Positions 1 to 64,000 of a stretch of DNA of 64,000 nucleotides are shown here, one piece after another; the first letter of the stretch is position 1; each line of letters begins with the position of its first letter. The position numbers and the translations under genes were made by a program. The notes under the pieces were generated by a model. The model was not told the origin of the DNA and searched no databases. It saw only the letters and a program-made list of their open reading frames with translations. The DNA lies in the NCBI GenBank assembly GCA_965197925.1, contig CBDAOC010000017.1, forward strand, positions 64,001 through 128,000, read 5' to 3'. Source of the DNA: Nitrososphaerales archaeon. Lineage in GTDB: Archaea; Thermoproteota; Nitrososphaeria; Nitrososphaerales; UBA213.

Positions 1-315
1 AGAGGATATTCTTCCATATTCCACGTCGCTGCCAGTTCTGCAGTCTGCGGTGCGCAGTTGATTTGGAGCCGTACCTTTGTGACATCCCAGTCCACCTGCA
101 TCCTGTTATCCCGACAAACAGGATTCCGTTGACTGTCTTTCTGTCGTCTGCCCTTGGCCTTCCGGTTCTGGCTGGCTTGGGGAGATGCGGTGATATCATC
201 TTCCATTGTTCACCTGTTATCTCCTGAAATTTCATGATCTGCTACGGGCAGCATTGCAAATAGATCCAAATGATCGTCAATTATTCACTAAATGATCAGT
301 TTTGGGATCAGTTGA
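1..315 (-). mobile_element. IS5-family element (type C), left end and orfA 5' part, truncated by window edge
   Basis: Reverse complement matches the IS copy starting at 26308 (TCAACTGATCCCAAAAC...ATGAAATTTCAGGAG, MKFQEITGEQW). Confidence 0.9.
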
Positions 316-640
316 TAGAATAATAATGAAGTATAATCCTTCTTTGAAAAAAAGGGGTAAATTTTTTCTTGAATTAGAATGCGTTGATATCCCTACGTTA
401 TTCTTCTATCTATTAACTAGGAAGATTACGCTTTACGACCTTTAAACACAGTTACCTTATGCCGTCACTAGTAGATTATGAGGCAACTCCTTTTCTTATA
501 TAGAAGGTAAGGTGATTGTCTTGATAGACTTGATGCTTTATATTAGTACTTTCATCTGGAAATGGGGGATCCTCGTTTAGAAAGGAGTTGAAATAAAGCA
601 ATAGGAGATTCTTTGGAATATAGTCAATTCAGACGCATGA

Positions 641-1108
641 ATGAAGTTTCTCGGTTTAACTCTACAATTTTTATTGAATGGTTTTCTTAATCCTTTAATG
701 TCTGTGGATAATAAATATGGTTTGACACATTTGGGTTATGCCAATACTTCTCACCAAGAGTTACCATTCTTAATACACGCAAAGACATACGTGCCATACC
801 TAATTGGGAGGTCTGGTCATACTATCATAGCAGTAGAGCTGAAAAAATTTGGCTGGAAGATAAAACTTTTAAAAAACAAAAACGAGTGTTATTTAATTGC
901 TGGTAAGAATAAACAGAAATGGTTCATACGGATAATTACTACAGATACAAGAATGCTTGAAGCGTTTCGTAACGTAAGATTATACATCAACAAGGAACTT
1001 GAAATAATGGCCGATGAAAATGACGCACTTCCTGTAATAGCAATAGTCACATCTGACAGCGCCGTGTTCTTATCTTCCAAAACACTTGTAGGATTGTCAC
1101 TTGTATAA
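641..1108 (+). CDS. hypothetical protein (true start possibly ATG near 698)
   Basis: 155-aa ORF, no motif recognised with confidence. Confidence 0.55.
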   Translation: MKFLGLTLQFLLNGFLNPLMSVDNKYGLTHLGYANTSHQELPFLIHAKTYVPYLIGRSGHTIIAVELKKFGWKIKLLKNKNECYLIAGKNKQKWFIRIITTDTRMLEAFRNVRLYINKELEIMADENDALPVIAIVTSDSAVFLSSKTLVGLSLV

Positions 1109-1149
1109 GAATGTGTCAGGAAAAGTGAATATGCTAGTGTTTATTATTA

Positions 1150-2226
1150 TTGATTGTGGACGATAGACTAGAGAGGGTAATCAATGATAAGATAGATGAT
1201 GCTATTCACAAATTGGATGAAATTGTTAAGATAACTGAGATATTGAAAGATATTGTAGATGATGAGGAACGGATATCCTTCGGCATAGCATTGGGGAGAA
1301 TCTATAATGCATTTCATTACCAAACCAGACGCGTCTTGAAACGAAATGCAACCGATGAAGAATTCACTGAATTTGTAGAGATCTTGTCTAAAAGGACAAC
1401 AGAAATCAAGATAGCGTTACGGGAACTAACCGATAGGAAAATCGAAATGCAGAAAAATCTTTCAGAAAAAATGAAAGTCTCAGGAATACTAGATGTCATT
1501 ACCAAAGAAATCTCATCAAAGAGAATAGTTGATACTCAAACGTATATTTCAGAAACAAGGGCAAGGGTGTGGAAGGCATTGAAGAGAGGTTTGCAGTTCG
1601 AAGCTTCTCTGGAAAGGTCCGAACTATTTTTGCAAAAACATGTCAATACAAGAAGGAGGTTTGTTGTACTAATAGCGGATTTGGTGGGTTCCACAAGAAT
1701 GACCAATACCCTACCCATAGAAAGACTTGCCACCATAATACAGACATTCAGTCAGGAAATGTTCTTCACAGTTTCAAACTTTGAGGGACGTGTGCTAAAG
1801 TATGTAGGTGATGCAGTAATTGCCTATTTCCCGGCTGACACAAACTTCTATATGGCAGTGGATAGAGCATTTAGTTGCGCCCGTTCCATGATTACAATTT
1901 TAGAGCAAGGCATAAACGTAGTTTTAAACCAATACGACTATCCAGAATTGAAGGTCAAAATAGGGATAGATTCTGGAATACATTCAGTAATACGATATGG
2001 TCTGGGAGAAAAATCACATGTAGATATTTTGGGCTATCCAATAAGTATGGCATCAAAGATAAACTCCATTGCACGAGCAAATCAAATAGTAATTAGTGAA
2101 AGCGTATACAAGAGTATTCATCCCTCCTCCAGGAATAGGTTTTCTGAAACACAATTGGATTCAAATTGGAATTATATAGATGAGAATACCGGTGAAATAT
2201 ATCGTCTATATACTTATGAAGGATAG
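1150..2226 (+). CDS. class III adenylate/guanylate cyclase with N-terminal helical domain
   Basis: VVLIADLVGST, KYVGDAVIAYF, KIGIDSG and DILGYPISMASKI motifs of class III nucleotide cyclases. Confidence 0.9.
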   Translation: MIVDDRLERVINDKIDDAIHKLDEIVKITEILKDIVDDEERISFGIALGRIYNAFHYQTRRVLKRNATDEEFTEFVEILSKRTTEIKIALRELTDRKIEMQKNLSEKMKVSGILDVITKEISSKRIVDTQTYISETRARVWKALKRGLQFEASLERSELFLQKHVNTRRRFVVLIADLVGSTRMTNTLPIERLATIIQTFSQEMFFTVSNFEGRVLKYVGDAVIAYFPADTNFYMAVDRAFSCARSMITILEQGINVVLNQYDYPELKVKIGIDSGIHSVIRYGLGEKSHVDILGYPISMASKINSIARANQIVISESVYKSIHPSSRNRFSETQLDSNWNYIDENTGEIYRLYTYEG

Positions 2227-2259
2227 AGATATAAACAGACCTCTCCAAACTTACTAAAA

Positions 2260-3099
2260 ATGGTCAACCTTCTAAACATATTTTCTATACTAGCAATATC
2301 AATTCTTGTTTTTAGCCCCATTCTGCAAGCATACAGTCAGCTTGAATTACTTAAAATAAACGAGATAGAAATTAATCCACAAGGTCCAATTGAAGACAAT
2401 CAGTGGGTGGAGCTCTTCAATCCTGGTTCTGTATTACTGGATCTTACTGGTTTTTTGATGAAGAGTTCAAGAATGGGAAGAACAAATCTAATTCCAACTG
2501 GATTGGTGATAGAACCCAATGGATATCTCGTGATATCGTTTAGTGGTAGAGTGTTTGATGAAACAGGTGATTCGATTGTTCTGTTAACTCCAGATTCGGT
2601 TCAGATTGATAGAACAGATATCTTTTCTGACAAAGAAGATGATGACAAATCTTGGCAGAGGTTTCCTAATGGTAAAGATACGGATGATAAACGTGATTGG
2701 CAATTAAGAAACTCAACGTTTGGAATATCAAATGGATTTCCTGTAGCAAGACAGAACTTCACTTTATCGGATCCAGTATTCATAGATATGGAGGGGATTA
2801 GGGCTAATTCCTTTTTGGCAGGTCAAATGGTTGGAATAAGGTCTGATATTGTGAGTAAGATGGATGAGGAACGTGTTTTTGCGTTTATAATACAGGTCAA
2901 AGACGAAGAAGGATTTCCATTACTAATCACTTGGATCGAAGATATAGTAATACTGCCTAACAGAACTATCAAACCTTCGTTATTCTTTCTTGCAGAGGCC
3001 AGAGGTGAATATACTGTTGAAGTTTTTGTATGGGCAAGTATTTCTCTGCCTAATCCCCTGGCTCCTCCAAAATATGGTTTGATTAGGGTAGCAGGTTAA
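2260..3099 (+). CDS. secreted lamin-tail-domain protein
   Basis: Signal peptide, then INEIEINP...QWVELFNP and SWQRFPNGKDTD lamin-tail-like motifs; Ig-like C-terminal region. Confidence 0.75.
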   Translation: MVNLLNIFSILAISILVFSPILQAYSQLELLKINEIEINPQGPIEDNQWVELFNPGSVLLDLTGFLMKSSRMGRTNLIPTGLVIEPNGYLVISFSGRVFDETGDSIVLLTPDSVQIDRTDIFSDKEDDDKSWQRFPNGKDTDDKRDWQLRNSTFGISNGFPVARQNFTLSDPVFIDMEGIRANSFLAGQMVGIRSDIVSKMDEERVFAFIIQVKDEEGFPLLITWIEDIVILPNRTIKPSLFFLAEARGEYTVEVFVWASISLPNPLAPPKYGLIRVAG

Positions 3100-3153
3100 C
3101 CTATAGTATAATTTATTTAACTGTTTTTGGATCAGAGTTGGAGTTGGGCATAA

Positions 3154-5256
3154 ATGAGCTATGACATCTTTCTTGCTCCTAAATCCATCGCCGTTATAGG
3201 TGCTTCAGAAAGGCCTGGAACTGTTGGTAAGGCCATAATCTCAAATATCTTAAGTGGGTATAAGGGTACTATTTATCCAATAACACCATCTCATGATTCC
3301 GTTTTTGGCAAAAAGGCTTACAAGAACGTTATGGAAGTTCCAACAAGTATAGACCTTGCCGTAATAGTAACTCCGAGCAAGGTTGTGCCTGCGGTAATGG
3401 AAGAATGTGGAAGGAAAGGCATCAAAGGTGCGATCATAATTACAGCAGGTTTCAAAGAAGTTGGTGGAGAGGGAGAAGTACTGCAGAAACAAATTGCAGA
3501 GATCAGTAAAAAATATGGAATAAGGATCATAGGTCCCAACTGTTTGGGCGTAATGAACCTTTCCCCACATACTATGATGAATTCCACATTTCTGAAGATT
3601 ACCCCAAAGACAGGCAATATAGCGTTAATATCGCAGAGCGGTGCAATATGCGCTGCACTGGTTGAAGACGCAATTGCCCAAGATATAGGATTCTCTGCTG
3701 TTATAAGCATTGGAAACAAAGTGGATATGAACGAAACTGATCTGCTTGCAATGCTTGAAAATGATGACCAGACAAAAGTTATCGTTATGTATTTAGAAGA
3801 TATAAGCAATGGTAGAAAGTTCATTGAAGTATGCAGGAGAATTAGCAAAAAATCTCAGTATAAGAAACCAATCTTGGTATTAAAAGCAGGTCGCACTCCG
3901 GAAGGTGCAAGGGCAGCAATGTCACATACAGGTGCATTGATGGGTGCTGACGAAGTTTATGATGCAATGTTTAAGCAGGCTGGTGTTATTCGTGTAGATG
4001 GAATGCAGGAGCTCTTTGATTATGCTACTGCACTTGCAAAGCAACCACTTCCCGGAGAAGAAGTAGTAATTGTAACAAATGCTGGTGGACCTGGAATAAT
4101 CTCTACAGACGCAATATCCAATTATGGACTGAAGATGGCCGATATAGAAAGCTTAAGACCAAAGATCAATGAGATGATACCCTCGTATGGCTCATCACGC
4201 AACCCTGTAGATATTGTTGGAGACGCTGATTATGGCAGGTTTGAAAACGTATTGTCTGTAGTTCTTGATCATCCAAATTGTGGCGCTGTAGTAGTAATGT
4301 GTACTCCATCTGCAACGCTGGATTACGATGGATTAGCCCGTGTTGTTGTAAAGATGTCAAAGAGTAAGGGAAAAACTATGCTCGCGAGTCTTATGGGTCT
4401 TGCAGAGGGAACCGAAAACAAAAGAATTCTGTCTGAAGGCGGAGTTCCACATTATATGTATGCAGAGCTTGCAATGAGGGCTCTCAAATCTATGTATGAT
4501 TATAAATCTTGGCTGAGAGTGCTGGAAAACGAAGTGAAGACATTCAAGGTAGAAACGGAAACAGTTAGAGGGGTATTCAATAATGTCAAGAAACAGAATA
4601 GAAATTACTTAATTGAAGAGGAGGGGTATGAGGTATTAAAGGCCTACGGTTTTCCAGTACCAAAGAGTATTCTAGCAAAGGATGAAAATGAGTGTGTAAA
4701 AGCAGCTCAAGAGATAGGCTGGCCAGTTGTGATTAAGATTGCTTCACCCGATGTTATACATAAATCAGATGCTGGGGGTGTCAAAATAAATTTAGCAAGT
4801 GAGCAGGAAGTCAGAGCTGCATACAGAAGCATAATATCAAGTGTTAAGAATTACAAATCAGATGCAGAGATTCTTGGGGTACTCGTGCTGGAACTTGTGA
4901 AAGGAGGTAAGGAGACTATTATTGGAACAAAGAGGGATCCTAAATTTGGGCCATTGTTGATTTTTGGTATGGGAGGGATATATGTCGAAGTTCTCAAAGA
5001 TGTCATATTTAGACTTGTACCTATAAATGAATATGAAGCAAGGGAGATGATAGGTTCGATAAAGTCTAAGGAGTTGTTGAAAGGAGTAAGGGGAGAAAAG
5101 CCTTCTGATGTGGATGCGCTAGTAGATTGCATTTTGAGACTCTCTCAACTTGTTGTTGATTTTCCTGAAATAGCTGAATTCGATATGAATCCTTTGCTTG
5201 TATTAGAAGAGGGAAAAGGATGCAGGACTCTTGATGTTCGAATTAGCCTTACCTAG
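3154..5256 (+). CDS. ADP-forming acyl-CoA synthetase, probably 4-hydroxybutyrate--CoA ligase of the HP/HB cycle
   Basis: CoA-binding PKSIAVIGAS, GPNCLG, SQSGA, phospho-His SHTGAL, ATP-grasp HKSDAGGV; directly upstream of the 4-HB-CoA dehydratase as in other thaumarchaea. Confidence 0.88.
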   Translation: MSYDIFLAPKSIAVIGASERPGTVGKAIISNILSGYKGTIYPITPSHDSVFGKKAYKNVMEVPTSIDLAVIVTPSKVVPAVMEECGRKGIKGAIIITAGFKEVGGEGEVLQKQIAEISKKYGIRIIGPNCLGVMNLSPHTMMNSTFLKITPKTGNIALISQSGAICAALVEDAIAQDIGFSAVISIGNKVDMNETDLLAMLENDDQTKVIVMYLEDISNGRKFIEVCRRISKKSQYKKPILVLKAGRTPEGARAAMSHTGALMGADEVYDAMFKQAGVIRVDGMQELFDYATALAKQPLPGEEVVIVTNAGGPGIISTDAISNYGLKMADIESLRPKINEMIPSYGSSRNPVDIVGDADYGRFENVLSVVLDHPNCGAVVVMCTPSATLDYDGLARVVVKMSKSKGKTMLASLMGLAEGTENKRILSEGGVPHYMYAELAMRALKSMYDYKSWLRVLENEVKTFKVETETVRGVFNNVKKQNRNYLIEEEGYEVLKAYGFPVPKSILAKDENECVKAAQEIGWPVVIKIASPDVIHKSDAGGVKINLASEQEVRAAYRSIISSVKNYKSDAEILGVLVLELVKGGKETIIGTKRDPKFGPLLIFGMGGIYVEVLKDVIFRLVPINEYEAREMIGSIKSKELLKGVRGEKPSDVDALVDCILRLSQLVVDFPEIAEFDMNPLLVLEEGKGCRTLDVRISLT

Positions 5257-5494
5257 CAATCCTAACTGAATAAAAATTGATATTAACTAATTTTCTTTCA
5301 GATTCAAGGACGCAAACCTAGGGATAATATTGTAACTTGGTATTAACACTCTATTGAAAATCTATGATTTAAATAATAAATCAGTACTGATACCTCAATT
5401 TTGTGTACATTTAGTAATGGTAAATAGAGTATAATAAAAGGTAAATAGAACTACATAAAGCATTTATATATATTAGCCAAGAAATTATATTAAT

Positions 5495-7048
5495 ATGCCA
5501 ATACAAACTGGCGCAGAATATATAGAAAGCTTACGCGGGCGTAATCTAAAGGTCTATCTTTTTGGAGAATTGGTTAAAGAACCAGTAGATCATCCTATGA
5601 TCCGCCCTTCAATAAATGCTATTGCAGCCACCTATGATCTTGCAGTTGAAAACCCAGAGCTTGCTACAGCTTATTCATCAATTTCAGGCAAGAATGTAAA
5701 CAGGTTTCTACAGATAACGGAAAGCGTAGATGATGTGGTGTTGCAGAACAAGATGCAGCGAAAGTTAGGCCAGCTGACGGGTACTTGTTTCCAACGCTGC
5801 GTTGGTATGGATGCAATTAATTCATTGTTTTCAGTGACATATGAAATAGATGAAAAACATAATACGAAATATCTTCAACGATTAAAAGATTTTATCAAAG
5901 ATGTTCAAGAAGAGAACTTTGTTATAGGTGGTGCAATGACTGACCCAAAGGGGGATAGGAGCAGGGGACCTTCAGAACAGGAAGACCCTGATATGTTTGT
6001 ACATATTGTAGAAAGGAGGAAGGATGGGATTGTAATCAGGGGTGCAAAGGCACACCAGACCGGTTGCATAAACTCTCACTGGATAATAGCTATGCCTACT
6101 TTAAGGTTGGGACCAAACGATAAAGATTATGCTGTTGTGTGTGCCATACCTGTGGCTCATCCTAGTCTTACTTACATTTATGGTCGTCAATCCTGTGACA
6201 CTAGAAGTATGGAGGGTGGTGAGATTGATCAGGGCAATATGATGTATTCTGGACAGGAAGCAATGATCATAATTAACGATGTTTTCGTACCCTGGAAACA
6301 TGTCTTTATGAATGGAGAAACAGAGTTCGCAGCAATGCTTGTCGAGAGGTTTACCACTTATCATCGGAGAAGCTACGTATGTAAAACTGGTGTGGGTGAT
6401 GTAATAATAGGTGCAGCTGCCACAATAGCTGATTACAACGGAGTATCGAGTGCTTCTCATATAAGAGAAAAACTCGTCGAGATGACCCACATGAACGAAA
6501 CTATATTTGGTGCAGGTATAGCTTCTTCATACGAATCATATAAAATGAAAGCTGGTAACTACCAGAATGATGATATGCTATCAAATGTGTGTAAACACAA
6601 TGTAACTAGATATCCATATGAAATAGCTAGGTTGGCACAAGACTTGGCAGGAGGTGCGGTGGTAACACTCCCATCTGAAAAAGAGTTTAACAGCCCCGAA
6701 ACTGGTCCTTTGCTCAAGAAGTATCTTAGAGGACGTAAGGGAGTCTCAACGGAAAACAGAATTCGTATACTGCGACTGATTGAAAATATGACATTAGGTC
6801 GCAATGCTGTGGGTTATTTAACGGAATCTATGCACGGAGCGGGATCACCACAAGCACAAAGAATACAAATAGCCCGTCAAATGGAGCTCGGATATAAGAA
6901 AAAACTTGCGAAGCATTTAGCTGGAGTGAAAGAGGACGAAGGTGGTGACGAACTTTCATCAACGGAGAAGGAGTACTTTGATAGAATATTCACGCTTGAC
7001 AAACATGAGACGGTCTCAAGAGCATCAGCAAAAAAAAGTGAAGAATAA
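5495..7048 (+). CDS. abfD: 4-hydroxybutyryl-CoA dehydratase
   Basis: TGTCFQRCVGMD and YHRRSYVCK Fe-S ligand motifs, GAMTDPKGDRS, ESMHGAGSPQAQ. Confidence 0.95.
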   Translation: MPIQTGAEYIESLRGRNLKVYLFGELVKEPVDHPMIRPSINAIAATYDLAVENPELATAYSSISGKNVNRFLQITESVDDVVLQNKMQRKLGQLTGTCFQRCVGMDAINSLFSVTYEIDEKHNTKYLQRLKDFIKDVQEENFVIGGAMTDPKGDRSRGPSEQEDPDMFVHIVERRKDGIVIRGAKAHQTGCINSHWIIAMPTLRLGPNDKDYAVVCAIPVAHPSLTYIYGRQSCDTRSMEGGEIDQGNMMYSGQEAMIIINDVFVPWKHVFMNGETEFAAMLVERFTTYHRRSYVCKTGVGDVIIGAAATIADYNGVSSASHIREKLVEMTHMNETIFGAGIASSYESYKMKAGNYQNDDMLSNVCKHNVTRYPYEIARLAQDLAGGAVVTLPSEKEFNSPETGPLLKKYLRGRKGVSTENRIRILRLIENMTLGRNAVGYLTESMHGAGSPQAQRIQIARQMELGYKKKLAKHLAGVKEDEGGDELSSTEKEYFDRIFTLDKHETVSRASAKKSEE

Positions 7049-7050
7049 AA

Positions 7051-7728
7051 CTAGGAAAGTCTAACACCACATTGTTCACAGAATTTCGAATCATCCTTAT
7101 TATAAAATGAACATTTCTTACACTTATTTTGAAAACCGTTATCGAACACCTCTTCTTTTTCTGCCTTGATCAAAACAATATCACCTACTTTTATGACCAC
7201 ATCCCAGGATATTTCTTTCTCTAATTGTTCTGTTGTAGAAATCACTATCACGATCTTTGATTTGTTACTGCTAAGACCTACATCCTTTACAGTCCCTATA
7301 AGAATGGCGTTATTATCATAAACATTGATGCCTTTAATCTTCCTTAAAGCTACAAAACCTTCTTGCTCGTACAATGATTGAGAGGAAGCCAAACCAGAGC
7401 TCTTGTCAGCTTGGTCTGCAAATGTTTTGTATTTTGCAATAACTATTCCACATTGTCTACAAATGTATTCACCTTGTTCAGACAAAAAAGAGCCTTTAGC
7501 AACCTCTTGGTTCATTTTCTCATACTTTATTTCGGGTGCACCATCAAATTTCTTGTTACAATTCTTGCAAAAATGGTGCAGGATTCTTTTCTCTTCAATT
7601 CTCCCTGCAGCACCTAGGAACAGGTCAACCCCAGCAACTCTTCCCTTCTTGATCTCCTGCGGTGTAAGGTTGGCAATTATATATCCCCCTGAACCCTTCA
7701 GAGTATTCTTCTCCAGTTGATCACTCAT
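7051..7728 (-). CDS. zinc-ribbon / PRC-barrel domain protein
   Basis: CxxC pairs at both ends; VYDNNAILIGTVKDV...ISWDVVIKVGDIVLI PRC-barrel pattern. Confidence 0.75.
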   Translation of the reverse strand: MSDQLEKNTLKGSGGYIIANLTPQEIKKGRVAGVDLFLGAAGRIEEKRILHHFCKNCNKKFDGAPEIKYEKMNQEVAKGSFLSEQGEYICRQCGIVIAKYKTFADQADKSSGLASSQSLYEQEGFVALRKIKGINVYDNNAILIGTVKDVGLSSNKSKIVIVISTTEQLEKEISWDVVIKVGDIVLIKAEKEEVFDNGFQNKCKKCSFYNKDDSKFCEQCGVRLS

Positions 7729-7813
7729 ACCATTGTATAGGTAAAGTAATTTAAAAATTGATCAAGAATATGAAGATATATAAATTACATCCACATCGTA
7801 TATTTCGATAATA

Positions 7814-8146
7814 ATGGGTAAAGTAGAAGATACATCTTCAAAGGCTTGGGGCAAGGATGTAATCCAATCGCAGACACCAGTCTTAGTCGATTTCTGGGCT
7901 GAATGGTGTGGTCCATGCAAGATGGTTTCACCAACAGTTGAAGATTTAGCTCAAGAATACATTGACAAGGTGAAGTTTCTCAAGCTCAATGTAGACCAAA
8001 ACAAGGAAATAGCTGCGAAATACGAAATATTTAGCATTCCAACTTTAATGATGTTTAAGGGGGACAAAGTAATTGGACAACACATAGGCGCAGCATCGAA
8101 GGATGTCTTGAAAAGGTTTCTCGAACAATCACTGCAGAACGCTTAG
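7814..8146 (+). CDS. trxA: thioredoxin
   Basis: VDFWAEWCGPCK, SIPTL. Confidence 0.97.
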   Translation: MGKVEDTSSKAWGKDVIQSQTPVLVDFWAEWCGPCKMVSPTVEDLAQEYIDKVKFLKLNVDQNKEIAAKYEIFSIPTLMMFKGDKVIGQHIGAASKDVLKRFLEQSLQNA

Positions 8147-8763
8147 GTAATATCTTAGTAAATTATTTGTGGATTTTTTTGATAAACAAAACATCACATT
8201 AAGAAACTTTGAACACTTTTGAGATGTAGAAAGCGAACTATGATAAATAATAAGTTCAGTATGCATATAAAGAGCCAGATGAGGAATATATTGAGTTCAA
8301 GAATTTGCAAAACCAAGTTTGTATTAAGATATTGAAGTTCTTCTTCTTGATATTGGGGTAGGATAATATCAACTTAAAGGACCGTTATGCGACTTTGGTT
8401 TAAAGCTTTAGTAATACCAATTAATTGGTTTACCATAATTTCAATTTGTTGTTTCTAACCAGAACTCTTAGAGATTCAAGTGAATACTCTTACTTTGTCA
8501 TATTGTAAGTGTTATATTATAACAACAATTTTTGCATTGTTCTAAATGCAAGGATTGATCATTAATATAAGGATGTAATTTGAGCCCATTGAAACATGAC
8601 TGTATAAGCAATAGTCAAAACCAAAGAATCCCAAGATAGGATTTCTGTAAATCAATCTAGGATTTCTATTCATGAGTATCAATATATGATCCTATACTTG
8701 GATAAAAAGCCCTAAAAACATCTATTCAAGTTTTAAATAGGTTATACAACGAGATTAATTTGG

Positions 8764-9201
8764 ATGGGAGATCTAGGTTATGGCACTAGGGAGCCTTTTG
8801 TAGATAAATTAAAACAGTTAGCTGACGATATACAGTCACTTTATGAGGAATTTTTAGATGTAGAAACACTATATCAACAAGGCAAGATTTCTGACAACGA
8901 CTTCTTCAAGAAGATGGGAAGTTTTTTGAAAGCATTTTCTTCACTGGGGTTTCTAACTGTAAAAGTAGTTGTTGAAATTAACAAGACTATAGGTAAAGAT
9001 GATAATCTTCAAAAACCTAAAGGGGTTACTAGACCTTCGGCAACATATCGACCAGAAATGATGAGTGGTAAATCAACGGCAGTTTATTCCCCCACTTATG
9101 TTCCAGCTGAGGAACAGACTACGCATAAGGTGTGTTCCCAATGTAGTGCTAATATTCCCGTACAGGCCAAGTTTTGCACAAAGTGTGGTACTCCTCAATA
9201 G
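8764..9201 (+). CDS. zinc-ribbon domain protein
   Basis: C-terminal CSQC...AKFCTKCGT. Confidence 0.75.
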   Translation: MGDLGYGTREPFVDKLKQLADDIQSLYEEFLDVETLYQQGKISDNDFFKKMGSFLKAFSSLGFLTVKVVVEINKTIGKDDNLQKPKGVTRPSATYRPEMMSGKSTAVYSPTYVPAEEQTTHKVCSQCSANIPVQAKFCTKCGTPQ

Positions 9202-9244
9202 CGTAATGAAAAGAGATATTAGATCTTTATTGTAAGATATTCAT

Positions 9245-9670
9245 ATGAAAGTCTTTAATGGAAAAATGGCTGCAGAACAGTATATGTCAAGTCATACATT
9301 AACATACTCTACACCAGATATGATGCTGAAGAAGTTTGCGTACTGGCTAGGAGATTTGGTAGATGTAGATTGTAATCTAGAAGAAGATAAATGTTCTAAT
9401 GAAGATGGATTACATCCAAAGCATAGGGTTCCAAGGTCAATGCTATTTATAGAATTCAAGGACATTCCTTACACACCCAATTCTGAAGAAGTTGATGAAA
9501 CTGCTTTCAAACCTTCTGGTGCTATTTCAACATTCTCTTACGTTAAGAAACTCCATCCTGAAAATGAGGAGCGTGCGACAGAATCGGAAACAAGGTTTTG
9601 TATGGAATGTGGCGGAGGAATTCAAGAGTTAACAAAGTTTTGCCCATGTTGTGGGACAGAACAAAAATAA
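9245..9670 (+). CDS. zinc-ribbon domain protein
   Basis: C-terminal CMECG...KFCPCCGT. Confidence 0.75.
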   Translation: MKVFNGKMAAEQYMSSHTLTYSTPDMMLKKFAYWLGDLVDVDCNLEEDKCSNEDGLHPKHRVPRSMLFIEFKDIPYTPNSEEVDETAFKPSGAISTFSYVKKLHPENEERATESETRFCMECGGGIQELTKFCPCCGTEQK

Positions 9671-9804
9671 CTGCCGTGTTTAGCAACCCAGGAATTTGAC
9701 TTACCTACAGATTATGAGGTATAAGATCCTGAAAGCAATATGGTCACAAGCAATATTCCAAGTATTGTGTTGTGTCTCTTCATCGTTTCACCTAATGATA
9801 TTGC

Positions 9805-10101
9805 TCATAGGGGACGTGTCGTTGCTTTCATGCATTTCCAAAGTATCAATGCATAAAATGCAATTAATGGCATTGCCATCAAGATGCTATAAACATAATC
9901 ACGTGTCTGCAAAACACTTGCTGGTAAACCAATCCATAGATTTACGTCGTAAGCTAATGTATACAATATTGGCATAAAGATGAACATTCCAAGACCTAAC
10001 GCAAACATTGAAATGATAAAACGCATTATCAAGTTAACTGTTATTGTAGTTGAGTGACAATGTGATGATGTATTAAAGAAATAATCAAGAGTCTTTTTCA
10101 C
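9805..10101 (-). CDS. small two-TM membrane protein (start probably the internal ATG, MRFIIS)
   Basis: Two hydrophobic segments; followed by a short signal-peptide-like ORF relic (MKRHNTILGILLVTILLS). Confidence 0.45.
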   Translation of the reverse strand: MKKTLDYFFNTSSHCHSTTITVNLIMRFIISMFALGLGMFIFMPILYTLAYDVNLWIGLPASVLQTRDYVYSILMAMPLIAFYALILWKCMKATTRPL

Positions 10102-10176
10102 GCGTATTTTATTTATCTATCCACCTGGCAAATTAGATAAAAATAATAACGTGGAATGTTATAGCAAAATTGTTCA

Positions 10177-10839
10177 ATGTCAGCGATTATTAAAAAATTG
10201 GCATCTCTTCGCCTTGCAAAATATGGCAAAATTTGGAATAATCGTAATATTGGATGGTGGGCCGAAATTTATCACAATAGACCATTCCTACATGAAAACT
10301 TTGGTAATTATATGAACGGAATACGTGAGCCAATCAACTCAGTTTTAGAGATTGGTTGCGGTGCTGGTATGTACCCCATCGAAAATATTCAATTGTTTTC
10401 AGGACTTGACTATACTGCCATTGATATATCCCAGACAGCTATTGATTATTGTAAAATTAATTCCAATTTCAAATTTATTTGAGATGATTTTTTTAAACAT
10501 GAATTTGATACAACATATGATTTAGTGTTTTCACATGCTGTTATTGACCATGTTTCTGATATTGATAACTTTCTTACCAAGGCCATTAATTTATCCAATC
10601 GGTATGTCTACATCTCTGCTTACCGTGGATTCTTCCCAGGTATAGAACACCATATGATGAATTATGATAATAAGGATGGATGTTATTACAATGATGTGTC
10701 AGTCAAGCAGGTTGAAAGGTTGATGGAAAAACTAGGCAAAAGTGACGAAGAATATCTAATCAGGGCACGTCAAGTGGTAATAAGAAAACACCTGATAGGA
10801 TGGATACTATTATTAGGATGGATACTATTAAGTGACTAA
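10177..10839 (+). pseudogene. class I SAM-dependent methyltransferase, interrupted by in-frame TGA at 10480-10482
   Basis: VLEIGCGAG motif I; both ORFs are in the same frame and read FKFI*DDFFKHEFDTTYDLVFSHAVIDH. Confidence 0.85.
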
Positions 10840-10842
10840 ACA

Positions 10843-10945
10843 GGGCTCGGTAGAAACTATAGCATAAATACAGTCAATCTATGCATGTTGTAGGCTATCA
10901 CCCTGAACATCAGTTCCCTATTCTGCATTTTCACCAGTCTCTTTT
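10843..10945 (-). mobile_element. IS5-like element right-end fragment (type D)
   Basis: Terminal GGGCTCGGTAGAAAC, related to GGGCCCTGTAGAAAC at 49095; transposase C-terminus RLVKMQNRELMFRVIAYNMHRL. Confidence 0.7.
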
Positions 10946-10949
10946 CATT

Positions 10950-11768
10950 TTCATGGCAATCACTATGTCCCTGTCCAATCTCTTTACAAAACTTCAATAT
11001 CGCCTTTGACGCCATAGATGGTCTACTGATGAAAGACCTTCGGGATATAATGATACAGCAGGGCATTGCAATGTCTTTGAAAAGTCCTTCGATGGTAATA
11101 GTAAGGAAAACACTTTCAAAAGCAAGGCATGTATACTTTACATTCCTTACCAACACTGGAACGCAGAAGTTAGTTACCTATTTCGATGATAGGCTTCTAA
11201 ATAATGAGGCTCTGAATGCAGAATCGCCGGTGATCGCTCCAGATGCGAAATATTCCTACGGACGAAGAGGAAATATTGGAAAGTTCTTACCCACGGAACA
11301 AATAACTAATACAATAAGGAAATCTTTTCGACCTAGATTTCAGTGGAGACTCTAGTATTGATGGCCTATTTCGACACACAATTACTCATAGCAGAATTCA
11401 AAGATAAAATTGCATGTGACTTTAGGGTCTTTTTCATGGGTCATAAAGGAACAATTGAAGCAAGATATACTACCAATAAAGGGAAGCTACCGGAATCGCT
11501 TGAAAATGAAATGCGTGAATCGTTCAAGAGAAGTGAAGAGTTCTTGGATTTGGAAATAAAGGAAGAAGACCAATCAATGAAGCAGAAAGAACAAATCCAT
11601 AATATGGTAGAAAGGGCTACTCCTGAAAGTGCAAGAGATGTTGAAATTACTTAGCATCTGCGATACTTGATTCAGAGAGTAGCAACAAATGAACAGGCCG
11701 AAATTCTAATTCCACTGGGATGGAACTTTATTGGAACATTACCTAATGGCATAGTCTTACAGAAATAA
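10950..11768 (+). pseudogene. tyrosine recombinase/integrase relic, frameshifted and 5'-truncated
   Basis: RFQWR..L(M)AYFDTQLL (HxLR-type region), FFMGHKGTIEARYTT (catalytic H and Y), tail GWNFIGTLPNG; next to a tRNA. Confidence 0.8.
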
Positions 11769-11796
11769 ATAAGTGATAATGAACTACTGGCCCCAT

Positions 11797-11869
11797 GGGC
11801 TGGTAGTTCAGGGGTAGTAATGCTCGCTTCGCAAGCGAGAGGTCGCGGGTTCGAATCCCGCCCAGTCCA
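11797..11869 (+). tRNA. tRNA-Ala(CGC)
   Basis: Acceptor GGGCTGG/CCAGTCC-A with G3:U70, anticodon arm CTCGC-TTCGCAA-GCGAG, T-arm GCGGG-TTCGAAT-CCCGC; D-arm slightly irregular. Confidence 0.93.
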
Positions 11870-12248
11870 TATCGCTATTAGGAATACTTTTTCTCAACTT
11901 GTCTTTAATGAGTGAAGAAAGCATGTTGTAGTTAATGTCAAAAGGTATACCTTTGATCTTGATATATCTCTCAATAGCTGACTTGCAGTGTCATAACCTA
12001 ATTCCTGAAATTTACGATTTAGTGCTATAGTATCATTATCCGTAAGTTTGGCATTAACTACTCTTGGCATAATACCACTCTTCTTCCCTTACCGTTACAA
12101 GTATTTTTTCAACAATTCAGATGTCATAGGATCTAACTATTACTTTGCAGACCATGATTGTACGATCTGGCGATGTAGTTTGAGTAAGAGTTCATCTAGA
12201 ATTTCTATAAATTAAAAAAAAAGAAAGTGATGATTTTGTTCGTTGTAC

Positions 12249-13710
12249 CTACGTTAGCACATTACCTATTACAGTAATGTAAGCATCTGCTGGAAGAGCT
12301 CCTACAGCGCCTATTACTACTATGTCGGTCAGCAGGTCTGCACTGACATTTGCGACAGTTATAGTCCTATGGAATATGCACATATCGGAGTCATTGTCAA
12401 ATGTATTAGCATTGCTCGCATCTCCCACAAAGTCCGCTCTTCAGGCAATTCCCGTGTTATGAGCACCCATCAGCACTATATCAAGATTTGGAGCCTGATC
12501 CGCCTTTACATCTACCAATAGCTCCTGATCATCACATCCATCGGCACCAACGTCTGCGACTGGAAGGGTTGCGGCTATATGAACCTGGCCCATTCCGTGG
12601 GGAGTAGTATCAGCGACGACTATTGTACTACCATCGGTAACGCCGCCCAGGTTAACGGTCTCCAGGAAAAATCTGTTCTTGCGAATTTCGCCTTAAACTG
12701 CATCTTCAACCGCATCTATCCTAGCTTCTAGGCCAGTGTGCACCGTGCTTGCCCTCTCTACTGGCATGAATGCAAATATTCCTGCTATCAATACTGTTGC
12801 TGCTAATATACCCAACTCATCTCAAAACCCTACAATACATCAAAAATGATGCAGGATTAACAAATGCCAGATAGTTTTCTGCCGTTCTTTCATACCTGGT
12901 TCTTGTTCTGTGAAATCCATTCTTGAGCCATGCAAGGAATCTCTCAACTACAAATCTTGTCTTGTTGTAATGTTTGCAATCATTATTTTGCAAGATGAAC
13001 TTGGAATTTATTTTGTATGGGATGCAACATGCAATATTTCTATCCCACAAATACATTCTGATGTATTTTGCATCATTTTGTCTGCATAAACTGATTCTAT
13101 CTGTTGTATTGAATCATCATCAAGATAGTCTGAAATTGATCCTGTAACATCCATGCATTTTGTACTGTCATGTTCATTTGCTGGACTCAACAGTATGGAT
13201 ATTGGAAATCCGTTACTCTCTACTGAGGCATGTATTTTTGTACCTGTTATTCTCTTGAATCCATTATATCCAGTTACATTGCCCCTTTTTTATCAGGAAT
13301 GGATGAAGAGTCAACTGATATTTTTTGTAGATTAATTTTGCCAGATTTATGTGCTGAGTGAATAGTACGTGATAGAATCTTTTTCCAGATTCCTTTTTGT
13401 TGCCATTTGTTTAACCTTCTGTTTGCAGTAGAATCATCACCATATCTTTTTGGCATATCGTCCCATCGGCATCCAGTAGTTAGAACATGGATTATTCCGT
13501 TAATGATTTTTCTATCATAATCCCTAGGCCTGCCAGTTTTTGCATGTGGTGGTATGTGTGATTCCATCATACTCCACTGTTTGTCTGATAATTCTTGGAA
13601 TTTCATAAAATAATTTTAGATGTCGCTATTCATGGATCTAAATGGTTGCTAAAAATTGTCTAAATGGTTAGTTTTGAGATGAGTTGACTAGGTATTGTTA
13701 GTTTATTCAT
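12249..13710 (-). pseudogene. exported protein of MNKLTIPS-leader family, split by an IS and carrying two internal stops
   Basis: ATG AAT AAA CTA ACA ATA CCT AGT at 13710, IS 12813-13686, then ILAATVLIAGIFAFMPVERASTVHT; paralog of 51343-51897. Confidence 0.85.
12813..13686 (-). mobile_element. IS5-family element (type A), copy 1
   Basis: 16-bp perfect TIR CAACTCATCTCAAAAC, near-matching 3-bp TSD (ACC/ACT), orfA MKFQELSDKQW and frameshifted orfB with RFVVERFLAWL; AAAAAAGGGG slippery site at the orfA/B junction. Confidence 0.95.
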
Positions 13711-14272
13711 TGATATAAATGGTTCTTACAGGTGTGTATTTAAGCATAATGAACAATTGATTTAGAATTACCTGTATGAAATTATTAGAACTTTCTAGAA
13801 TTATGTGAAACATCATAGAATTAAATTTAATTGCTAATGTTACTAGTGCAGGCAAACAATTACTCTAGCGGTATCAGCATTTCTTGATATCGCTAGAGAA
13901 ACTGATAGCCCTTTGCAGTTACTCCTAAAAAATCACCAAGGATTTCTAGGATAACCCTTCTGGCGAAATTTCCAATCAATTTCTATTCCCTCATAAAGGT
14001 AAGAAGTTTCATTATTCGTGAATGATTTGTCCTTACCTCATTCATAGCCCATCAAGTTACGAACGAATGAGTTAGAATAAATTACTAATAAGATTTCCAC
14101 TTTAGGTTAATATTTCCTCGACTTAATAAGCATATAACTACAACTTATGAAACCGAGGATTTGTTTAGGGAATCAATCCAAAGAGTTCTTAGTAAGTTCC
14201 TTTCTCAACCTACTCCGAGCACCAGGACCTGCTTCATTATAATCTGCGAATTCAGCGGATTCCATCAACTTA

Positions 14273-15337
14273 GAGCCTATCCTAAAATTCTAGCTGATAG
14301 TTAATGATTGGTAGAAATGATAACATTTAGAATGCAAGAATATTAGTTCATACTGTCAGGTTTAGTTTTCTTACTATTGATTTTATTAGTATTGTAGATA
14401 GTAGATACTAGAAACAGTTGCATTAACGTGTTTATGACACTACCAATATATCGCTCTGTATACTATCAGGCAGTCAGCAAATTCTGCTAATGCCTGATAA
14501 TTTTCCTCTCTCTTCTCGAACCTTACCAATAACTTTCTGAACCTGTTATGCCAAGATGCGGTTCTTTTTACAACCCATCTCTTTGCTTTGCACAAATTCT
14601 TTTTCAACACTTCACCCTTATGACGAATGTGATCCACATATCCCCTTCTCCTTTCTCCTTTCTCCTTTCTTCATACTCCATACTCTATCTCAGGGAAATC
14701 GTATCCTATTCATGCATATGTTCTGTTTAACTTTGGGCCTATCAACAACAATGCTATCTATTGTAGGAAAGGCTGATTTCATATCGTGTTTATTTGCTCC
14801 AGTAATTACAGATGAGAGAGGAATACCTCTTCTATCAACCAGCATGTGACGTTTGGTACCTAGCTTGCCTCTATCCGTTGGGTTTGCTCCGGTCGTTTTC
14901 CCCCTAATGGGGCCTTCGGTACGCTATCCATGGATTGCCAGTCCCATCCTATACCCTTCAATTCATCATATATTTCCAGCAGCCTCTTCCATACCTTTTC
15001 GAATACTCCTATCCCAATCCATTCCTGAAATCTTGCATGGCAAGTTGAGCCAGAACCAAATTCTTTCGATACCTTCTTCCACTGGCATCCAGTTCTTAAT
15101 ACGTACAGTATTCCATTCAACACTTTTCTAAATGGTACAGCTGGCCTTCCAACTGTTCTTGCTGGTTTCCTTGGCGGCAGCACTAGTTTGAACTCTTCCC
15201 ATAGATTGTCTGGTATATGCCATATGGTCGGCATGCTCTTTTTCTTTGATTTTCTCACAAATTTAGCTAGAGAGGACAGATCTGGATCTGTTTCGGTATA
15301 AACAATTAGGCTATGATGTTAATTTTCGGATAAGCCC
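14273..15337 (-). mobile_element. IS5-family element (type B), copy 1, degenerate
   Basis: TIRs GAGCCTATCCTAAAATT / GGGCTTATCCGAAAATT, TTA on both sides; orfA LYVLRTGCQW, orfB RWVVKRTASWHNRFRKL. Confidence 0.95.
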
Positions 15338-18225
15338 TTATTCCATATGCTTTTATCAACAGATCTACTGTCAATCCTAATTCAATTCCAGAACCTTCCT
15401 CAATCTGTAATTTACATGACTCTCCCGTTGTGTAAATCCTCTTATCCTGTTTTACGGCTTCAAATAATTCTCTTCCTATCTGCATTGCCAGATCATAATT
15501 ATCCTTGATAAAACTATAAGAGCCACCCACACCACAACAACCCTTTTCAACAATATGATAACGCAGCTTTGGTATCAAATTCAGCAGATTTATCACATGT
15601 TTGTCTACACCCTGTACTAATGTGTGACAGTGGAAATGTATTCCAACCTTTCATCTATAGGTTTAAAATCAGTATCTAGTTCATTTTTTTTACGCAAATT
15701 GCTCAGAAATTCGTGTATATCAAAAGTATTGTTGACAACTGTTCGTCTCCTCGTTATCCAAAAACATCTAGGTAATCCATTTTCAGTGCGATGGAAGAGC
15801 TGGGAGAGAAGCATATAATAGGTATACCTTTTACTACATGTGAATACAAATTCCTTACATTATATTTAGCGATTTCTTTTCCAACATCTGGAGCATCTTC
15901 AAGCAATGCCTGTAGCCCAGATGATAATTGTGATGGGAAAATAACATTATAACCATTTCTTTCCAATACCTTTACTAAACGTATTCCAAGCAACGGATCT
16001 ACATATCGTATGTAAGTGTCACAGAAGAACACCACATGTTTGTCTAGTGACCTAAGAGTATCATGTGAGTTGAACATAGCATCAAAGGTTCTTCTACTAA
16101 ATTTGGGGAATTTCTTTCTAGAGTCTATACCAGTTTTACTTTCAAGTATTTTTCTAAAGAATCTATTATCCATTAGGAAATTTGATAATGGTGCCAGTTT
16201 ACATGCAAGTGATGCGTGTTTATCTATCTCTATAAAATATTCATAACCTTTTGGAAGACCTACCTTCTTTTCATATAGAGCTCTTGCCTCAGCCATCGAT
16301 TTGCCTACATTAACATTTGTTGGACAATCTATCAAACACATTTTACATTGAACACAGTATTTGTAAATAATGCCTTTATATTCAGTAGTTAAGGCAAAAT
16401 CATTCGCCAAACCATCAACCTTTGCAAGCCATCTCAACACATTATTCCTTCCCCTGCAACTAGCAATCTCATCATTTATTCACTTATATACAGGACACAT
16501 TCTCGAACCAAAATTCAGTTCTCTGCAAGCACCACATCCATGGCACAAATCCACTTCGTTATCATGACTCAACTCTTCCCTGTAACCAGTCACTTCTCTC
16601 TGCACTTTATTATCATTTAATTACCATTTCAGTACATTCCCTTGATATTTGCGCTTGTAACCATATCTAAAATTTTTCACAAATGTTCCTGATAGAGTAA
16701 TTTTCTTGTTTGGGTTCATTATATTGTTAGGGTCAAACATTTCCTTTATCTTTACAAACAATTGGTATATTCCATCACCATACACATCCCTTATGAATTC
16801 GGAACGTGCAAGACCATCTCCATGTTCCCCAGATATGCTACCGTTAACGCTTGTTATTGCATTTAGAAGATCTTTAGATATATCTTTCATAATTTTCATA
16901 TCCTCAGTATTACCAACATCAAGCAGTGGTCTAGTATGCAAGTTTCCATCACCTGCATGTCCATAGATGACATAATTCAGGCCATATTTACCATATACCT
17001 GTTGCAATGTGTCAACTAGAAATCCTAATTTATCCACAGATACCAAAGGGTCTTCCATGAAAGCAATAGGTTTTCTCTCACCTTCTCTTATCTTCATGGT
17101 ATATGATAAAACGTTCTTTCTAATTTCCCATAACCTTGCTATTTCTTCATCGTCAGATGAAAATGTTATAATTTTACCCTTTATTTCATGAACAATTTCT
17201 GAAAGGTTGTTAACACACTCTTTCATCTCGGACATATTAGTACCATCAAACTCCACAAAAAGCAAACAATTAAAATCTGATTGTAGCATTGAAGAAAGCT
17301 CGTCACTTGCAGTGCTAGCAAGCCGTATCACGGTTTTATCTAAAAGTTCAACCGTTGACGGCTCTAGCTCTAATATTTTTTTGATAGATTGAGAAGCCCG
17401 TAACGTGCTATCAAATCCCAGAAGCAATAATGTTTTTTTCTTTGGGAGATCCAGTATTCTAAACTTGGCCTTTACTACAATCCCAAGAGTACCTTCAGAT
17501 GCTACAAATAACTTACTCATGTCAAGCATGTTATCCCCTAACACTTTGTCTATCCTATATCCACACGAATTCTTTCTAACCTTGGGAAATTTGGTGTGGA
17601 ACAATTCTTCGTTTGGTTTTAGTAATTTTAGGAGTGATTTCAATAACATGCCTTCAATCGATTTGTCTTTTATACCAGACATCACTTCCTATTACTATTG
17701 ATTCTACATGTAGAAGTTCCCCATTTGACATAATCACATCAAGTGATAGAACGTAGTCAACCGTACTGCCATACTTGACCGTATGTGCTCCACTTGCATT
17801 AGTTGCTATCATACCACCGACTGTGCAGTAGTTCGCACTTGAAGGATCTGGTGGCAAAAACTTTCCATCTGTCTCGAGAATTCTATCTAGAATACCTTTG
17901 TATAATCCGGTTCCACTACGTAGTTTTCATTTGTATTAACCTCGACAATCTTGTTCATATATTTGGTAAAATCGATGATAATACCATCGCCGATAGCCTG
18001 ACCAGCTAGTCCGCCACCGCTACCCCTAGCAGTCACAGATATATTATTTTCAGACGCAAATTTTACAACCTTTGTCACATCATCTATATTCCTAGGTAGA
18101 ACAATACATTTGGGTACAATCTCATACGCGCTAGCATCACTTGCATACATGTATCTCTGCCATGTATCGGAGAGGATATCACCACTTATCGACTTTAATG
18201 ATCCATGAATGAATTTTGAACTCAT
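15338..18225 (-). pseudogene. FAD-linked oxidase / 4Fe-4S / CCG-domain fusion (GlcD-GlcF, D-lactate dehydrogenase-like), multiply frameshifted
   Basis: Collinear fragments: ARGSGGGLAGQA, PDPSSANYCTVGGM, HAGDGNLH, GEHGDG, CHGCGAC, CVQCKMCLIDCP, GCCGVGGSY. Confidence 0.9.
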
Positions 18226-18334
18226 ATTATTTGTTCTTATTATTTTTATTTTTGTAATATAAAGCCTTTAACTCATAAATTGAGATTTTAAAAGCAAAGC
18301 TTTAATTTACTAAGGCTAACTTTTTGATTTAAAC

Positions 18335-19465
18335 ATGAATTTACTGGATATCCAATTACAACTAAATCCATTATTTCCGGGAGGAGGTGAAGGCCAATGG
18401 TGGACTTACCTGATCTGGATTTTACCGATATTTTTATTCTTATTTTATGGACAGAAACTTCAGATGTGGATGATGCTTAAGGATGTGTCCAAGTCTATGA
18501 ATAAGCTTAAAGGCATGAAAGACAGTTCTAGGAAAGAGGCAATAGAATATGCAAAGTCCGTAAATTCAAATTTGGATCCTACTGAGAGAATCGATCAATT
18601 CATGGAATATTTTACCATTATGCCTGTGTCAATGGATCCAAATGGGATAATACCTAAACTGCAGCACTTGATGCGCATAAGAGATGATAGAATGAAGGCA
18701 GAAGTAAGAAAATTTTTGCCTTCCATTGATGCTTTAACCGCAAGCAAGATGGAGAATATACTTGAAGCTTCAACTATCCTACATTTGATCTTCAAAGTGG
18801 TAAGACATTTTTACCTGATGGGAAAGAAAAGCGGTAGTATGTTTTTCCTTGTACAATTACAGATGATAATGCCTATCCTTTTGGAGGAAGCTGAAGCGTT
18901 GAAAAAAGCTATAAACGCGTTCAAAGACGGGCAGCCCATTGGTGATGGAATAGGACCAATGATCGTGGGAAAGATGATGCTCAACAAGGAAAAGAGAACC
19001 CTTGCCAAGGAAACCGTTGTATGCGAGGATCGATACAATGGACGGACATTGTACCTGATGAAGGCAGAAGGCCCAATGGGCAGTGTAGGTGAGCCTGGGA
19101 CTGCTGTTGAGAATCTAATCAATGAAATGGGGGTAACCGTGAATTCGATAGTTATGATAGATGCTGCTTTGAAACTCGAAGGAGAAAAAACTGGGGAATT
19201 GGCAGAGGGTGTTGGTGCAGCTATAGGTGGAATTGGTGTAGATAGGTTCCAGATTGAAGAGGTCGCGACCAAGCATGGGATACCTGTTTATGCGATAATT
19301 ATCAAACAATCAGTACTTGATGCGATCACTGTGATGAAGAAGGAGATAGCTGAATCAATTGAGAAAGTTAACAAGTCTATCTTCAACGTGATAGATGACA
19401 AAACAAGAGAAGGTGATAAAGTCTTAATAATAGGTGTTGGAAACACGATAGGTGTTGCGCAATGA
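18335..19465 (+). CDS. DUF1512-family conserved archaeal membrane-anchored protein
   Basis: N-terminal TM; PIGDGIGP, IDAALKLEGE, GVGNTIGVAQ. Confidence 0.8.
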   Translation: MNLLDIQLQLNPLFPGGGEGQWWTYLIWILPIFLFLFYGQKLQMWMMLKDVSKSMNKLKGMKDSSRKEAIEYAKSVNSNLDPTERIDQFMEYFTIMPVSMDPNGIIPKLQHLMRIRDDRMKAEVRKFLPSIDALTASKMENILEASTILHLIFKVVRHFYLMGKKSGSMFFLVQLQMIMPILLEEAEALKKAINAFKDGQPIGDGIGPMIVGKMMLNKEKRTLAKETVVCEDRYNGRTLYLMKAEGPMGSVGEPGTAVENLINEMGVTVNSIVMIDAALKLEGEKTGELAEGVGAAIGGIGVDRFQIEEVATKHGIPVYAIIIKQSVLDAITVMKKEIAESIEKVNKSIFNVIDDKTREGDKVLIIGVGNTIGVAQ

Positions 19466-19644
19466 AGAAGGACCAGAGTGAAAAGCCCACAATCTATACA
19501 ATTGAGGAATGTCAGCAGTGTAGGCAAAAGACGAAACGTACATTCAAGCTTGGAGATTTTGTTTATAAATTGGGAGAATTATGTTCTAAATGTAGTACTT
19601 CGACATTAATTACTATGATCTATGCTGAGGTTATGAAACCTTAA
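19462..19644 (+). CDS. small zinc-finger protein
   Basis: CQQC...CSKC; ATGA-coupled to the upstream gene. Confidence 0.75.
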   Translation: MKKDQSEKPTIYTIEECQQCRQKTKRTFKLGDFVYKLGELCSKCSTSTLITMIYAEVMKP

Positions 19645-20558
19645 CTTGTTATTATGATTACACTGTTTTCAGTAGGCATAACCGTATGTTCTGCCTGTGC
19701 CACAAACTTCCCGTTACCTTCTATCAGTATTGGATAGGAATGAATAAGTTTTTTCTTAGCTAGAAATTCCAACAAATGACGTCCTTCCTTTTCTTCATAG
19801 TCTCTGAGTAACCAGCGCAAGGCAAAGGGTAATGTCTTGAATCTCTTCCAAAGATAATCTAGGAAGGCATCTGCATTTTTGTCTCCAGTTCTTTTCCTAG
19901 TAGAGATAGCATGTATGTTCTTCACTTTCCCGTTATGAACTACACCACTACCATCTTTAGTAGTGAGGAAGGGTTCTATAGCATATGCCTCCATAGGTGC
20001 CAAACTAGAGCTTCCTATAGTCCAGATATTAGGTATTGATTTTCCAGCATGAATTGTATATTGTGCAAGGGAATGGCCACTCAAATTGTGTATTGGTTTG
20101 AAACCCATTCTATTTGCCGTATGCTCAACAATCTTACCAATTCCATTAGTCTTTACATTTGCTTTTACGATTTTAACTGCTTCTTGCAAAGCAAGTTCTA
20201 CGGCATTTACAAGTAAATCATACTCTGGATTATAGCATAAAGTAACTGCAGTATCTGCAATGTAACCGTTTATGTGAACGCCGATATCGATCTTCAATAT
20301 ATCGCCATCCTTCACGACAATCTCGTCGCCTGGTTCAGCTGTATAGTGAGCTGCAATTTCATTTAAACTTACATTGCACGGAAAAGCGGGTTGTCCACCA
20401 CGCTGCCTTATCATATCTTCTACATGTTCGCATATCGTGAACAGCATTTCACCAACGTGATATCGCTTTCTTATCTCTTCTCTTACTTCACCAGCTATTT
20501 TACCAGCTTTCTGATAATTTTCTATACCCAATGAGATAGAAATCCTGTAGGGCTCCAA
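19641..20558 (-). CDS. map: type II methionine aminopeptidase
   Basis: AFPCNVSLNEIAAHYT, DIGVHINGYIADTA, LSGHSL, AIEPF, AQAEHT. Confidence 0.96.
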   Translation of the reverse strand: MEPYRISISLGIENYQKAGKIAGEVREEIRKRYHVGEMLFTICEHVEDMIRQRGGQPAFPCNVSLNEIAAHYTAEPGDEIVVKDGDILKIDIGVHINGYIADTAVTLCYNPEYDLLVNAVELALQEAVKIVKANVKTNGIGKIVEHTANRMGFKPIHNLSGHSLAQYTIHAGKSIPNIWTIGSSSLAPMEAYAIEPFLTTKDGSGVVHNGKVKNIHAISTRKRTGDKNADAFLDYLWKRFKTLPFALRWLLRDYEEKEGRHLLEFLAKKKLIHSYPILIEGNGKFVAQAEHTVMPTENSVIIITS

Positions 20559-20696
20559 TATAAAATATGTTTATTATTCAATTATGAAAGGGCTTGTTTT
20601 ATACATCTAATGAGTCTGCTACCTACGGTAATATGGAAAGACATCTTCTGTTGCTTAAAATTGTTTTGAGCAAGAAGATCTACCTTTAACTAATTG

Positions 20697-21446
20697 TTAT
20701 TGTTTGACCCCGATTGCTAGGCCATCCCTTGCAGGTATGATAACAGAAGGCATTCTTCCCATCAATAACTTGTTAAACGTTGCGATGGCATCTGCATCTT
20801 TCGACTTGTTCTTGATTGTTACCTCTCCTCTCCATAATGCATTATCAGCTATTAATAAACCATTTTTGTTCAATCGTTCAATGCAATGATCAAGGTAGTT
20901 GGGATAATTTTCTTTGCTATCATCTATGAATATTAAGTCAAATTTATCCTTAATTTTGGGTATAATTTCCAATGAATTTCCATTAACAACTTTTATAGTA
21001 TTTTCAAGTCCCGCACGCCTGATGTTTTTTACGGCTTCACTTGCAAGATCACTGTTGATTTCTATTGTCATAACCTTGCCGTTATTTGGCTTTACGGCTA
21101 GCCCTAACCATATAGCAGAGTATCCTATAGCGGTTCCAAATTCCAAAACATGCTTAGTATTTGACGCTATAGCAATAATGTGCAACAGCCTACCGATCAT
21201 AGGACCAACTATAGGTATGTGTTTGGATTCTGCAATTATCTCCAGTTCTTTCAACACCGTAGGACTGGTAGGTAGAAGACTGTAAAGATATTTTTCAATC
21301 TCATTATTAGTAATAGAATCCACATTTGTTCTACATATAACTACAAGTTTAAGTCTTAGCATTTTCAACGTAATCCAAATACTTTGACGAAGAACAAACA
21401 TCATGATAACGCAGATTGAATTGTCACGGTAACGGATCTTCACCAT
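20697..21446 (-). CDS. class I O-methyltransferase (true start likely downstream of ORF start)
   Basis: VLEFGTAIGYSAIW, FDLIFID, GLLIADNALW. Confidence 0.9.
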   Translation of the reverse strand: MVKIRYRDNSICVIMMFVLRQSIWITLKMLRLKLVVICRTNVDSITNNEIEKYLYSLLPTSPTVLKELEIIAESKHIPIVGPMIGRLLHIIAIASNTKHVLEFGTAIGYSAIWLGLAVKPNNGKVMTIEINSDLASEAVKNIRRAGLENTIKVVNGNSLEIIPKIKDKFDLIFIDDSKENYPNYLDHCIERLNKNGLLIADNALWRGEVTIKNKSKDADAIATFNKLLMGRMPSVIIPARDGLAIGVKQ

Positions 21447-21532
21447 TAATTTTCATTCAATAACAATAAGTTGGATGGGAAAGTTCCAAAAGCCTAGACT
21501 AAAATTATCAATTCTTCACTGTCAGAAATAAT

Positions 21533-22117
21533 TTAATGTTTATATAATGGAACCTTCATCGTAGCGAACATTATATCATTGCTATCAGTAATATGCTGGA
21601 ATTTTTTATCATAAAATTCAAACTCCTCTACACCATAAAGATGTTTATCCCATTGTTCATGTATTTTCTCTCCAAATATCTTGTTGTCATAATGCTTTTG
21701 TCTCCCTACTTCATGAAGTAAAATATGGGAGACTCTTGAGCAGTTTTCCAATGCAAAAAATGTATGCTTTTCTGCATCCCTCCTAAATTCTTTCCATTTA
21801 ATCAGACCCATGTTATCCGTAAAGAAACCTGAACTACAATCCGACCATACTGGTTTGAAGTAGGAGAGATAGAAATGATAATCAAGTTCACCTTTCTCTT
21901 TATGATGTTTTATGAGATCATTCATTCCAAATCTAAGTCGCATTAACCAAGTCTTTTCTATAACCAGAACATCTACATTGATGGTACAATGCAAAGAAAA
22001 TGTCTCCCGCAACCACCACCTGTAAAATTTTGCCATCTGAGGAACATAAGGCCAATCATCTCTTAATTTTTCCTCATATTCATCACTTTGTGAAACGTAA
22101 ATGAAATGTATATTCAT
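21533..22117 (-). CDS. conserved hypothetical protein
   Basis: Intact 194-aa ORF; SHILLHE resembles a degenerate zincin motif. Confidence 0.7.
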   Translation of the reverse strand: MNIHFIYVSQSDEYEEKLRDDWPYVPQMAKFYRWWLRETFSLHCTINVDVLVIEKTWLMRLRFGMNDLIKHHKEKGELDYHFYLSYFKPVWSDCSSGFFTDNMGLIKWKEFRRDAEKHTFFALENCSRVSHILLHEVGRQKHYDNKIFGEKIHEQWDKHLYGVEEFEFYDKKFQHITDSNDIMFATMKVPLYKH

Positions 22118-22449
22118 TCAAGATGTGACAATAATCACTGGTAATAAATCATATGCCATATCATGACATTACTGATTCTTTTATTAGGACTTCCTCCACA
22201 AATTTTTATTTCGAATTGTCTGTATTTGCCCGTTACTCGTAATATCCCCTGGATAGGTTCCTGATATGTCTTGGACATTTACACCTTACAATAGATCTAG
22301 ATCCAAACCAAAATTACTTTTTTTTGAATTCGTCAAAAACAAATATGTGAATTGTAAACTAATGAAAAGGATTTAATCAATTATGGTTGTTATACATTAG
22401 TTTCACTCACTTTAACTGGTAAAAATCAAAAAGGAAAAGGGTAAACTTT

Positions 22450-22731
22450 TTATTTTTCTCTGCTAACTTCTATTTCTATTGTCGAGACATTCCTAGATCT
22501 TCCGTCCTGAGATTGCATTTCCTCAGAACCTATTTTCACTCCATTGACCACATACCCAAGGGTGTTCATTCTTTTGACAATTATCTGAGACACATCTACT
22601 GCTAGTGTTATGCTCATCCCCCTTGCTTTAATGATCACTTTTGGCTCATTTGCTAATTGAACCAATGCTGCTGTGACATACGTCATTATAGGTTTCTTTC
22701 CTATATAAATTTCATTCATTGGCTTTGACAT
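22450..22731 (-). CDS. albA: DNA/RNA-binding protein Alba
   Basis: IYIGKKPIMTYV, IIKARG, NVSTIEI. Confidence 0.95.
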   Translation of the reverse strand: MSKPMNEIYIGKKPIMTYVTAALVQLANEPKVIIKARGMSITLAVDVSQIIVKRMNTLGYVVNGVKIGSEEMQSQDGRSRNVSTIEIEVSREK

Positions 22732-22781
22732 AACTCTATATCCCGTCAGACATCATATATATTGGTTTGCTGGCTGATTAA

Positions 22782-23051
22782 CTATACATCTTTTTCCCCC
22801 TGCTGCTTATCCAGATATTTCCCAAGAATACTCTTTATTGAATCTGAATCCGGATCGCATATTATAGCTTCTGCAACCTCCTTATCTTCTACTTCATAAC
22901 AATTTACCAGTTCATTTTCATCTTTAAAAAAAAGAAATGTTCTCCTCCCATAAACACAATAATATATCTTATCAATCTCCATTATTTTCGTCTTAACAAC
23001 TATACCATCCTCTTTTACAATGAGGGGATAATCTTCATTCAATGTTTTCAT
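22782..23051 (-). CDS. conserved hypothetical protein
   Basis: Intact 89-aa ORF upstream of alba. Confidence 0.7.
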   Translation of the reverse strand: MKTLNEDYPLIVKEDGIVVKTKIMEIDKIYYCVYGRRTFLFFKDENELVNCYEVEDKEVAEAIICDPDSDSIKSILGKYLDKQQGEKDV

Positions 23052-23117
23052 TTAGTGTTTCTACTATTTAGACAAGTATAGATATTTTCATATTGAGTAC
23101 CCAATATTTAAAAAAGA

Positions 23118-24230
23118 ATGAATGCAAGTACAAAGGAAAGGATTATCTTCCATATCGATTTTGATTACTTCTTTGCTCAATGCGAAGAACTTAGAACACC
23201 AGAATTAAGGGGTAAACCAGTAGTCGTATGTGTATATTCTGGCAGAACAGAGGATTCAGGAGCAGTGAGTACGGCCAATTATGAAGCTCGTAAATACAAT
23301 GTAAGATCTGGTATGCCTATTAATCTGGCGAAGAAGAGACTAAAGGATATATCAGATGTTTCGTTACTCCCTGTAGATCATGAATACTATAAAGAGATGT
23401 CTGATAAAGCAATGAACATTATCCAAAATCATGCCGACAAGTTTGAGATAGCCAGCATTGATGAAGCATTTATAGATGTTGGTGAAGCTCTGAAATACGA
23501 ATTTACGAGAGCTGTAGAACTTGCCGTTAAAATAAAGGATCAATTAAGAAATGTTCTAAAATTATCATGTTCAATAGGAATAGCATCGAATAAGTTGGTT
23601 GCCAAGATCGCTTCCGACTTTGAAAAACCAGACGGTCTTGTGATAGTCCATCCAGGTGATACTCAGAGTTTCCTCAGAAATTTGGATGTAAGTAAGGTCG
23701 TTGGAATTGGGAAGAAAACTGAAGAATGCCTGAATCAAATGAACGTAAAAACAATTGGACAACTTGCTGAATTAGATATCTACTCGTTAACAAAGATGTT
23801 CGGAAGGAAAAATAGTGTATATATTTTCAACTCCTCTAGAGGTATTGATAATGAACCAGTTAATGAAGATGATTCTGTCACTCAGATAAGCAGGATAATG
23901 ACTCTGAAAAAAAGCATCAATTCCGTGGGTGAAATATATGAGGATTTGGCATCCATATGCCGAGACGTTCATAAATCTGCGACAGATCGGGGTCTTTCAT
24001 TTAAGTCCGTAGGTATAATATTGATATTAGATGATCTTAGCACAAGGACAAAATCCAAAAGTCTAAGAGCGCCGTCAATGGGCTACCACGAGATTTTCAA
24101 AACATCAATATCTCTTTTTGAAGAAGCCTTATCTGGAAGTCAATTAATGGTAAGGAGGATAGGAGTTAAAATTTCTGAATTGATCATTTGTAGCGGTCAA
24201 GATACTTTGTTCAAATTCATGGAGGAATAA
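23118..24230 (+). CDS. dinB: Y-family DNA polymerase IV (Dpo4/DinB)
   Basis: FHIDFDYFFAQCE, STANYEAR, SIDEAFID, KIASDFEKPDG. Confidence 0.96.
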   Translation: MNASTKERIIFHIDFDYFFAQCEELRTPELRGKPVVVCVYSGRTEDSGAVSTANYEARKYNVRSGMPINLAKKRLKDISDVSLLPVDHEYYKEMSDKAMNIIQNHADKFEIASIDEAFIDVGEALKYEFTRAVELAVKIKDQLRNVLKLSCSIGIASNKLVAKIASDFEKPDGLVIVHPGDTQSFLRNLDVSKVVGIGKKTEECLNQMNVKTIGQLAELDIYSLTKMFGRKNSVYIFNSSRGIDNEPVNEDDSVTQISRIMTLKKSINSVGEIYEDLASICRDVHKSATDRGLSFKSVGIILILDDLSTRTKSKSLRAPSMGYHEIFKTSISLFEEALSGSQLMVRRIGVKISELIICSGQDTLFKFMEE

Positions 24231-24799
24231 ATCTCACTACAAAGTAACGGTATATTCGTCTCATTAAAGATTGAAGCAACATATTGGCATAGCTTCATAG
24301 GGAGAGCTACTAATAAAAACAATAAAAGCTGGTTGAACCAACGAATTAGTGGTTGGCCATTTTTGTCATTAATACTTTCATCAAAGAAGCTGATGATGTA
24401 ACTTGGATGAGGCATAAGAGTATAAGTTGTTAGAAGCTTTAAGCTTGAGGTTAGAAAAGCACTAACACGAAGACGTTATTATGACTATACCAATATACAA
24501 AATAACAAAGAATGAGAATAGGTTGATATCAATTAGAGTGTAACTGATACTGGTAGATAAAATTCAAAAAAATCCTATTTTAACACATTCAATTTATTAG
24601 TAAATAAGGTTTTTTGCCATAATATTATTTCGTGATTTTCTTAATGTAAATTGATTTAGATATAATAGACCGTTAAAAAGCAAATATTACGTTTCGGAAA
24701 CGAATAAAAAGGAAGGAGAAACGTCAACTCATTAAACTGATTATCTTTCCATCCAATGGTAAAAAATCAATCTCCCAAATAGAAATAGTGTGGTGTGTT

Positions 24800-26071
24800 G
24801 CACCTTTCGAGGCAGTAGAGGGCCGTCGTCTTTGGATCATGGTTGGGATGGTCACTTGGTTATGATCTAGTGCTAATGCTTCTTGTAACCCCATATTTAA
24901 GTCAGCCCTTCTTCCCATCTGAAGATCCCACTTTTAGTTTATTAGTAACATTCGCAACATATGTCATAACGCTGATAATGCGGCCTGTAGGTGGTGCGTT
25001 GTTCGGCAGTTTAGGAGATAGACATGGTAGAAAGAAACCTATGATAATTACTATCATGGGTTTTTCTATTGCTACATTCGCAACAGGTTTGTTACCTACC
25101 TGGCAGATGGTAGGCATATTTGCGCCATTTCTGTTAGTACTCTTACGGTTAGCTCAGGGACTCTTTTCAGGGGGTGAATGGGCTAGCGGTGCAGTGCTCA
25201 CGATGGAGACTACCAAGATCAAGCCGGGGATTACTTTCTAGATTCGTACAGAATGGATTTACATTGGGATTCCTCATTGCGTCGATAACATACCAATTTG
25301 CATCTGTTGCATACACTGAGGACACCTTGGAAATGGGGTAGAGGGTTATGTTCTTCACAGGCATAATTCCGGGTTTGGTAGCTCTTTTCGTCAGATTTAA
25401 GATGAAAGAATCCGAAGTATGGTTGGAGAAGGTGCGCCAGAAGAAGATTGAGAGGGCAACCTTGCGTAAGGTTATGTTAAATGTTGAACATAGAAAACGT
25501 TTCTTCCTTTCTTTAATGATCATGACAGGTCTAATGTATGCTTATTACACATCAATTGGCTTTATGCCAACATTTCTTCAACAGTATGATCATCTTGAGC
25601 GACCAGAGGTTGCCACTTATGATTGCCGCTACAGTTTCATCCCTGCTCGGACATATTTTTACTGGCTTTATCAGTTAGTACATAGGTAGAAAGAAGTCCA
25701 TAGCGATATTTGCTCTTGCAGCTATACTGCTAGCTGTTCCTATGTTAATTGGTCTTTATAATGCTACTCATATTTCAGAAAGGATAATCTATACAGGTGT
25801 GTTAGTGTTTGTAACAACAACTGGATTCGGACCTATACCAGCATTTCTATCAGAGAGATTCCCAACGGAAATTAGAAACAGTGCGTGTGGTTTCGTATAC
25901 AACGGCGGGTTGATATTCGGCTCCTGGGCACCGTTGATAGTAGTCAACTTATTATCCCAAGCAGGATCTCTTGTTCCAATTATCCTTGCTTTAAATATTG
26001 TGGTAGGTTCAATAATAATTCTTGTTGGTACAAAACTCAATCCAGAGACACGTGATACGGACTTGACATAA
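24800..26071 (+). pseudogene. MFS metabolite:H+ symporter, multiply frameshifted
   Basis: MRPVGGALFGSLGDRHGRK, LRLAQGLFSGGEW and SERFPTEIR lie in separate collinear fragments. Confidence 0.88.
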
Positions 26072-26307
26072 CTACTATATTCACAAACAGGCAGATTATG
26101 GGGAAAACCCATAATTTACAAATAATAGATTACTAACTATCTTATCTCACTAATTCAACTTCAAGATACTCAATAAAACCATTTCATTTAATCCAAAGAT
26201 CCTTTCTTAACTATAATTAATTATGTTTCTATTTCATTCTGTCTAGAAATATAGTCGAAGTGTTGTTCGTTGTCATCCCTCCCATCAGGTAATTGCTTTA
26301 TGTATAC

Positions 26308-27186
26308 TCAACTGATCCCAAAACTGATCATTTAGTGAATAATTGACGATCATTTGGATCTATTTGCAATGCTGCCCGTAGCAGATCATGAAATTTCAGG
26401 AGATAACAGGTGAACAATGGAAGATGATATCACCGCATCTCCCCAAGCCAGCCAGAACCGGAAGGCCAAGGGCAGACGACAGAAAGACAGTCAACGGAAT
26501 CCTGTTTGTCGGGATAACAGGATGCAGGTGGACTGGGATGTCACAAAGGTACGGCTCCAAATCAACTGCGCACCGCAGACTGCAGAACTGGCAGCGACGT
26601 GGAATATGGAAGAATATCCTCTCCGCTGCAGTCAAATCAGCCCACAGATCAGGCAAGATGCAGCTGCAAAAAACGGTCGATTCGTCATCAGTTCCGGCCA
26701 AAAAAGGGGAAGCGTCATAGGATACAACGGATTCAACAGGATTTCAGGCACAAAAATACACGTTGCGGTGGAACAAAACGGACTGCCAGTCTCAGTAGTA
26801 ATGTCCTGCAAATCAGCATGACTCTGCAAGATTTGTAGACGTGATGGATGGCATCTCACAATATCTGGATGAGAGATCTATCAGAAAAATTGCGCGGTGC
26901 CAAGCAGACAAGGGCTATGATGCAGAATTCATCAGGAAATACCTCACCAAAAGAAAAATCTCTGACTGCATGCCTTACAGAAAAAACAGTAAGACACAAC
27001 AACAAAATGATAATACAGAACAATACCTATACGGCAAGACGCGCTATGTTGTGGAGAGATTCTTTGCCTGGTTGAAGAATGGGTTCCACAGAACCAGGAT
27101 CAGATATGAGAAGAATGCACAAAACTATCTGGCATTTGTTATCATTTCGTCGATTATGATGTATTGGAGAGTATTGGGATGACTTC
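26308..27186 (+). mobile_element. IS5-family element (type C), copy 2
   Basis: Imperfect TIRs (CAACTGATCCCAAAAC / GTATTGGGATGACTTC); orfA 26388-26720; orfB with ADKGYD and RYVVERFFAWL, frameshifted. Confidence 0.92.
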
Positions 27187-27194
27187 TATATTAG

Positions 27195-27740
27195 TTATTG
27201 TTTCTTTATGGAGAGGACCTTTTGAACTTCGCTAATACTGTTTATGAACTTCTTTTTCGCCTCAAAAACATCAGATACTTTTACAACTACCTCTGTAGAA
27301 GAGAGCATTACATCCTTTACAACTAATGGTGCACTGAGGCCAAGGAGTTCACTGAGCACGTCAAATATATTACTAAATTTAGCACCACCCCTGTATGTAT
27401 AAATTGTATTCCCATCGTTCATCTTAGGAGTAGGTTCTATAGGAATGATAAGGTCCGATGATGTTATTTCGGTTATGAAGGTAGTCATGTCATTATTAAT
27501 AGTATCATCAAGTGTATCTCTCTGCAGCAATAGTTTCTCTCTAGTGCTTTCAAGCATTCCAAGTTCATCATGATACTCAACGCCAATCATTTTTGCAAAA
27601 GCTGATTCGGTTGCGCTTTTTATTGGTAGTTCATGCATCTTGACACCTATATCTGACAATTCATTATCAACGTCAGAAAGTTCCAGTCTGTTAGTCTTAA
27701 TTCTTCCAGCAAGTTCTTCTAAAAAATGAAAGTCAACCAT
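27195..27740 (-). CDS. hypothetical protein with N-terminal coiled coil, downstream partner of the tubulin gene
   Basis: Intact 181-aa ORF starting 11 bp after the tubulin stop, with GTGATGG RBS-like sequence; heptad-like N-terminal half. Confidence 0.8.
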   Translation of the reverse strand: MVDFHFLEELAGRIKTNRLELSDVDNELSDIGVKMHELPIKSATESAFAKMIGVEYHDELGMLESTREKLLLQRDTLDDTINNDMTTFITEITSSDLIIPIEPTPKMNDGNTIYTYRGGAKFSNIFDVLSELLGLSAPLVVKDVMLSSTEVVVKVSDVFEAKKKFINSISEVQKVLSIKKQ

Positions 27741-27751
27741 ATTCCATCACT

Positions 27752-29134
27752 TTAGCTGAAGTGATGAACAACATCCATAAGACTTTGTTTAAATTCTTCG
27801 TTCGCAAGTCCCCATTTAGCATACTCTTCCCTAAATGAATCCCATGATTGCTCCGCCTCTGTGGCAATATCGAGTATCTTTTGTCCTATAGCTTTGGTAT
27901 TTATCAGGATTGTAACATGAGCCGGCTCATTTTCCATTATGGGTATTTTTACAAATATCATCCTTGAATCCTCGATATTAAACCGTTCTCTTATCACCAT
28001 CTTTAGTGCTTCTCTTTCTTTCAAGTCAAATTCGCCCCTTACTTTAACCAAGGCACAGCAAGAATCCCTTGAACCTCCTTTATCCCTTATTGCATTCTCA
28101 TCTATATCGAATAGAATTGCATCTTCTTTGTGGTGAACTGCGTCCATAATTCCCTCCATGGTGTTATTATTGTCAATATTCATTGGGTTCCAATGACCAC
28201 CTGAAGGTACAAGAGGTATTACCCAAGGTATTGCGAATTTTGGGCGTTTGGTCGCCAACCACGTTCTGTAGTTAGACATATCCCACTCTGTCTCCCTTGC
28301 AAATGAAGCTATAAACATAGATATTGCATTTGCAGCTATGATATTCATACCTCTATAGTCCTTCCATCCTGCTTCATGCTCCTTGGGTAAGTCGTCTATT
28401 ATCGATTGCATTTTATCAAGTTTATTTTTGAACTGTTGTGAATACTTTCGCAATGTTTTGTTATCCAATAATAATGAACAGTCTGAGAACTTGATTTGAT
28501 ATTCTAGATTCATGACTATGTTTATTGCCGCTGCTTCAAATATTACTGGATCCCATCCGAACTCAGGGAGCAATCCTATGGTTGCTAGTGTTGCATGTGC
28601 TCCAATATCCTTTTTTATGTATTCTATGAAGGCACTTGCAAATGAACTGCCTGTCCCTCCGCCCATTGCGAAAGGAATGGTGAAGCCTCTAACCGGTTCA
28701 GGTGAGAGCGATGCCAGCTGTTTTTGAATATCGAACTTGGAGGAAACTTCCTTCGTGAAGCGTGTTCGGCCCTCAGCCCAATTCCTCGCTGCTCCTCCTG
28801 TTCCATGTATTACATGCTTATCCCTTAACGCAAAAAGATCTGGGTATGATTGAAGGATTAGATTAGCCGCTCGAGGATCTAGGTCTACGAGAAGCGCTCT
28901 TGGAATTAGAGGTATTTCTCCTCCATTATACGAGTTGGGGAACCTTAGGATAGTGCTTCCATATCTTTTCAAGACTTTCGACTCCTCCTTCTCACCATGC
29001 AGTACTGGCTTCAATGGATCTGCGCCTACGTCTAAAAGAAGCCTCCTGTATGATTCTGCCCCCAATCCTATACCACAATGTCCGAAGCAGGTCATCAACA
29101 CCGGGGCAGGTGGAAGCGGAGTAAATTTAGCCAA
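27752..29134 (-). CDS. tubulin-like GTPase (eukaryote-type tubulin homolog, artubulin-like)
   Basis: FGHCG (cf. GQCG), PRALLVDLDP (PRAVLVDLEP), GAARNWAEG (GAGNNWAKG), GGGTGSS, LDNKTL (IDNEAL), FREEYAKWGLANEEF (FLHWYTGEGMDEMEF). Confidence 0.93.
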   Translation of the reverse strand: MAKFTPLPPAPVLMTCFGHCGIGLGAESYRRLLLDVGADPLKPVLHGEKEESKVLKRYGSTILRFPNSYNGGEIPLIPRALLVDLDPRAANLILQSYPDLFALRDKHVIHGTGGAARNWAEGRTRFTKEVSSKFDIQKQLASLSPEPVRGFTIPFAMGGGTGSSFASAFIEYIKKDIGAHATLATIGLLPEFGWDPVIFEAAAINIVMNLEYQIKFSDCSLLLDNKTLRKYSQQFKNKLDKMQSIIDDLPKEHEAGWKDYRGMNIIAANAISMFIASFARETEWDMSNYRTWLATKRPKFAIPWVIPLVPSGGHWNPMNIDNNNTMEGIMDAVHHKEDAILFDIDENAIRDKGGSRDSCCALVKVRGEFDLKEREALKMVIRERFNIEDSRMIFVKIPIMENEPAHVTILINTKAIGQKILDIATEAEQSWDSFREEYAKWGLANEEFKQSLMDVVHHFS

Positions 29135-29218
29135 ATTTCAGCCCTAATATTCATGGCAAACCCCCTTTCTTTAATCATAGAGTGTAACAAATTCCGTTTT
29201 TGTATAAATTGTTATTTA

Positions 29219-29734
29219 CTAATCTATAGTTATTACTCTTTCAGGTCCTGCTGGTCTTCGATCTAAATCACTATACCCTGTTGGATTTATGGTAGGTTCT
29301 AACTCCAAACAATTTGTGTTTTCAATAAAGTCTAAAACAAAGAGTCCCTCTGCACGTAGGTTTCTATCATAATCATTGTTCATAGTTCTACAATGGATAC
29401 TAGCATTAACTGTTCCATCATGTGTCTGAAATCTTAAATTCAAACTCAATATGTTATTTTTTTCAAAATTAGAAACTCCTACCTCTAAGTTTCCACCATG
29501 TCTCTGGTTTCGCAGTTCTTCTTTAGCATCAGGGAATCTTTCATAAAATGCTGCATAGGAGGGATGTGCTTTGAGTTTCTTTAGCAGTTCTTCATCACTC
29601 ATGAATGAATTTCCAATTTCTGCCCATGGATTGTTTTCAATGATGTTTGGTAAGAATGTATACCAGAACAAGCCAAACATAGAGATTGTAATTCCCAATC
29701 CTACAAAATAAGTAATTTTTCTTAACGTAATCAT
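29219..29734 (-). CDS. membrane-anchored hypothetical protein
   Basis: N-terminal TM helix, intact 171-aa ORF. Confidence 0.65.
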   Translation of the reverse strand: MITLRKITYFVGLGITISMFGLFWYTFLPNIIENNPWAEIGNSFMSDEELLKKLKAHPSYAAFYERFPDAKEELRNQRHGGNLEVGVSNFEKNNILSLNLRFQTHDGTVNASIHCRTMNNDYDRNLRAEGLFVLDFIENTNCLELEPTINPTGYSDLDRRPAGPERVITID

Positions 29735-30055
29735 AGTTTCCCATTAAGAAATCAGCATATATTTGTATTTCTTTTTTTGGCCAGCTAGAAATCATCACGC
29801 TTTCACTCATTTGTAGATCAAACCAAATCATTTGGATCAATGAAACATTACATATTTCTCATTTCATGAATAAAAAATACAGACGATGATCCGCATCATG
29901 CTGTCCATACTAAAGAAGATGCATGTTCCACTTTTTGCATAGCAAATCCAAGCATGAATTTTCCATTCACACCATGTTCCCATCTTATCCCATAACCTCT
30001 TCCTGATCTTTTCTCATCTTATCCGCCTTTTGGTAATTTTATCTAGCTCATTGTT

Positions 30056-30505
30056 TCACTTGGGATATAGGTCGCCCTGCACCTCATAAGCCCGCCTGTC
30101 ACATGTTGGACATTTTAGAATAACATGCTCTGATAGCGTCAGATCGGGATTGCTCTGCAGCTCAACACCAGCCTCAACCTCACTCACCTTTATCTCCACT
30201 TCCAGAACATCATCCGTGTCTTCTATGGTGGTTAGCGTGAAGGTGTTGTGTGTGAATTTTGCTTCAAGTGCTGCAAGTGAAGAGTTGAACTGTGTCTTAA
30301 TTGATGCTTTGATGCTTGTCCTATCTGCTGCTGGGAGATCTACCTCTCTAGGATCGCCCCCTTCGTCAACAATGGTCTTTTTCGGTACATCCACCCTGTT
30401 GTGTTCAATTAACGTGTATTGGCTCCATCCGGGGTTTATGCTCTTTGGTGCTATGAATAGTGTATGACAACCATTACACTCGAATGAAGCTTCTATTTCG
30501 ACCAT
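30056..30505 (-). CDS. hypothetical zinc-binding protein, possibly of viral origin
   Basis: CNGC at the N-terminus and CPTC at the C-terminus; GGAGGTG RBS; higher GC than core genes. Confidence 0.65.
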   Translation of the reverse strand: MVEIEASFECNGCHTLFIAPKSINPGWSQYTLIEHNRVDVPKKTIVDEGGDPREVDLPAADRTSIKASIKTQFNSSLAALEAKFTHNTFTLTTIEDTDDVLEVEIKVSEVEAGVELQSNPDLTLSEHVILKCPTCDRRAYEVQGDLYPK

Positions 30506-30510
30506 CTATC

Positions 30511-30636
30511 TCAAGCACCTCCAATATCCATAAAGAAATAATTCCCGCCCTGTCCATTACCACCGTTTTGATTACCAGTGCCCCCACTACCGCCCGTTAC
30601 TGAAACACTTTTGGGGGCAAATTTTGAGATTACTAA
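30511..30636 (-). pseudogene. 3' fragment of a glycine-rich protein truncated by an IS
   Basis: Reads LVISKFAPKSVSVTGGSGGTGNQNGGNGQGGNYFFMDIGGA*, ending 5 bp before the next start; 5' side is the IS terminus. Confidence 0.6.
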
Positions 30637-32558
30637 GAGCTTATCCGAAAATTAACATCATAGCCTAATTGTTTATACCGAAACAGATCTAGATCTGTCC
30701 TCTCTAGCTAAATTTGTGATAAAAGCTAAGAAAAAGAGCATGCCGACCATATGGAATATACCAGACAATCTATGGGTAGAGTTCAAACTAGTGTTGCTAC
30801 CAGAGAAACCAGCAAGAACAGTTGGAAGGCCAGCTGTGCCATTTAGAAAAGTGTTGAATGGAATACTGTATGTATTAAGAACTGGATGCCAGTGGAAGAA
30901 GGTATCTAAAGAATTTGGTTCTGGCTCAACTTGCCATGCAAGATTTCAGGAATGGATTGGGATAGGAGTATTCAAGAAGGTATGGAAGAGGCTGCTGGAA
31001 ATATATGATCAACTCATCTCAAAACCCTACAATACATCAAAAATGATGCAAGATTAACAAATGCCAGATAGTTTTCTGCCGTTCTTTCATACCTGATTCT
31101 TGTTCTGTGAAATCCATTCTTGAGCCATGCAAGGAATCTCTCAACTACAAATCTTGTCTTGTTGTAATGTTTGCAATCATTATTTTGAAAGATGAACTTG
31201 GAATTTATTTTGTATGGGATGCAACATGCAATATTTCTATCCCACAACCACAAATACATTCTGATGTATTTTGCATCATGCCCTTTGTCTGCATAAACTG
31301 ATTCTATCTGTTGTATTGAATCATCATCAAGATAGTCTGAAATTGATCCTGTAACATCCATGCATTTTGTACTGTCATGTTCATTTGCTGGACTCAACAG
31401 TATGGATATTGGAAATCCGTTACCCTCTACTGCGGCATGTATTTTTGTACCTGTTATTCTCTTGAATCCATTATATCCAGTTACATTGCCCCTTTTTTAT
31501 TAGGAATGGATGAAGAGTCAACTGATTTTTTTAGACTAATTTTGCCAGATTTATGTGCTGAGTGAATAGTACGTGATAGAATCTTTTTCCAGATTCCTTT
31601 TTGTTGCCATTTGTTTAACCTTCTGTTTGCAGTAGAATCATCACCATATCTTTTTGGCATATCGTCCCATCGGCATCCAGTAGTTAGAACATGGATTATT
31701 CCGTTAATGATTTTTCTATCATAATCCCTAGGCCTGCCAGTTTTTGCATGTGGTGGTATGTGTGATTCCATCATACTCCACTGTTTGTCTGATAATTCTT
31801 GGAATTTCATAAAATAATTTTAGATGTCGCTATTCATGGATCTAAATGGTCGCTAAAAATTGTCTAAATGGTTAGTTTTGAGATGAGTTGGATGAATTGA
31901 AGAGCATGGGATGGGACTGGCAATCCATGGATAGCGTACCGAAGGCCCCATTAGGGGGAAAACGACCGTAGCAAACCCAACGGATAGAGGCAAGCTAGGT
32001 ACCAAACGTCACATGCTTGTTGATAGAAGAGGAGTACCTCTCATCTGTAATTACTGAAGCAAACAAGCACGATATGAAATCAGCCTTTCCTACAATAGAT
32101 AGCATTGTTGTTGATAGGCCCAAAGTTAAACAGAACATATGCATGAATAGGATATGATTTCCCTGAGATAGAGTATGGAGTTAGGAAGGGGATATGTAGA
32201 TCACATTCATCGTAAAGGTGAAGTGTTGAAAAAGAATTTATACAAAGCAAAGAGATGGGTTGTAGAAAGAACCGCATCTTGGCATAACAGGTTCAGAAAG
32301 TTATTGGTAAGGTTCGAGAAGAGAGAGGAAAATTATCAGGCGCTAGTAGAATTTGCTGACTGCCTGATAGTGTACAGAGCGATATATTGGTAGTGTCATA
32401 AACACGTTAATGCAACTGTTTCTAGTATCTACTATCTACAATACTAATAAAATCAATAGTAAGAAAACTAAACCTGACAGTTTGAACTAATATTCTTGCA
32501 TTCTAAATGTTATCATTTCTACCAATCATTAACTATCAGCTAGAATTTTAGGATAGGC
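30637..32558 (+). mobile_element. IS5-family element (type B), copy 2, containing a nested type A IS
   Basis: GAGCTTATCCGAAAATT left end; right end GGATAGGC (2 nt short); TAA on both sides; orfA is broken at YD/ELK by the nested element. Confidence 0.93.
31010..31890 (-). mobile_element. IS5-family element (type A), copy 2, nested
   Basis: Perfect 16-bp TIR; 3-bp TSD GAT duplicated within the host transposase. Confidence 0.96.
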
Positions 32559-33556
32559 TAAGTCGGCTTTTCAACAAATATTCCCCGCGGCCTGTACAGT
32601 AATACCACCAGTAGTATGACGCCAAGCAGCAAATAATCAAGCCAGATAACATCAAAGGGAATAAAGCCTTCCAGAGAATCCTTAAAGAATATGATGAATT
32701 TTCGTAGTAGCACAAAAATCAGTGTTCCAATTAAGACACCCTTATTGTTTGCAAGTCCACCAATTAGGATCATCAAAAACGGCCAAAACGTCCAGCTGAC
32801 CCTATCGTATGCAAACGCTATGGTTCCCCCCACATAAAATGCATACAGTGCACCGCCAATGGCGGCAAGTGCGGCGGAGATCATTATTACCTTGATTCTA
32901 ACATACGTAGTGTTTTTGCCAAGGGATTCGGCTGCTACCTCGTTGTCACGTACTGCCCTGAGCAGGCGCCCAAGCGGCGAGCGCATCATCTTTTCACTGT
33001 ACACAAAGACTGCAGCTGCAATCAGCACCAGCCCGATTGTAGCTATCGTAAAGCGCATCCCATCGGGAAGAAATGACAGTGGGTCTGGCACCTGGACGCC
33101 CAGTGTTCCACCAACCAATGGCGTAAAGTTGTTTCCAATTATGCGGATGCTCTCACCAAATGCAAGCAGCGTAATTGCCAGATAGTCACCGCGTAGTCTT
33201 ATTGCAGGATATGATGTCAGCAGTCCCAGTCCGCCGCCAATTCCTGCGGCAATGCCCAACGTCAAAAAAAAGATGGCAAAGCCAATGCCGACATTGTCAA
33301 CGAGCCACAAGTTGATCTCAGATACAATGGCCAGATTATTTCTAATGTAATCACCCTCGATTCCTGCAATGCCTGCAAAAATTCTGCCCGGTACGACAGC
33401 TGCTACAAATGCACCTATTCCTACTGCCAGCACCTTGCCAAAGTTTGGTATCCCAGTATATCCAAACTCCATGTTCAAGCTGAGATTAACTATAACGTAT
33501 ATTGCAAATATTGCGAGCAGATCCACAATGAAGATTGTTTCAGCTTCTAGAACCAT
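32558..33556 (-). CDS. livM: branched-chain amino acid ABC transporter permease (3' end abuts IS)
   Basis: RLRGDYLAITLLAFGE, SPLGRLLRAVRDNEVAAESLGKN, ILIGGLAN. Confidence 0.9.
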   Translation of the reverse strand: MVLEAETIFIVDLLAIFAIYVIVNLSLNMEFGYTGIPNFGKVLAVGIGAFVAAVVPGRIFAGIAGIEGDYIRNNLAIVSEINLWLVDNVGIGFAIFFLTLGIAAGIGGGLGLLTSYPAIRLRGDYLAITLLAFGESIRIIGNNFTPLVGGTLGVQVPDPLSFLPDGMRFTIATIGLVLIAAAVFVYSEKMMRSPLGRLLRAVRDNEVAAESLGKNTTYVRIKVIMISAALAAIGGALYAFYVGGTIAFAYDRVSWTFWPFLMILIGGLANNKGVLIGTLIFVLLRKFIIFFKDSLEGFIPFDVIWLDYLLLGVILLVVLLYRPRGIFVEKPT

Positions 33557-34487
33557 GTCTCCTCAACCTTCCCCAGTTAATTCCTGCCAGACCGCGTGGA
33601 GCCAAAAGCAAAGTAATTACAATAAACACGAGCGGTATTAGCGGACGATATGCAATAAGCCAAGAGCCAAACTCGCCTGCCAAAAATCTGGTTCCCAAAA
33701 CCTCGCTTAATCCCACCAACAAGCCGCCAGCTATTGCGCCATAAATACTCAGAAAGCCGCCTGCAATGCTTGCTGCAAACACACTTGGTATCAGAAATGT
33801 CCCCAGGTTTGGGTCTCCCTGAAACCACAACGACATCAGTGCACCTGCAATTCCTGCAAGTCCCCCGCCCAACATCCACGATACACCATAGATGAGTTTT
33901 ACATTCACCCCGACTGTCTGTGCCAGATCAGAGTTTGTAGTAGCTGCCCGCATTGCAGTGCCAAACTTTGTCTGCTTTAGCATGATATGCAGTATTATGG
34001 CCAAAATTCCAACGGTCAGCGGCGCTGCAACTACTATTAGTGGCAGTCCCATAAATTCAGCATCATAGCTCCGCAGTGTAAACTCTCTTGATGTAATCTG
34101 GTATGTCCTTATGATAAGATCTGCAAAAATATTCAATACTGCAATAACTATCAAGTCAAAGGCAAGCGTTGCAATCATTTGTATTGCCTGTGATGCGCCC
34201 TTTCTAATCAGCGGCTTTAGGATAAAGATGTATAGTGCAACTGCCACCATGCCAGAAATTACAAACGTTATCGGAATGGCAGCATACGGACTGGTATTCC
34301 AGATTCTGGTTGTAACCAGTGCAATATATACGCCAATTGTGGCAAAAGATGCATGGGCAAAATTAGGCACTCTGGTCGTAAGGTATGTAAGTGTAAGACC
34401 GATGCTTAGCAGTGTCAACAAACTTGCAAATATTATTGCATCAGAAAATATGGGATCATACGTCATTTTAATATTTTGAAAAGGCAA
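33540..34487 (-). CDS. livH: branched-chain amino acid ABC transporter permease (likely start MTYDP at 34466)
   Basis: SIGLTLTY...NFAHA, TKFGTAMRA, PRGLAG. Confidence 0.9.
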   Translation of the reverse strand: MPFQNIKMTYDPIFSDAIIFASLLTLLSIGLTLTYLTTRVPNFAHASFATIGVYIALVTTRIWNTSPYAAIPITFVISGMVAVALYIFILKPLIRKGASQAIQMIATLAFDLIVIAVLNIFADLIIRTYQITSREFTLRSYDAEFMGLPLIVVAAPLTVGILAIILHIMLKQTKFGTAMRAATTNSDLAQTVGVNVKLIYGVSWMLGGGLAGIAGALMSLWFQGDPNLGTFLIPSVFAASIAGGFLSIYGAIAGGLLVGLSEVLGTRFLAGEFGSWLIAYRPLIPLVFIVITLLLAPRGLAGINWGRLRRHGSRS

Positions 34488-34521
34488 ACTCTTTATTTAT
34501 TTAACTCTTTTTTACTATCTT

Positions 34522-35274
34522 GTGAGCATATTAACAATATCTAACATTACAAAAAGCTTTGACAACCTTACCGTCTTGGACGGACTAGACATGGACATAC
34601 AACAAGGAAAGATATACCTGCTAATCGGCCCCAATGGAAGCGGCAAGACCACACTGATCAACGTCATATCTGGCATGCTAAGACCAGACGGCGGCAGCAT
34701 AATCTTTGATGGCAAGGACATAACACACAAATCACTATACGACACATTCAGGGCAGGCCTGGTCAGAACCTGGCAGATACCACAGCTGTTTGTCAATCTA
34801 ACTACCATGGAGAATTTTTTAATACCTAGTACAAATGTCGGCGAGTCGTTTGTTTTTGCACTAATAAAATCAAAATGGAAAAAAAATGAAAAAAAGATCA
34901 TAGATGAAGCATTGGAGGTAATGAAGATGGTCAATCTGATAGAGAAGAAAGATATTTCTAGTCAAAACCTCAGCGGAGGCCAGCAAAAACTGCTGGAGTT
35001 AGGCAGGGCAATGATGTCAGGTGCCAAAATGATCCTAATGGATGAGCCAATTGCAGGTGTAAATCCGACGCTGGCACACGATATATTTGAGAATATATCA
35101 AAAATTTGCAAGGAGCAAAAAATCACATTTTTAATTATAGAACACATGCTGGATATTGCACTGCAATATACAGATCATGTCTTTGCAATGAATGCAGGAC
35201 GAATAATTGCAGAAGGTATCTCAGAAGAGATAATAAAACACCCCAAAGTGATAGAATCATATCTAGGAGGATAA
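34522..35274 (+). CDS. livG: branched-chain amino acid ABC transporter ATPase
   Basis: GPNGSGKTT, RTWQIP, LSGGQQKLLELGRA, DEPIAGVNP, YLG ending. Confidence 0.92.
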   Translation: MSILTISNITKSFDNLTVLDGLDMDIQQGKIYLLIGPNGSGKTTLINVISGMLRPDGGSIIFDGKDITHKSLYDTFRAGLVRTWQIPQLFVNLTTMENFLIPSTNVGESFVFALIKSKWKKNEKKIIDEALEVMKMVNLIEKKDISSQNLSGGQQKLLELGRAMMSGAKMILMDEPIAGVNPTLAHDIFENISKICKEQKITFLIIEHMLDIALQYTDHVFAMNAGRIIAEGISEEIIKHPKVIESYLGG

Positions 35275-35994
35275 ATGTCCCAAACAATAATTTGTGTAGA
35301 CGCATTAAATGCAGGTTATGCAAACAGCCACATACTGTTTGACGTGGATTTTAAGGCAAGGCAAAAAGAGATTACTGTAATAGTAGGACCCAACGGCAGC
35401 GGCAAGAGCACTCTGCTCAAAAGCATCTTTGGTCTATCTACCATATATTCAGGCAGCATTAGCTTTCATCAAAAAAACATTACGGGCCTGGCCCCACACC
35501 AGATAGCACGAAAAAAAATTGCATATTTGCCACAGGTAAACAACGTGTTTGCCAATCTTACTATAAGGGAGAATCTCACCATGGCGAGCTATACCCTGGA
35601 TGCAAAGACTACATCCCAAAGAGTACCGCAGATGTATGAGGCGTTTCCCATACTGGAACAATTGGCAAAGGCAAAGGCAAGTACGCTTAGCGGTGGACAG
35701 CGCCAGATGCTTGGCATGGCCATGGCACTAATAAGACGGTCACAAGTAATGCTCTTCGATGAGCCAACTGCAAGCCTTTCACCCAAGCTGGCAGACGAGG
35801 TATTAGATAAGATCAATCAGATGCGAGATGAATTTGATATTACCGTTATACTGGTTGAACAAAATGTAAAGCGTGCCCTAAAGTTAGGAGACTATGTCTA
35901 TTTGCTGGCAAACGGCAAGAACGTCTTTAAAGGAAAACCGCAAGAATTACTGGTACACCCTGAGCTAAGTAAGCTGTACCTAGGAATCAGTTAG
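35275..35994 (+). CDS. livF: branched-chain amino acid ABC transporter ATPase
   Basis: GPNGSGKST, LSGGQRQML, DEPTASLSP, LVEQN. Confidence 0.92.
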   Translation: MSQTIICVDALNAGYANSHILFDVDFKARQKEITVIVGPNGSGKSTLLKSIFGLSTIYSGSISFHQKNITGLAPHQIARKKIAYLPQVNNVFANLTIRENLTMASYTLDAKTTSQRVPQMYEAFPILEQLAKAKASTLSGGQRQMLGMAMALIRRSQVMLFDEPTASLSPKLADEVLDKINQMRDEFDITVILVEQNVKRALKLGDYVYLLANGKNVFKGKPQELLVHPELSKLYLGIS

Positions 35995-35996
35995 TA

Positions 35997-37256
35997 CTAA
36001 GTTGTCGAATCAGTTAGTACTATATTGTCATCGCTTTGAGTGTATTTTCCCAACAAAATCCATTTATCGCCACGAATTCCCCATATCTCATAATCGGCAT
36101 GATCTAGATCCCCTGCATCATTTAGTCTTGTCACACCAATAGCACCACTATAATTTTCTGCAATCTCAGGTAGTATTTTTTTTATCATATCAACATCGGT
36201 GGACTGGGCTTCAAGTATTGCCAGACCTACAAGCCATACTGCATCATAGGAGGAATGCGTATATGAATTGGGTATTCTACCAAGCGTACTAAATACATAA
36301 TCTTGCACATGCTGGTATACCTCGTTTTGAGATGATGCAACCTGCACCGTAGTAAACTGTACATTTGTAGAAAAATCTAATCCTATTGAATCATCAATTA
36401 GCTTGCTCTCCTTGGTGTTAGCCCCTGGGCCAAACCATTTTACTTTATCTAATACATCGTGCTCCGAAGCTGACTGCATAAATTGTAAAATTTCACCAAA
36501 GCCCAAAAATAAAATAGCTACGTTGTTTTCACCATATTCATCAACGTAACTCTGTACTTCTTGTGCCAACAGTGAAGTTGATACTGAAAACTCGGGGGAC
36601 TCTGGGTTGTAACGAATTCCTTCGCCAACTTGACCTCCACGTCCTTCAAACGAATTAATTGTAGTTTCACTTAGACCGTCACCCCATGTATCTGCCCTAT
36701 ACACAGGAATCATTACTTGTATGCCCTCATGCTCTAATAGCCTGCCAAGTGCAGTGCCTTGTTTGCTATCATCTGGCAACAGACGGTATACACTGTCATT
36801 TGGTATGGCAAGTGAGGGGGCAGTCGAGCAGCAGCTTACAATCAACATGTTGTTTGAATCAGAATAGCCCTTGATGTTTCTGATATTGGCACTGGTCTCA
36901 GGGCCAATTACTATGCTGATTCCTTTGGAATTTAATGTAGTTATCTTTTCTAGTGCAATAACAGGACTTGTAGCAGAGTCTTCTACAACTAGTTTAATGC
37001 TCCATTCTTCCTCAAGTTCGGCCAAATATTCGTTAAAGTCCGCAACACCTAGTTTTGTACCTTCCAGATTTTCTTCACCATGACTGGATAGATCTCCTGT
37101 TAGTGGAAGTATGGCACCAATTTTTATCTCGCCTGATAGCTCCATGGAATCATCTATGCTGGTATCTTGCATGCCTGTATCTAATGTGAGGAAAAGTACA
37201 GTGCTTGGAATTATAATCACCGCTATGATAATTGCTACTTTTACAGTTAATTTCAC
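35997..37256 (-). CDS. livK: branched-chain amino acid ABC transporter substrate-binding protein (LivK-like)
   Basis: N-terminal anchor; IKIGAILPLTGDLS, SYDAVWL, YSGAIGVTRLNDAGD. Confidence 0.88.
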   Translation of the reverse strand: MKLTVKVAIIIAVIIIPSTVLFLTLDTGMQDTSIDDSMELSGEIKIGAILPLTGDLSSHGEENLEGTKLGVADFNEYLAELEEEWSIKLVVEDSATSPVIALEKITTLNSKGISIVIGPETSANIRNIKGYSDSNNMLIVSCCSTAPSLAIPNDSVYRLLPDDSKQGTALGRLLEHEGIQVMIPVYRADTWGDGLSETTINSFEGRGGQVGEGIRYNPESPEFSVSTSLLAQEVQSYVDEYGENNVAILFLGFGEILQFMQSASEHDVLDKVKWFGPGANTKESKLIDDSIGLDFSTNVQFTTVQVASSQNEVYQHVQDYVFSTLGRIPNSYTHSSYDAVWLVGLAILEAQSTDVDMIKKILPEIAENYSGAIGVTRLNDAGDLDHADYEIWGIRGDKWILLGKYTQSDDNIVLTDSTT

Positions 37257-37474
37257 GGACTAAATGGTAAGTAACATATTATTAAATATTCTGTACAAGT
37301 CATTTCAAAGCTATTTAGCGATTAGTGAAACTTCTACGATTGCTCTATCTATTTGTCAGGCATTTTGGTGCATTCATCCAGTGTTGTCCAGCAGCAATAT
37401 GGAATATATGTATACAAGGAAGTATATACTTGGATAAAATCGATATGAATCAAAATCTCAATCAGTTGACAATA

Positions 37475-38506
37475 GACCTATTGCATAATTAGACAATTCT
37501 GTAGCCTGAATCGAAACGATCAGATCAGGGCTTGTATCTATAGGATACGTGCCATTGCTGAACTATACACGCCCCTCCAAAAAGCCATCCTTATTCAAAT
37601 CATTCACCGGACTGGAAGTGGCAGAGTTTGATGCTATCTACAGGGAGATAACATCAAAGTATGAAAGAAGACGGCTGTCCGAAAGGAGAAAAAGAGATTT
37701 CGGTGCCGGAAGGAAATTCAAACTTGAGCTAAAGGACAGGTTCTTGATGCTTCTGGTCTATTACAGGCTATACATAACATACACGCTCTCCTTCCTCTTT
37801 GATCTTGACCAGAGCAATGTGTATAGAGATATACATATGCTGGAATCTCTCGTAAAGAAGTATATCCCATTTCCAAAGAAACTGTATAGCATGTCAAGAA
37901 GAGCCAGAACCATGGAAGAGGTTGAACTATACTTTCCTGGTTTCAGGACATTCATCGATGCTACAGAGCAAGAGATACCCAGACCTAAGAATAAGGGGAG
38001 AAGGAAGAGCTACTCGGGCAAGAGGAAGAGGCATACTGTGAAGATCCAGTACATGGTGAATGGCAATGGCCTGATACTCCATAAGACAGGTCATGAGAGT
38101 TGGGAGGAAACATGATTATTCCATCTATAAGGAGAAACATCCCATAACTCTCATAGGTTGAGAATCATTTCGATTTGGGATACAAGGGAGTCCAGAATGA
38201 CTTTCCTGATATGAGGTGTGTTCTACCAGTAAAGAAGAGGAGAAAGGGAAAGCTATCGAAGAAGGAAAGAAGGCAGAATAGAAGACTTGCAAGGAAGAGG
38301 TTTGTGGTTGAGCATGCAATAAGCAAAGTAAGGAAGTTCAATATAATGGGAACAAGGTTCAGGAATAGGCTAGGTACAATTATGCTTCCGACATTGTTTC
38401 TGGTTTGGTGAACTTCAGAATAATGCGAAGTAAAGGAATGATGTTATGAAGAGCGAGTATCTGGCTGAGGTTAAGGTAGTTACGATTCCTAATTATGCAA
38501 TAGGTC
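37475..38506 (+). mobile_element. IS5-superfamily element (type E; HTH_Tnp_4/DDE_Tnp_4-like transposase), frameshifted
   Basis: Perfect 18-bp TIR GACCTATTGCATAATTAG flanked by TA on both sides; FKSFTGL, FIDATEQEIPRP, DLGYKG, RFVVEHAI. Confidence 0.93.
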
Positions 38507-38706
38507 TAGTAAATACTCTTTTCAATTTTTCACTAAATGGTTTTTTTGCAGTAATCTCCAGATAGCACTTACCTATCGGTTCGAAAGTCTCGTACAATGC
38601 TTTCTCTATAGGTTCGTAGAAACCAGCTTCACTCTTCCTGGGGAAAGATTTCATCAAGTATCTCCTCATCTTCTAGAAGTTCTTGTTGATTATCATTATT
38701 CTCTCT

Positions 38707-39264
38707 CTATGGAATTGTTTGGGGGTATATCAAAACCTCCTGCAAAGAAATGTTTGTAACACATGCACTGGCAGTACAGCTGCATGAACTTCTTGACAAA
38801 CAGGCAGACAGAAGACGTGATGATCTTTTCAAGATGGTATCTGAAATACATGAGGTAGTTGTGCGGTAAGGAGTCATTTTTCGCTCTTCCTTCATTAGCT
38901 CATCTCCCTGCTTGTTTAGTAGTACTGTACCATCTTTGTTAGAAAGTTCAGTAGTTTGGTGAATTAATTCACCGGCTTCTTTCTTATGTTGTTTCTCCTT
39001 TTGTTTGTATTTATCTGGTAAAACCATTAATATCCATCTTTTAGTTACTAAATCATCTAGGTCATGTACAACATGATTAGCTATAGGTTCAGGTTTAACA
39101 CCGTCTTCGAGTTTCTTAGCGAGTTCTAATACACGATCTTTTTTCTTCTCTAAACCCTCTTGAAGTTCCCCTCTCACATCATCCAATAACTCTTGATAGG
39201 ATTGTTCACTCTTGGTTGTCGTCTCCATGCCTGCGTTGCGGATTCCTGCCTGCATTCCATACAC
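38707..39264 (-). pseudogene. MGE/virus-type hypothetical protein, degenerate 3' part
   Basis: Charged helical N-terminal half ending RWILMVLPDKYKQ; in a cluster of short overlapping genes; C-terminal part looks out of frame. Confidence 0.5.
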
Positions 39265-39374
39265 AAAAATTCACGATCGTCTGGATTCGAGCAATCGCAC
39301 TTCCCTATCGTACTGTGAAAGTTACACCCAATACATCTTATCTTATGCTCATGTATCGATACATTGGTAGTCAT
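39174..39374 (-). CDS. small Cys-rich protein (MGE-type)
   Basis: CIGC..CDC..CMEC; ATGA-coupled to the upstream RHH relic. Confidence 0.55.
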   Translation of the reverse strand: MTTNVSIHEHKIRCIGCNFHSTIGKCDCSNPDDREFLCMECRQESATQAWRRQPRVNNPIKSYWMM

Positions 39375-39523
39375 GCTTTGGCCTCCAGTTTGTCTAGTTT
39401 CTCACGTATTATTGAAGAAATAAAATCAGAAATGTTACGATAATTAGATTTTATATTGTTTGTTATTGCTTCTACCTTATCAACTAGTTTTCTTGGTAGT
39501 TATACAGGTCTCCAGTTATTCAT
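39371..39523 (-). pseudogene. small ribbon-helix-helix regulator with a nonsense codon (not in ORF track)
   Basis: MNNWRPV*LPRKLVDKVEAITNNIKSNYRNISDFISSIIREKLDKLEAKA; aligns with WRAVQLPKELVDEV...SISQFIS of the divergent gene. Confidence 0.8.
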
Positions 39524-39634
39524 ATAATATGCATATTACATATACTATTAATGTTTGTAATATAAATATTATAAACCATTTTGTAGCAAATTTGTTATAT
39601 AGGAGTTGAAAAATATTTTTTGTAAGAGTGTATC

Positions 39635-40030
39635 ATGGTAAAAAAAGATAACTTTGGTTGGCGTGCTGTACAGCTACCAAAAGAATTAGTTGATGAAGTA
39701 GCGAAAATGTTGCAAACTGATATAGTAAAAAAACAAGGGATAACAAGTATCAGTCAATTCATTTCAAGAACAGTTAGTAAAGAGTTAGAAAAATTAGAAT
39801 TCAAACGCATGAAGCACGTCAACATGTACGATGACCATGTAAAAATCATGGACAACAAACTTGGTAAATTGGGCAGAATAGTTTCAGTATATTTCAAGAA
39901 AGAAAATAGTCCATGGTGCGACTATTGCGAGGAGCCAGACTGCATCCATGTTCAGTACGCCTGGGAGATTGCAGATGTACGGAAGATTCTGGAAAAATAC
40001 GGATTTAGTCCTCCTCCATCAAGGGTCTAG
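39635..40030 (+). CDS. ribbon-helix-helix (CopG-like) regulator with C-terminal Zn-binding domain
   Basis: VQLPKELVDEV...ITSISQFISRTV RHH pattern; WCDYCEEPDCIH. Confidence 0.8.
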   Translation: MVKKDNFGWRAVQLPKELVDEVAKMLQTDIVKKQGITSISQFISRTVSKELEKLEFKRMKHVNMYDDHVKIMDNKLGKLGRIVSVYFKKENSPWCDYCEEPDCIHVQYAWEIADVRKILEKYGFSPPPSRV

Positions 40031-40170
40031 ATATTCTTTCCCATTGTTAACACGTTGCTTACAGTAGTACATTAATTGATCAATGTGGGATTTCCCGCTC
40101 ACGGAGTTAAAGTCCGGACCTTGTCAACTAAAATCTTGACTTGAATCGTAAGTCTCTTCATCAAAAGACC

Positions 40171-40929
40171 TTATTTCATGCATACAACTGGTATCGCTTT
40201 TTTTATTGTAGGATATTCGTCATAAGTTCTGCCGTTTATCATTCTGCCACCAGATTTCGGTCTAATGCCACCCCACTGCTTGAAAAATACTTTGACTTTT
40301 TGCTTTCTGCATTGTCGTTTTATTTCCATTATCCATTCTTTTTTAACTGGCCTAAATCCAAAACCACTTTCGCCGCCTATTATCGCCCAATTAATACCAT
40401 CCAGATTTACTTCACCAACAGAACCAAGGAGCGGCTCAAAGCTTATAAATCGGACATCACACTTTACCTTTCTAAGCTCATCTATTCTTCCCACATTATC
40501 TTCGTTTTCAACACTAGTTCCCATCCAGATATGAGCGGGGATTTCCTGATTAAAATACTTGTAAAAGGAATTTGAAAATTCCTCCATCTTCTTCGGGCGT
40601 TTCGTAAGAACTTGATATATGTGCCAATTTGCTTGCATCATAGTATGAAAACATCTATCGATAAATTCCATAGTTGCTTCCTCATGGAAAAGATCAGACA
40701 TGCTGTTTACGAAAATCTTCCTCGGTTTTTTCCAATGCAACGGAAGTTCTAATTCGCCGAGATGTTCGGTAAACTGAAATTCATTCTGATATTTTTTCAA
40801 ACCCATGGCCTTGAGGCGTTTAGACAGGGTCGCAGCATAACAATTCTTGCAACCGGAAGATACTTTTGTACAACCAGTCGTTGGGTTCCATGTAGTTTCG
40901 GTCCATTCTATTCTAGAGCCGTTTGCCAT
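40171..40929 (-). CDS. DUF5131 / phage Gp37-Gp68 family radical-SAM-like protein
   Basis: IEWTETTWNPTTGCTKVSSGCKNCYA, FVNSMSDLFHE, QVLTKRP, SFEPLL, GGESG, FFKQWGG. Confidence 0.93.
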   Translation of the reverse strand: MANGSRIEWTETTWNPTTGCTKVSSGCKNCYAATLSKRLKAMGLKKYQNEFQFTEHLGELELPLHWKKPRKIFVNSMSDLFHEEATMEFIDRCFHTMMQANWHIYQVLTKRPKKMEEFSNSFYKYFNQEIPAHIWMGTSVENEDNVGRIDELRKVKCDVRFISFEPLLGSVGEVNLDGINWAIIGGESGFGFRPVKKEWIMEIKRQCRKQKVKVFFKQWGGIRPKSGGRMINGRTYDEYPTIKKAIPVVCMK

Positions 40930-41070
40930 AAATTATACATGATTGATGCCCATAAGTATTTAATGGACTAGGTCGCTGTTTTTGCTCCTGTGGATCAAAA
41001 AGGATAGAAATTGACTCATTTACGCCTGAAAGGATTGAAGATTAAAAGCAAAAATAGGATATAAGATTGT

Positions 41071-42165
41071 ATGTCTAAACAGTCCACCATCTTGGATATA
41101 GAACCGCATACTCACGCTAAACATCAGATTTTGGAGGAATATTTGAAGGCATGGTTTCCTATCATGTCGAAATGGTCTGGTCGCATAATGTATCTGGACG
41201 GTTTTGCGGGACCAGGAGTGTATTCAAAGGGAGAAGAGTGTTCACCAATAATTTCAATTAGAATTGCCCGGAACCATTTTCTTAAAGACAAATTAGGAGA
41301 GATAATTTTCTGGTTTATTGAAAAAGATGAAAAAAGAGCCAACAAACTCCCAGAGGTTCTTAAAGAAAGATTTCCAGACCTCCCTAAGAATTTCCGATTT
41401 AAGGTTGTAAAGTCAGATTTTGTAACAGTAGTTGAAAAAAACCTTGATGCCTTGGAAAAAGAAGGAGATAAACTCCTTCCAACTTTTGCTTTTATCGATC
41501 CGTTTGGATTTTCTGATTTTCCAATGAGTCTGATATCACGGCTTTTAAGATATGATAAATGTGAAGTGCTAATTACGTTCAGGGCAGGATTTGTCAATCG
41601 ATTTACTAAGCTTCATCAGAACGTGATAGATGATCTTTTTGGGACTCACGAATGGAGTGAGATTAATAAAATGGGTGACCCAGACGGAAGAAGAAACTTC
41701 ATACTGCAATTATATCAGAACCAGCTAACCCGAGCTACAAATGCCAAATTTGTAAAAACATTTGAAATGACAGGAAGAAAGAACCAACTTATTTATTATC
41801 TTATTTTTGCAACTAAACATTTATCAGAGCTGGAAGTTATTAAAGAAATCATGTTTAAAGTTGACAAAAAAGGCACATACAGGTTTTCCGACAGGACAGA
41901 TCCTAAACAGACATTCATTCTTGATTATGAAAATAAAGAACATTGGGTTTCCGAAGCCTCAAAACTTGTTTATACAAAATTTAGAGGTCAACGCGTTTCA
42001 ATAGAGGAAATACGTGAATTTGTTGTAGTCGATACTCCTTACATATTTAGAAAGAAGATTTTACGGCATCTGGAATCTTCTATGCCGTCAAGAATAGTAA
42101 AAGTCGATGGTAGAACAAGACCATCGACATACCCAGATGGGTGTAAAATCACATTTTCCAAATAG
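41071..42165 (+). CDS. tcmP: three-Cys-motif partner protein TcmP (methyltransferase-like)
   Basis: HTHAKHQILEEYLKAW, YLDGFAGPGVY, FAFIDPFG, YYLIFATKH; adjacent to DUF5131. Confidence 0.9.
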   Translation: MSKQSTILDIEPHTHAKHQILEEYLKAWFPIMSKWSGRIMYLDGFAGPGVYSKGEECSPIISIRIARNHFLKDKLGEIIFWFIEKDEKRANKLPEVLKERFPDLPKNFRFKVVKSDFVTVVEKNLDALEKEGDKLLPTFAFIDPFGFSDFPMSLISRLLRYDKCEVLITFRAGFVNRFTKLHQNVIDDLFGTHEWSEINKMGDPDGRRNFILQLYQNQLTRATNAKFVKTFEMTGRKNQLIYYLIFATKHLSELEVIKEIMFKVDKKGTYRFSDRTDPKQTFILDYENKEHWVSEASKLVYTKFRGQRVSIEEIREFVVVDTPYIFRKKILRHLESSMPSRIVKVDGRTRPSTYPDGCKITFSK

Positions 42166-42178
42166 AATTACAGATTGA

Positions 42179-43229
42179 TTACATTTTCCCGTAGCAATTG
42201 CAAGTTAAAGGAGCATATTTTATACTCATTGATCTCCACATGTTGACCGTTTCCCTACACATTGATATTCTCGATGGGGGATATCCGATTGATTTTAACT
42301 TGTCATAAAATTGGTACATCTCCTTTCTTTGAAGTCCAGTTTCTTTCCCCATCCTGAATCCTCCCTAAAATATTTAGCCCACGACATATCTACGCCTGCC
42401 ATAGATGCGTACTTTCTTCCATAAGCCGCGAGGCGTCCCTAAAATGATTCTCCGAGGTTCGAATTCCGATAGCAGCCTGTATAACAATTCCTCGTAATGC
42501 TGTTTCCAGTTTTCGATGGGAAAAATCGGGTCTATTCTAATCCTTGTACCAGTCTGCCTCATTCACTTTAGCCGCTTCTATTCTTTCGTACGGTGATGGC
42601 GCAGCTCTTTCCCATTTTTTTGTCACTTCGATTGCATTAATACTCCAAGCACATATTACTTGTCTTCTCGGTTTTTAAGTCAACGTTTTTGGGACCGAAC
42701 TTACTGAGCGTTGACAATTTATGTTTTTTTGCTCCTCGAATTTGTCTGCTGTTTTTCCCATAAGTAACGGAAGCATTAGAGAATCCGAAAGTTCACTGCT
42801 GTTGAATATTGATGGTTCCTATATTTTCAAAGGCTTCATCTAGGGCCGCCAGATAATGTGGCTTGGGACTTGGCTTCATTCTTCCCTAGTCCCTCGAAGA
42901 TAACAATAATTGCAGTCAAGTGGGCACCCGAATGCCCAACGGAGTTCCCAGAATCTCCCTCAAGCAATGTCTTCGGGGGTCTTGTGAAATAACGACACAA
43001 TTCCCTTTCCAAATGAAGTCAGTTCTTCCTTTCCTACTATGGGCTTTATTTCTGGGTGTCTTAAGGTTGTTACTGTCTCCGGTTTTACGAATTCAAGTAT
43101 GGTCTTTGAACCTCGACCAGCAGCTAGACGGTTGTTTTGCCTGATGGTTTTCCATGCTTTGTGAGCGGCCTTGCGCTGACGGATTGTTGCTTTGATTTGT
43201 CTATTGCTATCCTTCACTGATTCTACCAA
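42179..43229 (-). pseudogene. spore-photoproduct-lyase-like radical SAM protein, with stop and frameshifts
   Basis: DIA*GRFWELRWAFGCPLDCNYCYLRG (CxxxCxxC), FNSSELSDS, RIRIDPIFP, ILGTPRGL, TCNCYGKM* end. Confidence 0.82.
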
Positions 43230-44220
43230 TGCTTAGAGGAAGGTAAACGCATGGTTTAAAGCCGCCTAAACCTTCGTCGGCAACCCCACTTCTTTCAGCT
43301 TTTCAAAATCTTCTGATGGGACAGTGCTCTGGTTTAATTTACTGTGGACAAGTTCATATAATTTCTTTTTCCGTTCCTCTTCAAAAACTACTTCAAACCT
43401 GACAGCTTGAGATGACTTGGGTTCCTACCAATCCTTTTTCTTTGCTTCTTAATTCTAGACCGAAAAAATGCTTTGCTTGTAGGAAATATCCTAGTTTTTA
43501 AGTGTAGCTCTTTAGTTTCAGCAATAAAAAACATCAAGTTCATCAGAACTTTTTTCATCTACACTCGTAAAAAATAAAATCGTCATTATTTGACGTCTAT
43601 GCTATGCTCTATTAAATTAGAATATTTTTGTGCAGTTGGTCGGTCTACTTTATTGCTTAACACTATCCAAAAGTCAGAAAGTGATTCAACACCTACTTTG
43701 TCGCACAATTCTCTCCATAATCTTACATTGAATATCTTACATTGAATAGAGCTTTTTTCATTACTTCATCTTCATGATCTGGAGATTCTGGAATCTTCAA
43801 CAATAAAAGATTGAGGCGAACCCTAGAAGAGATGGAAATAGAAATTCTAAATAGAAATTCTCAATTGAAGATTGTCGATAATTTATGGTAGACCGTGTTT
43901 TTTCAAATCATCATAAACCGGTTCGATAAATTCAATAGGATAACCGATCTTAACGATGAAATCCACCAAAGGTCAAATGAATGAGGAAGCCAACGTAATA
44001 GTTGGTAGTTCACTTCAAATATCTCAAGATGTTTCCGTATTTGTTCTTGTGAATCTAGGCTTCAGACGCAAACACATTCGTTGGACCTGTCCAGTTAGTA
44101 CCACTCGCAGTGGCTGGGATTTGGCCAAAGAGCCTTAAAGTCTAATCTATTCACTTCAACTAATGTTTCGATCCAAATCTTAGAGTCTTCTTGAATGCCC
44201 GCATAAGATTCCTTATACTT

Positions 44221-44652
44221 TTACAGGTTTGACAGCTTTAGATGATTTTGCCACCTTGGCTGTCTTTGCCACCTTGGCTGTCTTTGCCACTTGGCTACTT
44301 TGCCGACTTTGACTATTCTTAACAAACGCAATGTTCTCATCACTCTCAATATTCTAAAGAATGGAATTAACAGAAGAATATCGAACCAGCGTTTGCGTAG
44401 GAATGTTTTCCAATTACCAATTGCTCTATATTTGAATATCACATCCACAAGAAACACTCCCCACACTATCCAGGAAATTGTCTGCCATATCGGCTGCACA
44501 CTTTCAGGTATCACTATAATTGGTTCCTCTACGCAGAGGGGTGCCAGTGCATTTATGATAGACTGAGGTATGAATGCCTCTGTACCATCTAGGCATAAAA
44601 CATCAATATCAAACGCAAGAAAGCCTACTACAAACGTCACAATCCATCCCAA
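44221..44652 (-). pseudogene. ion-transport (voltage-sensor-like) membrane protein fragment
   Basis: FLVDVIFKY, WFDILLLIPF, RILRVMRTLRLLRIVK S4-like repeats; 18-bp tandem duplication at the 3' end. Confidence 0.65.
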
Positions 44653-44863
44653 TGTTGTAATATCTACAGTCTTGGTCCGGCTTTCTTACTTCAATAAGAA
44701 ATTATAGAAGTTGTATTTACTCACAACAGCTTCTTATTATGAAGTAATCCATAAATGTTCATTGGCGTTATCTGTAAAGGCGTTTGAGGAGGTACAACAG
44801 AAGGATGAAGAAATTCAAACATTAACCAAGAGACTAGGCTAGAACATGCACATAGGAACGTAC

Positions 44864-45007
44864 TAAGATATATAAAGTAAAAGAAAGAGTTCATTTAGAA
44901 TATTGTTACCAATGATTGGTAACATATTAGAAAATATGCTAGCTAGGATTTAGTAGGTTAGCGGGAAGACCTAGTTTCGTTTGATAAAGGAATCTAATGG
45001 CTTCTAT
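44864..45007 (+). repeat. about 145-bp repeat with palindromic core TGTTACCAAT-G-ATTGGTAACA (copy 1)
   Basis: Near-identical inverted copy at 53276-53419; diverged copy at 49358-49436. Confidence 0.9.
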
Positions 45008-45509
45008 CTAATTGGGTAATGGTCACTACAGATCCAGTCGATATGAATTATGTTGCATTTGGTCTTGGACTAGCTGCCGTTGGAGTATTTTTAACATACC
45101 GCGAATTTAGGTAATTGAACTATCTTTTTGAGCCCTTATCTAGTCTCAAGAACTGAAATATTAAGACCTTCTCTTTCAATCAAATCAATGTTAGAAAGAA
45201 ACTGATACCTATTCAATATTATGATGCATTGTTACCGTTTTTATTTTTATTATAGCTATTTTTATTATAGCTCGTTAATTTTTAATTCATGCCAAATTCT
45301 AACCTAAGTTTTAGCTCATTGTTATAATTAGGATGTAGGGTTTCTAGCTTTGATATTGCCCAAAACAAGGTTGTTAAAAATGGAGTGTTCAAGTGGGTTG
45401 ATGTATAATGGTCCAAGCATAATGGTCTAAGCACTATCTATCTTGTTCCGTTAATATAATTATACTACTGTCTTAGATTACCTATGAATTGGGGCGGAGA
45501 ACATACATA

Positions 45510-46383
45510 CAACTCATCTCAAAACTAACCATTTAGACAATTTTTAGCGATCATTTAGATCCATGAATAGCGACATCTAAAATTATTTTATGAAATTCCA
45601 AGAATTATCAGACAAACAGTGGAGTATGATGGAATCACACATACCACCACATGCAAAAACTGGCAGGCCTAGGGATTATGATAGAAAAATCATTAACGGA
45701 ATAATCCATGTTCTAACTACTGGATGCCGATGGGACGATATGCCAAAAAGATATGGTGATGATTCTACTGCAAACAGAAGGTTAAACAAATGGCAACAAA
45801 AAGGAATCTGGAAAAAGATTCTATCACGTACTATTCACTCAGCACATAAATCTGGCAAAATTAATCTACAAAAAATATCAGTTGACTCTTCATCCATTCC
45901 TGATAAAAAAGGGGCAATGTAACTGGATATAATGGATTCAAGAGAATAACAGGTACAAAAATACATGCCTCAGTAGAGAGTAACGGATTTCCAATATCCA
46001 TACTGTTGAGTCCAGCAAATGAACATGACAGTACAAAATGCATGGATGTTACAGGATCAATTTCAGACTATCTTGATGATGATTCAATACAACAGATAGA
46101 ATCAGTTTATGCAGACAAAATGATGCAAAATACATCAGAATGTATTTGTGGGATAGAAATATTGCATGTTGCATCCCATACAAAATAAATTCCAAGTTCA
46201 TCTTGCAAAATAATGATTGCAAACATTACAACAAGACAAGATTTGTAGTTGAGAGATTCCTTGCATGGCTCAAGAATGGATTTCACAGAACAAGAACCAG
46301 GTATGAAAGAACGGCAGAAAACTATCTGGCATTTGTTAATCCTGCATCATTTTTGATGTATTGTAGGGTTTTGAGATGAGTTG
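45510..46383 (+). mobile_element. IS5-family element (type A), copy 3
   Basis: Perfect 16-bp TIR, TSD ATA; ORFs identical to copy 1. Confidence 0.96.
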
Positions 46384-46436
46384 ATAGTATCATGTACATC
46401 ATACTACCTATATATTACAATAAGAATCAACTCGTA

Positions 46437-46982
46437 ATGCATGAGAAGCATGAGAACGTATTAATTTCTATTCTTGACGCTATGGGCGGTCAAGTTAATG
46501 GTAGAACTGTCTTACAGAAATTATCGTATTTTATATCAGTGAAGACAGCCATTGATTTACAACATACCGCTCATTACTATGGACCGTACAGCCGTACTAT
46601 TGCATCCACATTAGAGGATTTGTCTGCAGCAGGTTTTATTAAAGAAGAAGGTTGGATTACTACCAATGATAGGGTTGCGTATAATTATCGTTTAACTCCT
46701 GATGGAGAATCTATTGTCAAGGACATAAAAGTAAATTCATCGGGTTTATATAAAAAAGTCAGTGACATTGTACATACCTGTACGAAAATTACAAGCAATG
46801 ATCCCGGTATTCTGTCATGGGCAGCAAAAGTACATTATATAGCACGTCAAAAGAAGGGAGGTGAGATAACATATCAGGAAATAAAAGATATTGGAGAATC
46901 TCTTGGTTGGTCATTATCTGAAGCTCAGATTGATTCTGCCGGTGACTTGCTGAAAGAGTTAGGGCTTGTCAAAACCTCTTGA
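46437..46982 (+). CDS. YwgA-like winged-helix protein
   Basis: GRTVLQKLSYF and HYYGPYS motifs; TATA-like TATATATT about 25 bp before ATG 46437. Confidence 0.78.
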   Translation: MHEKHENVLISILDAMGGQVNGRTVLQKLSYFISVKTAIDLQHTAHYYGPYSRTIASTLEDLSAAGFIKEEGWITTNDRVAYNYRLTPDGESIVKDIKVNSSGLYKKVSDIVHTCTKITSNDPGILSWAAKVHYIARQKKGGEITYQEIKDIGESLGWSLSEAQIDSAGDLLKELGLVKTS

Positions 46983-48291
46983 TGGTAATGCCAATAAAAA
47001 TCCCACAATAATTCGAGATCCTCTCTATGGCTTTGTCGAGCTATCGGCTTTCGAGCGAGACATCGTATCAACTAATGTGGTACAACGTTTATTGAGGATC
47101 AAACAATTAGCGCATGCTTACGTGGCTTATCCCAGTGCAATGCATACTCGTTTTGAACATTCTCTTGGTGCAATGCATGTTAGCGGCAGGATGTGTGGTC
47201 AGCTGGGTATTCCCAAAGAAGCCGAGATTATTAGGCTAGGAGTGTTACTGCATGATATAGGACATGGTCCTTTTTCACATGTTTTCGAACGAATAGTCGG
47301 TGAGGTGACACATGGAGAATATACGCATGAATCCATAGGCAGACTCATTCTAGAAAATGATAAAGAGTTAAAGGACCGTCTCGGTAAAAAACAGAAGGAT
47401 ATAATTCTACTTTATGACGAAAAAGACACCATAGGAAAGGAAATATTATCAGGTAGTTTGGATGCAGATAAGTTAGATTATTTACGGCGTGATACGCATC
47501 ATGTCGGCGCCGCTTACGGCCTTTTCGATTTTGAGCGTGTAATCCGCAATCTACGCGTTATAGACGATGTGACGAGACAATACATTGGAATCGAGGAAAA
47601 AGGAGAGGATGCCTTGGAGAGCTACCGCTTGGCAAGGTATCTTATGCATTCACAAGTTTATGGGCATCATACCAGACTAGTAGCAGATGATATGTTCATA
47701 CGTGCCGTGCAATGTGCCCTGAATGAAGGGGTTCTTGACAAGGATGCCCTTAATCCTAATAATGATGTTGGAAAATTCCTAGAATACTACCTGTCTCTTG
47801 ATGATTACTCAATCCAGCATTTAATTTTGAACAAGTCTGAGGGTAAAGCCAGGCATTTAATTTTTGACATTCAAAAGAGGAAACTGTACAAGAGGGCATA
47901 TACTACAAAATTATCGGCACAAGAAGTTCCCGATGCATTGAAAAGACGAGACTTGTGCTATTTGAATCAACAGAATATTAGTAACCTAGAAAAAAAAATT
48001 GCCGACAAGGCAGGTGCCGATCCCTCTGATATTTTCGTACACCTGCAAAGCATAGAAATAAAACTTTATGAACGATCTCACATGGAAACACCGGTAAGTG
48101 AATCTATTCTTGTACAACGCGGCGATGGTTCAATTGGAAGCATGGACGAGTCTCCGATATCTGCTGCATTCACCGACATAAGAAGATTATATGTTTTTTG
48201 CCCTTGTGATAGACGAGTGCAGGTTGGTCAGGCTGCTGAAGAAATAATCGGTGTACCAAACAAATACGGCCCCAAGAAGAATTCTCCGTGA
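46966..48291 (+). CDS. HD-superfamily phosphohydrolase (YwfO/SAMHD1-like dNTPase family)
   Basis: IRDPLYG, QRLLRIKQL, HTRFEHSLG, LHDIGHGPFSHVFE, DADKLDYLRRD, VYGHHT. Confidence 0.93.
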   Translation: MSKPLDGNANKNPTIIRDPLYGFVELSAFERDIVSTNVVQRLLRIKQLAHAYVAYPSAMHTRFEHSLGAMHVSGRMCGQLGIPKEAEIIRLGVLLHDIGHGPFSHVFERIVGEVTHGEYTHESIGRLILENDKELKDRLGKKQKDIILLYDEKDTIGKEILSGSLDADKLDYLRRDTHHVGAAYGLFDFERVIRNLRVIDDVTRQYIGIEEKGEDALESYRLARYLMHSQVYGHHTRLVADDMFIRAVQCALNEGVLDKDALNPNNDVGKFLEYYLSLDDYSIQHLILNKSEGKARHLIFDIQKRKLYKRAYTTKLSAQEVPDALKRRDLCYLNQQNISNLEKKIADKAGADPSDIFVHLQSIEIKLYERSHMETPVSESILVQRGDGSIGSMDESPISAAFTDIRRLYVFCPCDRRVQVGQAAEEIIGVPNKYGPKKNSP

Positions 48292-48789
48292 ATTTTATCA
48301 TCGACTATTGAACCAGCGAAATTTTTGGTTTTTAATTGAGTAGAACTGGTAAAGATAAGTGGTTTGGAGTTGCACAACTCTAGCAATATATACCTAAACT
48401 GACTGACGAGTAAATTCCTTATCTTTAAATGCTGAAGAGCCAAGACTGAAAATGCCTAAACGAATACTGTTTTGCCCGTGATCGCCCATTGAGTACATCA
48501 TATGTAAGAGAACATTCCTTCACTTTTACAACACATAAAAAATTAATCGTTTTCTATTTGGGCGGTAAGATGACAATATTATTAACACTGATCGATGCGC
48601 CGATCCAGTTTGCCGGGAAGTAAATTAGGATCCAATCCAGACGACATTACCCCGTATTATGCCGATAAGAGAATTTCCGAGGTCTAATCCTAAGAGTCAT
48701 AGTCCTACTTTTTTTATACTGCGAATATTTTGAAATCAATAGTTTGTATCTTCAATGAACATGCTATTCGCTCTCTTAATTCAGCACCT

Positions 48790-49095
48790 ACAGATAAATG
48801 ACGTATTTCCTCCTTATTCGTGCTCTATCTGTGTAGCATGACGATGCATTGCTCGACCTGAATCCCCTCATACTGCCTGAATGCAGGCAGGATGATATGC
48901 CATACCGTATGGACATGCTGCCCTTCCCGTGCGTATAGAGCGGTACTCCAGCCCTTGTCAAGGCATCAGGTATTGTTTTTGCAAGTTTGACGTATCTAGA
49001 CTCTTTCATACATAGGCATGCATGGTATGTAACAAATTGATCCAATGTGCAATTCGATATACAATGGGCTAGAATCCATGGTTTCTACAGGGCCC
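48790..49095 (-). mobile_element. IS5-like element left-end fragment (type D-related)
   Basis: Terminal GGGCCCTGTAGAAAC; transposase N-terminus MKESRYVKLAKTI...VPLY, frameshifted. Confidence 0.7.
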
Positions 49096-49357
49096 GTCCG
49101 ATTACATCCCTTAACATGTTGATTTCCGTCAAGTTAACACATTACGAAAGTCACTTGCGCAAATGAAGTAGGTTCACAACTGAACCAAACCACTGAAAGT
49201 AACCAAGAGACAAACGAGGTTAGAAAAAAGCCATGGAAACATACTGAGATACCTAGAGAAAAGGCAGGCGAGCCAATGAAAGAGGGCCGGGGAAGGAAGG
49301 AGGACTGGGCTTTAACCACTGCATGGAGCAAAAACAATATTGTAAAAGTCATCTGAC

Positions 49358-49436
49358 ATATTGTTACCAATGACCAGTAACATATTGGAAAACGTGCCGG
49401 GTGGCCCTCCGGTAATAGGGAAAACGCGTTTCGTTT
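49358..49436 (+). repeat. diverged copy 2 of the palindromic site
   Basis: ATATTGTTACCAATGACCAGTAACATATTGGAAAA...GGGAAAACGCGTTTCGTTT, matching 44900-44982. Confidence 0.8.
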
Positions 49437-49594
49437 CTACTATCCCAAAACTATTAGCCTTTTTCACATCATTTGACTGACTCAATTAACCACCTTCAAC
49501 TTGTAGATTCATAAATTAATAGACTAATTTATAGAATAGAACTAATCCTTATTTTGTAGAAGTATATTATACTACGGAGTACTAACAAACCCTA

Positions 49595-50326
49595 ATGTAT
49601 CTAATGTATATAGATGAATCTGGTAATAAAAATCCTAATGATTCAGAAATTTGGTATGTTTTGGCAGGCGTAATTATATCAGAAATACACTGGAAAGTAG
49701 TTAATGAGAAAGTCGACAATTTCAAGCGTGCTTTGTTTCCCTCTGCGAACATAGACGAATTAGAATTACACATGCATCATATTTTGCAGAAGAGGGGGCT
49801 TTTTTCTAAATTAAATGATGAACGTGTAAAGGAAATCCTGACACAACTTTATCAATTAATTCATAACTTACCTGTAACCATAATTGCTGTGGCAATCAAC
49901 AAACGAGAGTTGGTAATGAACTATCAATATAGAGATCCCTTGACTGATGCATGGACTTTTCTGACTGAGCGGTTTCATAACTTCTTGGATAAGAGTTGTG
50001 ATGAAAATGGTGTTATAGACTATGGTTTATTGATGATCGACCAGCAAACACAATCAAATGATAAGGATATTAGACAGTTGTTACGGTCATTGCAATCTCA
50101 TGGTACTGGGTTCCAACCAATAGACAATGTAATCGAAGATCCGATCTCTGGTTCTTCTCAATTAAAGAATGCCCTTCAGTTAGCCGACGCCGTAGCATAC
50201 TGCGTACTTGAATATGTAAAAAAAGATGCCGAATTCATTTCCTATCTTAATATTATTGAAGATGTGTTTGATAAAGGACCGAATGGTCAGATTTTAAAAT
50301 ATGGTTTGAAGATATTTCCAGAATAG
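49595..50326 (+). CDS. DUF3800 family protein (RNase H-like)
   Basis: MYLMYIDESG, ELELHMH, LQLADAVAY (QxxD), YGLKIFP. Confidence 0.92.
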   Translation: MYLMYIDESGNKNPNDSEIWYVLAGVIISEIHWKVVNEKVDNFKRALFPSANIDELELHMHHILQKRGLFSKLNDERVKEILTQLYQLIHNLPVTIIAVAINKRELVMNYQYRDPLTDAWTFLTERFHNFLDKSCDENGVIDYGLLMIDQQTQSNDKDIRQLLRSLQSHGTGFQPIDNVIEDPISGSSQLKNALQLADAVAYCVLEYVKKDAEFISYLNIIEDVFDKGPNGQILKYGLKIFPE

Positions 50327-50400
50327 GTTGGCGTGGTAGCCTCACCGTGAGAACCACCGTTCAGCTACCCGTTTCAGCAGCCCTACGACTGCCTACTAAC
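50327..50400 (-). ncRNA. candidate DUF3800-associated structured RNA, convergent to the gene
   Basis: GC-rich 70-nt segment; closing stem GTAGGC/GCCAAC, hairpins GCTGCT-GAAA-CGGGTAGC and GGTGGTTCTCA-CGG-TGAGGCTACC (G-U pairs form only on the minus strand). Confidence 0.65.
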
Positions 50401-50419
50401 AATGGATAGAAACAAAGGT

Positions 50420-50428
50420 AATATAAAA
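50420..50428 (-). promoter_or_regulatory. TATA box for the candidate ncRNA
   Basis: TTTTATATT on the minus strand, 20-25 nt upstream of the structured segment. Confidence 0.55.
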
Positions 50429-50463
50429 CTATGTTAACCAATTGGTTCTGTTGCGTGTGTCAC

Positions 50464-50940
50464 CTATTTGTTTGTGTTGCGTATCGTCACCTGCTTGTTT
50501 CCGCTAACAAATTTAACAAGCTTTTCAGTCAGAGCCGTCAGTTTGACAAAACTCCTTTGAAAATTCTGCCGTTTGTTTAGTGAGGCGTCATACTTTGGCT
50601 TGTATTTCTCCACGTGTTTTTTTGGTATGTCCTGCATTAGTTTTATCATTTTAGTGTAAAATTCAGCATCTCCTGTAAGTTCTTCCCAGAATAACTGTCC
50701 TGCAACTTCGGTATATCTTCTTGTCATTAGGTGGCGATGTCTTTTTGCCACAAGAGTAAGCTAGAACTGGATCAAATTGCTTGTGCAGTTTTAATAATCT
50801 GCTTCTCAAAGAGCTAAACCCATCATTTTGCCTCTTTTTTGCAGATGAGTTAAAGGGGTTTGGACCAGACTTTACGGCATATGCAGAATACCTGTTATCT
50901 GTCTCAACTGCAACATCTACACCATGATGTTATCCCTACT
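50464..50940 (-). pseudogene. type II restriction endonuclease relic (PmeII-like)
   Basis: GVDVAVETDNRYSAYAVKSGPNPFNS (PD-xxK-like) and AGQLFWEELTGDAEFY in frameshifted fragments. Confidence 0.7.
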
Positions 50941-51342
50941 GAGTTTGGCTGGTCTTGTTCATGGGAGGATTTTTGGTTCAGAAAGACTTGTTGCAGGCAT
51001 ATTCTAATTGTATATCTCAGGTCCCACCTTGATGTTTACTAGATAATCCTCATCCTTCTCCTCAGCTTGCTCGAACTTCACCAAAAAGAACGGATAAACA
51101 GGCCGTGTATCTGTTCCGTTATATTTTTCAGTCCTCCTCCGTCAAGGGTCTAGATATTATTTCTCTAGCGATATTAAATGCTGGTGTTGAGTAATTGTAT
51201 GCCCACGCATCAGTAACACTAGCGACTAAATATAATTCTACAACGTTCTACATTATTCTAGAAAGTTCTAATGATTTCGTGCAGGGAATTCTAGATTAAT
51301 TGTTCATTATGCTTAAATATGCCTGTAAGAACAACAGGGATA

Positions 51343-51897
51343 ATGAATAAACTAACAATACCAAGCATATTAGCAGCAACAGTATTGATAGCGGGAATAT
51401 TTGCATTCATGCCAGTAGAGAAGGCAAGCACTGTGCACACCAGCCTAGGAACGATGATTGGTGATGTACAAACTACGGCTGATAATATAGAAACTATGAC
51501 AAGTAATATAGAAACTACGATAACGGAGAAAGCGTCGGCATTGAGAATACTAGAGCTTACCGATAATACCCAGGAAGTCAATGATGAGTACACGCTAGAT
51601 TGTACTACGGATTATACAATAATAGGAATCGCTACAAATATGACTGGTGTAACAGAGACGGAGGCTGATTTAATCACTATCAATGGTGAAGATGTGGCTG
51701 TTGACTTTAGTGGTGCTACTACGGATGGTAGAAGCATATTAGATACAGGGAATATTGTTGCATTAGCAGACGAGGACTTAGTAATAACTGTCGAAGATGC
51801 CAACCCTGACGCTGACACAGTGACGGTAATAAGGGTCTCCGTACTAGCGACAAACGCTGGAATGTGTACGCTACTAGAGACTACACCTGCAAGCTAA
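51343..51897 (+). CDS. exported acidic protein of MNKLTIPS-leader family
   Basis: Hydrophobic leader MNKLTIPSILAATVLIAGIFAFMPVEKASTVHT, short coiled segment, D/E/T-rich beta domain with two Cys. Confidence 0.85.
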   Translation: MNKLTIPSILAATVLIAGIFAFMPVEKASTVHTSLGTMIGDVQTTADNIETMTSNIETTITEKASALRILELTDNTQEVNDEYTLDCTTDYTIIGIATNMTGVTETEADLITINGEDVAVDFSGATTDGRSILDTGNIVALADEDLVITVEDANPDADTVTVIRVSVLATNAGMCTLLETTPAS

Positions 51898-51913
51898 GCA
51901 TAAACTAACTAAC

Positions 51914-51936
51914 TTCTCCTTCTTTTTTATTTTTAC
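51914..51936 (+). terminator. archaeal oligo-T terminator
   Basis: TTCTCCTTCTTTTTTATTTTT just after the stop of 51343-51897. Confidence 0.5.
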
Positions 51937-52184
51937 AACTTGGCCTGAGCTCTGCTTGATCAGCCCGTCTGCCGGGTATCAGGGTCAGAGTCACTGGAGG
52001 ACCACTTTTCTATAACGGATTATTTTAATCCAGAATGAAGCTGGATCATTGAATATGCCTTATGGAAAATTTCATAATCAGCAGGGTATTTTTCTCCCTT
52101 TTCCGACTACAGGAAATCGCCTTTTTTGCCTCGCATTGTTACTTCCAATGTCTCCACGGTGGCTGGTTCCTAGTTGCCTGGCTC

Positions 52185-52285
52185 TGGCAACAAGTTTTTT
52201 TACGTGTTTTTGAAATCGGGTTACACAACTGGTACATGCGCCAGTGCCGCAACTTGGCAACAAGTTTTTTTACGTGTTTTTGAAA
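52185..52285. repeat. two exact 31-bp direct repeats with a 39-bp spacer
   Basis: TGGCAACAAGTTTTTTTACGTGTTTTTGAAA at 52185-52215 and 52255-52285. Confidence 0.9.
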
Positions 52286-52333
52286 CACCCCCGAGGAACA
52301 CATATTTTTTGTCTTTACGACACGATATGAGAA

Positions 52334-52789
52334 TCATTCCTTCTTTTTTTGGAACCATGGCCATTTTGTGTTTTCCCTAGAAATCAGACTTTCAATCCTC
52401 TCAACGAAAAATCTTTGCCTGTCATCCGCATCTGGATAATCACCGGCACCGGTATTGTATAATGAATGTTCCCTACGCATGGTTTCTGCCGTGGTTCGAT
52501 AGTCTAGCCAGTTTTCATGGAACCTGGATGTCTTGATTGCACTGGTGGATATTGCAATAATTACAGACGTAAATACTGCAAGCATTCTCAGATTTGACTC
52601 ATCCATTAGTATCAAAGCAGGAGTCACCGCAGAGGAAACAATTACAACCACTTGGGGCAAACCATGAATTCTCTTGTTATGAACCGCCTTTTGATCATAC
52701 CAATCCGGTTCTTTTTCATACCTATCTTCAATAAAATGAGAAAATCCTGCTCGTTCATGAGTCAGTTTCGGAACATTCCTCAATCGCAT
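52334..52789 (-). CDS. DUF4231 / SLATT-family two-TM protein
   Basis: WYDQKA, two TM helices, ENWLDYRTTAETMRRE, FVERIESLISREN. Confidence 0.85.
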   Translation of the reverse strand: MRLRNVPKLTHERAGFSHFIEDRYEKEPDWYDQKAVHNKRIHGLPQVVVIVSSAVTPALILMDESNLRMLAVFTSVIIAISTSAIKTSRFHENWLDYRTTAETMRREHSLYNTGAGDYPDADDRQRFFVERIESLISRENTKWPWFQKKKE

Positions 52790-53275
52790 TTACAATGTCT
52801 TTTATCTCAGTCAACTACAGAATGATCAACCAACGGTTCAGGTTCAATATCATGAGAACCAGAGTTTAGCCTCACACCAACGAGGCACTTGTCTAATTCG
52901 CAACCTGTTTCCAATTCCCACCCTACCTAAGAACTATTATGGGTCGAACTGCCTATCAAGCATGGGACGATAGAACTTTTTGTAATTTTCTTCCTTATTT
53001 CTTGTCTGACATACGGCGCGTTTTCACTGTTGGCTGGTTCTTTGACTGGACAATCATCAAACCCTAAATCCAGGTTTTAATTTTCTGCCCGGCCGCGAAA
53101 CAGGTTTACTGGATCAAGATCTTCCTCTACAAAACCTGGAAAACATGATCTGCCACGTAGCGCCAATAAAACACCGTGATATAAACGGGATCATGTTCGC
53201 GCACCCGGATACATAATAGGCTAGCGAAGACTCAAAAAGCCCCGGCAGTTAACACGGGGAATCATCGCCCGCCGG

Positions 53276-53419
53276 ACAGAAGCCACTAGATTCCTTTATC
53301 AAGCGAAACCAGGTCTTCCCGCTAACCTACTAAATCCTGACTGGCATATTTTCTAATATGTTACCAATCATTGGTAACAATATTCTAAATGAACTCTTTC
53401 TTTTCCTTTATATATCTTA
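53276..53419 (-). repeat. about 145-bp repeat with palindromic core (copy 3, inverted)
   Basis: Reverse complement of 44864-45007; core at 53359-53379. Confidence 0.9.
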
Positions 53420-53607
53420 GAGCTTATCCGAAAATTAACATCATAGCCTAATTGTTTATACCGAAACAGATCTAGAAGCTATCTCACAACTCGGCAATTT
53501 ATCAAGCGGTAAAACTAGTCAAAATAAATTCGCTACAAGAGACTAATTACAACCAAGAATAGGCGAAGGTATAGTAATTCTTGAAAGAAGCGTTCTTTCC
53601 CTGACCA

Positions 53608-53895
53608 TTAGTGATGTTTGTCCTTACCATAGGTTTGTTTGTGATCTCCTATGCTTAGGATATTTATAATTCGATTTTCATAATCTATACCAAATGTAAT
53701 TCTAAAAGATTTTGTAATATCATAAGTGAAACAACCTAGACTGTTCTTATAATTCCCAAGATTTTTTGGATTCTCAGATTGAGTAAGCGTGAGAATTGCT
53801 GTACGATATTGATTTTTTTCAGTATTTCCTAATCTTTTGAATATTTTTCGCATGTTTGGCGGCTCTTTAATTTGCCAATCTAATTCATCTGACAA
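53608..53895 (-). CDS. RelE/ParE-superfamily toxin
   Basis: 95-aa basic protein; FRITFGID...INILSIGDHKQTYGK C-terminal pattern; downstream of a small acidic gene. Confidence 0.82.
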   Translation of the reverse strand: MSDELDWQIKEPPNMRKIFKRLGNTEKNQYRTAILTLTQSENPKNLGNYKNSLGCFTYDITKSFRITFGIDYENRIINILSIGDHKQTYGKDKHH

Positions 53896-53904
53896 ACAAT
53901 TCTA

Positions 53905-54087
53905 CTATTCATCTTCATCTAGGGATTTTAAGTATTCGTCGACATTTTTGAACAGTCGTGCTTTACCACTAGCAATATTTTCTCTGCTTTCCCTAATTTG
54001 CTCTTTTTCTTCTTCTGTTAGGTCTTGCTCCGTAGTTGTAAAAACTCCCTCATCACTAAATGTTATGGTATGTGGATCTTCGGTCAT
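53905..54087 (-). CDS. putative antitoxin for the RelE-like toxin
   Basis: 60-aa acidic protein; LTEEEKEQIRESRENIASGKARLFKNVDEYL antitoxin-like tail. Confidence 0.8.
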   Translation of the reverse strand: MTEDPHTITFSDEGVFTTTEQDLTEEEKEQIRESRENIASGKARLFKNVDEYLKSLDEDE

Positions 54088-54179
54088 TTTCTATCTGCCC
54101 ATGATCATTAGACATACATTTAGTATATATATACCAAGTGTACACTAATATTATTAAATATATGATTAATATGATTAAG

Positions 54180-54326
54180 ATGGCGAAGACAAGACCAATT
54201 GGGGGTAATGATAAGGGTGAACGTAGTGAATCTAAAACTAATATACCGACAGAAACAATCAAGGCAATAGTAGAAAGCGCTATACAACAGAACCCTATAG
54301 TCTTCAAAAGACTGGCAGAGATTTAA
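54180..54326 (+). CDS. putative antitoxin for the Doc-like toxin
   Basis: 48-aa protein ending IQQNPIVFKRLAEI; TAATG overlap with the doc start. Confidence 0.7.
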   Translation: MAKTRPIGGNDKGERSESKTNIPTETIKAIVESAIQQNPIVFKRLAEI

Positions 54327-54801
54327 TGGTTGATATTACAAAAGACGATTTAATTAAGATACATGAAATTATTCAGGAAACTTTCAATATTACACCGGGA
54401 ATAAAAGATGATGGGCTGCTAGAATCTATTGGCAGAAAGACCTAGCCAAAATCCATACAATCATACTCCATTCCCAGATATTTATTCTAAATGTGCTAGT
54501 TTAATGGAAGCCATTATAAAATGGCATCCGTTCATAGACGGGAATAAGAGAAGTGGATTACATACTGCTCATCTGTACATGTACGTTAATGGTTATACAT
54601 TAGTGATACCGGTAAGTGCGGTTAGATTCTCGGTATTGGTTGCCCAAGATAAAAAAGACCTTCATGAAATTACAAAGTGGATTCGCAAATTATCGGCCGG
54701 GGGGTCAAAGCAATTCCATTACAAAATGTTTCGATATTTTCTTTTACCACTAATTGGACTATCGATATTATCTATATTTAGTCCGAAAAAGGCAAGAAAA
54801 A
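54326..54801 (+). pseudogene. doc: Doc/Fic-family toxin, frameshifted near 54430 and truncated by the IS
   Basis: MVDITKDDLIKIHE...GIKDDGLLESI / AERP...HPFIDGNKRSG. Confidence 0.85.
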
Positions 54802-55861
54802 CTCTAGCTAAATTTGTGATAAAAGCTAAGAAAAAGAGCATGCCGACCATATGGCATATACCAGACGATCTATGGGAAGAGTTCGAACTAGTGCTGCCGC
54901 CAAGGAAACCAGCAAGAACAGTTGGAAGGCCAGCTGTGCCATTTAGAAAAGTGTTGAATGGAATACTGTACGTATTAAGAACTGGATGCCAGTGGAAGAA
55001 GGTATCGAAAGAATTTGGTTCTGGTTCAACTTGCCATGCAAGATTTCAGGAATGGATTGGGATAGGAGTATTCAAGAAGGTATGGAAGAGGCTGCTGGAA
55101 ATATATGATGAATTGAAGAGCATGGGATGGGACTGGCAATCCATGGATAGCGTACCGAAGGCCCCATTAGGGGGAAAACGACCGGAGCAAACCCAACGGA
55201 TAGAGGCAAGCTAGGTACCAAACGTCACATGCTGGTTGATAGAAGAGGAGTACCTCTCTCATCTGTAATTACTGGAGCAAATAAACACGATATGAAATCA
55301 GCCTTTCCTACAATAGATAGCATTGTTGTTGATAGGCCCAAAGTTAAACAGAACATATGCATGAATAGGATATGATTTTCCAGAGATAGAGTATGGAGTT
55401 AGGAAGGGGATATGTGGATCACATTCGTCATAAGGGTGAAGTGTTGAAAAAGAATTTATACAAAGCAAAGAGATGGGTTGTAGAAAGAACCGCATCTTGG
55501 CATAACAGGTTCAGAAAGTTATTGGTAAGGTTCGAGAAGAGAGAGGAAAATTATCAGGCGCTAGTAGAATTTGCTAACTGCCTAATAGTGTATAGAGCGA
55601 TATATTGGTAGTGTCATAAACACGTTAATGCAACTGTTTCTAGTATCTACTATCTACAATACTAATAAAATCAATAGTAAGAAAACTAAACCTGACAGTA
55701 TGAACTAATATTCTTGCATTCTAAATGTTATCATTTCTACCAATCATTAACTATCAGCTAGAATTTTAGGATAGGCTCTTAGTTATAACGCATATGTTCT
55801 CGATGATTATAAAACTATATAGCTAAACGGGATGAATAAGAGGTAACAACTTATTGATTAG

Positions 55862-56356
55862 CTACAACTCGAATGCCATTAGATATGCAGCTTCACCATC
55901 CCTATAATAGCCTCTAATCTTAGTCTTTATTATGAGACCCAATTTTTCGTATAACTTTATTGCCTGCTCATTGCTTACCCTAACCTCTAAGTAAATCTCA
56001 TCAGCTTTTCTGCCAATCATACCAGTTGTAGCCTCTTTCATCAATGCCTTTCCTAATCCACTACCTCTGTGTTTTTCTAAAACAGCTACAGAAACCACAT
56101 GTCCCTTCTTCACAAATCCTAATTTGCGGAAGTTAGAAAAACCAAATTCAATCTTACACATTATGTAGCCTATAGTCCTCCCTTCCAATTCAGCAACAAT
56201 GAAAGCTTCTGGCAATTCTTTAAGAATTGATTCAAAAAAGTAATCTGAATAATGTTCAGGTAAAGTTAACAGATTGATCTCAATAATAGATGGAAGATCT
56301 TCCCGTTCACACCTTCTTATAACGTAAGTACCAATACGTCTAAGAGCTGTTTGCAA
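55862..56356 (-). CDS. rimI: N-terminal acetyltransferase (Ard1/RimI family)
   Basis: LPEHYS, GHVVSVAV, RGSGLG, LEVRVSN, YYRDGEAAY. Confidence 0.92.
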   Translation of the reverse strand: MQTALRRIGTYVIRRCEREDLPSIIEINLLTLPEHYSDYFFESILKELPEAFIVAELEGRTIGYIMCKIEFGFSNFRKLGFVKKGHVVSVAVLEKHRGSGLGKALMKEATTGMIGRKADEIYLEVRVSNEQAIKLYEKLGLIIKTKIRGYYRDGEAAYLMAFEL

Positions 56357-56440
56357 TGCCTACTCTATTACTGATTCTATATTTAACCTTGATCCAGTTT
56401 TATATGGTAAGACATTAATGTGTAGTTCACTTCATCGAAA

Positions 56441-57553
56441 TTGTTGGTATCTATACAAAATGGACAACCAATTGACCAAAATGCTGCGATCTCTTTAGTA
56501 TCAAAACATATGGATATTATCAACTATTATGTTAGAGAGGACAATAGTCTCGAATTCTCAATTAAGCAATCCTATAACATCAAGGAAGAGTTCCAGAGTC
56601 TCCTCAATAGTCTCAGGTCATATGGTATGATTGCTACTTTGAGAAAAAATAATGATAGTTTAACAGTGTTAGTGGGTATTGCATCTGTTCACAAAAGCAG
56701 GCTAAAAAGCTGGATGCCTATGGTGCTCTTCGCAGCAACTGTAGGTATTGTACTTTACGATGGTTTTCTGCGCTCTCAAACGATGAGTGGACAGGCTTAC
56801 ATCAAGGACCCATGGGAAATGGCTATAATCTACACAATGTCTCTAATAGGCATCCTTGGTGTTCATGAATTAGGGCATTTAGTTGCAGTGAAGAAGTACA
56901 GACTAAAAGCAACTTGGCCATTCTTCATACCTGGGATACCTGGGTTTTCAATAAGTCCACCAACATTTGGTGCAGTAATATTCTCTAGAGGACATATGCC
57001 AAACCGGGATGTCTTGTTCGATATAGGCTTTGCAGGACCCATAGCTGGTCTGATAGTAACCATGGTTGTTTCTGTTTTTGGTGCAATTCTGTCGCCATTA
57101 ATACCTGTAGAAGAGGCCACTGTTTTAATGAGCGATTCGCAGTTGATCAATATAAATCCGAGTTTACTCATGTTTGGGAGTTACCTGGTGGCTGGCAAGA
57201 TGGTGGAGGGTTTTATTCCTTTAATGTCACCTATAGCATTTGCAGCATGGATAGGTTTCCTCATTACGTTTCTTAATTTATTACCTGCGTGGCAACTGGA
57301 TGGAGGTCATATTGCAAGAGCTGCAATAGGTCAAAAATGGCATAAAAGGACGACCTTTATGAGTATTATTGCGTTAGCGGGTATTGGCTACGTTGTGATG
57401 GCCCTGCTAATATTGGTAATGAATGCTAGAGCTCCAGATGCGAAACCCTTAGATGATGTGTCACCACTATCTAAGAATAGAAAGATTATGTTTGTCATTT
57501 CGATCTTATTGGCATTCCTCTGTGCACCATTACCATTTTTTCTCAATCTCTAA
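56441..57553 (+). CDS. site-2 (M50) intramembrane metalloprotease
   Basis: HELGH, AGPIAG, NLLPAWQLDGGH. Confidence 0.93.
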   Translation: MLVSIQNGQPIDQNAAISLVSKHMDIINYYVREDNSLEFSIKQSYNIKEEFQSLLNSLRSYGMIATLRKNNDSLTVLVGIASVHKSRLKSWMPMVLFAATVGIVLYDGFLRSQTMSGQAYIKDPWEMAIIYTMSLIGILGVHELGHLVAVKKYRLKATWPFFIPGIPGFSISPPTFGAVIFSRGHMPNRDVLFDIGFAGPIAGLIVTMVVSVFGAILSPLIPVEEATVLMSDSQLININPSLLMFGSYLVAGKMVEGFIPLMSPIAFAAWIGFLITFLNLLPAWQLDGGHIARAAIGQKWHKRTTFMSIIALAGIGYVVMALLILVMNARAPDAKPLDDVSPLSKNRKIMFVISILLAFLCAPLPFFLNL

Positions 57554-57870
57554 TCAGCCAGCTCAGACTTGTTCAACTTTTAATTCAAACCTTGTTAATG
57601 ATTAAGTTTACCCTAAGATATTAATCTTGATGTAATTTAGCAATATACATATCTACAATTAGTTTTCTGGGATCGTAAATGTCGTCAATGAATACTGCAT
57701 GATTCATACACAGTGTAAGAAAAATCTATAAAATTAATCTCCCGGATTGAAGCTTACGTGAGCAATTAAGGATCCAATTAATCTTATGGGTAATTACTAC
57801 CATCAGAAAATATATCATGAATTCGATTGGATAATCATACACACCAGAATATTCATAAAATTTCAACCAA

Positions 57871-58971
57871 TTAATCAGGCATCTTTGGTTTCAACAAAAC
57901 TTTACTTGCATCTGAAACCACCAACACCTTTTGTTTAGGTCCATACACATTTAACAGGCTTTGAAGCACATCTTTTGTCCTCCGAAATGTTTTGAACCCT
58001 AGCCTGTTTTTCGTATAATAATCTGGCAATGCTGAGACCAAGGAAAGATTATACCTTTTGCTGACCTCCTTTAGATAAAGCAAGTTTTCAAGACCGTCAA
58101 TATATTCTGTAGGTCTGTACGCATCATCCATAGTAATTTTACCTTCAACAAGCATTTGTAGTGCCGTAGAACCAAAACCATCTCTGCATTCAGCTAGTAA
58201 TGTCAGTGTACCATTCTCTTTGGTAGCATCCAAGCAATTCCAGAGAGAGTTCAAAGCATATGAAAGTGTAGAGTATCCATCGCCAGCGCTTATAACGGAC
58301 GCCTTGCATTTTTCAACTTCAATCCTGTTGAAAGATTCAAGAATTGTTATTGCCTCCTTATTACAATCTACGGGGTTATTCACAATGATATCCACAAAAC
58401 CGTGACTACCTACTACAGATTCTATAGAAACAATGTCTAGTTTTTCAGCAAATTCGTGGGCTATTGACAATACATTGTTATTCGCTCCTGGTCTAGGAAG
58501 ATCACTGTCTCTTGCCTTGTATGCATCCAGCATCTCTTTTATTCCAAAATATTTTAGCAAGTAGATTGGTGCGCCAGAATAGCCGAAAAGGGGATCAAAA
58601 GAAGTTTTTGATACCAATGTGGCAGTATTCAGAGTAACAAGATCATTTGATAGTTCGGATACACTAACGCTAGTATCTTGGAAAATGTTTCTATACATGT
58701 TTAAAGCGCTTTGAGGCACGCCTATTGAGATGCGGCCAATACTACGTTTCTTTGCATTTTCGACAAGTAGTAATGAAAGCTTTGCAGTATGGAGCGAAGT
58801 ATCCAGAACTACAAAATATGCCTCATCCTTCAGAGTTAGAGTATCGAGCTTGGCATTGATTTCTTCCTCACTCATTCGTTGCTCATCTTGAATAACGTAA
58901 TCAAGGAGATTTTCCGCCTTGATATCAAGTACCACTTCCGTGGTACCGTATTTGAGCCAAAACTCTGGCAT
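57871..58971 (-). CDS. LarA (lactate racemase)-like / DUF2088 family protein, divergent
   Basis: FWLKYGTTEV start, FGYSGAP, LLAECRDGFGS. Confidence 0.65.
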   Translation of the reverse strand: MPEFWLKYGTTEVVLDIKAENLLDYVIQDEQRMSEEEINAKLDTLTLKDEAYFVVLDTSLHTAKLSLLLVENAKKRSIGRISIGVPQSALNMYRNIFQDTSVSVSELSNDLVTLNTATLVSKTSFDPLFGYSGAPIYLLKYFGIKEMLDAYKARDSDLPRPGANNNVLSIAHEFAEKLDIVSIESVVGSHGFVDIIVNNPVDCNKEAITILESFNRIEVEKCKASVISAGDGYSTLSYALNSLWNCLDATKENGTLTLLAECRDGFGSTALQMLVEGKITMDDAYRPTEYIDGLENLLYLKEVSKRYNLSLVSALPDYYTKNRLGFKTFRRTKDVLQSLLNVYGPKQKVLVVSDASKVLLKPKMPD

Positions 58972-59280
58972 AAGTATCCATCATTTAATTTCAATAAAAA
59001 TATGTTGATTTATCTAAGATTTACCCTTTTGTTCTTAGACAAATATTTGAATTTGATTAACTTTTTTATGTGATGTGTTAAGATTTACTTCTCTCCTCAC
59101 TCTACCAGAAGGTTTAGATAAAGTTGAGAGAAACAAAATGAAGTTACACTTACCTTTTGTATAACCAAAGTTCATTTTTCAAATATTCCATAAGTTTTGA
59201 ACTGTTATATTACATGCAATTTTGATATATAATGACAGTTGAGAGATGTTTAAATACTGATTAATCTCAACGAGATCTTA

Positions 59281-60123
59281 ATGAAGAATCAATCTATGAT
59301 CTTAACTTTGGGCCTATTACTGATTCCGTTAGTAGCTGTGTTGAACTCCGACAATGCTTATGCAGAGTCAGTTACCGTAGATCAATGTCCTGGCGCATCT
59401 AGTGCAGACAATGATTGTGCATTTGTTCCAACAGAGGTAACAATTGATGTAGGGGACACCGTAGTTTGGACAAATTCCGATGCTGCTACACATACAGTAA
59501 CAAGTGGTGACATCGACGATCCGAGTGTCTGGGGTGAGTTATTTGATTCTGGACTAGCTAAACCAGGTACACCATTCGAATACACATTTGATGAAGCCGG
59601 TGAATATCCATACTTGTGTCAATTACATCCATGGATGATTGGTAATGTGATCGTTAAATCAAGCGAGTCAGTTAGTACAGATGGGGTAGGGTCTAATGGA
59701 GTTATTACGGTGACCGAAGGAGAGACGAATATCGATGTTCCGGCCTCATTGTCTAATGGTAGTGTTAGGGAAATTGATGTAGATTCTGACTTTACGAGCA
59801 TCATAATAATGGTACAGACAGATGAAGCTGAGGATGGAGAATTAATGATAACTCTCCCCAGAGATCTTATCGACTCTAAACTTAATGGCGACGACGACGA
59901 ATTTATCATAATTGTAGATGGTGAGGAGTCAGATTATCAGGAACTTAATACAAATGATAATGAAAGGGAATTGACCATAGCAGTATTTGCCGGTGCAGAA
60001 GAAGTTGAAATAATTGGCACTCAAGTGGTACCGGAATTTCCAATCGCAGTTATGGCTGTAATGGGTCTAATAGTAGCTACAACTGTAGCAATGGGCAGGT
60101 TCAACAAGCCGCAATGGAGGTAG
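59281..60123 (+). CDS. plastocyanin-like blue copper protein with PEF-CTERM sorting domain
   Basis: Signal peptide; HTVTSG and YLCQLHPWM type-1 Cu ligands; VVPEFP + TM + basic tail. Confidence 0.92.
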   Translation: MKNQSMILTLGLLLIPLVAVLNSDNAYAESVTVDQCPGASSADNDCAFVPTEVTIDVGDTVVWTNSDAATHTVTSGDIDDPSVWGELFDSGLAKPGTPFEYTFDEAGEYPYLCQLHPWMIGNVIVKSSESVSTDGVGSNGVITVTEGETNIDVPASLSNGSVREIDVDSDFTSIIIMVQTDEAEDGELMITLPRDLIDSKLNGDDDEFIIIVDGEESDYQELNTNDNERELTIAVFAGAEEVEIIGTQVVPEFPIAVMAVMGLIVATTVAMGRFNKPQWR

Positions 60124-60505
60124 GCGGACTTTTTTTATTTTTTAAATGAAAATGGTAAATCTTGCTCTATAACTTCTATCTTAGTGTCAGAAAATCAAGA
60201 GCCATAAACCCGATGGATTATTCACTATTGAAACATTTTAGTCTCATATTGATTTTACTTAATTAGTTCAAATTAGTTTACTATTTTATCTAGCGGGTTA
60301 TTTTTAGCAATACTTAGATCAGTAAGTCATATACATCATTATCTGTAAGTTCTTACCTTTAGAGTGAAAATCTCCAAACCTATGGATGTCCATGATCATT
60401 ATCGATTCAAGATTTGTCCATTACAACTGATAAGACTATGCCCAGTCCAATTTAATATGTTCAGGGTCTGTGAACATTTATTATTATGAGTAGTATCTCT
60501 ACGTT

Positions 60506-61117
60506 ATGGATTTCGTCAAACAGATCGCATCATTCCTCGTAAAGACCAATTCACTCAAGTTTGGCATATTTAGCTTGTCAAGCGGGAAGGAAAGCCCTTA
60601 TTATATTGATCTTAGAATTTTGCCTAGTTTTCCACTGTATTTTAAGGCTACAATTGAAGCCTATGAAGATGCTATACAGAGGAATATAGGCTTGGATAGG
60701 TTCGATTATATTTGTTCTGTACCCACTACAGGATTGGTGTATGCATCATCCATTTCATACAAAATTGGCAAACCACTTGTGTATGTGAGGAAAGAAGGAA
60801 AGAAGTATGGGATGAACAATTTGTTAGAAGGTTACCTAAGTCCAGGAGCTAAAGTTGTAATATTAGACGACGTCATCACTTCTGGTAATTCTATTCTGGA
60901 CGCTGTAGAGGCGGTAAGAAATAATGGTGGTGTTGTGAGCACCGCGATTGTTCTAATAGACAGACTTGAAGGTGCAGAGGCAACTTTAAGCCAGCACGAT
61001 GTGAAATTGATTTCTGTATCAAAGATAAGCGAAATTGTCAATGTGCTACTTGATTCAGGTATGCTAGATGATGAATGTTTGAAAACAATTAAGGAATATG
61101 TCAAGGAAAGGGCTTAA
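60506..61117 (+). CDS. pyrE: orotate phosphoribosyltransferase
   Basis: LSSGKESPYYIDLR, YVRKEGKKYG, ILDDVITSGNS. Confidence 0.95.
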   Translation: MDFVKQIASFLVKTNSLKFGIFSLSSGKESPYYIDLRILPSFPLYFKATIEAYEDAIQRNIGLDRFDYICSVPTTGLVYASSISYKIGKPLVYVRKEGKKYGMNNLLEGYLSPGAKVVILDDVITSGNSILDAVEAVRNNGGVVSTAIVLIDRLEGAEATLSQHDVKLISVSKISEIVNVLLDSGMLDDECLKTIKEYVKERA

Positions 61118-61677
61118 CTCTCGTAAATCATTAATCCTTTTTCTTCTAGCAAGGTATGCAGTGCGTGTACTGCCCTATAAACCTCGCTCTCCTTCTTGGC
61201 ACCAGTGCATACGAGTTTACCACTAGCAAATAGGAGAATTACGGTTTTGGGATCTAGCATTCTATGTATAAGACCTGGGAATTGTTCTGGTTCGTACATG
61301 CTTCTAGGCAATATTCTTGCAGCAAGTTCTAAGTGTATCTTACCTCCCAAACTGGCAGAGGCAACTATATTTTGTATCTCTATTGAAGGTTCATTTTCTA
61401 TGGGAATCCCACCCTTCTTCAATTTCTGAACAACGCTCTTTACAGCCTTAATCGATTGTTCTTCTGATTTGGCACCTGTACAAACCATCTTGCCAGAACT
61501 AAAGATCAAAGTAGCTGTTTTGGGAGATTTGAGCCTGAACACCAAACCAGGGAACTGATCGGGATGGTATTCTACATCTGGAAAGATTTGTGTTATTTGG
61601 TTAAGATCTACTTTTTGGTTCACAGTAGCAGAAGCAACAACATTTTCTATGCTAACAATCGGCTTGGTTTGCGGCAT
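61114..61677 (-). CDS. tbp: TATA-box-binding protein
   Basis: Two repeats of IENVVAS...QFPGL...LIFSSGKMVCTGAKS. Confidence 0.98.
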   Translation of the reverse strand: MPQTKPIVSIENVVASATVNQKVDLNQITQIFPDVEYHPDQFPGLVFRLKSPKTATLIFSSGKMVCTGAKSEEQSIKAVKSVVQKLKKGGIPIENEPSIEIQNIVASASLGGKIHLELAARILPRSMYEPEQFPGLIHRMLDPKTVILLFASGKLVCTGAKKESEVYRAVHALHTLLEEKGLMIYES

Positions 61678-62039
61678 CTCTGCTTTCTTCCTTCCTTATA
61701 AGGGGGGTATATATATACCTAGACAACTACCAACTCTTGATATCATGATAGGCTATACAAAGGTATGTAGAGAGCAATTTCCTATAAGTTTCTTACGGGA
61801 AAGACAGTATACATTGAATTTGGAAACATGATAAGTGAATGACCCATTTCCTGCTTTAAAATTACAGTTTACCAAAGGACAGACAATTGGACTCCCTACG
61901 ATTTCGTTATCCGAGTGTAAAAATAAATGAATCGATGCTTGGTCTTTAGTAATTTGTAATCCTCCGTTTTATACATGAAAATTGTAAATTGAGCAAATAT
62001 CAGTTGCATTTTATATAAGTATGACATTCCAAAATAGTA

Positions 62040-62600
62040 ATGATGCTTAGCCTAATTATCTCTGGTTTGCCAGCTGTGGGTAAAACTACTGTAGCAAAAG
62101 CGCTCTCAGATAAATTCAACCTAAAACAGTTTTCTGGAGGAGATATTCTTAAAGAAATAGCTGCTACCAAGGGTTATGATTCAGTTGGTAATGGCTGGTG
62201 GGATACCGAACAAGGTATAAAATTCCTCGCTGTTCGCAAGTCAAATCCAGATTTTGACAAACAGGTTGACAACAGGCTAGTAGAATTGGCTGATCAAGGT
62301 GGTGTTGTCATAACAAGCTATACGCTGCCCTGGCTTGCAAATAAGTCCATAAAGTTCTGGCTCAAAGGCTCAAGGGAAAGCAGGGCAAAAAGAATGGCAG
62401 GACGAGATAATACCAAGTATGAAGAAACATTGAAGATTGTTACATTGAGGGATGAGGAGAACAAAAAACTTTACAGTGATCTCTACAAGATAAAATTTGG
62501 TGAGGACCTTTCGGTATTTGATTATGTGATCAATACAGATAGGTTAAGTCTACATGGAGTAATTGATATCACATTTAATATAGTAAATCATATGGTGTAG
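62040..62600 (+). CDS. cmk: archaeal cytidylate kinase
   Basis: ISGLPAVGKTT P-loop, FDKQVD; typical position before cbf5. Confidence 0.88.
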   Translation: MMLSLIISGLPAVGKTTVAKALSDKFNLKQFSGGDILKEIAATKGYDSVGNGWWDTEQGIKFLAVRKSNPDFDKQVDNRLVELADQGGVVITSYTLPWLANKSIKFWLKGSRESRAKRMAGRDNTKYEETLKIVTLRDEENKKLYSDLYKIKFGEDLSVFDYVINTDRLSLHGVIDITFNIVNHMV

Positions 62601-62638
62601 AAAAGTAAAATATAGAAGTCTTGATATATAATTAAGAT

Positions 62639-63637
62639 ATGATAGATCTTCCGCAATTCAAACAGTTAATGAAAGTAGATGACGATGTTACAGATGAAAA
62701 ATATGGCTATTACCCAGACAAACGCCCCATGGAGGTACTTCTTGACTATGGACTAATATCTCTGGATAAACCTCCTGGTCCTACGAGTCATGAAGTAGTA
62801 GCATGGACAAGGCGGATTCTTGAAATAAAGAAGGCAGGTCATAGTGGGACGCTGGACCCGCCGGTAACCGGCTTACTGCCAGTAGGTTTAGGCGAAGGAA
62901 CTAAAGCACTGGGAGTCTTATTATTTGGACCTAAGGAATATTACGCCTTGGCTAGACTACATGGAACTGTCGAGGGTGATAAACTGCGATCTGTTGTTAA
63001 AGAGTTTACTGGCGAGATCTATCAGCGACCACCTCAGCGCTCTGCTGTAAAACGTGAAGTCAGAATAAGAAATGTGTATGATTTAGATGTTATGGAAGAA
63101 AGTGGTAGGTTGGTACTTTTACACATTTTATGCCAAGCAGGAACTTATATCCGAAAAATAATTTATGATGTAGGAGAGATTTTAGGATTTGGTGCTACTA
63201 TGGCAGAACTGCGGCGAACAAGAGTAAGTAACCTTAACGAAACCAATGGTTTCGTTAAACTGCATGATATTGTAGACGCCTATAATATATGGAAAGAAAA
63301 AAGAAAGGATGACAAATTGAGGAGTATAGTAAAACCCATCGAAACGTCCCTCCAGACCATAAAGGCCGTTATAGTAAGGGATACAGCTGCAGATGCACTA
63401 TGCCACGGGGCGCAACTTGCGGTTCCAGGCATCTTAAAAATACCTCGAGATTTAAAGAGAAATGACTTTGTAGGATTATACACATTGAAGGGAGAGGTTA
63501 TTGGGCTGGCTGAAGCTGCCATGTCAGCACAGGAAATAGTTGATGCAGACAAGGGTTTTGGCTTCAATGTAAGGCGAATAATAATGAAGCCCGGTACGTA
63601 TCCAAAAGCATGGAGATCAAGGCAAATTAGTACTTAG
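62639..63637 (+). CDS. cbf5: H/ACA RNA-guided pseudouridine synthase Cbf5
   Basis: LDKPPGPTSHEV, GHSGTLDP, CQAGTYIR, PUA domain. Confidence 0.96.
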   Translation: MIDLPQFKQLMKVDDDVTDEKYGYYPDKRPMEVLLDYGLISLDKPPGPTSHEVVAWTRRILEIKKAGHSGTLDPPVTGLLPVGLGEGTKALGVLLFGPKEYYALARLHGTVEGDKLRSVVKEFTGEIYQRPPQRSAVKREVRIRNVYDLDVMEESGRLVLLHILCQAGTYIRKIIYDVGEILGFGATMAELRRTRVSNLNETNGFVKLHDIVDAYNIWKEKRKDDKLRSIVKPIETSLQTIKAVIVRDTAADALCHGAQLAVPGILKIPRDLKRNDFVGLYTLKGEVIGLAEAAMSAQEIVDADKGFGFNVRRIIMKPGTYPKAWRSRQIST

Positions 63638-63701
63638 ACATAGATTTTACTTCAATCATCAACGGTCAATGATTATATATGGTATCAGTATTTATTGAGC
63701 T

Positions 63702-64000
63702 ATGAGCGCTGACATGCAACAAGTTAGACGAAAGATCTTCGATGAACTAACCAAAATAGTTGATCCTGAAATCAATGTGTCTATCATGGAATTACAATTA
63801 ATAGATAATGTAGATATTGATGGAGGGAACGTGAAAGTAGATTTGCATCTTACAAGTCCATTTTGCCCGGCCGTTTTTGGATTCAAGATAGCCCAAGATG
63901 TAAAGGACAACTTGGAGACTATTGAAGAAATAAATAAGACGCTTGTGAATGTGAGCAATCATTTTATGGCAGAAGCAATAAACAACCAAGTTAACGGAGG
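63702..64000 (+). CDS. DUF59/MIP18 Fe-S cluster assembly protein, runs off window
   Basis: MSADMQQVRRKIFDELTKIVDPEINVSIMELQLI...LHLTSPFCP. Confidence 0.9.
   Translation, partial: MSADMQQVRRKIFDELTKIVDPEINVSIMELQLIDNVDIDGGNVKVDLHLTSPFCPAVFGFKIAQDVKDNLETIEEINKTLVNVSNHFMAEAINNQVNG

Follow-up and report, generated by a model that had tools for sequence, protein, structure and literature searches.

A probable artubulin orthologue and its conserved 181-residue partner gene in a Nitrososphaerales archaeon

The window analysed here, a stretch of 64,000 nucleotides from a Nitrososphaerales archaeon, carries an artubulin gene on the minus strand (27752..29134; 460 codons plus stop). According to the ORF list, the gene starts with TTG and has no internal stop. 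A TTTATA hexamer, a reading by eye only, lies about 70 bases upstream of the start. Residues 2-13 of the protein are conserved in orthologues, with P6, L7, P9 and P11 found in at least 90% of 36 orthologue rows, which supports the TTG start. An earlier note on this DNA had described an intact tubulin-like ORF and quoted eight strings as tubulin landmarks. All eight are present in the 460-aa translation: GHCG (residues 18-21), PRALLVDLDP (78-87), GAARNWAEG (114-122), GFTIPFAMGGGTGSS (150-164), LDNKTL (223-228), YRGMNIIA (260-267), ETEWDMSNY (281-289) and FREEYAKWGLANEEF (434-448). The N-terminal GTPase domain with loops T1-T6 (residues 16-231; 28442..29089, minus strand) is the stretch matched by Pfam PF00091, with 58.7 bits against a cut-off of 33. 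ETEWDMSNY (28268..28294, minus strand) is the motif of T7 and the start of H8, and holds residues invariant in 36 members. Residues 415-440 and 445-459 (27758..27892, minus strand) are predicted to form two C-terminal helices, which the AF2 model, structural alignment and hhalign equate with tubulin H11 and H12, as the earlier note had proposed. The protein ends with ...VVHHFS and, again in line with the note, has no acidic tail. Database relatives number 159, at 52-98% identity. Together, the motif set, the PF00091 score and these relatives are far beyond what chance would produce.

Directly downstream lies a conserved gene for a 181-aa protein of unknown family (27195..27740, minus strand). 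Its ATG is separated from the artubulin stop codon by an 11-base spacer, AGTGATGGAAT (27741..27751, minus strand), read directly from the sequence. The short distance and the common strand suggest co-transcription of the two genes. Among 80 related loci, there are 7 in which the contig breaks off within the tubulin gene, leaving 73 testable for the partner; it is found directly downstream on the same strand in all 73. Likewise, all artubulin-positive genomes of the order sample (59/59) carry it. In 12 of 12 coordinate pairs, compared by eye, the two matches share a strand, and 5-21 bases separate the end of the tubulin match from the start of the partner match. An alignment of 21 partner sequences shows 70% mean column identity. 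No Pfam match was obtained for any of 21 members at E<=1, PF03357 included. A sequence profile search of the PDB gave nothing usable (best E 0.086), Foldseek returned none at E<=0.001, and the ESM Atlas had no match. The partner family is found in the absence of artubulin too: complete copies stand beside a radical-SAM gene in six of six genomes of one genus, and shorter copies are present in 40 of the 114 genomes of another family. The partner is thus not made only for artubulin.

The artubulin ORF appears to be of the tubulin type rather than of the FtsZ, CetZ or TubZ type. This had been the central claim of the earlier note, and it is borne out by the sequence, by the predicted fold and by the failure of the FtsZ equivalog model. 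In the profile comparison that the note had recommended, the artubulin family profile aligned to the tubulin profile with a probability of 99.9 (E 2.7e-31, 403 columns; hhalign) and to canonical FtsZ with a probability of 1.9 (E 0.026), a contrast weakened by the shallow FtsZ alignment of 10 close sequences. The equivalog TIGR00065 gave no match to artubulin at E<=1 in the NCBIfam scan, whereas the host genome's own 368-aa FtsZ, used as a control, passed it with 310.9 bits against a cut-off of 295.2. FtsZ_C was absent from artubulin in the Pfam scan. The top 60 matches of a PDB sequence search were all tubulins, the best being Asgard AtubB (1.9e-17) and AtubA (1.3e-14), with gamma-tubulin at about 3e-13. 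From a search of 1.84 billion representatives, 29 non-family proteins were scanned; Tubulin_C was detected in 24 and FtsZ_C in none of them.

The AF2 model of artubulin (pLDDT 74.6, pTM 0.79; T7 residues 284-286 and loop 307-320 below pLDDT 50) points in the same direction. The predicted fold is matched best by OdinTubulin (Z 33.4, 397 residues aligned, rmsd 3.4), BtubA (33.2), beta-tubulin (32.9), AtubA/B2 (32.3) and gamma-tubulin (31.8). CetZ (25.5 and 24.7), FtsZ (22.4) and TubZ/PhuZ (17.0-19.4) share the PF00091 GTPase domain and the core fold, but give lower Z scores and shorter alignments than the tubulins do. Structural alignments of the predicted model to seven tubulin-family chains reach residue 460 (388-404 residues aligned), whereas those to CetZ stop at 436-437 (313-316 residues) and that to FtsZ at 414 (294 residues). 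The two C-terminal helices have a block pLDDT of 75-91, and hhalign pairs this stretch with the AF..Y / EF..A region of tubulin. Pfam Tubulin_C (PF03953) gave no match to artubulin at E<=1, so that the C-terminus is assigned from the profile-profile alignment and from the AF2 model, whose confidence is middling. In the literature, one analysis grouped artubulins with TubZ (PMC4202323) and more recent work assigned them to the tubulin family (PMC9871819). Their phylogenetic position, on a very long branch, is described as unresolved (PMC13394414), and long-branch effects are documented for the family (PMC13394414, PMC4202323).

The artubulin family was described in 2012 by Yutin and Koonin (PMC3349469). 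Our ORF shares 74% identity with P0067 across 100% of the ORF's length. P0067 in turn is nearly the same sequence as At_CanNi340345009, which is aligned in Additional file 1 of that paper and named in Additional files 3 and 4 as a Ca. Nitrosoarchaeum artubulin. The length of our ORF is similar to that of the Nitrosoarchaeum artubulins (460 versus 461 aa; Ca. Nitrosoarchaeum limnia SFB1 and N. koreensis MY1; PMC3349469). Both share GHCGIGLGAE, PRALLVDLDPRAANLIL, GAARNWAEG, PFAMGGGTGSS, RETEWDMSNYRTWL and the C-terminal LMDVVH(H/Q)FS. The residues common to tubulins and artubulins that are starred in Fig. 1 of the 2012 paper are very probably present in the ORF, since its motifs are identical to published artubulin sequences. 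Moreover, the best outside matches of the ORF are tubulins, gamma-tubulin lying near 1e-13, as was described for artubulins (PMC3349469), and the Nitrosoarchaeum-type loci have the same 181-aa gene directly downstream. We are nearly certain that ORF 27752..29134 is an orthologue of the thaumarchaeal artubulins.

The suggestion of the earlier note that the protein may represent a distinct archaeal tubulin lineage did not survive this comparison: judged by its sequence, the ORF adds no new lineage and no new kind of protein. As the note itself had foreseen, likeness to a described artubulin lowers the novelty and leaves the tubulin call standing. A lineage separate from the described artubulins, the Asgard tubulins and BtubA/B would fit an ORF without Snf7 beside it, in a host from a small family (9 genomes in the collection) that keeps canonical FtsZ. 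It is very improbable in view of the full-length identity of 74% to a Nitrosoarchaeum-type artubulin, the shared motifs and the partner gene that follows in both. Only one further full-length family member came out of the representative search, the lone cluster representative P0121 (53% identity), which likewise argues against it.

Compared with bona fide tubulins (alpha, beta and gamma, Odin tubulin, AtubA/B, BtubA/B), artubulin shares the whole fold including H11-H12 in the predicted model, keeps the glycines and asparagines of T1-T6 and aligns over its full length at the profile-profile level. However, identity is only 17-23% and Tubulin_C is not recognised. T1 reads GHCG instead of GQCG, T4 ends with S or A instead of G, and Asn occupies the column of alpha-tubulin E254. 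Further differences are about 25 extra residues between T6 and H7 (roughly 229-258), the missing acidic tail, and a single gene as opposed to the alpha/beta pair of tubulin. A 459-aa representative, P0130, was considered as a bridge between artubulin and Asgard tubulins. It aligned to artubulin residues 77-453, showed 19% identity in the alignment with tubulin representatives and had AtubB as best PDB match (3.6e-27). A search of 401 genomes from the phylum did not find it, and it was dropped.

Artubulin was found in 59 of the 301 genomes searched in the order. Its distribution is patchy and reaches beyond Nitrosoarchaeum, taking in no fewer than four families within the order. Identity to the ORF is 82-89% within its own family, 72-80% in f9, 58-59% in f8 and 53-57% in f7. 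The copies thus form two subclades, at 72-89% and 53-59% identity. Identity tracks taxonomy, a pattern consistent with descent accompanied by losses, and artubulin-free genomes that retain decayed remnants of the partner (G015, G226, G282) indicate the same. In the cultured carrier Nitrosotalea devanaterra, the artubulin-partner pair resides on the chromosome. Canonical FtsZ, present in the host genome and kept in its family, was found in none of the 114 genomes of the large family f9.

Near the pair, three ORFs (24843-26071) are fragments of one MFS transporter, and pieces of IS4/IS5 transposases lie at 26388-27182 and 30716-31810. The heavy pseudogenisation around the gene that the earlier note had reported therefore holds locally. 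Inverted IS4/IS5 elements flank a 3.8-kb segment with the pair, their arms (27030-27185 and 31011-31166) being 77% complementary. Unlike at other artubulin loci, the genes for a SHOCT-domain and a TPR protein usually found upstream are missing. Type III partition loci consist of a tubulin-like GTPase gene and a small protein gene, and the layout of the present pair resembles them. With the inverted IS flanks and the patchy distribution, this might suggest a TubZ/PhuZ-like DNA-segregation tubulin and its small adaptor on a mobile element, between inverted IS copies. We regard such an origin as extremely improbable. TubZ and PhuZ score lowest in the fold comparison, the Pfam scan of the partner returned no DNA-binding domain, and at other artubulin loci the neighbours are ordinary chromosomal genes, with IS elements absent. 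The tracking of taxonomy and the decayed partner remnants also argue for descent with losses instead.

Adjacency to Snf7 was the basis of the original functional proposal for artubulins (PMC3349469). The earlier note had stated that no Snf7/ESCRT-III gene is adjacent here, and we can confirm this: the Pfam scan gave no Snf7 match in the neighbouring ORFs, tblastn with Snf7 from a Nitrosoarchaeum-type locus found none in the 64-kb window, and the only PF03357 match of the host genome sits on another contig (C20). In three genomes whose artubulin copy is 97-98% identical to P0067, the neighbours are those given in the legend of Fig. 2B of PMC3349469, namely Snf7, dCMP deaminase, family-B DNA polymerase, TBP, MFS and triosephosphate isomerase. 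One of these Nitrosoarchaeum-type loci (L096) encodes a 206-aa Snf7 upstream of artubulin (37.7 bits; Pfam); two others (L097 and L098) have a 206-aa ORF at the same place, putatively Snf7 too. These loci form a same-strand trio of Snf7, artubulin and partner, with Snf7 directly upstream. Beyond them, Snf7 was adjacent to artubulin in none of 80 related loci. Snf7 adjacency is therefore lineage-specific, limited to Nitrosoarchaeum-type loci. The Snf7 neighbour was already reported as absent for the artubulin-like protein of Ca. Nitrosotenuis uzonensis (PMC3835317). Given this report and its absence from 80 of 80 related loci, the missing Snf7, although it sets our locus and that of Ca. N. uzonensis apart from the Nitrosoarchaeum artubulin loci, is not a distinguishing mark. 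The constant neighbour of artubulin is the uncharacterised 181-aa protein rather than Snf7, which makes it the more useful lead.

The earlier note had pointed to altered key sites in T1, T4 and the T7 region. The alterations are real and fixed in the family. In the MAFFT alignment, G18, G21, G159, G160, G162, N225 and N264 are invariant across artubulins and tubulin representatives, and T161 and N205 nearly so. T1 has H for Q throughout the family, and T4 reads GGGTG(S/G/A)(S/A), the last Gly being replaced by Ser or Ala in all members. In and around T7, all of 36 family members share E281, T282, E283, W284, D285, S287 and N288. MAFFT and hhalign agree in pairing D285 with D251 and N288 with E254 of alpha-tubulin (numbering taken from the alignment to a PDB alpha-tubulin). 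The acidic catalytic residue of the E254 column is consequently absent from artubulin and replaced by an invariant Asn. Orthologue comparisons gave pN of 0.058-0.148 and pS of at least 0.68. Against L005, the nearest usable orthologue, dN/dS was 0.038 for artubulin and 0.078 for the partner gene, synonymous sites being saturated in comparisons with the other orthologues. Both genes are under purifying selection; for artubulin, where dN/dS is about 0.04, this had been suspected from the sequence in the first place.

The best overall explanation, to which we assign a probability of roughly three in four, is an artubulin orthologue with a tubulin fold that forms a two-gene unit with the 181-aa protein. 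The single-copy artubulin would consist of a GTPase domain, an intermediate domain and surface helices H11-H12, as modelled. By analogy with other proteins of the tubulin superfamily, it may bind GTP and assemble head-to-tail into homopolymeric protofilaments. As T7 has an invariant Asn where alpha-tubulin supplies its catalytic Glu, but retains the neighbouring Asp, hydrolysis would probably be slow, or depend on a cofactor or on a different acidic residue (E281 or E283). The partner, in whose model a long helical hairpin stands out, would most likely bind the polymer as adaptor or regulator. We give this filament-plus-adaptor mechanism about an even chance.

Alternatively, artubulin may not form dynamic filaments. 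It could still bind GTP but no longer hydrolyse it, or it could serve regulation or nucleation as a tubulin-fold monomer or small oligomer, perhaps stably bound to the partner. The invariant Asn at the E254 column and the family-wide changes of T1 Gln to His and of the last T4 Gly to Ser or Ala are compatible with this, and could mean altered or lost GTPase activity. Non-polymerising relatives exist in the phylum, given that the FtsZ homologue of the thaumarchaeon N. maritimus is reported not to form polymers (PMC3684127). Gamma-tubulin is, in addition, among the best sequence and fold matches. Nevertheless, artubulin retains D285, the Asp of T7, together with two invariant Glu residues close by; the elements of the longitudinal interface and H11-H12 are preserved too, under strong purifying selection. 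Beta-tubulin, too, has no catalytic Glu and still polymerises. We therefore consider a protein without dynamic filaments rather unlikely. Within the accessible portion of the literature naming 'artubulin', we found no report of GTP binding or polymerisation by any artubulin. Artubulins are among the few prokaryotic families on the tubulin side of the FtsZ/tubulin split. The patchy spread, the lineage-specific Snf7, the constant partner and the fixed T7 Asn lead to concrete constructs and mutants for biochemistry.

The AF2 model of the partner (mean pLDDT 84.4) shows a helical hairpin (residues 4-37 and 59-92), a small alpha/beta part and a helix (158-180). With residues 1-92, the hairpin of CHMP4B came out top in VIA (Z 10.1, rmsd 1.8, 78 residues aligned), below the level that the tool takes as meaningful for helical folds. 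Another 49 unrelated helical hairpins scored within about 1.4 Z of it. As CHMP4B is tied with generic hairpins, we did not count this as an ESCRT-III match; the rest of the partner model contains strands, unlike ESCRT-III. A bolder proposal, which we hold to be quite improbable, is an obligate cytoskeletal module of artubulin and partner, in which the hairpin of ESCRT-III length would link a slowly hydrolysing polymer with membranes or with the division apparatus of Cdv/ESCRT-III. The proposal draws on the Snf7-artubulin-partner trio of the Nitrosoarchaeum-type loci. If true, it would mean a working link between tubulin and ESCRT in these archaea that is older than eukaryotes.

Joints in RNA-library contigs across 27186-31004/31010 (run X1) were rejected as repeat artefacts, their short side comprising 25-26 letters at the IS ends. 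The partner gene and the 3' third of the artubulin gene are uncovered in these contigs, in which gaps prove nothing. Contigs from three libraries of one study match 28034-29108 of the artubulin gene with 0-1 differences and, as they may contain DNA and give neither strand nor transcript ends, are only a hint that the gene is expressed.

The artubulin gene of the window is a single intact ORF (27752..29134, minus strand) that encodes 460 aa from a TTG start and has zero internal stops. Every string quoted in the earlier note as a tubulin landmark is found in its translation: GHCG (residues 18-21), PRALLVDLDP (78-87), GAARNWAEG (114-122), GFTIPFAMGGGTGSS (150-164), LDNKTL (223-228), YRGMNIIA (260-267), ETEWDMSNY (281-289) and FREEYAKWGLANEEF (434-448). 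The TTG start is credible, since orthologues share a conserved protein sequence at residues 2-13 and the close upstream ATG is out of frame. The protein terminates in ...VVHHFS and, as noted earlier, lacks an acidic tail. The Pfam Tubulin/FtsZ GTPase model matches residues 16-231 with 58.7 bits (cut-off 33); at E<=1 Pfam finds no Tubulin_C and no FtsZ_C.

Four lines of evidence concur that artubulin is a tubulin-type protein and not FtsZ, and by predicted fold probably not CetZ or TubZ, as had been proposed from the sequence. The top matches of a PDB sequence search are Asgard AtubB (1.9e-17) and AtubA (1.3e-14), followed by gamma-tubulin (~3e-13) and beta-tubulin (~1e-12), all limited to artubulin residues 11-233. 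Searching 1.84 billion cluster representatives with artubulin yielded 443 proteins at E<=0.001. Thirty of the best 150 representative matches were scanned with Pfam, one of them an artubulin family member; Tubulin_C is present in 24 of the 29 others (23 above the curated cut-off), FtsZ_C in none of these 29. In profile comparison by hhalign, the artubulin family (36 sequences) pairs with tubulin (17 sequences) at probability 99.9 and E 2.7e-31 over 403 columns, reaching positions 16-461 of 469, vs probability 1.9 and E 0.026 with canonical FtsZ, a contrast somewhat overstated because the FtsZ profile holds just 10 close sequences. Finally, an AF2 model (mean pLDDT 74.6, pTM 0.79) was structurally aligned to 48,161 PDB representatives. 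The predicted fold is that of a tubulin, with Z scores of 33.4 for OdinTubulin, 33.2 for BtubA, 32.9 for yeast beta-tubulin, 32.3 for AtubA/B2, 31.8 for gamma-tubulin and 30.7 for chain A of the fly alpha/beta-tubulin heterodimer; the tubulin alignments cover 388-397 residues and extend to artubulin residue 460. CetZ scores 25.5 and 24.7 (alignment ending at 436-437), FtsZ 22.4 (ending at 414) and TubZ/PhuZ 17.0-19.4. As far as these predictions go, artubulin groups with none of FtsZ, CetZ or TubZ, and helices at 415-440 and 445-459 represent the H11-H12 region.

The NCBIfam FtsZ equivalog model (TIGR00065) finds no match in artubulin at E<=1; the same model is passed with 310.9 bits by the canonical 368-aa FtsZ of the host genome (contig C1; locus L001, 979-2085, minus strand). 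A divergent thaumarchaeal FtsZ-like gene of 322 aa (contig C20; L002, 1003-1971, minus strand; 66.3 bits) is the third tubulin-superfamily gene of the host. In a sample of 301 order genomes, all with completeness of 90% or more, the canonical FtsZ type was found in 25 (24/300 without the unpublished G287), and in none of the 114 genomes of family f9.

The suggestion of a distinct archaeal tubulin lineage does not hold; judged by sequence, the protein is an artubulin. It is 74% identical over 100% of its length to P0067, the Nitrosoarchaeum-type artubulin, which agrees almost letter for letter, across the printed blocks, with At_CanNi340345009. This sequence and At_CanNi329765295 are aligned in Additional file 1 of Yutin & Koonin 2012 (PMC3349469), whose Additional files 3 and 4 carry the labels Ca. 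Nitrosoarchaeum limnia SFB1 and koreensis MY1. Copies sharing 97-98% identity with P0067 are present in three genomes. The scanned locus of this type, L096, contains Snf7, dCMP deaminase, family-B DNA polymerase, TBP, an MFS transporter and triosephosphate isomerase, the same genes as in the Fig. 2B legend of PMC3349469. A word-indexed search recovered 159 relatives with 52-98% identity, named "cell division protein FtsZ" (NCBI) or "tubulin gamma" (JGI) in their sources; named genome records with artubulin include Ca. Nitrosotalea devanaterra, Ca. Nitrosotenuis MAGs and many Nitrosopumilaceae MAGs. N. devanaterra and one Nitrosotenuis MAG have two PF00091 genes each, a thaumarchaeal FtsZ-like gene of ~330-350 aa and artubulin. 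This agrees with N. uzonensis, for which one ftsZ and one artubulin-like gene, the latter away from Snf7, are described (PMC3835317). The published trees conflict on artubulin placement: sister to eukaryotic tubulins (PMC3349469), with TubZ (PMC4202323), inside the tubulin family (PMC9871819), or on a very long branch of unresolved position (PMC13394414). No artubulin biochemistry was found in the accessible parts of the literature using the word "artubulin". The gene adds one more member to a known family and is not expected to surprise specialists; the useful refinements are a constant partner gene and a lineage-limited link to Snf7.

The altered key sites reported earlier are real and family-wide. 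Across 36 members T1 reads G-H-(C/A)-G, T4 reads GGGTG(S/G/A)(S/A), and RETEWD(M/F)SN(Y/F) in the T7 stretch is almost invariant. A joint alignment with tubulin representatives and, independently, the hhalign pairing place D285 in the conserved T7 Asp column and N288 in the column holding a Glu of the alpha-tubulin representative P0183; counting along the alignment of P0183 to PDB alpha-tubulin (E 6e-228), these columns are D251 and E254. In alpha-tubulin, E254 activates GTP hydrolysis on the adjacent subunit. In the joint alignment G18, G21, G159, G160, G162, N225 and N264 are invariant in artubulins and tubulins, and T161 and N205 nearly so. From these residues and the Asn in the E254 column, the nucleotide pocket looks intact and the catalytic position non-acidic. 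Compared with tubulins, artubulin has ~25 extra residues between T6 and H7. P0130, a 459-aa prokaryote-like tubulin alignable to artubulin residues 77-453, appears to have the same pre-H7 insertion (joint alignment A3); its best PDB matches are Asgard AtubB (3.6e-27), AtubA and BtubA, and it was not found among 401 genomes of the phylum.

Conservation downstream of artubulin (tblastn) revealed a partner ORF of 181 aa (start 27740, end 27195, minus strand), separated from the artubulin stop by 11 bases (AGTGATGGAAT). In 73 of 80 related loci the partner is the next gene after artubulin, on the same strand. In the other seven (L017, L020, L021, L025, L031, L032, L070) a contig edge falls inside the tubulin gene, so the linkage is fixed in 73/73 testable loci; the L004 copy of the partner has one in-frame stop. 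A partner profile matched all 59 artubulin-positive genomes of the order sample, starting 5-21 bases past the tubulin match in 12/12 coordinate pairs compared by eye. The partner belongs to no Pfam family (21 members scanned) and has no PDB sequence relative, no Foldseek match at E<=0.001 and no Atlas hit. Its model (mean pLDDT 84.4) predicts two helices (4-37 and 59-92) that form a long hairpin, followed by a small part with strands and, at the end, helix 158-180. The top VIA-align match, the CHMP4B hairpin (Z 10.1, 78 residues, rmsd 1.8), is on a par with dozens of unrelated hairpins and therefore allows no conclusion. The partner may already have been reported: the Fig. 2B legend of PMC3349469 names a "conserved hypothetical protein", and according to PMC9871819 archaeal tubulin-like genes have unknown coiled-coil genes around them.

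The partner is not confined to artubulin loci. Its profile is found in 109/301 order genomes (107/299 without the unpublished G202 and G287), 50 of them without artubulin: genus g14, family f12, G015, G226, G282 and G033. All six g14 genomes have full-length relatives (35-37% identity) and no artubulin; in two inspected loci (L099, 5116-5763; L100, 5104-5649) the relative adjoins a radical-SAM gene, and ~190 kb separate it from the sole PF00091 gene. In f12, 40/114 genomes have relatives (L101-L103) in reading frames of 119-158 aa, matching just partner positions ~45-181, mostly from ~57 (the C-terminal two-thirds), with a diacylglycerol-kinase-like gene alongside in 2/3 inspected loci. Fragments with in-frame stops, where artubulin was not found (G015:C30:2061-2477; G226:C12:39861-39977; G282:C10:58934-59068), look like relics of artubulin-partner pair loss. 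In G033 just 55 bases of contig precede the partner, too few to show the gene upstream.

Concerning the upstream side, the original functional idea for artubulin was built on its Snf7 neighbour (PMC3349469). In L096 a 206-aa Snf7 (PF03357, 37.7 bits) lies directly upstream of artubulin, and the other two Nitrosoarchaeum-type loci have a 206-aa ORF in the same position, going by ORF length and place. With the L096 Snf7 as tblastn query, Snf7 was found in 0/80 other related loci, 74 of which have >800 bases upstream, and not in the window; the sole PF03357 match of the host genome sits on contig C20, which bears out the earlier remark that no Snf7/ESCRT-III gene is adjacent. In 62/80 related loci a gene for a small protein of 99-129 aa lies directly upstream instead, with a SHOCT domain in 3/3 scanned, preceded by a TPR protein gene in 53/80 (upstream regions L028, 4743-5853; L010, 4639-5818; L012, 5430-5819). 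The window differs in lacking both neighbours. The TPR neighbour is reminiscent of the TPR gene beside BtubA/B in the Fig. 2B legend of PMC3349469, but could simply reflect gene order shared by close relatives.

The artubulin-partner pair and two unconserved ORFs (171 and 149 aa) lie in a segment bracketed by IS4/IS5-family pieces (DUF4096 and DDE_Tnp_1 in different frames) at 26388-27182 (element to 27185), 30716-31397 and 31481-31810, with inverted arms at 27030-27185 and 31011-31166 (77% complementary). Word depth in DNA run X1 is ~940-4370 for the IS elements vs 32 for the unique DNA with the gene pair, which indicates a multicopy IS family. The MFS/sugar-transporter gene at 24843-26071 is broken up into three successive ORFs of 132, 113 and 109 aa; MFS_1 or Sugar_tr is matched by the 132-aa and 109-aa ORFs, and the gene is probably a frameshifted pseudogene. 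Despite this IS load and the split neighbour, artubulin and partner are intact and constrained, so that the earlier view of a gene intact amid pseudogenisation and under selection stands, at least locally. Artubulin pN is 0.058-0.148 vs pS of at least 0.68, and dN/dS against L005 is 0.038 for artubulin and 0.078 for the partner, indicating purifying selection; in most other dN/dS comparisons the synonymous sites have reached saturation. Also nearby, at 23118-24230, is an intact gene for a Y-family (impB/mucB/samB) DNA polymerase; a homologue (~47-50% identity) lies ~1.7 kb downstream of the partner in 7/80 related loci, including the four MAGs labelled Nitrosotenuis.

In the host's own family artubulin occurs in 7/9 genomes, and in 5/5 of those with completeness of 90% or more and contamination of 5% or less. 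The order sample yields 59/301 with the window's own genome included, or 58/300 without the unpublished G202. Besides the window's genome, positives comprise 5/5 in the own family, 37/114 in f9, 12/33 in f7 and 4/8 in f8, with 0/114 in f12 and none in all remaining families. Identity to the window's artubulin drops with taxonomic distance (82-89%, 72-80%, 58-59%, 53-57%), and descent with repeated loss is therefore a better fit than recent transfer. G003, of the own family, has two artubulin-partner pairs (C69, C7; their artubulins share 89% and 82% identity with that of the window), and G007 has a second, solitary partner copy (C2:8598-9137 and C2:125801-126343); these extra copies could be duplications or mixed strains in a MAG.

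By analogy of sequence and predicted fold, artubulin would bind GTP and may assemble head to tail into a homopolymer, with GTP hydrolysis that could be slow or cofactor-dependent; the partner might serve as a polymer-binding adaptor. Parts of 27195-29734 are present in four RNA runs labelled "sponge metagenome" (X11-X13, X20). Contigs of three of them, metatranscriptomes from a single study, match at >=99% and cover artubulin 28034-29108 with 0-1 differences. As such contigs may contain DNA and reveal neither the strand nor the ends of a transcript, they give just a weak hint of expression. The host genome measures 2.9 Mb; together with the sponge-labelled runs and the IS load, this hints at a host-associated lifestyle.
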